A stretch of DNA of 63,326 nucleotides, counting the filler, from Collodictyon triciliatum (taxonomy: Eukaryota), in the NCBI GenBank assembly GCA_043381765.1. It is 4 parts of 4 records of this genome, joined end to end, with 100 filler letters (N's around TTAATTAATTAA, not from the genome) between each part and the next. Parts side by side here need not be neighbours in the genome. Positions count along the whole stretch, not along the records: positions 1 to 19,493 come from JBHJMP010001297.1; 3 more parts are not named here. The stretch is one strand, 5' to 3'. A program made the position numbers and the translations under genes. Numbering within the stretch: the first letter of the stretch is position 1; each line of letters begins with the position of its first letter. The notes below the pieces were generated by a model. That model worked only from the letters and a program-made list of their open reading frames with translations. It made no database searches and was not told the DNA's origin. Positions 1-63,326 of the stretch are shown here, piece after piece.

Positions 1-116
1 AAAGAGAGAGAAAAAGAGAGAGAAAAAGAGAGAGAAAAAGAGAGAGAAAAAGAGAGAGAAAAAGAGAGAGAAAAAGAGAGAGAAAAAGAGAGAGAAAAAG
101 AGAAAAAAAGAGAAAA
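1..116. repeat. (AAAAAGAGAGAG)n simple repeat
   Basis: Direct inspection. Confidence 0.95.
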
Positions 117-317
117 CTGGGATATCAAGCATCATTTCTTTGTTCCGTTTGCTTTGTTATTTTTTCTTTGACTTCGAATATTGAGGTAGATAGGGTGCGA
201 ATAAGACGAGAAAAAAAAAAAAAGAAAAGGAAGGGGACTGCATACGGCGGATGATTTGGACGATTGAGCGGGAGTCCCAACCCAAAACGAAAAGGAAATA
301 AAAGGAAAATGGAGCGG

Positions 318-3300
318 TCAAAAGTCATCCACGTCCGGATTGCCCAGGAGAGACTCTTTCCCAGCAGCGGGTTTTCTTGACGCGGCACCAGTCTTTGGCC
401 TGGACGCACCAGTCGCACTTCCGCTGTGAGACTGACCCGCAGCAGACGGCGCCACAAGAATGGCAGACGCGGTGGACAGCCGCTTCATTCCGGGCCGCGA
501 CTGGGACGATGCAGATGCAGATGCAGATGCAGCAGGAGCAGGAGCAGCACCGAGTGAGGATGAAGCAGAAAGCGAGATGGAGGCGGCGCTGCCGGGCGGA
601 TTGGCTGAGAGAGAAGTAGATAGAGAAGCAGATGCAGATGACTGGGCGAGACTTGTTGCGGTCAGGAAGCTGCCAAACATGCGGTCTGTGTCCTCCTCCA
701 TCTCCATCATGTTCCCACGCACTCTCTGGAGCCGCGCGGTGGAGGACGTGAAGGACGGGTTGGAGAACTCCGGGAGAATGTTTGAGATGGTCTGTCCGTG
801 CGTCAGACTGCTCTTTGAGCGGGCGAGTGCGGGCCGTGTGCTCGCAACTGCAGAAGTTGACGTTGACGTTGATGTCGATGTGCCAGCATTCGTGGGTTCG
901 CTGCTGCTGCGGCGCGAATGGCTCTGCTTCTTCAACTTTTGTGCCTGCAAAGCGGCATTTGACATGTGCGTTGATGATGATGACGATGACGATGACGATG
1001 CCGAGCCGGGCGGCTTGAGCGGAACCACATAGACGCTCTCCACAGGCAGAAAGGCGTACGCGTCGGCCAGGGACGGGCGCATGGCCGAGTGCGGGATGGA
1101 ATGGGCGCGCGGTGCAGCGAGTGCGGTCTGCGTTGTGTGCGGCGGAGGCGGGCGATGGCGTTGGTCTGTGTTGTGTGCGGCGTCGCCGGCGGGCAGAGCA
1201 ACCCAGTGGATCAGAGTCGGGACGTGGGAGCACTGGCTGATGGTGAGCTGATGGGAGGCAGAGCGGTACACAAAGATCTCCCAGTGTGTACTGGACTGGC
1301 GCGTCTGCATCTCCCGCACAATGGACTCGAAGCGCTCGCGGCCTTCCTCCTGCAGAGCCTCGGCCACAATCCAGGCGTAGTCGGCATCGGCCTTTGCGAG
1401 ATAGTGCAGCGCAAGGTGGATCTGCGCATGCCTGACTCCGCGAATCACACGCCCACGAGAATCAGCCGCAGCCGCAGCCATTGCCAGTGCGGATGATGGT
1501 GATGATGGCGATGCAGCGTGATTTGCACTCGCAGGCCCGACAGCCGGCGTGGTCAGCGCCTGTGTAGTCTGCATAAAGTGGAGCAGAAGGCCTCGGTGGG
1601 ACTCGCAGGAGGCCTCGTGTGCGCACTGCACAAGGCTGCCAAGGTCCAAGGCAGCCACCTCGACCAGCGAGCCTTGATTATGCTTGCGGAAGACGTCGAT
1701 ATAGTACTTGAAGTTGTTTGCCACGCGGACAACCCGCTTCTCAAACTTCCTGCGCAGTTCCACGCGCTCATCCTCGTCCAGGTCCTCGCGCACAAAGAGG
1801 CGCATGTTGCCTGGGCTGCTGAGATGCACGAGATACTCGCCCAGCTGGCGATACTTGTCCAGCACAATGGCAACCGTGCGGGTGTCCCCAGCCGTGGATG
1901 CAATGCGGATGAAGGTATTGAGGAAGCGGAAGGACAGGTCCAGCACCGGAAAGTCTTCACGGTCGGCCGCGCCGATGGCAATCTTGTACACCGTCAGTGA
2001 CAGCGTGTGTGGGTGGTCGCGCGTCGAGCGGACGTTTTCGGCAAACAACATCAATAGTTGCCGCATCACCTTCCACTCGAACCACATGTTTTGCGAAAAG
2101 AGCTCCGCGTACGCCATCTTGTTCATGGCCAAGTAGTCAAAGTTGTAGCGGTGCGCATCGCGGGTGTGCGACCAGCTCGTCTCTACAAAGCGGTTCTTGC
2201 TGAGCCCATATGTCAGTGCTATGTCTGTGTACGCCTCCAGAATCATGGTGAAGACAGACTTGTCGCCCATCTGGATGGCCTTGAGCCCAAACTCGGAGAG
2301 ACTCTCCACTGCGTCAAAGAGCTGGAGCTGCCTCGAAAGGACAATCTTTCTGTCGTTCAGCTCATGCTCTGTCAGGTTTGTTGCGCGGGTGCACGACTCG
2401 GTGATGCGCTTGACAAGCTTGATCGGCACCATCTGCTGCAGCATGTACACAAAGTACGGGAACATCATCAGCAGCGAAATGCACAGCCAAAGCACAGACA
2501 TATATATCACAGAATTTGGAATGGACACTTCCATCACAAAATATGTCAACGACACGTGCAGAACAACTGCAGAGACCACCCACATCAGCATCATGAATAT
2601 CCTTGGGTTCACCACAAGGTACAGAGCCGCTGTCCCAGAATAGCGCAGGCACGCAGATTGCGCAGCCGTAAGTATCACCATAAACATAAAGCGTGTCTTT
2701 TCTGAATGTTGCTCTCCAAGGCGTGCCAGCGACGAAATCAGCTGGTCTTCATCCTTGAATGCAATCGTGTTGGTAAACTGCACGATGTTGCTTGCGCGAA
2801 CTCCGGCAAAGACAGGCACAATCAAAAAGAGGGAAATAATCGGAAGTGCCACAGAAAGCACCTGAATCGCACTGCGCCCGCCAAACTTGGCGTCATACGC
2901 ATGCATCACGCGCCCTTGCGAGGACGTCGAGGAGGAATGATACAAATACTCGGATGGGATGAGCTGGCTGGTGGAAAGGCTGCTAAAGTTGAGTCCAGAT
3001 GTCGTCGGCAGGTCATCATAGCGGATGCGTCGGTTCTTTGTGCTCAACGTACGATAGTTGGCCTCCTCATCTGAATGCGTCGTCAGCTCGCTTCGGTCTT
3101 CGCCTCGTTGGTACTGTGCTAAAATCATCTCTTCAAGGGTGTCCAGCTTTGAGACCTGATCAGGAAGGATTGATCGGAAGCCCGGGTCGTTGATTTCTGT
3201 CGATTCGGATGCCTCTAGCGTAGAACCTGCAAAGCGAGGCGGGTTGGCGTTGTCTGGATATTGAGTCGAACTTTGTGCACCAGTGGCCCTCGTTTGTGGT

Positions 3301-6300
3301 GTCTGGTATTGGTGTTGGCGTTTGATTTTGCGGCACAGCCCCAGCAGTTGGTTCAACTCGCAGACACTACAAATCTCCTTGACCAAGCGCTCTGCATCCT
3401 GTTTATATCCTTTAGCCAGATACCATGTGGCGAGCTTCAAGTAAGAGCGAAGAACACCGTTGTTTGAGCGCATTTTTAAGGCAAATTTGATGAATTGGCC
3501 AAGAATAACATCGTGCTCAAAGTCGTATCGGCGTGAAATCTCGCATATAGTTGTTATTTCGTAGCTCATATTATGAGTGGCTTGAGGAAGTTTGATCTCT
3601 GTAAAGAGGCCTCCATAGAAGACCAAGAAATCGTTAATCTGAATCACTTTCTGAGTCAAAAATATGCGAGCTGTAGGGCCGAAATTGTTCGCTGCGCCGA
3701 TTAAATAGCAAACCAAAGTACGGTAGAAAAGGAAAATGGCCTGTGCAGCCGGTGCATCCTTCTTTGTCAGACACGCCCTGAGGAACGTGTTCATAAACTT
3801 GATGGAAAGGTCAAGCACCCCAAAATCACCACGCGAGACAGCAAGCTTTGTGATTTTGTAAACATGATAGCCAATCAGATTGCACATATCCGGGAGATTC
3901 CCCATGGCAGAGGAAAATATGATCTGGAAATGACGGAAGGTCTTCCATTCTACCCACAGCTTCTGAGCAACAAGGTGCCCTATCGCGTCATTAGATAGTG
4001 AAATAAAGTCTGGATTTTGTCGCATGGCTTCTTTGATATTGAACCACTCTGGATGGAGCTCTTCTTTGTGGTCACCATACTGACTGCAGAATGAACCCAG
4101 CGCGTCAATCACAGTAAAAGACATATTTTTCTCGTTAAATTGCATCACTTTCGAGGCAAGGTTGGACAGGCGCTCAATGGTCATGGTCACTTCGACCTGG
4201 CAGTTTTGCACCATATCCACTGAGCGAGCATTTATAAATTTCAATCCTCCATCCAGTATCATCCCAATCACACGGGGAGGGTCGAGCATCGAAAACAGAA
4301 GCGAAAAGTAAGGAATCAGCAGAATCACAGAGATGTTTGCCACAAAGATAGAGATAAAAAGCGTTCTGGAGGATGATGTTGGCTCCCCCACAGTGAAATC
4401 CACAAACATGATGTAAAATGTACCCGCGATAAAGAAGCTGAGCATCAGGTGGATGCTTGGATTATATAGGAAGTAAGAGGTCACTGCTGGTGTGAACCGA
4501 CCGGCAGCAATGTTGACGAATGTGGCCGTCACCACAAGGACGACAGTAAGGATAACAGCCATGATTTCACCCAAGCCTCCGACCTCTGGCGCCGATTGCT
4601 GGTCTTTGTTCTCCACATCGATGGATATGTCGATGATAAAAGAAATGAGGACCACCAGCACAATCATAATATAAAAGTTGCGACGGAAGCTATCAGTGAA
4701 AATGTATCCAAATGGCCGATTCTCAAGTGATGAAATCTTGCGGAAGTTAGAGACTAGCTTTGTCTGTCGGGTAAACGACGAGACGCCACACAAAGAGAAA
4801 AGATATAAAAAGTAGTCTTTTGCAACAGAGATAAAATCAGTGAATGAATTCAGTCCACTGAACGACGGTCGGCGCGAACGCGAGGAGAACGATGCCGATG
4901 TGTGACCCATGGCATTAGGAGAGACATGCATGAACGAATCGGTTTGATTATCATCATCCTCTAGGGTCGAGTAACGACGATTGTGACGAGAGATGCGTCG
5001 TGTGATGCGCACTACAGGGATGGTATTATCCGCCATATTCCTCTCTTCTGCAGCCGTCTCTTCATTGTATATGACTTTTCCAGTCAGCTCTGGGAAGCGA
5101 GAAAGGAAGCTGGCCAGGTGGAACTTTTCGCTAGATGTCAAGTAATTCAAGTTTGTTCCACGGTCGTTTAGCTCCCATATATCCGATGTTTTGTAACTTA
5201 AAAACTCTGTCCACAAAGCCAGCAGTTTTGCATGGGGCACCGATGATAGACTTTTCTGAACTATTTCGACGTTTGGATGATTAGACTTTCGGTAGTGAGA
5301 TGCGAGTTTCATTTGCGCACGAATAGCGCCATCGCACAATTCATTGGTTTGTCCGTCTCTTCCAAGTTGGATAAAAATGCGGAATAAATCGTCATGACAC
5401 GGAGACTTTTTCGTGTGCGCAAACTCTACCACGCTGTACATATCATGCGCTGCAATGCCGACAACTTCGTGCATGTTCTTTTCCAGGGCCTGTGATGCAT
5501 AGTACTTGAAGAATGATGCAATCAAAATGACCGCACGGCCGATTTCAACCTCATTTGCTGTTTCTTGGTCGGTAATTGCGTTTGTGCGGTCAATCAACTT
5601 AATGGCACACTTGGAGTATTGATGCATGGTCACGTTCAAGCCGCGAATTTCTCCATGATTCAGCGAATAGCGCAAAAAGGTGTTAAAGAATCGAATGGAT
5701 AAGAGCAGAGCGTGCACATCCTCCTTTGTGGCGGCAGATTCTGCGATGTGGCGTGTCTTGATGCCGATGAGATGGCAGAGATCTTGAAGCTGCTTGATGG
5801 AGTCAGAAAAGAGGTTTTGAAACTGGCGCAGAATCTTCCATTCCACCCAAATACAACGCTGTTGGAGAAGCTCATTAAATTCGTCACTCATTGTGACAAA
5901 GTCGGGGTCGTTGTGCACAAACTGTACCTTGAACCATTCTCTTGGCAAATCCTGCTTCACTTCGCTGTATCTATCAGAAAGCGTCCAAAGCGCTTCAACA
6001 GCCAGGAACGCAACATTTTTCTCATGGCGGTAAAGAGCTCGCAAGGCAATGTCAGCCAAGCGATCTACAGACAGGATAAACAACAATTGGGATTGCTGAA
6101 TCTGCTCCAGACGCAGGACAGAAACCCTTGATGGGTGAATTGCCTCAAGGGCTTGAAGCCCATTCTTTGTGATCCGACGGATGATTTGGTTCGGGCGAAC
6201 AAAATCAAGCAAATACGCATGGTATGGGAACATGACATTCACCACCATACCAGCAAAGAAAACAGCGACGCTGAGAGTCCAATCAGTGAGCTTGGGGTAC

Positions 6301-9300
6301 GGAATGCTGATGTTGCAAAACAAGAGGAACAAGTTGCTGATGACCATAAATGCCATTGTACACACGACAACGCGACTGCGAAGGAACAAAGGAACAACAA
6401 CAGGCGAGAAATGGACAGTGGAAATCTGAAGCAGAACGGGACTGGCAGTGAAAATAACGGCCAAAAGCTTCATGTTCAATTCACCAACACCAGTCAAGCG
6501 GCGGCGGCTCACAACAGAATTGAACGCTTCAAGGGGTTCCGAAATGGGGGTACCAAAGATCAGCTGGTCTATTGCAAAAGCAGAGAAAAACAAGCTTGCG
6601 GCAAGGAGTGGCAGGCCAAACAAGGAAAGGAATTGCTGCAAGAAGGAAATCATCGCCCCTTTGTTTTGTGATTCAATAGCTTCAGTTTGAAGAACGGTTC
6701 GCTGAAGTTTGAATGGCGATTCCAAATAGCGGCGTCGCTGTCGCTGGTAGATAGGTTTGGCAGTCGAGGAGCCGGTTAGTAAATTGTCCAGGGGTGGCTC
6801 ACTATCCAATATCCCGTCAGGGCGGTACGTACTTTCATGATATCGAGCGCATCATTAGTTTTGGCAATGGATGCATGTGCGATTCATTATAAAACGTCAC
6901 ATGTTGTATTCTGTCAAAAAGAAAAAGAAAAAGAAAAAGAAAAAGAAAAAGAAAAAGAAAAAGAAAAAGAAAAAGAAAAAGAAAAAGAAAAAGAAAAAGA
7001 AAAAGAAAAAGAAAAAGAAATGGAGAAATAAAATGAGAAATAAAAAGAAAAGAAAATAGGAAAAATCATTACTCGGCTGCTATTGTTTGGTGATGCTTCC
7101 ATTCTCTCACTGATACCATGGGGGGAAAAGGTGACCTGGAGAGTCTCTTGTCCAACGAAAATGCGATTTGTTCCTCTTTCCGAACGTCGATGTTGAGATA
7201 CGCCCAATAAAACTCCGCAAGATAGGCTCTCTTGCTGATGGCGATATAGTCCAACGAACGGGTTCTATCACGAACTTCCCAATATTCACTACTTTCGAGA
7301 GTGGTGAGATCGGTCCAGTCAAGTCGAAGAGCGTCCTTTGATTGTGTCCTAAGCAATTTGGAGATACTTAAAACTGGCAATACATCATCCTGCATGTAAT
7401 GGAACAATGCTTGGCGGATAAACACATGGCGGATACCGGAATCAATTAGGCCTCCTGGTCTGTATTCCAAACCTCCGTCTATATTGAGGAGAACATCAAG
7501 AAATTCGGCGTAGAAATGATTGCCTTCTTCGTAGCAGGACTTTGTAAGACATGCAAGATCGTCAGCAATCACTTCTGCCGCAACTTTGAGCTTCTTTTCG
7601 AGGGACGATATTGTGTAGTTTTTGAAAAGCCGGCCGATTTTAGGGATTCGATCAGCAATTTCAGCCACATCGGCGTTGGTTGAGTTATCCGTAAAAGCCT
7701 TGGAGTGAACTTTGAGGAGAAACTCGCAGAGTGAGCGATACTGGGAGATGGTGTAGAGTAGAGTTCTGACCTCCCCTTTCTCCAAAGAAAGTTGTATGTA
7801 TGTGTTGAACAGTCTCATCATCATGTCGCATGCATGATAATCACGCCTATGGACAGAATCTTCGGCAATGCGTCGGGTGCAGATGGCAATCACACAACAA
7901 ATGTCTTTGAGCTTCATTAAAGAGCTCTCGAAGATAAACTGGAACTGGCGACCAACCTTCCATTCATACCAGTTTCGACGCTCGATGAGGGCTTTGGTAT
8001 CATCTTCTTGGATGGTAACAAAATCCATGCTTTGTTGTATATCCGCAGAGATATTAAACCATTCCTCAGGTAAGGTCGACTTCTTCCCGCCGTAATCGAT
8101 GGTCTTTTGGCATAAGGTTTCCATAAGCTTGCTCACCGTCTCTTTATCCTTCTTGTCCAGGGCATAGTTTGCCAAGTCAGCAAGCTGTTCAATTGCTCGG
8201 ATGGCTTCCTCTTGAGCACGCGCTACGCTGTTTCCTGTAACTCTCTTTTCCATGGCCTTAACGTACTTACGCTCACGACGTTGAACGCGATCGATCACGG
8301 TGATTGGGCTGAGGAAGTTGAACATGTAGGCAAAGAACGGAATCAATATCCACACAACAAATCCGAGACAGGAGATTCCGATGAATGCTGCAGTTTTGGG
8401 ATAGCTTTTGTTCACTACAAAGAAGTTTGTCAGAATGAAAAAGACTTGGCAAAATGTACACAATCCACCGACGGCCTTAACAACAGGATCGTCGTAGAAT
8501 ATACGCAGAGCAAACGGGGTAAAACGAGCGGATGCCATGTTCAGGAGCAGGCCAGTAGCGGTGAGAATGACAATTAGTTGTACAGCCATCGTTTCACCAA
8601 GTCTAGGTTTTTTTTTTTTGGATTGTCATTTTTCTTTTCTGCATTTATTAAATTGGAAAGGAAAGGCTTTTTTTTTTGAAGTTATACATGGAAATAAGTA
8701 TCGAACAGCGAATGTTATGTGTCATACCGCGATATGGATGATCTGACTTGAAACATGGGTTGAGTGATGATTTCCTCGAGTGTTTGAAGCAGAGGGCGAC
8801 TCCCCGTGACAGAGTCTAAAGTCAACGTGACCATCCAGACGGCTATAACGATGACTAGGACTATTGCAGAAACAACCCATTTTTCTCGGTCTTCACCACT
8901 GTACGTAAGCGTCAATGTATTCAATTCGAGGGATTTACCGGATGATTCATGATCGGACCTGAATAATAAGCATTTTATTACAAACAGTTAGCTAGGGTTT
9001 ACTTAAAAACACACATAGATATTATTCCATTTCCTTTTTTTTTTTTGAATGAAAATAATAAAGATAAACTTTTTCGAGGATGCTCCATAATAGCCAAGAT
9101 TTGTGTTCAAATGAGACTTCAGGTCAAAGGATGATTGGGATAAAGATCTTTTCAGTGGTTTGATGCGACTAATTTCGTATTCTTCGGTGCTCTTTTCTCT
9201 TCCGTTTTCAGAAGCAGTCTTCTCTCCAAACGAAAAGCTCCCTCGTCTGGCGAGAGGTTTCTCGTAGGTTTGGAATATATCATCACTATCGACGAACGAT

Positions 9301-11112
9301 GTTCTAAGCCCTTCAGACAAAACAGAGTCTGATCGTAATGTTTGTCGATTAAAACGAGCCTTTACATCTTGCAGTTGTCTCTTCGCCACTTCAGAGAGGA
9401 ACACAATGCGCTCTGCAGCGCGCTCTTCAGCTTCTCCAATGTCTGGCTTCTGAAATATCATGAGCTCACGGTAGATGGCCTCGAATTGTGTAGGCGTAAT
9501 TCCCTCCACGTTTTTCAGAATCTTTTCGGCGTAGCCTTGGGCATCTGCGTGATTGGTGATGCTGATTTCATTGGCGAAGCAAAGATAGTAGGTAGCGAGG
9601 GCAATTTTTGCCTTGACTACAGAGCGTTCACTCTTTCCAGAGAAGCCTCTGATCTCACTGTCGTCCTCGATTCCAAGTCTTAAGAAGACATCCAGGACTC
9701 GATTGTGGCATTCAACATGATTGAGAAAGGCGTGCAGACACAGGGAAGCAAATTCGTTTGCAGTTGGGCCGAGAATGGCATGTACTTCTTGTTGGAGAGC
9801 AAGTTGGCCGTAGTAGCGGATGTAACCACAGATTCGGACCACGCGCTCCTGGAACATTTCTTTTGGAAGGATGTAACGCCGTGAATCGTTCTCTCGAAAG
9901 CCATCTAACCTGCGGCTACGGGTGTATGTACTACTCATGACCATGTCCTTCATAACCATCAGATTTTGGGCCAGACAGCAGTACTCGTGCAGGACTTGGT
10001 TATAGACTTTGGGCTGCCCAGCGTTCATGGCACATCGTAGTTGGGTGTTGAAGTAGAGAATGCACATATCAACAACGGGGGCATCGCCATTAACGGCGGC
10101 ATATTCAGCGATGGAGCGAACGTTGATAGCAATCAGATGGCAAAGGTCAGGAATGGAGCGCAACGCAGTCATGTATAGACTGTGCATATGCCAGAGAGAA
10201 ATGTATTCGACCCAGGAGCGACTGGCTGAGAGCTCGTCGATTTCTGTTTCTGACAATGCGAAGGAGTCGAGAAGATGGACATTTTTTATCTGCAATCGAA
10301 ATGTTGATTGATTATATTTGTGTATACGCGAGTAAAACATTAGATATAGTGAGCCAAGATAAAAAGAAAAGTACCTGCAGAACAAACCAGGATTCATCCA
10401 ACTTCCTCTTGATGTTGCTGTAGGTCATGCAGAAGGTAAAGACGGCGTCGACAATCTCGGTACACGTTCCTTTCCCTTTCCATGCAAAGACTTTTGTGCC
10501 TGTATCTGTGAGACGCTCGAGTGTAATGAGAATCTCTTCTTTGTTATCGGAAAGCCTCTTTGGGTCGGTCTCATGCTCAATGCTTTGGCAGATGGTCCCA
10601 AGGTGGGAAATGGTGGACGCCACGACCTTTGCAATGTCGAGGAAGGCGAAGAGACCAAACAAGAAGGACGGCAGCAGCATCATGGACACAATCATCAGGA
10701 AGACAGAGAAGAAGAGCCCCTCGCGCGGGACAAACTGGTCGCTGGCTGTGTGCTTGACAACCACAAAGACGACATTGCTGATGGTGTAGAGCCCGACCCC
10801 TTTCAGGAAGAAATCGTCGCGCAGAAACCGGTATATCATGTGCGGAGACAGATTCGACGTGGCGTAGCTGGGGATAAAGAACGTGAAAGAAAGCACGGTG
10901 GTTAGCATCTCGGACATGGCCTCCTGCAGATAATCCAGCGTGTGAAGCGCCTGCGTGTAAGTCGGGTTGGTCAGCGCATCCAGGAAGTACGACCAGTCGT
11001 GGACGCCCAAGGCGACGTCGACGGCCATGCAGGCAAGAAAAAGCAGCAGGATGAAGGCAAGCGCAAGCCCATACTTGACCAGCTTCTGCTTCTTGAAGCG
11101 AGGTAGGGCCAT
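318..11112 (-). CDS. Giant multi-pass membrane protein (~3410 aa) with five tandem DUF2254-like modules; 5 exons: 11112-10375, 10289-9070, 8958-8728, 8602-7073, 6831-318
   Basis: Four GT-AG introns (10290-10374, 8959-9069, 8603-8727, 6832-7072) join ORFs 10312..11112, 9003..10397, 8715..8924, 7069..8589 and 318..6809 in frame. The exons total 10233 nt = 3411 codons. Each module has about 4 hydrophobic helices, then motifs like RFTP..F..DP, PYF..L....P..II, L.D.A..AL, EWF, DF, W.EWK..RQF and FNT.LR. The DUF2254 assignment is from motif recall. Confidence 0.85.
6916..7020. repeat. (GAAAAA)n microsatellite inside an intron of the giant gene
   Basis: Direct inspection. Confidence 0.95.
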
Positions 11113-11905
11113 GGCTGTGTATTATGTTTGGTTAAATTGCTGTTTCTGTATTTTTTTTTTAGTTTGAAAGGTAGATAAAATGTTTGCTTGCAATTAAAGG
11201 AGGATATAGGCGAGTTGAACCTGGCTGTGGGTTAAGGAGCTGAAAGGATCAAAGGATCGAGGGCTCGGTTGTCACAAGAGTCGCTTCTAGTTTGTGTTCA
11301 TATTTCACTTTTTTTTTTTCTTTTTTACGGTTTAGAAGATGTGCTGGGTTCAAGTGATCGAGGAGGGGTTTGGGTGGGCAGGTGAGATCGAGTTTGCAAA
11401 TGGCAGCAAAGAATGCCTGTGTGTGGCGAGGAACACTCATGTTTCTTGTGTTCTTGCGTGTGGTGTGTTTGATTGGTTCATAGATTCGTGCGGGTTGTAA
11501 GCATCTCTGTCCGTGTGTGTGTGGTAGGACGCGAGGCTGATTGGTTTGGTGGTGATAAGCGGCTGGCATTAGTGCCACATATGGATTTCCACGCTATTCA
11601 GCGTTGGTCTTTGTGCAGATCATATGACCATTATGGAGTTTTTATTAGTGGAGTAGATAAAATTATCTTTAAAAGGGATATAATTTTGAATGTTTCGACT
11701 ATTGCCATCGAAAACACATGTCCTGTCCTATTAAAGAAACTGTGCACTATTCAACTTTGCTATATTTGGAAAATATGTCAATCGAAAACCAAGCAACCCT
11801 TTTGGATGTGGTCTGTGTTCGAATCCCGCTTGTGGCTTTCTTTATTCGCGGCTGGAAGCGATGGTGGCAGAAGGCGCGTGGGTTGCATCTGCTCGGCGTC
11901 TCGGA

Positions 11906-25600: not shown

Positions 25601-28474
25601 GAAACTCGTTAGTATTCATCTATGGAATAAATGTTTCTAATTTGTTTACAATATGGGAATTGGTTTGTTTCAGAAGACAGATCACATACTTGGTAGACTG
25701 GGTTTCCAGCAGCATCAATAACCAATACGGCTCCTTATGTAATGATGTTGCGATACCAATCGAATTGAGCATTAGTATGAGACGAGTAAAAGAGAAAGAG
25801 AAACACAGGCGTGTGGATGAGATTATGGTTTGTCTATGACATTTATATTAAATTCATATTTAGAGGACCTGGGAATCGGGTGCTCATGTAGAGTGGAACA
25901 GTGAAGGTTCCTTGAATTCTACGATAAATGTTTGCATTGAACTCGTCCGTAATACGAGTAATTTCGTAGGTAGGGCCCGCTTTAGTAGGAATAAGAAGGG
26001 GAATAAGAATAATGATAATGAACATGGGTGAATTGTTCGGTTGATTGATGAATTGAATATAAATTGTACTATGAAATTCATGTGTAATTGTGGTTTACTC
26101 GAAGGCTTGAATGGAGAATTAGGTGGTGAGGATAGAGGAGGGTATACCTGATGTGATACGGGAGAAAGCATCATCTCGAGCATAAACAAGGCGCCCAGAA
26201 ACGGATTGCTAAATCGATGTTTCACAAAATATTTCAACTAATGAGGATGATTTGTTGCTCTTCATTTAGTTCTGCCACAGATATTGACACATTCATGACT
26301 GTGCACTAGCACTGCATGGGGATTGTTTTCACATACTACTCTGGCCAAAAGACACAAACTAATTACCTTTGAGGCAGTGGTGAAATCCCAGGCGAGTTGG
26401 AGAGTAGATCTCTTCCAGCCATATTGTTCCAAGGTGGAAAAGATGCCCTCAAAAAGCTGAGGTATATAATATTAGATACGAGCTCAGCTTTATCGTCTTT
26501 CGATGGGTCACAATTATTTGTACACAGATTCTTTTCTAGCTTTTTTGTTATTCTCGAATATGGACGAAATAAAAATTAAATGTTTGAATGTGTGAAGAAA
26601 TTACGCTTCTGCGTCCTTCAATGTCGTAGTTATCCGTTGGGATTCCATCACGAAGGGCGATGAATCCAGAGCTGGGAGTAATATCCTGTTGATAGGTAAT
26701 CGTAACTATCAATATCACAGCATTTAGAGCTAAGAAGATGAAGACGTAAAATGTGGAGAAAAAAAGGGGCGAACCAGGCCACGGGTATTCTTCAGGTTTC
26801 TCATAGCGATGATATATCGAGAGCTATCGCTCAATCTGTGTAAAAGTAACATGAAAGATGTTATTGTTGATTGGATAATCTATGTTTAGCTATTATTTTT
26901 CTATTCCCTGCCTTAATAGAGATGCTTGTACAATATCTAGACATCTATTTTTGAATTGACAAGAACACCGTAGTAAGTGATCATTGTTGAATAAATTAAT
27001 CACCGATAAGATGGCTGCAAGAGCAGAGAACGGCGAGTGGTGTTTTCAGTAGTCATGTCAATTTCTGCCCAGTGAGGGATGACTTTCCCAGTACTGACTT
27101 CCAAGATAAGAGTTGGACAGTCCGCAAGTGTTGAGCGATCCATGTCCTGAGGATTTGTACCAGTAGAGGATGGGTTAAGAATGTTAAAGTTAAGATGGAG
27201 CACATCAACTCAAGAAACCTACATCAACGCGAGAAGTACTATGCGAGGGAAAGAAATAATGAGCTTCATGTCATAAAAAGATAATTCTTTTTCCAGGTCG
27301 TACAAATAGATAGGGTTTCCTCTATCTTTTTATATTAGTAAACAGAAAGTGAAGGTGTAAGAAAAAAAATTATATAAAAAAAAACCCAATGAGGGGGCAA
27401 GTTAGAGACGTCCACAGTCTCAGAGAAGAGGGTCATGATTGTCCCAGATGCACTGAACCCTAAATTCATCCATGTAAATCATTTAGGTCAGTTTCTCTTC
27501 ACACTCTCTTCGGCAAGTAAAGTTTCAATATTTTGCATGGCTCGAGAACAGGGAATGGGAGGGGACATTGCTGAGCATTCGGCAATTATAAGTGAAATTC
27601 ACAGAAAATGAAGAAAAGCAATATACATATTAAAAAAAAGTATGACATTAAGGGATTATCACAGCGAAAGGCCAAGGAAAGAAATGAAGAGTAAACGGAC
27701 CGTCCATTGTATTCCACTCGGCGGGATTGATAGGCTTTCCTTGATTATCCTTGGGGAAGGTGTCCAACGGAATAATAACTCGCTTTCCGGACGGGGTTGA
27801 GCGGTCATCCACAGCATAAAAGTTACTGTGTTATTTGCGTTGTGTGTTAGTCAACAACGACGTGGAGGACGATTAAACAATACAAAACAATACAAATATA
27901 AGCCTGGTGCATAAAGAAGCGAATATGATTATCAGAGTTTGCAGTGTATTTAAATAGAAAAAAAGACAACGAAAAAAATTCATAACAGGGCAGAATGAAA
28001 AGAGTTGAGGGCGGTATAGTTACTTGGGCCACGGGAAGGCACATTGATCCGGGGCCTTCAAAATAGAACGTACACCGATTTAATAAGTACATGTTTGGAA
28101 GGATAAATTATTATTTTTTTTAACATTTTGCTTGACATATATGAAAGAAAGTGAGATGTCTGGATATTGCGAAATAAATGACGGACGATCGGGTCGCAGG
28201 GGCCGAAAGCGAGCTTTCCTGTAATTTGCACAGTTAAGCCGGTCCTTTTTTTCTTTTTTTTTTTTAATGTTGTCTTACACTAATGATTTGAGACACTCTT
28301 TTTCATGGGTTCCAATATCATGATTGAGTGCTTTCAAGGGCTCCAACGACACATATTATACGTCGACCTTTAAGAATTGGGTGTACCAGGTTGGAGGATC
28401 GGGGCGGACCACACAAGGGCAGCAGAGAAGATGCAGAACGCAGCGAAGGCAGAAAAAGAGCTGAAAAACCTCAT
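22679..28474 (-). CDS. Secreted alpha/beta-hydrolase (lipase-like, bacterial-type), many small exons, crosses an N gap
   Basis: Signal peptide MRFFSSFSAFAAFCIFSAALVWS. Later exons give CAFPWPNNFY, IPHWAEID, LAWDFTTAS, ILQYGHGLFG, YYGN-S-QGGILG (nucleophile elbow), ALHDSQV, DTH/EKPRR and FFFNTGGIRNFCEGPCIGV*. Confidence 0.75.
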
Positions 28475-28798
28475 TCGCCTTAGTAGTCACGTTGCGGTGA
28501 AGGGTTTATGTAGTTAGACAACTCACACTCGTGTGCTTTTTCATGTGTGTGTGTTTTTTTAGAGAACAAAATTGGACGGGTTTTTGAGGTGGGGAACGAA
28601 TTAGGTGGGCTGTTCGACATAGGGAAATAAACTTTATTGGCAAAGAGCTATGAATGATATTTAATTATTCTAGGTATATAGAATAAATAAATATCAATGA
28701 ATGTACTGAGTGTTCAAGCTTATATCTTGGCTTCTTCACTTCAATTAATTGAGCACAAGGCTTGTCAAGGAGCCGGTTAGGCAAAACGAAATAGAGGT

Positions 28799-28838
<40 letters not shown>

Positions 28839-29029
28839 AAGTAAAGTAGCAGAATACACGGCTTCCACTCAGCCACAAAAGAGCCGAGATCTCTAGCCAA
28901 AAGAATCGGCCAGGTTTTAAGTCAGATAACGGATAACGGTGAACAACAAAGACCGTTTTAGGAGCTGAAATGGCAGTTTTCGTGGAGGGGAGTAGGCTCT
29001 TGTCTGGCGTGCTAAGTGATCAAACGGAA

Positions 29030-29205
29030 GAAAGGGAAAAAAGGAAGAAAAAAAGGAAAAAGGAAAAAGGAAAAAGGAAAAAGGAAAGAGGAAAGAGGAA
29101 AAAGGAAAAAGGAAAAAGGAAAAAGGAAAAAGGAAAAAGGAAAAAGGAAAAAGGAAAAAGGAAAAAGGAAAAAGGAAAAAGGAAAAAGGAAAGAAGAAAA
29201 AAAGA
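29030..29205. repeat. (GGAAAAA)n microsatellite
   Basis: Direct inspection. Confidence 0.95.
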
Positions 29206-29930
29206 AAACAGCGCCGTTTTGGAGACAGAATCATCAAGGCCATGCGTTTTCACACTGTTTATCTTTTACATATGCATTTACGACGGACGCGCCCTGCTGA
29301 GTCTGACTTTGCTCGGGCCTTGTTCTCAAGGATAAGTGGCAGCCCCACCCCGGCCACCTCCTTGGCGTTTGACGTTTTGCATCTGCCCCTTCACAATAAG
29401 GAAGATTGAGTTGGGTGTGGGGTTTTTATTACTCGTGTTTGAAAAAGAAAATCCACATTTGGACATGTTCGGGTTGTGTGTGTATGACGTAATATCCTTC
29501 GAATGGGTGTTGCGAACTGCCAAATCCGTATAACAAAGTAGTATTGTGGGTATTTCAAGGTCAACTTCCGCGAACGTGTAGTTTATTTATTTTTATAATT
29601 ATATGTAATATAATATTGTGTATTTTGATTTTTTGTAGTATATTTAAAATATAATAGATATATAAATTATGATATTAAATAATATCCAGATATAGATGAA
29701 TTGAACTAACCCACATCCTCATGAGGAAACTTCCTTTCACAGGCGCTCTCAAGTCCAACGCCTTATCTACGATTCTTTGGCGCGCGCACCCATCCACGTG
29801 ACGCCTCGAGAATGCAGCCACCTTTGAAGGAAGCCAAAGACCCGGCGAAATTCGATCGAGCAGCGAAGCCCTGCGCCAAAGGAGAAGCAAAAACACCAAC
29901 AACAAAAACACCAACACCAACAACAACACC

Positions 29931-29974
<44 letters not shown>

Positions 29975-30177
29975 CTAACCAGCCCGTCTAGTCATAACCC
30001 CACACAGACCCCATTCCAACCTGTCACCCAAACATAGCCATCCCTTCCACAACAACAACAACAACAACAACAAACCTGCCAGCATTCCCCTATCCGCACA
30101 CACATCACACCACCCCAAAGCAAAGCTCCCGCGCACAGGCCACTAACCGCAAGCGGCCACCCGGGCAGAACCACGGG

Positions 30178-33100
30178 ATGACCACGACACTCCTTGTAGC
30201 GCGGACACCATCGCGCGGGCGTCTGCCGTCGCTGGTGGAGGAGAGCGGACGGGGCCCCCGGCGCCCAAGCGTAGGCACCGCGCCGCCGTCGCCGTCGAAC
30301 GGAGGGGGCAGCCTGAGGGACGAGACGTGCAACCCCGGCGCACACGGGGCGAGCGTGTCCCACCCGCCGTCGCACTCGGCCTCGGTCAGCAGCACGACGC
30401 ACCCGCACAACCAGGTGGGCGGCGGGGCGCTCGGCGACTCGCTCGGGGCGGGCGCTGTCTCGCGGCGTGGCTCGGCCCTCAGCCTGCACCCGCGGCGCCG
30501 CTCCGTCCTCTCCTCCTCCACCGCCCTGTCCCACGCGCCGCCCTCTGCGCCGCTGCCGCTGCACCTCTCCCTCTCCGCCTCCGTCTCCACCGCCATGGCC
30601 CTGGCCCTGCCCGCCCCGCCCTCCCATCGCCTGCCCAACCCCCGCTTTGGCCTGCCCATCCCCGCCGCCGCCGACTCCCTGCGCCGCCTCGGCCGCCTCT
30701 TTGCCCCCGGCGGCCTCTCCTACGACGCCGCGCAGCCGCCCCGCCCCCCGTCTCGCCCGGACTCGCCCTCTGTCTTTGCCCCCGCCCTCGTCTCTGTCGG
30801 CGCGTGTGCGGCTGCCGCCTCCGCCCTCGCTGCTGCCCTTGCCGCCCACGCGCTCTGGCTCGCCCTCTCTGCCTCGGCCTCGGCCTCTGTCCCGGCAGCC
30901 ATCCCTGCCGCGGGCGTGGCTGCCCTTGTCCTTGCCGCCCTGGACTGGTACCGGACAAAAGATATGCTGCCTTTTGTGCGGAGGCTCTCGCTCCTCTTGC
31001 ATCTCGTGGCTTTTCTCGGCGTTTGGCTGCTCCACCCTGCATGGGTCGTGTGGATGCTCCCTGCTGTTTGCTTTCCGCTTTTCTTTGCTCACCAGTAACC
31101 TTTTATTTTATATTGTATTTCATTCTGTATATGAGGTTGCTTGTATGTTTGTACTAAAAGTATTCATTAACCTCGCCGTGTAATTTTCTTTTATTTTAAA
31201 AGAATAATCATCCATGCGCGTTTGTCCCCATTTACTCTCTCATGTCTGTCTCTGTGCGGTGTTGTTATGCATAGAGCAACGAATGGATTTCATGTCATAT
31301 GTCCAGTTCTGATAGGCACTGCGTATTTGCTTGATTATGGGGGTGTTCGTCCGATGGACTATTCTTTCCCAAATCCGGTTCCTTTCCTCCTATTCTCTCT
31401 TGCATCTTTCCTTCTATTCGTCGAATTCTTTGTGAGGGTCATTTACCATCAGGTGCTTCTCCAATCATACAAATTTCCTTATAGCATTGATTGTAAGTGA
31501 TGATTGGTATTGCCAAGTAATTCTCTAAAATAATCCTCTTTTTTTTTTTTTGATGTTGTTGTGCTTTTTTTTTCTTCTCCCGTTTAATAGTTTGATGTCT
31601 CTTGTGATGAATTTGTCAGAACCGTCAATTTGCTAAAGAACCAAAATAGGTACCCTAATATTCCATTGAAAAGAAAATGGCTCTGCTTCATATACTTATT
31701 ATGTCGATTCCCAGATGAAGAAATAGCTCCTTTAAGAATGTTGAGTACTTTTTTTTTATAGGACTTTGAAAACTGAAATCAAAGAATTAAGAAACGTACA
31801 AACTGAAGAGGTATTTGACCATAAATACCTTCGAATTTAGTGGACTATATGCTTATTTCTCTTGCTTAATAACATTTTCCGAAGAAGGACGAAAAAAAAA
31901 AAAGGGAAAAGAAGTCCTTCTTCAAAGTAACTCGCATTCTGTTTGTTTGTTTTCTTTTCTTTTATCGTCAGATCCTCGGCAGTCCAGCTGAAAAGGCTAT
32001 AAATATCCTTCGATCGATCGTTTCTGACCCAAAAGGTTCTTCTCAAATTATACGCACCAATCCATTATGACTGCATCCTTATCAATTGAGGAAGAAAATT
32101 TTTTGACACATTTATATCACCAGTGGCCATGTCAGAAAGTCAAAAGAGTGATATCCATTTAATCATCCGACTCATCGGCAGCAACAAGATGTACGTGTCT
32201 AATGCATCATACGGCAACATCAAACCAGCAGAAGGTAGTATGATTAAATTATAGCCACTCGTATATATTTCAATGAAATTTGCCTATTTCCGCATTATTT
32301 TCTCATACCATCTCAAAATTGCCAAAATCTTTTCTTTTAAAATCGATATCAACAATAAACAAAATGTATTAAAGGGGTGGATGATGAAACACATAAATGG
32401 GTCTTGGACCAACTTGTCCAACAAAATATCGACGAGCCAAAGCAAGAAGTTGAACAGGAACAAGTGAATTTACCTGGTTTGGTGATTTCTCTGTTGTTTT
32501 TGCTATAGACCTTTACAAAAAAAAAAAAAACATAATTGTCTCATATCACCATGATGTATTATTATTTTTTTAAAAAAAAAAACGCTACCATGCAATTTTT
32601 CAACAAAAAAATGAATATAGGAGTGCCTGATAATAAGTCTACTGAAGCAGCAGACATAATGGTGGCACAGGTGAATCGTGTGTACGCTGAACCCCATTCG
32701 AGAACAAAAAGAATGCCACTGATGGATCCAAAAGCTGCTCAGTCCAAATATATGGCCCTTTACAATATGTAAGTTCCCTTTAGACAGTCTTTTATTTTTA
32801 TTTTATCTTAAACTTAACTGGTTCTCTTAAGAATTTTGACAGAAGATATAAATTAATTTGTGCAAATAATCCATATTGTCATATCCCCCGGTAGGCTTTA
32901 ATACAGCTGTCCGTTGTTAAAATTTAGGACCGACCGCCTGTCGAATGTACTAGAAAATGTGGACAATTGGAATTTTGATATTCTCGAATTTAATCAATTG
33001 GTCGACGGTGAGTAGATTTATTTTGCAGACATATTTAAATCACTCGACACAAAAAAATTTTTGACATAGCCTTTTGATTTCGACCCTGACAACCCTGTTT

Positions 33101-35241
33101 ATTTTCTTTTTGCGTGTGCCACTAGGTCATGCATTGTACGTTCTTGGTTGTTATCTACTGAATCGTTACGAATTTCCAGCAGAATATGGCATTACAGATG
33201 AGGTTATTGATGCAATTCATCTGTAATTCCACTTTACTTCGACTTAGATTTAGACATCATAGGTGCTTCGGCAATTTATGGCCGCAATAGAGGAAGGCTA
33301 TGTTGATACACCATATCATAATGCACTTCACGCTGCTGATGTGTTGCAGTCTTTTAATAGCTTGATTTGTAGGGGAGGCCTGCTAAGGTGCTTGTTTGAG
33401 TATTTAATGGTCCTTTCCCATAAATAGTTTGGTCTTTATTTTCCCTTTTTCATTTGTGAAATATGGGTGGCTTTCACCTTGGTTCACTGGCCTTCGATAT
33501 CAACATTTTTACGAGTGCTTGTATTGCTCATTCTATTTCCCTTATTGGTGCGTTGAAACTTGCCTAATATTTATATTTTCCATTATAATCATTTACTCTG
33601 TAATCATCCCACATGTATTTGGAAACTCTTGATTAAGTAACTCGCAAATAAGTAAAGCAATGGTTTTTTTTTCTATAAACCAGAGTCCTTGAGCCCACCG
33701 AAATTTTTTCATGCCTGTTCGCAAGTGTTATACATGATTTCAAACACCCGGGTGTAAACAATAACTTCCTCATCAGTACAGAAGACCCATTGGCGATATC
33801 ATTTAATGACATATCGGTAATGCTAATTATACTAAGCATGCGACTATTGTTAAGAGACTCATATCTTCATTTTTTTTTTACTGACGCCTTTGTCCCTTTG
33901 TATATTTCCGCATTTTTTTTTCGCATGATTTTTTAACCTAAGTCTCTATGAAAGGTGCTGGAAAGTTATCATGCATCAGAAGCTTTCCGCCTGATGACTG
34001 ACGAAAAGTATGGAATCCTAAAGAACGTTCCAAAAGACATGTAATATCTTATTTAATATATAGTTGGTTATTTATGTAGTGGTATAGGACATATTTTATA
34101 TTAATTTATTCGATGTCATTTTTACTTCAATGGACTTTACAACCAAACTGCTTCGTTGATTAGAAAAAAGAAGATTCGAAAGACATCTATTGAATTAGTT
34201 CTTGCAACGGATATGTCTAAACATGCAGACATTATGGGAGCTCTGAAAAACTCTATCGCTGTCGGAGGTTCGTTTGTGATTTTTTGTTTTTTATTTATAA
34301 TTTCTTTCTTTTCTTCATTTTCTTCGTTTTCTTCTTTTCTTCTTTTCTTCTTTTCTTTTCTTCTTTTCTTTTCTTCTTTTCTTTTCTTTTTTCTTGGTTT
34401 CTTTTCTTTTTTCTTGGTCTCTTTTCCCTCCCAAATTTCACCAACCTAAAATAGTGAATGAATAACAGAACTGACGGGGTCTTCGTTCGACAGCCGGCTA
34501 TTGATGATGAAGATGGCTATAAAGTTGTCTGACGTTTCGAACCCTGCCAAACTCCCTCATATTGCCCAAGAATGGACACGGCGCATTACTGATGAATTCT
34601 ACAATCAGGTTGATACACATCCCCATTGCGTTTCCGTTCCTGTGTCCGCATATGTATCTTCATTTTCGTTGTACTTATTTCCGTAGAAACTAACGTCATA
34701 AAAAAAAAAACGTCCAGGGGGATAAAGAGAAAGAACGGACCTTACCAATAAGCCCCTTCATGGACAGAACACAACCAGTTTTGTCAAAGTCCCAGATAGG
34801 ATTCATTTCCTTTGTAGTACAGCCTCTGGCAGAGCTGTGGCATTCTGCCTTCAACACTGGAGACGACTGCATACACAACCTGAATGTGAACTTGGAATAC
34901 TGGAAATCACGTGTAAGTTGATGTATCACCTCGAAACGCCTTGCTCACCCAAGAATAATTTTCTACCAAGCCCATCACCTCATCCAGTGAAACAATCATG
35001 ATAACACGATGTGAAACCCTGCTTTGCACAGGCGGAAATGGAACAGACCGGCCTACAACAGCCTCCACAGACTTCAACCCTTCCACCGCCGCCCCGCTCT
35101 CCGATGCTGGGAAAGCGGTCAGCCCCTGTTATCAATACAAACGAGCCACCCACGCCTGCCGAGAACCAAACACCGAAGCGCGACCCGTCCTTGAATACGT
35201 GCCAAGTATCCCCTGCTGTGTTGGACCCGGGTCTCAAATGA
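30178..35241 (+). CDS. Class I 3',5'-cyclic nucleotide phosphodiesterase with N-terminal multi-TM region
   Basis: Exons encode PYHNALHAADV, IHDFKHPGVNNNFL, VLESYHAS, LATDMSKH, IKLSDVSNPAK, EFYNQ/GDKE and QIGFISFVVQPL. Hydrophobic helices lie in the exons at 30770-31432. The start is approximate. Confidence 0.88.
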
Positions 35242-35636
35242 CTGCACTCTCGCGTGCCTGTTGGATTCTTGGGTCAACCCAAGAGCGATGAATGAACCCT
35301 TTCATTTATACGTCATAAAGAAAAAAGGAAAGAAAAGAGGGATTGTAAACAGCACAACCTCCGGCTCTTCTCTTTCTCATTGACTCTCACTTAAGAAACA
35401 ATGAAAAGGATTTGGATTTTATTTTTTTGTCCTTGGTTCTGTTCTTGTTTTAATTTTGACTGTTTGGGGGATAATAGGAGAGGCGAGCAGGCTATAACTT
35501 TGTAATGGAATCAGAAATATACTTTCTGTGTTAGTCCGAGGCTTTTTTTTCTTTTTGTTTGTTTGTAAGGATAATGAAAGGCCCGGGCGTAGAAAGTTAA
35601 TGAGAGGGAATGAAAACAGCACATTGGGTGGGACTC

Positions 35637-37811
35637 TTATGCAGTGGCTCCGGAACCAATTGTATTGTAGGTAACATTGCGGGTGAGGACAGACTGTAAG
35701 AAAACATATCAGGACGAGCCAAAAGGATGAATTAGATAAAGCACATGATGATAGCGCCTTAGATTGGATAACTTACAGATTGCAATGTGCTCTTTGGTGT
35801 GCTTGTTGGTTTCCAATTTGGCCCAACGATCTTCTTCTTGCTTTCGCTAATTCGCGGTATTATTAGTTGTTTTGTTTTTTTACTATGTTAGAATTATGAT
35901 GTAATTAAATTGGATAATTGATGGCGAGATGGACTCACTGCTCTGCCTCCAATTCTTTGATAGCTTCGCTGTTATAGAGGCTTTCTTTGTACTCTGGGAA
36001 TGCTGCAAATGTACTGTTGTATCCCTGTTTAAATGTCAGACAAATGAGCAAAAACTAGGATGGGGCGAACTTCGGTCGCCGTACAAATGTTATATGGATA
36101 TGCACACACAGCACACAACACAACACAACACAACACAACACAACACAACACAACACAACACAACACAACACAACACAACACAACACAACACAAACTCAAA
36201 TGCCAAAATCGAAGATACCTGGAGTGGTGTGTGACTAGGAACGAAGGGGTGGCTCAATGATACAAGTTTTTTAGGCTTGGCTCTTACAGGGGGTAATTCT
36301 GAGATGACATATGCGATGTATAAGAGAAATGTAGTGAAATTCAGATACCAACTCTTGTAATTAGTTAGACATTTAAGTGTGAAAGGAGGAACGAGTAAAT
36401 TGTGTGATTGATAGATTGATAGATAAAAATCGCATTTATCGCTGATCTTCGTTCTGGTCCACGTACCACGATCAATAGTGTATATCTTGGAGGTACCAAC
36501 ATGAGGATAGGCATCGAAAACATCCAATGAATGACTCATAGCCTTGAATGCGTTAGCATTTTGCTTCTTAATGTGTTGTTCTTTCTCCTTCTGCAGCCAT
36601 ATAACACATCAGTAATGTCAATGGGGCGTGACACAAATGCCTACATTCAAACTTGGGGATATACCACTTACCATCTCGTGCTCATGAGCAGCTTCGTAAG
36701 GCTCAGACATGTAGCGAGGTTCTTTCCCTATAGTTGTACCCATGTATCCGTATGATCCTATAAGAAAAACCATTAAGACACTGACCACGATTTTGCTTTG
36801 AAGGCTTGATAAGTGTGCGCAGGGAAGTGTTATGTTTCCAAATCGAAAAATTAATTACTAAGAGCAACTTTTTGGCATGGATTTATGGAGCGGTGAGAAG
36901 AGAAGAGAGGAGAGATGAGGAAAGCCATTGAAGCGATACAGTAAGGAATAAGCTTAAATAACACAACAAAAATGTGATAATATTTGATCTTTAAAACCTT
37001 TTTTGTGAGGGCTTGTCTGTATCTGTCTTGTTTCATGGGTGATTTTAGGCTTCTGAATTGGCCCTTGTTCAGTATACTCGATCTTCCCTCCAATTCGCCC
37101 GTAGTTTGTTCCTAGCCCGACACTAGTAGACATGATCCACTTAATATTCAAGAAACTTTGCGAAGTATAAGTTCACCAGTATACGACATCCATCATCATT
37201 ATGAATATATAAAAGTAGTCGCATTGCAGTCAATAAGATAGGATAGTAAAAGAATTAGAAGAAAAAAAGCATCAAGACATAGTCCAGATTTTCATGAGGT
37301 ATTGTGTTGGTTAGGAGACGGCTTAGTCAAACAAGCACGTACGATTTTTTTGGTGGGCTGGACGGAACAAAGCCATTTGGTGTTAAGTTTTTCTTGGACT
37401 CCTGATATCGCTCCTTGCGCTCCAATTCTCCGGGATTGTGGTAGACTTCACCGTCAAAGAGGCGATTCATTTGGTAGTTTCTATTGGTCCAGTTGTCTCC
37501 AGTCTGGCCTCTTTTTGCAGGACTTGTCTGAAGCTGTCGCCCAACATCCCGGGGCTTTGGTGCTAGTTTTAGGGACGAGTTTAAAATTGGTCTTTCACGA
37601 GCATGGTTCTCTTTCGTTCCCTTTCGACGAGATGAACTAAAAGTCTCCTTTCCAACTCCATTCTGCACAGGCACCAACCTTGCTTAACCCCGAACGGATC
37701 GCCTATTCCGACAGACGTGGAGTTTGAAAAGAACCCGGTCCACGGGAGATCGCGCCCAGCTGCACCAGGCGCACCACTTGCTCCGCCAATTGCCCCGGAC
37801 TGTGAGCTCAT
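35637..37811 (-). CDS. CFAP96: Cilia/flagella-associated protein 96 (C4orf47/DUF4586-like), multi-exon
   Basis: GFFSNSTSVGIGDPF, RLFDGEVY..ESKKNL..FVPSSPPKK, VGLGTNYGRIGG, TSPHKK/GSYGYMGTTIGK and FVPSH../GYNSTFAAFPEY match recalled C4orf47 motifs. Confidence 0.72.
36113..36192. repeat. (CACAA)n microsatellite, intronic
   Basis: Direct inspection. Confidence 0.95.
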
Positions 37812-38374
37812 GCCTTCGACTTCACCTATGCCCGGTTCCTTGTCTGACTTTTTTCTGTGGGCCTTCTCCCTACGCGTACAACTGCGTCTGAGGATGGGAA
37901 GCATTAGGACAAGGTCAGTTGGGGGAATTGCAGGGCGATCGAGTCGCCTGTGTTGTGGTGTCCAGGCAGGGCTCTCGCTTACTCTCCACGATGCTCAGCG
38001 GCAACAGCTCACCCGCTCAGTTTGACTTTGCCCGTTCGCTCTCAACCACGCGGATGTTGTGTTTGTATATTATTGTTGCTGTGGTTTGACAGGCGGGCTT
38101 CTGGGCATATATCTGGCCGGCTGAATGTCCAACTGATTCAATGAAAAATCCTAATGTAAGTGTTTTCATTGAATATTAAATTTTATTCATGTCTAAATAA
38201 GATTGTTCAACGGAAACCGTTGTGCCTATTCAGGTAGTGTCAATCATAGGGAAGGGTTTTGTTGGGTGGCGGGGCGTCTATGCGGCCATTGGTGGCTGGT
38301 GCCAGGTAAGCAACGGTTATGAATATATTATTATATATCAAATTAATTTCACAACGTAAATGTACTTTCAAAAT

Positions 38375-38433
38375 ATGATAAAAATAGATTTCTTTGAATC
38401 GAATAAAGGAAAAAAAATGATAAAAATAGATTT
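38375..38433 (+). mobile_element. Micro retro-insertion family A (TTGAATCGAATAAAGG-polyA), 17-bp TSD
   Basis: ATGATAAAAATAGATTT flanks the 25-nt insert 38392-38416 on both sides. Confidence 0.75.
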
Positions 38434-39070
38434 ATCAATATATTCCGCAAATAGATTTAGATTGATGCAGATCACTAAGAGTTGCAACACAAGTCCCCCA
38501 GTGAAGACCCGGGGTGTGATTAGAGCGGGCGGTGGCGCGCAAAGGAAGTCGGGAGGCCCTAGGCGCTTTGTCACTTGCCAGGCTGCGTGCATGCGATATC
38601 TTTGTGCTCTGTATAGGTTGGAACTAAGACCATTAGCCTGCTCTCTCGGCTCACTTGTCTCGTCTTTTGGTCATGGGCTGGGTCGCTGTACCCTTTTCTT
38701 TGCTTTATTTTTTTCGACGCGTGGGAGTGGGGAGTTTTGGGCCTGGCCTGCTTGTTGCGCCTTATCTTGGTATATGGTGTGGGATGCCAGGCGTATTCCT
38801 CGTCTGCTTACCAATCAGTAACTAAGTAGCCATAGATACAACTGGCTTACGAGAAAACGTAACATAGCGACGATACAAGAGCAAAAAGAAAAAAAAAGCC
38901 CCTCCCAAGAAAAGAAGAAGCGCAGGATATACTTAACTTCTCAAGTTTGTATTTATTCTCAGGGTAAGCCGCACTTCATCAAAGTTATGTATAAAACAAA
39001 AAACAAAAAACAAAAAAACAAAAAACAAAAAAACAAAAAACAAAAAAACAAAAAACAAAAAACAAAAAAC

Positions 39071-39170
39071 NNNNNNNNNNNNNNNNNNNNNNNNNNNNNN
39101 NNNNNNNNNNNNNNTTAATTAATTAANNNNNNNNNNNNNNNNNNNNNNNNNNNNNNNNNNNNNNNNNNNN
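39071..39170. other. Artificial contig-joining spacer
   Basis: Same N44-TTAATTAATTAA-N44 pattern. Confidence 0.95.
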
Positions 39171-39226
<56 letters not shown>

Positions 39227-40440
39227 TTGAAATTAATATTTAATTACATATGTATGTCGGGATTTCTTGCTGTAGAGGGTATCGAATCGCATGATCCTCG
39301 GCGAGCGATGGTTGTCTGTTCCTTGGCTAGGAAGTGGATGGAGATATGAGACACCGAGAAGACACTCAACTCTCATCACATCGGAGAGACATGCAGCCAA
39401 CGCACAAGAGGAGGGTTACCATGGAGTGAGATGCTTGCTCAAGATACTAAGCAAACTCGAGTATTCGCTGTCCAGCCAAGTGCCATCTTTACCTCCACAT
39501 GCCCAGCTGATGGCTAGAAGCCAGGGCGGGATATACAGACTGTGAGGACTTGAACATGTGGCGGTAGGCAACTGTAGATGGAAAGGCATCGGTTATTCCA
39601 ACTTCTCGATGAAAGCCTGCCTTTGTATTGGGTTTCCATTCCTCAAAAAAGCCATTGGTTAACGGGCGTTATACAAGATGGCATATTGGAATGGTATGAG
39701 GAATGTTAGTGCGCCCCAGGTCGAGGATGACGAAGAGGGAAGAAAGCATCGCACATGAGAAAAAGAAAATGCAACAGAACTCTGCCACACACTCTCACAA
39801 AAACCACCAGCAGATGGTATCCCAAGAGAAAGAACCAAGCAAATGAACTAATTGTCTACCTTGTCGTTTTCATAAGTGGTCAGCACTCCCAACAACCGCA
39901 ACCAGACGGCTGCGCTCCACCCACTTTTTCCTTCTCTTGCATCACATCTCTGCTCTTGCACCCTCGGTGACCCTGGCGCTCCACATTTATCGAAAATACC
40001 GTATAAAATAATCGATATCTTGTGACACAAGCTGCCACGAAAATGTCGACGCATGACGCAATCTCAACCCACAACTCACATGAGGCGCCCACAATCAGAA
40101 GCCCTTTCTCCCTTTATAAAGATCAACAATCGGATCGGCATCATAAAAATATATTCACACCAGAAACCAATGCCAAGGAATGACAGCGTGAAATCATAAT
40201 GGAAAGGAAAGAAGAGGACGAAAGACATTTATAGCTTCTTGATATAAACCCGCTTCAGATCGGCTTCATCAGACCCGAAATATCAATCCCGTCGAACCTT
40301 CTATCGCCACAACCCCTCTCCCTCTCTGCCCCACCCTTTATTGGTGTCCTTGATCAATCAAACAACTTGCTGCCATGCTCCTCACAAAAAAAAAAAAAAA
40401 ACAGCAAAAGCCCGTTTATTCATCGTCACTTGTCCAAGCC

Positions 40441-43400
40441 ATGTTCGGCCGATCTGCGCGTCTCAGAGAACTGAAGCGACTAACCAATGTCCAAGATGTT
40501 GCGGAGCTCGAAACATGCACAGAACTTACGCAGCTCCGCTCAAAGAATCTCACTAGTGTGCCGCTGGGTGTGTTTGAGCTGAGTCAGTTGATTCTGCTGT
40601 CTCTTTATCACAACCGCATCGCAACGCTGCCGCCAGAAATATCCCTGCTGACCAATCTGGTTGAGTTGTCTCTGCGCTCTAACCGCCTCTCGTCGCTGCC
40701 GCCCGAGATATCATGCTTGATCAGTCTCTCATATCTGGACGTGTCTGCCAACCAGGTAATTCAGTCCGATCACGAAGAAGGAACAGACACAGAGTGGCTA
40801 ACTAATTCGCGAATGCATCGTGTAGATGGATGACCTTCCGCTGCAAATCACTGCACTCACAAGGCTGAATGATATATACGTTGAATGGGACGGTGTTATC
40901 AATTTGAGGAGAGCGCCCCGTGGAATCACGAATCTCCCTTGCTGGAACAATGTCTACAGCAAGCATCGCTCAGGTTTATCCATCGCGGATGCTCTGAGAA
41001 TGTTGGTGCTTTATGATGCGGTGAGTTTTGAATGAGTATTTTTTTTATTCTTCCTTTCAATTTTGTGCAGGGTGCTTTATGATGTGGTGAGTTTTGAATG
41101 AGTATTATTCATTTATTTATTTATCTATTCATCTGCAAACAGTTCGATGAGCCTGCTGAAGATGTGCGCAAAGTGAGAGAGTCTAGATTCTATTACTTCA
41201 ACTGCTTCAAATTCAGTAGATATCACCAAGCAGAGATAGAGGAAACTCGTAGATTGATTCAAGGCTGTAGATCAGACGACAGTAGCATGTTAGAAGAGGC
41301 CCAAAAGGCAGAAGAAGCTCGCAGATTAGAGGAGGAATGGAGAATGGAAGAAGCTCGCAAAATGGAACAGAATATCAGGTTTGAAGAAGTTCGTAGGGTG
41401 GATGCAAATCGCATGTTAGGAGGTAATTGTTATGCCGAAGAAGTTCCAAAGGCCCAAGAAATTTGGAATGTGAAAGGAGCTCCCAGCACTGCTGAAATAA
41501 AGGAAAATTATCTCCATGAAAAAGAGGTAAATGCAATGAAATTCATTCGACATATATCATATTCCATTAAATCTATAATAAATTAATTAAAAGTAATATC
41601 AGATGCATTTTGTCCAAGCCCAGAAGACCTTCCATCCAGGTTTATTTAATTTCTGGTACATTTATTTGAATCGAATAAAGGGGAAAAAAACTCATTTATG
41701 ATTCGTAGATCAAAATAAGAATGTGTATCGCCCCTTTGCCGAAAACGAGATATTCCGACTGCAATCTACTGAAGCAACCGGGTATGATTATGCTTACAAC
41801 TTCTGAAACACCTTTATGACCTTCCGAGCATGGTGCTAGTTGATATTATTATTATAATTATAATTATTTAACGAAAATTACAGAGATTCCTTCAAGGTGG
41901 GCGATGCAGATGGCGAGTTTCTCATCAAACAAAGTCACGTCAGGGTACTCGAGAAAGGTTGCTGTGGGAATATATCCCCGATAGGTTTGCTTTACTATCT
42001 GTTCTCTTTTTCCTATTTTTTCCTATTTTTTCCTATTTTTGTTGGTATTTTTAAGCGTGTGTAGCTGTACGAAAAGACCCTCATTATTCACCAGATAATA
42101 TTCTCTAATAAGATCAACAAAAGAGACGCTCTAAACTTGACAAAGCACCAGAAACAGAGCAACTCAGCACTTCATCCAGCATGTTGCATAAAACGGTTTC
42201 TTTCAAATTAAAAAAAATATCAGAATCGTCGCCTTTTATTCTTATTTTGAATGAAACGCAGAAAACTAAAACTTTGGTTTCAAAATGTTTAGAGCCATTG
42301 TGATATTAAGGTCTCCGAAGCAGAAATAAGTTCATGTCTCAAAGGGGCATTATGTACTGTTTGCTTCGATGAATACAAGAGCCCATGTTTCCTGCCTTGT
42401 GAACATATTTTCTGCTCTGTTTGCATCAAAACATCAGTAATNNNNNNNNNNNNNNNNNNNNNNNNNNNNNNNNNNNNNNNNNNNNNNNNNNNNNNNNNNN
42501 NNNNNNNNNNNNNNNNNNNNNNNNNNNNNNNNNNNNNNNNNNNNNNNNNNNNNNNNNNNNNNNNNNNNNNNNNNNNNNNNNNNNNNNNNNNNNNNNNNNN
42601 NNNNNNNNNNNNNNNNNNNNNNNNNNNNNNNNNNNNNNNNNNNNNNNNNNNNNNNNNNNNNNNNNNNNNNNNNNNNNNNNNNNNNNNNNNNNNNNNNNNN
42701 NNNNNNNNNNNNNNNNNNNNNNNNNNNNNNNNNNNNNNNNNNNNNNNNNNNNNNNNNNNNNNNNNNNNNNNNNNNNNNNNNNNNNNNNNNNNNNNNNNNN
42801 NNNNNNNNNNNNNNNNNNNNNNNNNNNNNNNNNNNNNNNNNNNNNNNNNNNNNNNNNNNNNNTTATTTAATTCAAAGTGCTAGAGGGTAAGACCATACAA
42901 GCGTACCATCATTATGACTTCAACTTCCATGTACAACGACGAGCTTGACTCATTACTTTAATTATAACATTTGTAGTAATTTGCACTTATTTACATAGGA
43001 AGCTAATATTGGGAGCTATTCCAACCAAAAAAAGGGTAGAATATTGTGCTGTCCATAAAAGTGCAATCAAGTTCTTTTGTCCCTCCTGTGCAGAGTCACC
43101 TTTGAAATGTGCCGAATGTGTTTTAGAAGATTTAGAGCACCAAAACCTCAGAATCCCACTGAACCATGAAGGATTTGATTCTAACTCTGTCATCACTGCC
43201 AAAATACAAGAACTTTCCGAGGCTTCGAGGAAAATCACCCCAAACATGGATGTGATTGAGCAAAAGATTGCTGATGTAAGATCTCTTTTCAGTTATTCTT
43301 TGATCATCACGGTTCACACCTTAACATCTATTGTAATTGCTAATTTGTTCTTTTGGGGTGAAACAGGTTACAATTCAATACCAAGAGAAATCAACAGAAC

Positions 43401-44774
43401 TTGACAAATATATCAAAGAGTTGGAGAATCAGGTCGCTCGGTTCAAGAAAGGGGCTCATAAAGAGGTAGCTTAGTTATCACAATATTAAGTCCACAATAT
43501 AGTTATGATTTTTTTTTAAAATAAAAATAATATGTATATTAATTCGTTTATCATGCGTATAATTAAATTAGCTAGAGTCCCTAAACCAATGCGCACTGTT
43601 TCCATTGCGAGAATCCCAAGAAAAACTTTTTTCTGAAATGCGCCGGATTGAAATAGCCAAACAAGCCCTTTCCAAAATTTTGGAGACCCCTGAAAGCGAC
43701 CGCTCTTTCATTCAGTTAGGAAACGCTCTGCGCTATTCCAATCAAATCCTCCTTTCAAAATACGACTCTAGAATTCAGGTTTCTCCTGTCAATTTAGTAT
43801 CGACATTGCCAGTATCCATGATCGACGAATTGAAGAAGTTGAACGATATATTCACTTTTGGCTTAACGTCTGTCGGTGCCGAACCCAACCAAAAGACCCC
43901 AGCATACTACGACACAGTTATATCTTCTGGCGCCGACACTAAGCCAAAATTAGGCCTTGAGTCCTTTCGCACAAACACAACTATGCAGAGTCCATGGGCT
44001 GTTTGTGTCCACCCTAGGAACGAGAATATATATGTTACAGATGAAGACTCGCAGGTCGTGCACATCTTAACAAAAGACCTGAACCGCATATCAACACATC
44101 ATACTAGTTTGATAATCCCCAACCCACTCCATGGGCCGAGAGGAATCGCCATTTCGAAAGGGGGGCTGATTGCTATTGCCGACTGTGAAGGGCACTCTGT
44201 GAAGCTCTTCACCGACGAACTCGCTCTCGTCAAAACCATCGGCGGGATTAAAGGGATGAACGAGGGTCAATTCAATCGCCCGTACTCCATTTCTTTTGAC
44301 TGTGACGATAACTTCTACGTTGCCGACTCCGGAAATCAAAGAATCCAAAAGTTCAATAAGAAAGGCGACTTCATTTCTGTCATCGGATATCCAAGTGGTG
44401 GCGGTGGATATATCAAATCATTAGTCAACAGTGTGTGTATCAACGAAGAAGAGAGACTTCTGGTTCTTTGTGCCGGCTCTGACGTTGTTTGCATCTTTTC
44501 AAAGGACGGCTCTTTCGAGAGCACCGTTCGGCTCCAAGTTCCGACAAGTATTGAAGGCTGGTCGCATATCTTCCCCGCCTCTCGTGGTCTCTTTGGTGTT
44601 TGTGAAAACAAGACAGGGCTCATCACACTCTATGATTATCAAGGCGCCACCCAACGGCAAATCACCTTAGACGGTTGCATGGGCGCGTGTTTAGCGCCGG
44701 ATGGTACGCTATATGCCTCTAGCCTTTCGTTGAGGTTGGTTTCTGCAACTCAACTTCTAGCCTCTTCTCATTAG
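40441..44774 (+). CDS. LRR - coiled coil - SH3-like - RING - B-box - coiled coil - NHL protein (TRIM-NHL-like E3 ligase), spans an N gap
   Basis: LRRs at 40540-40755 (LSLYHNRIATLPPEI, LSLRSNRLSSLPPEI). RING CTVC..PCEHIFCSVC at 42352-42425, B-box CAVH..FCPSC..CAEC..H at 43045-43140, NHL repeats in 43605..44774. Splice phases are consistent from LRR to RING. Confidence 0.72.
41005..41106 (-). mobile_element. Micro retro-insertion family B with a 36-bp duplication containing a splice donor
   Basis: GGTGCTTTATGATG(C/T)GGTGAGTTTTGAATGAGTATT on both sides of the 30-nt insert 41041-41070. Confidence 0.72.
41659..41699 (+). mobile_element. Micro retro-insertion family A, weak 7-bp TSD
   Basis: TTGAATCGAATAAAGGGG-A7 flanked by CATTTAT. 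Confidence 0.55.
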
Positions 44775-45304
44775 TCTTGATGCATGCGAAAGCCTTGGTT
44801 GGTGACTTTTATAGCTAATATATAAAAGAAATGACACACGAGGCGGACTTTATTCGAAATGAGGAAGCAAATATAATATCAGATGCACCAGAATCTTCAC
44901 ATGCGAGAACATGGAACGAGAGAAATATGAATGGACTGTTTTGTTTATGTTTATATTTGCCATGCAGTTGAGAGGAGTACAGTGTGTGGTTTCTTATCAA
45001 AAATGTCTTGGTGGGTGGGTGGATGCACAGAAACAACGACACAGAATTGAATTGTGGCGTGATAGAAGGATAAATGACGAAAGCGCTTTAATTATTACTT
45101 TGGATATACTTGAGCCGCGCAGCGCGTAATATGATGCGTCCCCAGAGGGAATGAAAAGTACAATATCTGAGCGAAGCAAACATGGAGCTCTGGCTACTCT
45201 GCGGTCGCCTTCATGTTCGCTGCCGTGAGTCGGTTCAAAACTGGGTGCCCCGCCCCGTTATCGATACCGTCTATTAGAGTCAAGTGAAGCTGTCATACTT
45301 TCCC

Positions 45305-48300
45305 CTAGGCGTGCCCGGTGCGGAACCGACCTAGTTTTAATATGAAAAAAAAATAATGAAATCGTTTAGTGGTTGTTCGCGTGTATGCAATATGCCGTGT
45401 GTACACAGAGCAGATGCAGTTGGAAACATCTATGAATGCCAACGTGCTCCTCGAGTTGCTCGGTGCCTGGGATGGCAATTGGGGCTTTGGTCTGGCAATC
45501 ACAGGGCTATGAGAGCTATAAGTTTTACATGAGCAATAAGGAATGGGAGGGCATACAGATACTTGTCTTGAATGTTGCATGTATGTCTGGGAAGAATTGA
45601 CCACCACAAAATACAAATACAAATAAAATAGAAATAATAGGTATAGTAATAGAAAAATATTCAACTTTTGTATATATGATTTGGGTGGATTTTTTTTCAG
45701 AGAATCATAAGCAGTAATCAGGGTAAGGAATGAGAAAAAGTCGATCAACCTTGTTGGAGTTGGTAGATATGTCTTGGTTGGCGTGATTTGGGGCATTCGG
45801 CTGCAAGGTTAAAAAAAAAAAAAAAAGGAGGTCATTTTAAGTCAAAGGAATAGAAGATAACAGAGGGGAAAAAATACTTATTGAGTCAAAGTCGGGACAA
45901 GCACATTCATTATACCTTCTGGTCACTGGGAAATCTCCATTACTTCGATTTCGAAGCGTTTCTCCCAATGCACTGTCCGGGGTGGTACTAAAAGAACAGA
46001 ATTAAGTGAAAATGAATCACTTCAAGAAGCAAAAGTTAATATGATTGGAAAACTAGTTAAATGATGAAATATAAAGTCCAGCAATTACGATAAGTTGGAT
46101 TGTCTGGCGACAGATGGAGAATCTATGTCAAACTTTTTAGCATCTGGATGACCTCATTGGCAGTGAATACATGAGAATGCACACAGGACCATGACAATGT
46201 TTTATGATATTATTATTTTAACCCTCCGCCATCTTGCAGAAACTCAAAGGAAGAATGAAAGGAACAGTATTATTTATTTTGTAAATATGAAGGATCTCAT
46301 ATTGAGACACATACCTCGGCGACCTGCTGGGAAGTCACCGAGAGATGAAGAAAGTGACCTTCGTGAAACAGAGGGTGGGAGAATGGGAATTTCTCCTTGG
46401 AGTGGCTGATGATTGACGCATTATTTTAAAAATATATATGTTTGTATATTTATTACGAAAAAAATGGGGTAAAAAAAAAGGAAGGACAGTTCTAGGTTTC
46501 TGATTGGCATTTAGCCTGCTATCAAAATAATTTAGAAATTGGAAAGTATAAATTTTTACGGGTGTCCTATTTGATATCCTAAAAAGCTGCTGGTCAATAA
46601 GCGGAGCTTGGGACGGAGTCTACGGTATAATAAAGAAGCATTTTATGATTATTATTTTTTGTCGTTGTTGTTGTTGTTGGTTTTGGCTATGATTTCAGCC
46701 TTTCTTTTCAGCATAAGAAATCTTAAGTATTCAAGTTTTGACACGAAGTTATGTCGATACTTCATGACTGTGTGTATACAATTAAATACAAAATGATTCT
46801 GTACCACCGAGTTCGCTGATTGGACCAGTCCAAAGAGAAGTGAATATATAGATAAGATAAGGCTTAATTTTTTTTCCTTTATTCGATTCAAAGTGTAGCG
46901 AGGTTATATAAGATAAGGCTTAATAAATTTTGTGACAGCTGTTTGCTCTTGTTTTGATAAAAGTGATGATAATTATTCAATTACATCGGACATCAAGCGA
47001 TGCGAGCATATCAACCAATCTGTTTGAAGTAGCAAGTTCTTCCCCTGTTTTAAAAAAGTGTCAAAAACCAAGTATTCACTTCATGAAACTCATCTCTTTT
47101 TCATACTCAAAATTGAAAATTACTTGACTTTGCAATCTTTGAATGGAACCTAGTTTTTAATTGATGCTCGATAAGTACGAATTCCTCATTTAAGAAATCG
47201 ATGCAGCGTTTATCATATGGAATACGTTGATATTGATTGTCGTGATTGGTTTATAGTTTTTCTTTCCTTTATTCGATTCATAGTGTATGATTGGTTTATA
47301 GTTGGTATGTGCTCACGCTTGAAGATAATGCTGTTGAGGTCCGATAATACTGCCAGGTCTGCATAAACGGACCCATCCGATGGCCTCCTGGTAAGAAGAA
47401 TATTTTGATACTATTTACAATAATTTTTTGAAAGGGAATCTTTTGATTATCTATTTCATTTTAGACCAAAAAAAAAAAAAAAACGAACCGAAGCAGAGAA
47501 GCTGAAATGTTTGATTATAAATGCTGCAATCAGCGTTCCTGTCCTTCCGAGACCTGCCTTGCAGTGAACAGCTATTCCACCTAACAATTGGCAATAAATA
47601 CATATTAATCAGGAGTTGTATGATATATGTCTAATAAAAAGAATTCTTGATTTTCCGCATTTTTAATTCCATTTTGCTCGCTTCAAGGTAATATTCTTTC
47701 AAAATAACATTTTTTTTTCATCTTTAATTAATTTTTTTGGAAGGTTCAATTGTAGAGTTTCGACCGAATATGGAGTGCCATCCATTCATAACGAAATAAA
47801 GTAAACCCTGTTCTTTTTCTGCAATATCAAGGAATCGATTCAGTATCCCATCGCTTGGGGTGCTCCCATCCGGGAAGTATAAATCGTAGTGCTGAATGCC
47901 TGATTTGAGTATATAATGAAAGTTAAAAAAAAAAAAGAAGGAAAAGCTCATATTATAATTACTAACATAAATATGCAAATGCCATCAAAGTACGAGGCAT
48001 CATCCTCAGAGAGAATAAATTATGGCAGAATAAGAGAAACTATTTATAACAGAGGCGGAAGAAAAAAAACCTGATTCGATAAAGCGCTTCCTGTCGTAGC
48101 ATTTACTGTTTAATCTGATGACCGCAGAAATACCAAACTTTCTAAAAATGGGAATATAAAATTCTATTCGATTGAATTAGTGTGAGTATCGGTGATTAGA
48201 TAGGGATATATTTTTTTATTATTCTTCCTTTCAATTTTGTGCAGGATGGTGGGGATGTTTAGATAGGGATATATTAAATTCCTTCAACATTTATAAATAG

Positions 48301-50094
48301 TACGGGACTCATTAGCTTTAAGCCTTACAAATCGCATAAACTTGTGTAAAGTCACATCGTAGTTGAAGGTGCGATTTATTTAAAAATAAATGCGCGTATA
48401 TGAATGTACTAAGAAATACATGAAGATAAATATGAACAGAAACCTGGGGGATGTGTGCGAAAACCAGACTTTGGAGGAAGTGCTTGCGGACCACTGAAAG
48501 CCATGAACTTGCCTGGTATTACCCAATTCATATCCCCATTTTCGATCCGCTCAAAGTACTCGTACCTTTTAAAAAAAAGTTTTATCGAGGCCATGTATTT
48601 GTATAATACAGGATTACATAAATATACATATACAGCTTTATAACAACTAATTAATGAATGGTAATATAATCAAAATTTTATATATGAGAGTACGAAAAAA
48701 GGATAAAAACGGAAACACACTCTTGAAGACGAAAAGTATGCAGATTTATCCACTCGAGCTTTCTTGCTTTGGAGAGAGCATATAAACAATCAAGTATGGT
48801 CAGATTGAATGTGCATGGATTGACTGAAGCATCACGGTATGGTAAGAATGTTTGATGGGCACGATGAAACGGGGCTGTTGCGTCCTCTGGACTACAATTC
48901 ATCACTAGCACCTAAAATCCCAATCATCATCAAGGCTTATTTATTCACGTATTCATGTATTTTTTTTTAAAAAAAATATGAGGCTAGCCTCAGTGAGATA
49001 GTAAATTTGCGCATTTGAATAATGATGTAAAAGTTATGAATCAAAGCTGATTTGGAACAGAAAAAAATTCATGTACGAGGATGAAAGTTACCATGTATAT
49101 GCATATCAAGCACGCTGCGTTTGTCCTCTTGTGTGGGTCTGCGCTGGTGTAATAATATAATGCCCTTCCCCCAGCTTCTTGCTAATAGATGGATGAATCA
49201 ACCCCAGTTACGATTGAAGGAAATATATCAAGCACCCTTGAGATGATATCTTTCCCAGAGAAAAAATGAAGAGACTGGAGAAAGCTAATTCCCAGAAACA
49301 ATCATGTTTATGCTGATACAGACACACATATGCGTATCAATAGAGAATGATCACTTACTGTCAACTTTTGTTTCAAAATGGCACAAAAGCGATATGTCTG
49401 CGCCATATTTAGAGGCCCAAAGTCGTTATTGAAGCGCATGTAGTAGAGCTCGTGGTCCATTGTGAAAAACGAGCAGCGATCTGAAGAGCGAGGGACGTTG
49501 CGCAGGGTGGTGAAGTAAAGTTTCCCTTCGAAGGCCATTCATTTTAGCGCGGTGATGATTCAGGAATAATTGAAAAGAATGTTAGAAAGCTAGGGCTCAT
49601 CTTTCCATTTCTTTGAATCGAATAAAGGGGGAAAAGACTCTTCTTTCCATTTAATATCTTCTATTTTATTCATGTAACTAATTTACTTATTTATTTATTA
49701 CTTATTTATTTATTACTTATTTATTTATTACTTATTTATTTATTACTTATTTATTTATTACTTATTTATTTATTACTTATTTATTAATTACTTATTTATT
49801 TATTACTTATTTATTAATTACTTATTTATTTATTTATTATCTATTATTTATTATCTATTATTTATTATCTATTATTTATTATCTATTATTTATTATCTAT
49901 TATTTATTATCTATTATTTATTATCTATTATTTATTATTTATTATTTATTATTTATTATCTATTTATTTGGAGACACACGAGTACCCTCTCAGAAGGGAG
50001 CGTTGTTCTGTTAAAGCACGGGTGTAATATAGTGATGGGGCTGTTAAATTGTACCGGGGATCAGCTCCACACCGGTGCCCATGTCGCGGTCCAT
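45305..50094 (-). CDS. CDC14: Dual-specificity phosphatase CDC14, multi-exon
   Basis: [54 protein letters not shown], catalytic [15 protein letters not shown] (47530-47575) and [10 protein letters not shown]. The C-terminal tail exons and 3' end are tentative. Confidence 0.92.
46852..46924 (-). mobile_element. Micro retro-insertion family A, longest copy (39 nt), 17-bp TSD
   Basis: ATAAGATAAGGCTTAAT on both sides; minus-strand insert ATAACCTCGCTACACTTTGAATCGAATAAAGG-polyA. Confidence 0.8.
47243..47303 (-). mobile_element. Micro retro-insertion family A, 16-bp TSD
   Basis: TGATTGGTTTATAGTT on both sides; insert TACACTATGAATCGAATAAAGGAAAGAAA. Confidence 0.78.
48196..48275 (-). mobile_element. 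Micro retro-insertion family B, 46-nt insert, 17-bp TSD
   Basis: TTAGATAGGGATATATT on both sides of the insert 48213-48258. Confidence 0.78.
49596..49652 (+). mobile_element. Micro retro-insertion family A, 15-bp TSD (1 mismatch)
   Basis: CTC(A/T)TCTTTCCATTT on both sides of CTTTGAATCGAATAAAGGGGGAAAAGA. Confidence 0.72.
49680..49968. repeat. AT-rich compound tandem repeat (TTATTTATTTATTAC / TTATCTATTAT units) in the first CDC14 intron
   Basis: Direct inspection. Confidence 0.9.
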
Positions 50095-50901
50095 CAGAAG
50101 GCCTTCTATCCTTCGATGCGCCCTTTTGTACCTGTGAGAAGATGAAATGTCAGGGATGGTGTCTAAGCGGCAATGTCTCCGTCTTTTTCCTGGGCTTCTG
50201 CGCTGACTTCCCAGAGCAGCAATTAAACCCTGGTGCTTTTTCTTATTTTATTTTTATTTTTTTCCTTTTTTTTGGTCGAAGGCAAATTTGTGAGCAAAAC
50301 ACGCAGAAAATCTATTGCAATGTCAAACTCATCCTTCGTTAAGACCTCGTCATATGTGGATATTATATATATACAATTACATGTGTATGAATTGGCCGCT
50401 TTATTGCTTACATAGATATTTAATTTGTAACAAAAATTATAATTTTTCATAGATCATAGGAATGGCAGCCCAACCACGTCATATTATGTAATGAAACTGG
50501 TTACAAATGCGAAATCATCAACTCGGACAATATACCAGTGTTCCGAATCTGGAATATTAAAGCAAATATCTCAACTATGACAAGCTATATCGAGACAATT
50601 ACTATAGAAAGTATGATGAACTATTCAAAATCGTTTGACAAAATTTCTATAATAGAGTGACATCAATTTTGATTACAAAGTGAATCTGTTTCTTTGATTC
50701 CTCGACCAGGCTCGCCCACATCGCCACGAACATGACTTGTTTGAAGGCCAAAGCTCGTCGAAGACACAGACTTCATGGAGATCATGGAGGACTCAAAGAG
50801 CTGCCTGGCTATATCCAAGATCTGTATTCTTTCGCCTTCACAGACTGACTTTCTGTCGGTCTTTTTCTATTACTCTAAGTTGGAATCCGGATTTCCACGG
50901 C

Positions 50902-50955
50902 AATTGTCTCATGATTTTTTTTTCCTTTATTCGATTCAAATTGTCTCATGATTTT
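50902..50955 (-). mobile_element. Micro retro-insertion family A, 20-nt insert, 17-bp TSD
   Basis: AATTGTCTCATGATTTT on both sides of TTTTTCCTTTATTCGATTCA. Confidence 0.78.
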
Positions 50956-50973
50956 ATAATTACAATAACCACA

Positions 50974-50975
<2 letters not shown>

Positions 50976-51066
<91 letters not shown>
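50976..51066. repeat. (TAT)n microsatellite
   Basis: Direct inspection. Confidence 0.95.
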
Positions 51067-51068
<2 letters not shown>

Positions 51069-51209
51069 TTACAGTCTAAACCTTTATGTATCAGCCTTTT
51101 TTTTAAAAAAAAAGGAAACAGAAAGTACCTGTTGCTTACAAAACTAACCAAAAAAAAATAATGTTGATAGACAGACGACAAAGCTTAAGCGCAATAGTTT
51201 TCGTAGAAA

Positions 51210-51552
51210 ATGTCGGTCATCCAAAAGATCAAGGAAATTGAAGATGAGGTAAAAGATCACAACCCCTTTCCTCTCCCCGTCTCAACTTTCTCCCTCTCCT
51301 TTTCATACCTGACTCTCGCTATTCATCTATCCAGCCACTCGTTATTGATTTCATTTTATTTTCCCTTCTCGTTGACAAAATAGATGAACAGAACCCAGAA
51401 AAATAAGGCGACAAGCCACCATTTGGGTCTGCTGAAGGCAAAGCTGGCGAAACTGAAGCGCGAAATCATTGAGCCTCGCGGAAGCGGTGCTGGTGCAGCC
51501 TCAGCAAAGGGAGAAGGTGACTTGTTTATCAGCGTAACTCTTTCTTCTTTTC

Positions 51553-51651
<99 letters not shown>

Positions 51652-54225
51652 ATTGTTTGGATATTCAACTAGTCTGCCGAAATAACACTATATTTGGGCC
51701 CGTCATAACCATATCTATTGCGAGGTCACTTTGGTAATAGTGTTAAATTATATCGCTAGGTTTTGACGTGACAAAGTCTGGTGATGCACGAATCGGATTG
51801 ATTGGTAGGTTATCTTTCGTTGCAATCGGGTTATTGTATGCCTACATCCCAGTAACTGAAGTCCACATTCTTTGAAACAAATATCGTCCTCACTTTTCAA
51901 TTTTAAACATTAATAGGATTCCCATCAGTCGGAAAGTCTACTTTGCTAACCAAGTTGACAAACACTATTTCAGAAGTGGCTAGTTATGAGTTTACAACAC
52001 TCACAGCCATCCCTGGTGTTATTCAATACAAAGGCTCCAAGATTCAAGTATCATTTGCTAAACACACGAATCCACTTTTCCATCACAAATAATACGCCTG
52101 TTTTATCTGTTCCTAGAAAAAAATCTATAAATATGTAGATAATGAACCTACTAACATCGCGCATTATGAATTCTCCCCTTTTTTTTTTAAGTGATATATC
52201 ATTGGGTTCAATATGATGTAGTTGATCGATCTTCCTGGAATCATCGAAGGAGCAAAAGACGGCAAAGGTCGTGGTCGTCAAGTTATTGCTGTAGCGCGTA
52301 CATGTAATCTGATTATGATAGTCCTTGATGCCTTAAAACCAGTTACGCATAAGAAAATCATCGAGGTACCTATACAGATGATAATTAGAAATATGATTGT
52401 ACTATTATTCAATTATTTTTTTTTACGATAAGATTCATAATTAAAAACGATATTAATGATAACCTGTTTACATATTTATTATTTTATTTTACTTATTTAA
52501 TTTGATCCATGGCCTCATTTGATTGATTTTTCCAAAAACAACAACCCTCCACTCTTTAATTCAACGTAAATATGTTTTTTTTATTTATTTATTTTAGAAA
52601 GAATTGGAAGGATTTGGAATTCGTCTTAATAAACAGCCGCCTCATATCATCTTCAAGAAGAAAGAGAAGGGAGGAATTAATTTCACCTCTACAGTGCATT
52701 TAACCCAAATTGATGAAGCCACCGTCAAGGCCATTCTTACAGAATACAAGATTCATAATGCCGATGTCCACTTCCGAGCTGATGCTTCTGCTGATGAGCT
52801 TATTGATCTTATCGAAGGAAATCGGTATTCTTTTATTATTATTTTAATAATTTCGTCCCTCTCAAATGAGAAGAAGAAATTACACAGATTGTGTGCAGGG
52901 TCTCTGAATGTCAACAACAGCTACATTGAACTATCCGTATCTACATAAATATTTATTTTTTTATTTAATTATGCAACTAAATTATTATATATCTTAATGG
53001 CGATGTATTTTTATAAAAATAATTAGTATTTATGTTCCCTGCATCTACGCTCTGAACAAGATCGATCAAATTACTATCGAAGAACTGGACGTCCTAGACA
53101 AGTTGCCTCATTATTGCCCAATTTCAGGTTCGATTCATACCCTTTACATTAATGTTTCTATTTATTCTACCAAGTCCACATTTTGTGCCATGTAACCCTG
53201 GTAATTTTTCAAGTATATGTGGATGAATGCCATTTATCTTAAAGAGGGACCTGGTTCAATTTTTTGGGGCGTTGTTTCTCTTATTGAATTATCTTCTAAT
53301 TATCTTTTTTTTTCTCATATTTAATTACCAATTACTCACTAGCCCACCACATGTGGAACCTGGACAGCTTGCTGGATATGATTTGGGAGTACCTCAGCCT
53401 CGTTCGCATGTAAATATGATTCCCTCTGTACAATATTATGTTTCTTTCCCCTTTTCCTCCCTTTTTTCGCTTTCCTTTTTTTTTCTCTCTCTCTCTCCCT
53501 CTTTCTCTCTTTCTCTCTTTCTCTCTTTCTCTCTTTCTCTCTTTCTCTCTTTCTCTCTTTCTCTCTTTCTCTCTTTCTCTCTTTCTCTCTTTCTCTCTTT
53601 CTCTCTTTCTCTTTTCGTATCTTCTGAGGTTCCCTAACATTCAAATCCTAATCGCATGGTTGTCCAGCTATACCAAACCCCGCGGACAAATTCCCGACTA
53701 CACCGCTCCCGTCGTTCTCCGCACGGAGAAAAGCACTGTCGCGGACTTTTGTCTTCGAATCCACAAGGCTATGCTCAAGGACTTCAAATAGTGAGATTTA
53801 GTTTTTGTTTTTCTTTTATTCATTGTTAAGGACTTTTTTTTTCTTGGAAAATAAAATTCTCCCGCTCTGTATAATAATCGTAAAAGTACCTTTTCATGCA
53901 ATAATAATTAGTGAATGTATGTATAAAAACACACCCACTACTTTTGGACTTAATCCTTAATTTACAACTACAGCGCAATGGTCTGGGGCTCGTCTGTGAA
54001 GCACAACCCTCAAAAGGTTGGCAAGGAACACCAGCTCAACGATGAAGACGTCGTTCAAATTATCAAAAAGTATGTCTGCCTTTACCACAACCGGTCAAGA
54101 AACCCCCCAACCTCAACCTCGCTCAATTAGATTATCATACAGGCATATTGATTTTGCTAATATTCAAGCACTTTCTCGCTTTCAACCTACTAACAAATGG
54201 AATTTTATCACCTCTCCACAGATAA
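51210..54225 (+). CDS. DRG1: Developmentally regulated GTP-binding protein 1, multi-exon
   Basis: [84 protein letters not shown] and [17 protein letters not shown]. Confidence 0.95.
51548..51651. repeat. (TTTC)n microsatellite, DRG1 intron
   Basis: Direct inspection. Confidence 0.95.
53483..53612. repeat. (TTTCTCTC)n microsatellite, DRG1 intron
   Basis: Direct inspection. Confidence 0.95.
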
Positions 54226-54607
54226 TTAAAAAAAAAAATGAGGAAGAGAGGGGACAGTAAGGGCATGTGTGATGGGCATATATATCTTCCACCCAACATC
54301 AAACCCACAACAACATTAACAGCCCAGCCCATTTACCAGAAGAGAAGAAGAACCCCACGACTGCACATTCACCACGGATTCAGAAATACGCCGAGACAAG
54401 ACAAAAAAAAAACTATTATCAAAACCAAAAATAAAACAGACACACAGAAACAGTATTACCCACCAACCAATCGGACTGGCAACACACAAATACCCTCATT
54501 TATCTTAAAAGGAGGAAGAATGATAACAAGAGAGCGAGACGATGTCAAGAGAGGCCACAGAGACGCGATGCAATGCAATGCAATGCAATGCAACCGAGCT
54601 GCGGAGG

Positions 54608-55468
54608 TCAGGGGCCGTCGGGGAAGCAGAACCGCTCGCACGCGCGCAGGAAGAGCGGGACGCGGGGGTCGGGGTGGGGGAGGGCCTCGGCCAGGGCGGC
54701 GGGGGTGAGGCCGGCGGCGTTGCGGAGGGCNNNNNNNNNNNNNNNNNNNNNNNNNNNNNNNNNNNNNNNNNNNNNNNNNNNNNNNNNNNNNNNNNNNNNN
54801 NNNNNNNNNNNNNNNNNNNNNNNNNNNNNNNNNNNNNNNNNNNNNNNNNNNNNNNNNNNNNNNNNNNNNNNNNNNNNNNNNNNNNNNNNNNNNNNNNNNN
54901 NNNNNNNNNNNNNNNNNNNNNNNNNNNNNNNNNNNNNNNNNNNNNNNNNNNNNNNNNNNNNNNNNNNNNNNNNNNNNNNNNNNNNNNNNNNNNNNNNNNN
55001 NNNNNNNNNNNNNNNNNNNNNNNNNNNNNNNNNNNNNNNNNNNNNNNNNNNNNNNNNNNNNNNNNNNNNNNNNNNNNNNNNNNNNNNNNNNNNNNNNNNN
55101 NNNNNNNNNNNNNNNNNNNNNNNNNNNNNNNNNNNNNNNNNNNNNNNNNNNNNNNNNNNNNNNNNNNNNNNNNNNNNNNNNNNNNNNNNNNNNNNNNNNN
55201 NNNNNNNNNNNNNNNNNNNNNNNNNNNNNNNNNNNNNNNNNNNNNNNNNNNNNNNNNCCCCGCGTCCAGCGCAGCCCCCGCGTCCAGCACCAGACGCACC
55301 AGCGCCACGCCGCCCCCTGCTGTCCCCGCACACACGTGCACCAGGCTCTGCCCCGTCGCCCCGTCGCGCCACGCCGCAGCCGCCCGCCCCACCCCCCCGG
55401 CCGCCCGCCCCGCCCCTCCGCCCTGCAGCAGCCCCACAAGCAGCCCCGTCCCGGCCTCCCTCTGCCCC
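54608..55468 (-). CDS. Ankyrin-repeat protein, partial fragments between N gaps, very GC-rich
   Basis: DGATGQSLVHVCA..VALVRLVLDAGAALDA and LRNAAGLTPAALA are ankyrin-like motifs. Confidence 0.55.
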   Translation of the reverse strand, partial: GAEGGRDGAACGAAAGRRGGAGGRGGGAGGCGVARRGDGAEPGARVCGDSRGRRGAGASGAGRGGCAGRGXXXXXXXXXXXXXXXXXXXXXXXXXXXXXXXXXXXXXXXXXXXXXXXXXXXXXXXXXXXXXXXXXXXXXXXXXXXXXXXXXXXXXXXXXXXXXXXXXXXXXXXXXXXXXXXXXXXXXXXXXXXXXXXXXXXXXXXXXXXXXXXXXXXXXXXXXXXXXXXXXXXXXXXXXXXXXXXXALRNAAGLTPAALAEALPHPDPRVPLFLRACERFCFPDGP

Positions 55469-56056
55469 NNNNNNNNNNNNNNNNNNNNNNNNNNNNNNNN
55501 NNNNNNNNNNNNNNNNNNNNNNNNNNNNNNNNNNNNNNNNNNNNNNNNNNNNNNNNNNNNNNNNNNNNNNNNNNNNNNNNNNNNNNNNNNNNNNNNNNNN
55601 NNNNNNNNNNNNNNNNNNNNNNNNNNNNNNNNNNNNNNNNNNNNNNNNNNNNNNNNNNNNNNNNNNNNNNNNNNNNNNNNNNNNNNNNNNNNNNNNNNNN
55701 NNNNNNNNNNNNNNNNNNNNNNNNNNNNNNNNNNNNNNNNNNNNNNNNNNNNNNNNNNNNNNNNNNNNNNNNNNNNNNNNNNNNNNNNNNNNNNNNNNNN
55801 NNNNNNNNNTGTTTGTTTGTTTGTTTGTTTGTTTGTTTGTTTGTTTGTTTGTTTGTTTGCTTGTTTATTTACATGCATCCATATTTTGTTTGTTTGTTTA
55901 TTTACATGCATCCATATTTTTTTTTTGTTTGTTTGTTTGTATGTTTGTTTTTTTTAATGAAAAAAAAGCGGTGTGGAACACTTTATTTTCTGGAGATGAA
56001 ATTATTAGAAAAGTAAATAATAATTATGCCTGCCTCAGAAACATAATTCATTAAAG

Positions 56057-57503
56057 GCATCGCTTCTTCACATATTATAAAACAGAGGAAGAATTCCAGC
56101 TCATCGAGAAAGCTTTGCATGCTCACTGGATCCACGAACCCATCGAAATTCACGAGCAAGTCGGTAAAGGTACCTACGGAACAGTCTACAAAACTCAAAA
56201 ACGTGTTAAAGACAGAGAGACTGTGGTAAAAATGCAAGTAATCCACAAGGTTGATGGAATGTCTGTCGAAGAAGTGATGCGTTCCATGATACTAGAGTGC
56301 CAGTTTATGCTTGAATGCAATGGGTCCCCTAATGTCGTGCAGCTATTTCATGTTTATCGCTCCGAGCGCAATTTCTGTATGCTTATGGAGTATGCTGGAG
56401 TATCTCTGAAAGACTTAATGGAGGGCCCTTCACCACCCACGTTTAAATCGTCACAAGTGGTCGAATATACCAAGCAGATATGCCAAGGTATTCTCTTTAT
56501 GCAATCAAAAGATATATACCACGAAGAACTTATCGCTCAGAATATCATCATCACAAGCAATATAGCAAGGATAACAGATTTCGGTATCGCAAGTCGTCGT
56601 AGCAAAGATAGGGTGGGTTCACACTTGCCCACAAGATTTGGAGACTTAAAAGAAGATGGAACAATAAACTGGCAGGCTCCTGAAATTCACGAGGTGGTCA
56701 GCAAGCCTTACTATGATGATGATTATCTATATGGAGATGACGGAGTGAATATCGGCCATCGCGGTGAGCCCAGTAATGTATATTCTTTGGGGCTGCTGAT
56801 ATGGTACATGTTTGCACGTGCCGAGCCCTTCCTAGGTAGCTCAGATACGCAAAGCTACATAGTACGTGGGTATAGACCTGATATCCCTAAAGATGTGCCA
56901 GCTTCCTTGCATCGACTTATTAAAGCATGTTGGAAACAAAATTACAAGTTGCGGCCAAATTTACGTACCATTTTGAAATATTTGGATATAGTTGAATCGA
57001 ACGATGGCATCGTTCCCAGCGAGCTTATGAATGGTCACTTGCCCATTGAGTATGCTTGTATACTGGATATGTATAAGGGAGAATTCATTGAATACTTATT
57101 GGACCACGGACTGGAAAGCTTATCTGAGAAGATGGGAAATGAATATTGGGTTACAGTAAGCGAGATAGTCGACAGATTGGAACAAAACAGCTTACTACGT
57201 CAGTATCATATAAATTCTGAAGACATAGTGACTTTGGTTGCCTTATCCCACGAGCAAGCTGATGCTCCCAAGGAAGGCGCTCATATTCGATTAGTCCGAG
57301 AGATGAATAAGTTTGAGCTTATTCGTTTTGTCGAAACGAAAAAAGATGGAAATGCTAGAGCACTTATCAATATGATAAAATCTCTTTCATTATCTGGAGA
57401 GATTTTGTCATCCCTCAATAACCATGAAGTCCTTTCAAGGTACTCTGTTCCTATAGAGGAAATCGAACGAGCTTCTAACTTGATATCCCAAAGTATGCAA
57501 TAA
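56057..57503 (+). CDS. TKL-like protein kinase or pseudokinase with C-terminal SAM-like helical repeats; single large exon, start uncertain
   Basis: VGKGTYGTVY, VVK, HEELIAQN, ITDFG, WQAPE, NVYSLG and CW..RP. Confidence 0.82.
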
Positions 57504-58426
57504 CGCGGTAATACCACGACACAGGACACCATATGAATGCAGAATAAGAATTACAATCGAGGTTCTTGCATTTTTATATGTTTTTGTGGTTGCTTCAAGA
57601 TTATATTCGTTTCTTTTATCTATATTTTTCCTGAATATAAATTATTCCCTCAATTCAAACGAGTCCTATTTTTAGACCATTTTTGCCTGTGTATTTGTCG
57701 TTTTCATTCACTTTGATGCTAATTCAAATGATTAAATCATATTTCAGAGACTTTAAATATGCTGGTAAATGAATAAATATGCATTGCAGGATATTCTACA
57801 TGCCCAGAAAGGGCGCTCTGATAGGCTGAAGGGGGTTTCTAGCATCGTTCCTCCGGGACATAATAAACTTAAAAATCTAGTGACACTGACAGAAAATTCA
57901 TGGTCATTTACTGAGCCGATAATGGGCTGCTAGAATATGAAAAATTATATAGAATGAAAATAGCAAAAGTTCTCGTGCTTAATTTGATACCAAACAGTAA
58001 TACTATTTATAATAATATACAGAATACCATTTTAACCAACAAATTTATGCCATAATGACAATTCTCTTCAACGAATATCTGATATGTCAATGCCCATTCA
58101 AAACCAAATTAGCTTCAGTCCTCTGTGTATTTGTTATCGAGAAAGTATGTAAATTTGATAGTGAGCATATGTATGAACATCCAGTGTATTATCTTGTTTT
58201 TTAAGGAGGTCTTGAAATAGTATGAATATCGAGCGCCAGAGGATTGTGACATGGACACAATGTCAGTGGATGAGAAAAGCGAGAGAAGAGCCCTACCAGG
58301 AAACTGTAAGTGCAGGAGAAGCGACTGGCAGGTGCGTGTGGTAATAGAGCGGCCGTGATATGCAATTACTGGGAAGGTATTGAGGTCAGTGGTGACATTT
58401 TTTTTTGTTGCTCATATATTTTTTTG

Positions 58427-58528
<102 letters not shown>

Positions 58529-58628
58529 TTGGGGATGAGTGAGACAGATACGCCGACAGATGCAATGGTTAACGAAGCAAAGGGCACAGTACAATTTTTT
58601 TTATTCTAAAAGTCTTAGCTGTTGAGCC

Positions 58629-58728
58629 NNNNNNNNNNNNNNNNNNNNNNNNNNNNNNNNNNNNNNNNNNNNTTAATTAATTAANNNNNNNNNNNNNNNN
58701 NNNNNNNNNNNNNNNNNNNNNNNNNNNN
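58629..58728. other. Artificial contig-joining spacer
   Basis: Same N44-TTAATTAATTAA-N44 pattern. Confidence 0.95.
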
Positions 58729-58909
58729 TTTTTTTTTTTTTTGTTTTTTTTTGTTTTTTTCTGTTTTTTTCTGTTTTTTTCTGTTTTTTTCTGTTTTTTT
58801 CTGTTTTTTTCTGTTTTTTAAATAGGTCGGTGGTGTCTGATTCAGAGGAAGCCTTCGGCTATCATCATCTTGCCGGGAAAAAAAAAGCTTATCCCAGCAC
58901 TCATTTGAC

Positions 58910-59259
58910 CTGGTCCCACAGAACGATCCACAAACTCTTTGACGTGTTGTGCTTGGCAACTTCCTCCCAAGTGTAGACTTTGGATGGCTTCACGTTGATC
59001 GGCTCTACATAGGTTGTCATAGGCGGCTGCTCTGGGGGCAAGGCGTAGTCTAGCCAAAGGAATTATCGTTTGAGCTGCGTAAAACAGCAAAGCAGCAAAA
59101 AGCCATTAAGGTTAGTTCTCGAGCTGATTTACCTTCAAACTCAAACTCAAACTCAAACTAAAACTCAAACTAAGACTAAAACTAAAACTAAAATAAAAAC
59201 TGATACTAATGCTCATACTCCTGCAGTTTTCCCTACTTACGCCAGGAAATAAGCAACAT
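58910..59259 (-). CDS. Cytochrome b5-like heme-binding domain gene, 5' fragment running off the contig end
   Basis: Exon 59050-58910 reads ..PSKVYTWEEVAKHNTSKSLWIVLWDQ and is followed by a GT donor. This frame is not in the ORF track. The first exon is tentative. Confidence 0.65.
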
Positions 59260-59601
59260 GCATGTTTCTCCCAGGCTTCTGTGGCAAAAAGAGGAAAAGG
59301 TGATGGCTGCAAAACAAGAAAGCGCGAAAGCAAACTTCTTGGACTGGAAAATGCCCTTTTTAAGCGAAACTCCGTTTTATCTATAACTGGATGAGGGAGG
59401 AATGAGTTTTCTTCTAGATGTATCGCCCCCTTTTTGTGTGGTTTTGTGCGGGTGGAGCAACAGACCAAACCCCAAAACCCATTCGGCAGGGGCGTTCGTG
59501 TTAAAACTTCAGATACTGAGATGACCCGTGTCGACTTCGATAGTTATAGGTTTATACTGCATCGTTCAAAACCCCATAGGGGGGGCAACAGAGATGCCAT
59601 T

Positions 59602-61462
59602 TTAGGTTGGTTGGCTAGATGTCTTTATCTTTAGATGTTCTGTGTCGGTTCTCGAAGGACTTAAAGATGGCATACTTAGATGAGGCCGGCATAAGGAACA
59701 GAAAAGGTGAATCAGAATGATTTATGGGTTAAGCGAGAAGGAGGGAGAGAGAGGAAATATTAAAATGGTGGTACGGAAGTTGAGGCAAACCAATGGAGTG
59801 TTACTTATATCCATAGTCTTGGTCAAAATTGTCATCATCATCATCATGTTGCGCTCGAACATCGCTTCTGCGATGAAGTGAGCCGTTGGCTCTGGCTCCG
59901 GCTCCGGCTCCGGAATTGGGGTTGGGATGACCGAATGTTTTTCTGACCTGCTGATAAGTCAGCTGCCATTGCGCTCTCTCTTCGTCTCGATGTTGNNNNN
60001 NNNNNNNNNNNNNNNNNNNNNNNNNNNNNNNNNNNNNNNNNNNNNNNNNNNNNNNNNNNNNNNNNNNNNNNNNNNNNNNNNNNNNNNNNNNNNNNNNNNN
60101 NNNNNNNNNNNNNNNNNNNNNNNNNNNNNNNNNNNNNNNNNNNNNNNNNNNNNNNNNNNNNNNNNNNNNNNNNNNNNNNNNNNNNNNNNNNNNNNNNNNN
60201 NNNNNNNNNNNNNNNNNNNNNNNNNNNNNNNNNNNNNNNNNNNNNNNNNNNNNNNNNNNNNNNNNNNNNNNNNNNNNNNNNNNNNNNNNNNNNNNNNNNN
60301 NNNNNNNNNNNNNNNNNNNNNNNNNNNNNNNNNNNNNNNNNNNNNNNNNNNNNNNNNNNNNNNNNNNNNNNNNNNNNNNNNNNNNNNNNNNNNNNNNNNN
60401 NNNNNNNNNNNNNNNNNNNNNNNNNNNNNNNNNNNNNNNNNNNNNNNNNNNNNNNNNNNNNNNNNNNNNNNNNNNNNNNNNNNNNNNNNNNNNNNNNNNN
60501 NNNNNNNNNNNNNNNNNNNNNNNNNNNNNNNNNNNNNNNNNNNNNNNNNNNNNNNNNNNNNNNNNNNNNNNNNNNNNNNNNNNNNNNNNNNNNNNNNNNN
60601 NNNNNNNNNNNAAAAGTACAGACTCGTTTACAAACCCTGTCTATTTGACTCGCCTCAATGGCTCGCTCCATTTGACTTTGGGTTGCCAAAGCCTCCTCCA
60701 TCTGATGCTGCCCCTCTCTACGCAAATCGCGCAGTCTATTAATTTCTTCCGAGAATCTAAAAAGCCAATTTGTGAAGTAAGGATAGATTGCTGCATCCAG
60801 ACAAGTATGTTGTTGTATTGAGTATAATTTTGAATATTTATCACCGTTTCCTTTCGACATCACGTTCAGCCGTCATTTCGATTAGTATTTCCTGCAAATC
60901 GGCTTGATATGGAAAATTATCGAAATGTTAATCAGTTCGCCAGCCAATATGGCCTCAAAAGAGACAGGGTTGGGTACCACTTCATCGTATAATCTCTAAT
61001 TTTAAATTCATTTTTCAAGATGAGGGGAGAGTGGCTTGAGAGAAAACTCTAACCAGTATTATTTGAATGAATATACCTTTGAGTCTTACGTTGGTTCTTC
61101 GGTCACTCCATGTGGATGATTTTAGCGACTCTTGGTGCTGGTCGAGAACATCTAGGATTGATAAGACCGCCTTGCTGATTGCAGCATCGACGGGTTGACT
61201 TGTATAATCGCTCTTGAAAATCAGGAAGATATGTCAATTGGTAATTGAAAAATTTATATAAATGGTAACTAGAGCCAGGATAGTTGCTCAATCATCAAAA
61301 CGGTCTCAAGCATTTGAAGTTAACAAAAAATTACATAGTCCACATTTTTTCCAATGGAAATTTTCCCTTTTTCAGAATATCCTAAAACATAATTCAAATA
61401 TGTGGAAGATGTATCAGGATATGATATATCAAACTTTCATATTAGAAAAATATTCAAACAAA

Positions 61463-61505
<43 letters not shown>

Positions 61506-63132
61506 ATAGACGAATAAACAGACAAATAAACAGACAAATAAACAGACAAATAAATAAATAGACAAATAAATAGACGAATAAATAGACAAATAAACAGACA
61601 AATAAATAGACAAATAAACAGACAAATAAATAGACAAATAAACAGACAAATAAACAGACAAATAAACAGACAAATAAACAGACAAATAAACAGACAAATA
61701 AACAAATAAATAAATAAAAAATCATAAAACACACAAAAAACCAATTGTTTAAAATTGGCCTACTTCAATCAAAAAAAAATTACCACGAGGGTTCTGAGAA
61801 GCATTCAAGGCATTCCATTTGGATGGACTTGTATCTCTGCCTTCATCTGCGAGCGTTTCAGACTCTGTAGGATTAGTTGGTGCTACTGAGCGCACAGGAC
61901 TGATCGATAAGCCCGATTTTCTACAATACAACAATTTCGTTATCAAAACTAAAAGACGGTATGATTGGTTTCAAAAAAAAAATCGCGTTAGGCGTACTGG
62001 TTTGTGGAAGAGACCAGTCTTGGTGTTGCCTCCTCAGTCGGAGCTGCAAAGTATTCGTTTGCCAGTTTTCGCTCATGAATTCTTATGACAGCACCATCTG
62101 AATAAATTTCCTTCAAATCACATATTTGTTCGAGTCTTATTGATGGACTAGGAAATGCGAAATTGCACATTATTCTAAACGGACTATATCAAATTCTAGA
62201 GAGAGATAGGAATACTTAAAAAAAAAATGACTTGTTAGATATAGATATATGAAAGTGCAGTATTTCATCGATGGCATTTTATTGTGGCCAGAAAGTATAG
62301 AATTGTGGCTTCCTTTATACCTAGTTTCTGCAATGATGGGATATGATGAATTGTGAATGCCCTATAGTCTGGATGATTCACTACGGGATTCAGTCGCAAA
62401 TCTAAATCCTTTAAGCGTGTGTTTGACCGCAAAAGGAGGATTTGTTCCAGCTGTGCTATCTTGTTATGGTATCTACAAGAAAATAATGTTTTGCTCATAA
62501 GTCTGAGTATCGACACAGCATTCATAAGCTCGCTCTAGTTGTTTGTTACTAGTGCATAAAAAATTGTTTCAAATTCTGCATAACTATTCGTGCTCGGCCA
62601 TAACATTAAACCAAGTATGATTTTCAATCATGTAAATGAAAAAAGAAAAGAAAAGAAAACTAGAGGGAGAGATAGAGACAAACAAGCTCAGCCTCTCGAG
62701 ATTTGCCAATGACTCGAATCCCTCGAGTGACTCGATTGTGTTTCTTGATAAATCCAGAACCCGGAGTCGAACGAACCCCCCAAAAGAAATCCCTATGGTA
62801 AGTTACATTCTTCAGAAACACCTGCAGAGTGTAATCCGAATATATCCGTCAACATGGCGGTAGCACTTATTCTGGTAAGGGTTTTGGTATCACAACCCTG
62901 ATAGATTGAAAGTTGATGAAAGAAAAGGAAGGCTCCTCTATTCACGCTAAAACGGAAAGTACTTGAATATCCTTTTTGTGAAAAGAGATGTGGAATGGAT
63001 TATCTTTGAAAGCAAACCAACAGATGTTATCTTGACTTCGCGGTGAAGCCCGCCCAAAGAAAGTTCCTCCACATTCTCGATGCGCTGTCCACTGAGGACG
63101 TTTTCTCGGATCCACTTTTCGCTCAGGATCAT
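59602..63132 (-). CDS. CEP72: Centrosomal LRR protein CEP72/LRRC36-like, multi-exon, spans an N gap
   Basis: MILSEKWIR..ELSLGG..KITSVG, LRVLDLSKNTIESLEG..LERLSL/YHNKI, LDLRLNPVV..DYRAF.IHHIPSLQKL/DGAVIRIHERK, then coiled-coil exons. The 3' end is tentative. Confidence 0.7.
61458..61720. repeat. (AAAT)n/(AAATAAACAGAC)n compound repeat, intronic
   Basis: Direct inspection. Confidence 0.92.
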
Positions 63133-63171
63133 CTGCGGATCACATTTCGCTTGAGCTCTTCAGGCTCCGGA

Positions 63172-63326
63172 TCTTTTGTTTCTTTTGTTTCTTTTGTTTC
63201 TTTTGTTGCTTTTGTTGCTTTTGTTGCTTTTGTTGTTTCTTTTGTTGTTTCTTTTGTTGTTTCTTTTGTTGTTTCTTTTGTTGTTTCTTTTGTTGTTTCT
63301 TTTGTTGTTTCTTTTGTTGTTTCTTT
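63172..63326. repeat. (CTTTTGTTGTTT)n-type simple repeat
   Basis: Direct inspection. Confidence 0.92.

Follow-up and report, generated by a model that had tools for sequence, protein, structure and literature searches.

What could lead a protist to string five copies of a membrane module along one polypeptide, when many relatives of this module are made one per chain? The question is raised by a gene of the freshwater protist Collodictyon triciliatum, read from the minus strand between positions 11112 and 318 of a window of 63,326 nucleotides (the whole stretch of DNA analysed here), which encodes one five-module membrane protein of 3410 residues. It bears on DUF2254 (PF10011), a widespread membrane family without known function or quaternary structure.

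Five stop-free frames of the minus strand (11112-10375, 10289-9070, 8958-8728, 8602-7073 and 6831-321, with the stop codon at 320-318) join into a coding sequence of 10233 nt, i.e. 3410 codons and the stop, with no internal stop. The four introns that separate them (85, 111, 125 and 241 nt) all have GT..AG ends, and spliced RNA contigs back every one of them: three are seen as joints, the fourth through the overhang of one contig. The joint 10289/10375 is present in three of four RNA runs (X1, X2, X3), 8602/8728 in two (X1, X3), and that of intron 2 in one (X1), where the cut is placed at 8956/9068, two places to the right. For intron 4, a contig of X3 ends at 7073 and goes on with 64 further letters, of which the 30 shown are exactly those of window positions 6802-6831. 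The comparison with RNA contigs covers the gene upstream of 7020. The remainder, 318-7020, is a single open frame of 2170 codons, colinear with a transcript-derived protein of Diphylleia (61% identity, the alignment spanning 100% of the queried part). The Diphylleia transcriptome holds a complete ORF of 3392 aa, and the N-terminus of the gene is colinear with the Diphylleia protein P0001, which, with 64-73% identity in the four modules reported, is likely the orthologue of the protein of the window. The first-pass annotation had proposed five ORFs spliced in frame through four GT-AG introns, and RNA contigs together with uninterrupted translation bear this out. The gene is laid out as follows:

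11221..11288, minus strand: first genomic exon (5' UTR), with a splice acceptor (CTAG, 11290-11287) at its 5' end, where RNA joins a leader
11115..11220, minus strand: 5' UTR intron, 106 nt, GT..AG; joint 11114/11221 in X1 and X3
10375..11114, minus strand: start-codon exon (ATG 11112-11110), aa 1-246; membrane bundle of module 1 and first part of its helical domain
10290..10374, minus strand: intron 1, 85 nt, GT..AG; joint in X1, X2 and X3
9070..10289, minus strand: coding exon 2, remainder of module 1 and linker; RNA joints, open frame
8959..9069, minus strand: intron 2, 111 nt, GT..AG; joint in X1, cut shifted two places right
8728..8958, minus strand: coding exon 3, covering the last part of the linker plus membrane helix 1 of module 2; RNA joints, open frame
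8603..8727, minus strand: intron 3, 125 nt, GT..AG; joint in X1 and X3
7073..8602, minus strand: coding exon 4, remainder of module 2; RNA joint, open frame
6832..7072, minus strand: intron 4, 241 nt, GT..AG; a (TTTTTC)n repeat lies inside it at about 6916-7020, and the overhang of the X3 contig equals 6831-6802
318..6831, minus strand: coding exon 5 and stop codon, modules 3, 4, 5 and tail; single open frame
321..1202, minus strand: C-terminal tail, 294 aa, rich in Ser, Ala, Pro and Thr by composition

Within this chain the modules resemble one another in all ten pairwise BLASTP comparisons (E 3e-20 to 6e-61, 20-29% identity), and each is matched (E 8e-117 to 4e-144) by our 521-position HMM of what we call the helical-repeat subfamily of DUF2254, a name coined for single-module proteins of about 520 aa from Myxococcota and protists that have no database model:

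9342..11103, minus strand: module 1, aa 4-562, split by intron 1; HMM E 1e-126; Pfam DUF2254 36.2 bits, in the membrane part
7195..8891, minus strand: module 2, aa 676-1199, split by intron 3; HMM E 9e-139; Pfam DUF2254 33.6 bits
5085..6632, minus strand: module 3, aa 1307-1822; HMM E 4e-144; Pfam 27.1 bits (cut-off 28.8); AF2 model
3315..4667, minus strand: module 4, aa 1962-2412, without the C-terminal W-E-R block; HMM E 8e-117; Pfam 32.1 bits
1203..2870, minus strand: module 5, aa 2561-3116; HMM E 4e-117; no Pfam match at E <= 0.1

The five diverged copies seen at first pass are thus real, and nine of their ten ends lie within about 20 nt of where they had been placed; module 4 is the exception, ending about 195 nt short of the earlier position, with an HMM match that stops at profile position 481 of 521 and missing columns also visible in the alignment. 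The motif series then singled out (SWVEY, NWYEWK, IWVEWK, LWVEWK, MWFEWK and FNTQLR, FNTYIQ, FNTFLR, MNTFLR, LNTFIR) are all found in the translations. Linkers of 107-148 aa, disordered, Ser-rich and of low complexity, separate the modules. To judge from the sequences, all five modules are under constraint, most family-conserved residues being retained: 186/256, 222/281, 231/290, 225/281 and 204/290 in modules 1 to 5 (ten proteins). The conserved positions W-x-E, N-x-x-x-R, Y-R, Y, D and W-E-x-x-x-R are largely kept, and N327 is retained wherever a module fills that column; the Arg conserved where helix 2 ends has become Asn in module 1 and His in module 3.

What does such a module look like? 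About four membrane helices and a helical soluble domain had been noted in each; four hydrophobic helices are found in every module, and the AF2 model of module 3 (94 sequences; pLDDT 92, pTM 0.90) agrees, with long helices at 2-43, 57-92, 96-125 and 134-161, then helical repeats up to residue 550. The module is accordingly modelled as a four-helix membrane bundle followed by a helical-repeat (HEAT/ARM-like) domain of about 350 aa, predicted to be cytoplasmic; Lys and Arg number seven before helix 1, two in loop 2 and four after helix 4, as against one in loop 3. Searching the PDB by sequence gave no match at E <= 10. With Foldseek and VIA-align, the top neighbours of the whole module are HEAT, TOG and ARM proteins and designed repeats; the bundle alone has no Foldseek match at E <= 0.001, and its best VIA-align hits (Z 11.6) are generic helix bundles. 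No solved channel or transporter rose above the helical-bundle background with either program, be it for the whole module or for the bundle alone, and neither bestrophin nor LRRC8 appeared as a fold match among these results.

The link to DUF2254 needs qualification. The relationship proposed at first pass is true: the products of exons 5, 4 and 1 score 35.9, 33.6 and 36.2 bits against PF10011 (368 positions, gathering cut-off 28.8 bits). Taken singly, three modules of five pass (1, 2 and 4: 36.2, 33.6 and 32.1 bits), whereas module 3 falls below at 27.1 and module 5 goes undetected at E <= 0.1. The match, moreover, is confined to the membrane bundle (positions ~11-168), as it is in all eight single-module relatives scanned. 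Canonical PF10011 proteins (~425 aa) share this N-terminal four-helix bundle (Pfam positions ~4-186), while their C-terminal half (positions 169-368) has no counterpart in the modules of the window. These, by contrast, align end to end, bundle and helical domain, with the helical-repeat subfamily, module 4 lacking the last W-E-R block. The helical domain belongs to a separate DUF2254 subfamily, one without a Pfam model. Both types exist as separate genes in one Myxococcota genome, scoring 244 bits over positions 3-367 and 62 bits over 9-168 respectively. The canonical type is present on 1607 plasmid records, and tblastn of a member of the helical-repeat subfamily against plasmids gave no match. 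In the ESM Atlas the only matches were DUF2254 clusters of Archaea and Myxococcota, which brought no new name.

How many modules do the relatives carry? Prokaryotic relatives had been expected to have a single one, and this is what whole-module alignments give: the Myxococcota 'DUF2254 family protein' MEZ4265876.1 (P0014, 536 aa), for example, aligns over the whole module and has the same conserved motifs. Proteins with one module per chain are also found in Mastigamoeba, Hondaea, Durusdinium and some archaea; single-module relatives are 24-35% identical to the modules, with E down to 2e-85. Among prokaryote species genomes there are 180 relatives, the best 80 mostly titled Myxococcota or deltaproteobacterial MAGs. 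In the best 150 of 547 relatives (HMMER), module number is one in 142 and five in 6, the last two being truncated pieces: P0004 (2691 aa), an N-truncated isoform with four modules (the end of a fifth is visible in its sibling P0152), and P0011, a fragment cut within a module at both ends. Apart from cut pieces, no intermediate number occurs in these 150, so that module number, far from varying freely, is one or five. P0002 and P0152 are cut within their first module, the tail of which remains visible. All eight multi-module proteins that are uncut inside modules have five (the protein of the window, P0001, P0003, P0005-P0008 and P0164), among them P0001 of Diphylleia and P0164 of Hondaea. A word-based search in the size range 966-2755 aa returned no relative; as it also overlooked the known 2691-aa P0004, it says little about forms with two to four modules.

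Other five-module homologues, which the first-pass annotation wished to see sought in EukProt, are there in Diphylleia and Fabomonas, and another was found in Hondaea. Diphylleia rotans EP00002_P022025 (3392 aa) and P030182, Fabomonas tropica EP00163_P002960/1 and Hondaea fermentalgiana FCC1311_071682 (4157 aa) have the same architecture, and none has a described function. The belief that no such protein had been described therefore stands in one sense, since we found no paper describing the five-module architecture, and falls in another, since public databases already contain five-module entries, albeit uncharacterised ones: the architecture is new to the papers found, and is not unique to C. 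triciliatum. Discussion of DUF2254 in the papers found is confined to predicted knots (PMC11184937).

Was five reached once? Within the collodictyonid group each module is orthologous to its counterpart at the same position (support 100). A tree that treats every one of the five positions as orthologous in all three groups is rejected (dlnL 107, p-AU 7e-5 under LG+G4; dlnL 81, p 1.5e-4 under LG+C10+G4), while a tree with the modules of each group as their own clade is not (p 0.59 and 0.48). Position-wise orthology of the Hondaea-type group with either other group is rejected under both models, so that its modules are not position-wise orthologues of those of the window; between the collodictyonid and Fabomonas groups it survives both tests (p 0.11 and 0.64). 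In tests of single positions, one clade is not rejected for module 2 (p 0.125) and module 3 (p 0.116). As the Hondaea-type modules do not match position by position, the five-module form would have had either at least two origins or an old homogenisation between modules; as the other two groups may do so, 'always five' may rest on as few as two events, or on one if the modules were homogenised within a gene at an early date.

Relatives with one or exactly five modules make a ring of five a well-motivated idea, and suggest that the unit works as one. The best explanation we can offer, and one we judge evenly poised between right and wrong, is that the five modules form a pseudo-five-fold ring, single-module relatives being homopentameric, with possible conduction, gating or sensing of ions or osmolytes. 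The single-module proteins of Myxococcota, some archaea and some protists would act as homopentamers, whereas in the fused chain the modules would fold back upon each other, placing 20 membrane helices around a central path and five helical domains as a cytoplasmic collar. Having four helices with both ends on the Lys/Arg-rich, presumably cytoplasmic side, modules could be joined head to tail without inversion. Fusion would set stoichiometry and the order of neighbours, and would let modules diverge, as in the replacement of Arg by Asn or His and the loss of the W-E-R block in module 4. The predicted complex of modules 3 and 4, scoring 0.02 against a mark of 0.34 in a run without alignments and without controls, is neutral on binding.

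The idea has precedents. In four-repeat voltage-gated Na+ and Ca2+ channels, and in two-repeat TPC and K2P channels, subunits of homo-oligomeric rings were fused and then became non-equivalent. The concept proposed here is the same, with five repeats instead of four or two, and an unrelated fold. LRRC8 (a hexamer) and bestrophin (a pentamer) arrange in a ring a four-helix membrane domain with a cytoplasmic solenoid or helical domain; the likeness of these volume-regulated anion channels and bestrophins to our modules is an analogy of layout only. We know of no natural five-repeat single-chain channel, and a literature search for pseudo-pentamers found no such case.

That the ring might conduct or gate ions or small osmolytes, or sense ionic or osmotic state, is the most speculative step, a conjecture put forward because canonical DUF2254 genes adjoin osmolyte or ion transporters in some bacteria. 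On a Klebsiella plasmid, betT lies directly upstream of the canonical gene on the same strand; on a Burkholderia plasmid the gene sits between those of a mechanosensitive channel and a chloride channel, with a sodium:proton antiporter gene in the same stretch; at the third canonical locus, in Sulfitobacter, there is no ion-related neighbour. In Tn6062, betU and a second 'putative transporter' jointly confer salt tolerance (PMC3139670). Against such a role, this transporter context is that of a paralogous subfamily whose C-terminal half differs. In the closest single-module subfamily, 80 Myxococcota loci show no conserved neighbour and no transporter neighbour; the commonest neighbour (19/80) has no Pfam match, and an aldo/keto reductase and a protein kinase are among the next, at 16/80 each. 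The ORF caller was crude, and in its initial round it picked up the family gene at only 51 of the 80 loci. It is accordingly with reserve, and thinking it somewhat improbable, that we extend the proposal to DUF2254-type proteins at large, as an unrecognised family of pentameric ion or osmolyte pores or valves whose five subunits eukaryotes would have fused at least twice independently. Were this pore reading true, these would be the first natural single-chain pseudo-pentameric channels, the five-fold counterpart of four-repeat Na+ and Ca2+ channels. Be that as it may, a module number of either one or five, at which nature probably arrived on more than one occasion, gives a strong prediction of stoichiometry for DUF2254 at little cost. 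If the ring holds, fused forms would offer five individually mutable positions per gene, the very property that made four-repeat channels informative. The tie of DUF2254 to salt-tolerance cassettes on enterobacterial plasmids also lends its function some practical interest.

A ring could also form and conduct nothing. An unlikely account, which we nevertheless take seriously, would see a membrane-anchored scaffold, sensor or enzyme-like machine, the bundle serving mainly as an anchor and the polar residues of the helical domain (W-x-E-W-K, F-N-T-x-x-R, Y-R, D, W-E-x-x-x-R) binding a ligand or partner protein. The near-invariant residues do lie mostly in the soluble domain rather than in the membrane helices, HEAT/ARM/TOG-like domains are typical binding scaffolds, and both the want of a channel-like fold match and the Myxococcota loci devoid of transporter neighbours fit; yet conserved Pro, Phe and Arg positions occur within the helices too, and the bundle is common to canonical DUF2254, found beside osmolyte or ion transport genes at two of the three plasmid loci examined.

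Improbable to a greater degree is the view that there is no ring at all, the modules being autonomous on flexible linkers or assembled otherwise (between chains, for instance), with five a historical accident that has stayed fixed since one or two ancient duplications. Long and of low complexity, the linkers impose no geometry; a five-module ancestor shared by the collodictyonid and Fabomonas groups is compatible with the trees, and what looks like independent origins could be the work of gene conversion among modules. Autonomous units would, however, be expected to drift in number, and no module was lost, gained or decayed in any of the eight uncut proteins, whose three eukaryote lineages are very far apart, while position-wise orthology is rejected under two models across the three groups, as it is for the Hondaea-type group against either other. 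As for an artefact, neighbouring single-module genes misread as one, the stretch without mapped reads (318-7020) and the single contig behind intron 4 would leave room for it, if RNA contigs did not connect exons 1-2, 2-3-4 and 4-5 in frame, modules 3 to 5 did not share one unbroken frame, and colinear five-module proteins, two from transcript assemblies, did not exist in Diphylleia, Fabomonas and Hondaea, all of which makes it exceedingly improbable.

A last observation concerns the messenger. Contigs of X1 and X3 extend 22 and 24 letters past 11288, and these letters have no match within the window at up to three mismatches: the mRNA bears a spliced leader, and the same leader is found on 65 other transcript contigs.

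Five long frames are read on the minus strand between window positions 318 and 11121 (six-frame reading). Candidate splice sites were derived from the sequence, then checked against public RNA data. Parts of 6700-10500 are present in 20 runs, 18 of them recorded as RNA, mainly lake-water metatranscriptomes, and the RNA contigs of four runs were compared with window 7021-11400. Four skipped stretches emerged, all with GT..AG on the minus strand, together with a further junction in a contig of one of these runs, X3.

Introns of the gene
11115-11220, minus strand: additional intron in the 5' UTR, 106 nt, GT..AG, two of four runs; it ends two bases upstream of the start codon
10290-10374, minus strand: stretch skipped in RNA contigs, three of four runs
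8959-9069, minus strand: stretch skipped in RNA contigs, one of four runs
8603-8727, minus strand: stretch skipped in RNA contigs, two of four runs
7072-6832, minus strand: intron 4, with bounds set by one X3 contig that stops matching at 7073 and goes on with letters identical to 6831-6802

The joined exons make 10233 nt, that is 3410 codons with no internal stop. Exon 5 (318-6831) is a single frame of 2170 codons, colinear with a 3392-aa 'complete' ORF of the Diphylleia rotans transcriptome (61% identity). Within intron 4, at 6916-7020, the coding strand reads as a long (TTTTTC)n microsatellite, and G+C reaches 57% in window 1-2000, at the 3' end of the gene with its Ser/Ala-rich tail, as against 23-45% over most of the remaining window.

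The mRNA also begins in a particular way. Its first genomic exon (11221-11288) starts at an acceptor CTAG (11290-11287, minus strand), and two runs show 22-24 further letters ahead of it, absent from the window. The same letters stand at the extreme 5' end of 65 contigs of the metagenome collection, not one of which maps to the window. Beyond the leader these contigs diverge into 61 different sequences, and in nearly all of them an ATG follows shortly. The stretch they share covers at least 36 nt (AACCGATCAAGTAGCTAACACTACCTAATCAAAGAG, positions 1-36 of contig L093). A leader shared in this way is the signature of spliced-leader trans-splicing, and we found no paper linking a spliced leader to Diphylleia, Collodictyon, collodictyonids or CRuMs.

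The protein has 20 hydrophobic helices, arranged as five groups of four. When the modules are compared with one another, all ten pairs are significantly alike (E 3e-20 to 6e-61, 20-29% identity). A family HMM, built from the five window modules and 86 single-module relatives, matches the protein end to end five times (E 1e-117 to 4e-144).

Modules of the protein (minus-strand gene), as matched by the family HMM
aa 4-562: module 1
aa 676-1199: module 2
aa 1307-1822: module 3
aa 1962-2412: module 4
aa 2561-3116: module 5

The first-pass annotation, which had joined the five frames into one spliced CDS holding five diverged copies of a module, is thus upheld on both counts by the RNA-supported introns and open 3410-codon frame, and by the pairwise and HMM matches; every motif that it quoted is found in the translations, and its module coordinates agree closely with the HMM matches except at the end of module 4. 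Ser-rich linkers of 107-148 aa separate the modules, and the chain ends in a 294-aa tail with much Ser, Ala and Pro. Residues conserved in the family are mostly kept in all five modules, so that none of these is a decayed spacer. The modules are asymmetric at some positions, which concerns module 1 (10375-11103 in the window), module 3 (at 5085-6632) and module 4 (at 3315-4667). HMM column 88, where helix 2 ends on the cytoplasmic side, has a conserved Arg. Module 1 has Asn there in both the collodictyonid and the Hondaea-type groups, while His replaces the Arg in collodictyonid module 3 and in Hondaea-type module 4. The C-terminal W-E-R block is missing from collodictyonid module 4.

Kinship with DUF2254 (PF10011) is of a restricted kind. 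Three ORF products score above the Pfam cut-off; scanned singly, modules 1, 2 and 4 exceed it, module 3 falls just short (27.1 bits for a cut-off of 28.8), and module 5 gives no DUF2254 match. In the window modules as in eight single-module relatives, the match is confined to model positions about 4-186 of 368, which is the membrane bundle. One Myxococcota genome has both types as separate genes (loci L146 and L148), the canonical one scoring 244 bits over positions 3-367 and the window-type one 62 bits over positions 9-168. Taken together, these alignments indicate that the window modules are a sister subfamily of canonical DUF2254, with the bundle in common and a helical domain of about 350 aa of their own. 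Module 3, used as query in an exhaustive HMMER search, gave 547 relatives, the majority of about 520 aa and aligned across the whole module; among those named are a Myxococcota 'DUF2254 family protein' and proteins from Mastigamoeba, Hondaea and Durusdinium. In prokaryote species genomes 180 relatives came to light, the best 80 of which are mostly titled Myxococcota or deltaproteobacterial MAGs.

How many modules do these relatives have? Among the best 150 of the 547, 142 have a single module and six have five; one, an N-truncated Fabomonas isoform, has four, its longer sibling showing the end of a fifth, and the last is a fragment with both ends inside modules. Five modules are likewise present in P0001 of Diphylleia and P0164 of Hondaea. 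The five-module proteins, some of them already in public databases as uncharacterised entries, come from collodictyonids (the window protein together with two paralogues in Diphylleia), the ancyromonad Fabomonas and a labyrinthulomycete-type group. The Diphylleia paralogues P0001 and P0002 are 61% and 45% identical to the window protein, the window gene being the orthologue of P0001, and Hondaea has genes of both sizes, P0031 with one module and P0164 with five. The earlier interpretation is partly supported. It stands as to one spliced gene and five homologous modules, and the module number is one or five, not freely variable, in the relatives inspected (the best 150 with P0001 and P0164), whereas the ring closure, pore and transport that it proposes are putative. 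DUF2254 membership holds for three modules and for the bundle part of the model only, module 3 being below cut-off and module 5 unseen.

We asked how the five-module form arose with a tree of 43 modules of nine proteins and 16 single-module proteins; two partial first modules were dropped from the set, and neither P0164 nor P0004 is part of it. Position-by-position orthology is clean within each of the three groups and absent between them.

Tree tests of module orthology
All five positions orthologous across the three groups: rejected under LG+G4 (dlnL 107, p-AU 7e-5) and LG+C10+G4 (dlnL 81, p 1.5e-4)
Hondaea-type orthologous with the collodictyonid group: rejected under LG+G4 (p 0.0011) and LG+C10+G4 (p 3.6e-4)
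Hondaea-type orthologous with the Fabomonas group: rejected under LG+G4 (p 9e-6) and LG+C10+G4 (p 1e-48)
Collodictyonid orthologous with the Fabomonas group: not rejected under LG+G4 (p 0.11) or LG+C10+G4 (p 0.64)
Own clade for the modules of each group: not rejected under LG+G4 (p 0.59) or LG+C10+G4 (p 0.48)

Single-position tests gave no rejection (p 0.116 and 0.125). The simplest reading of the tree would be that five-fold duplication took place at least two separate times. A shared compositional bias, which was flagged in the analysis, could give the same picture, as could old gene conversion between modules. The one-or-five pattern was probably arrived at more than once, and it is good indirect evidence for a predicted five-subunit assembly. 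We found no paper on DUF2254 function, on the five-module architecture or on natural pseudo-pentameric channels.

The AF2 model of module 3 (94-sequence alignment; pLDDT 92, pTM 0.90) has four long helices followed by a helical-repeat domain; modelled alone, the membrane bundle reaches pLDDT 88. A PDB sequence search gave no match. In structure comparisons the soluble part falls nearest to designed repeats and HEAT/TOG/ARM proteins, and the membrane part nearest to generic helix bundles, with no indication of a known fold of a channel or transporter. Judged by Lys/Arg counts, a module has both its ends on the cytoplasmic side, and the helical domain and linkers therefore lie there too. Gene neighbours are not conserved in the closest bacterial subfamily. 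Three plasmid loci of canonical DUF2254 genes were examined. On the Klebsiella plasmid the gene immediately upstream, in the same orientation, is betT; on the Burkholderia plasmid the DUF2254 gene sits between genes for a mechanosensitive channel and a chloride channel, with a Na+/H+ antiporter gene in the stretch; and the Sulfitobacter locus shows no ion-related neighbour. Holt et al. (2011, PMC3139670) showed that the two 'putative transporter' genes of Tn6062, betU and its neighbour, jointly confer growth in 0.8 M NaCl. Such neighbours, with this salt phenotype, make it plausible that the shared bundle serves ions or osmolytes, though the context comes from the paralogous canonical subfamily.

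Elsewhere the window has two NHL-repeat beta-propeller ORFs, a protein kinase ORF and one with an RF-1 domain of the peptidyl-tRNA hydrolase type.

Stretches of these four ORFs
17436-19148, minus strand: NHL-repeat beta-propeller
43572-44774, plus strand: NHL-repeat beta-propeller
21527-22513, minus strand: RF-1 domain
56055-57503, plus strand: protein kinase

Eleven runs of N occur in the window, which is thus a scaffold.
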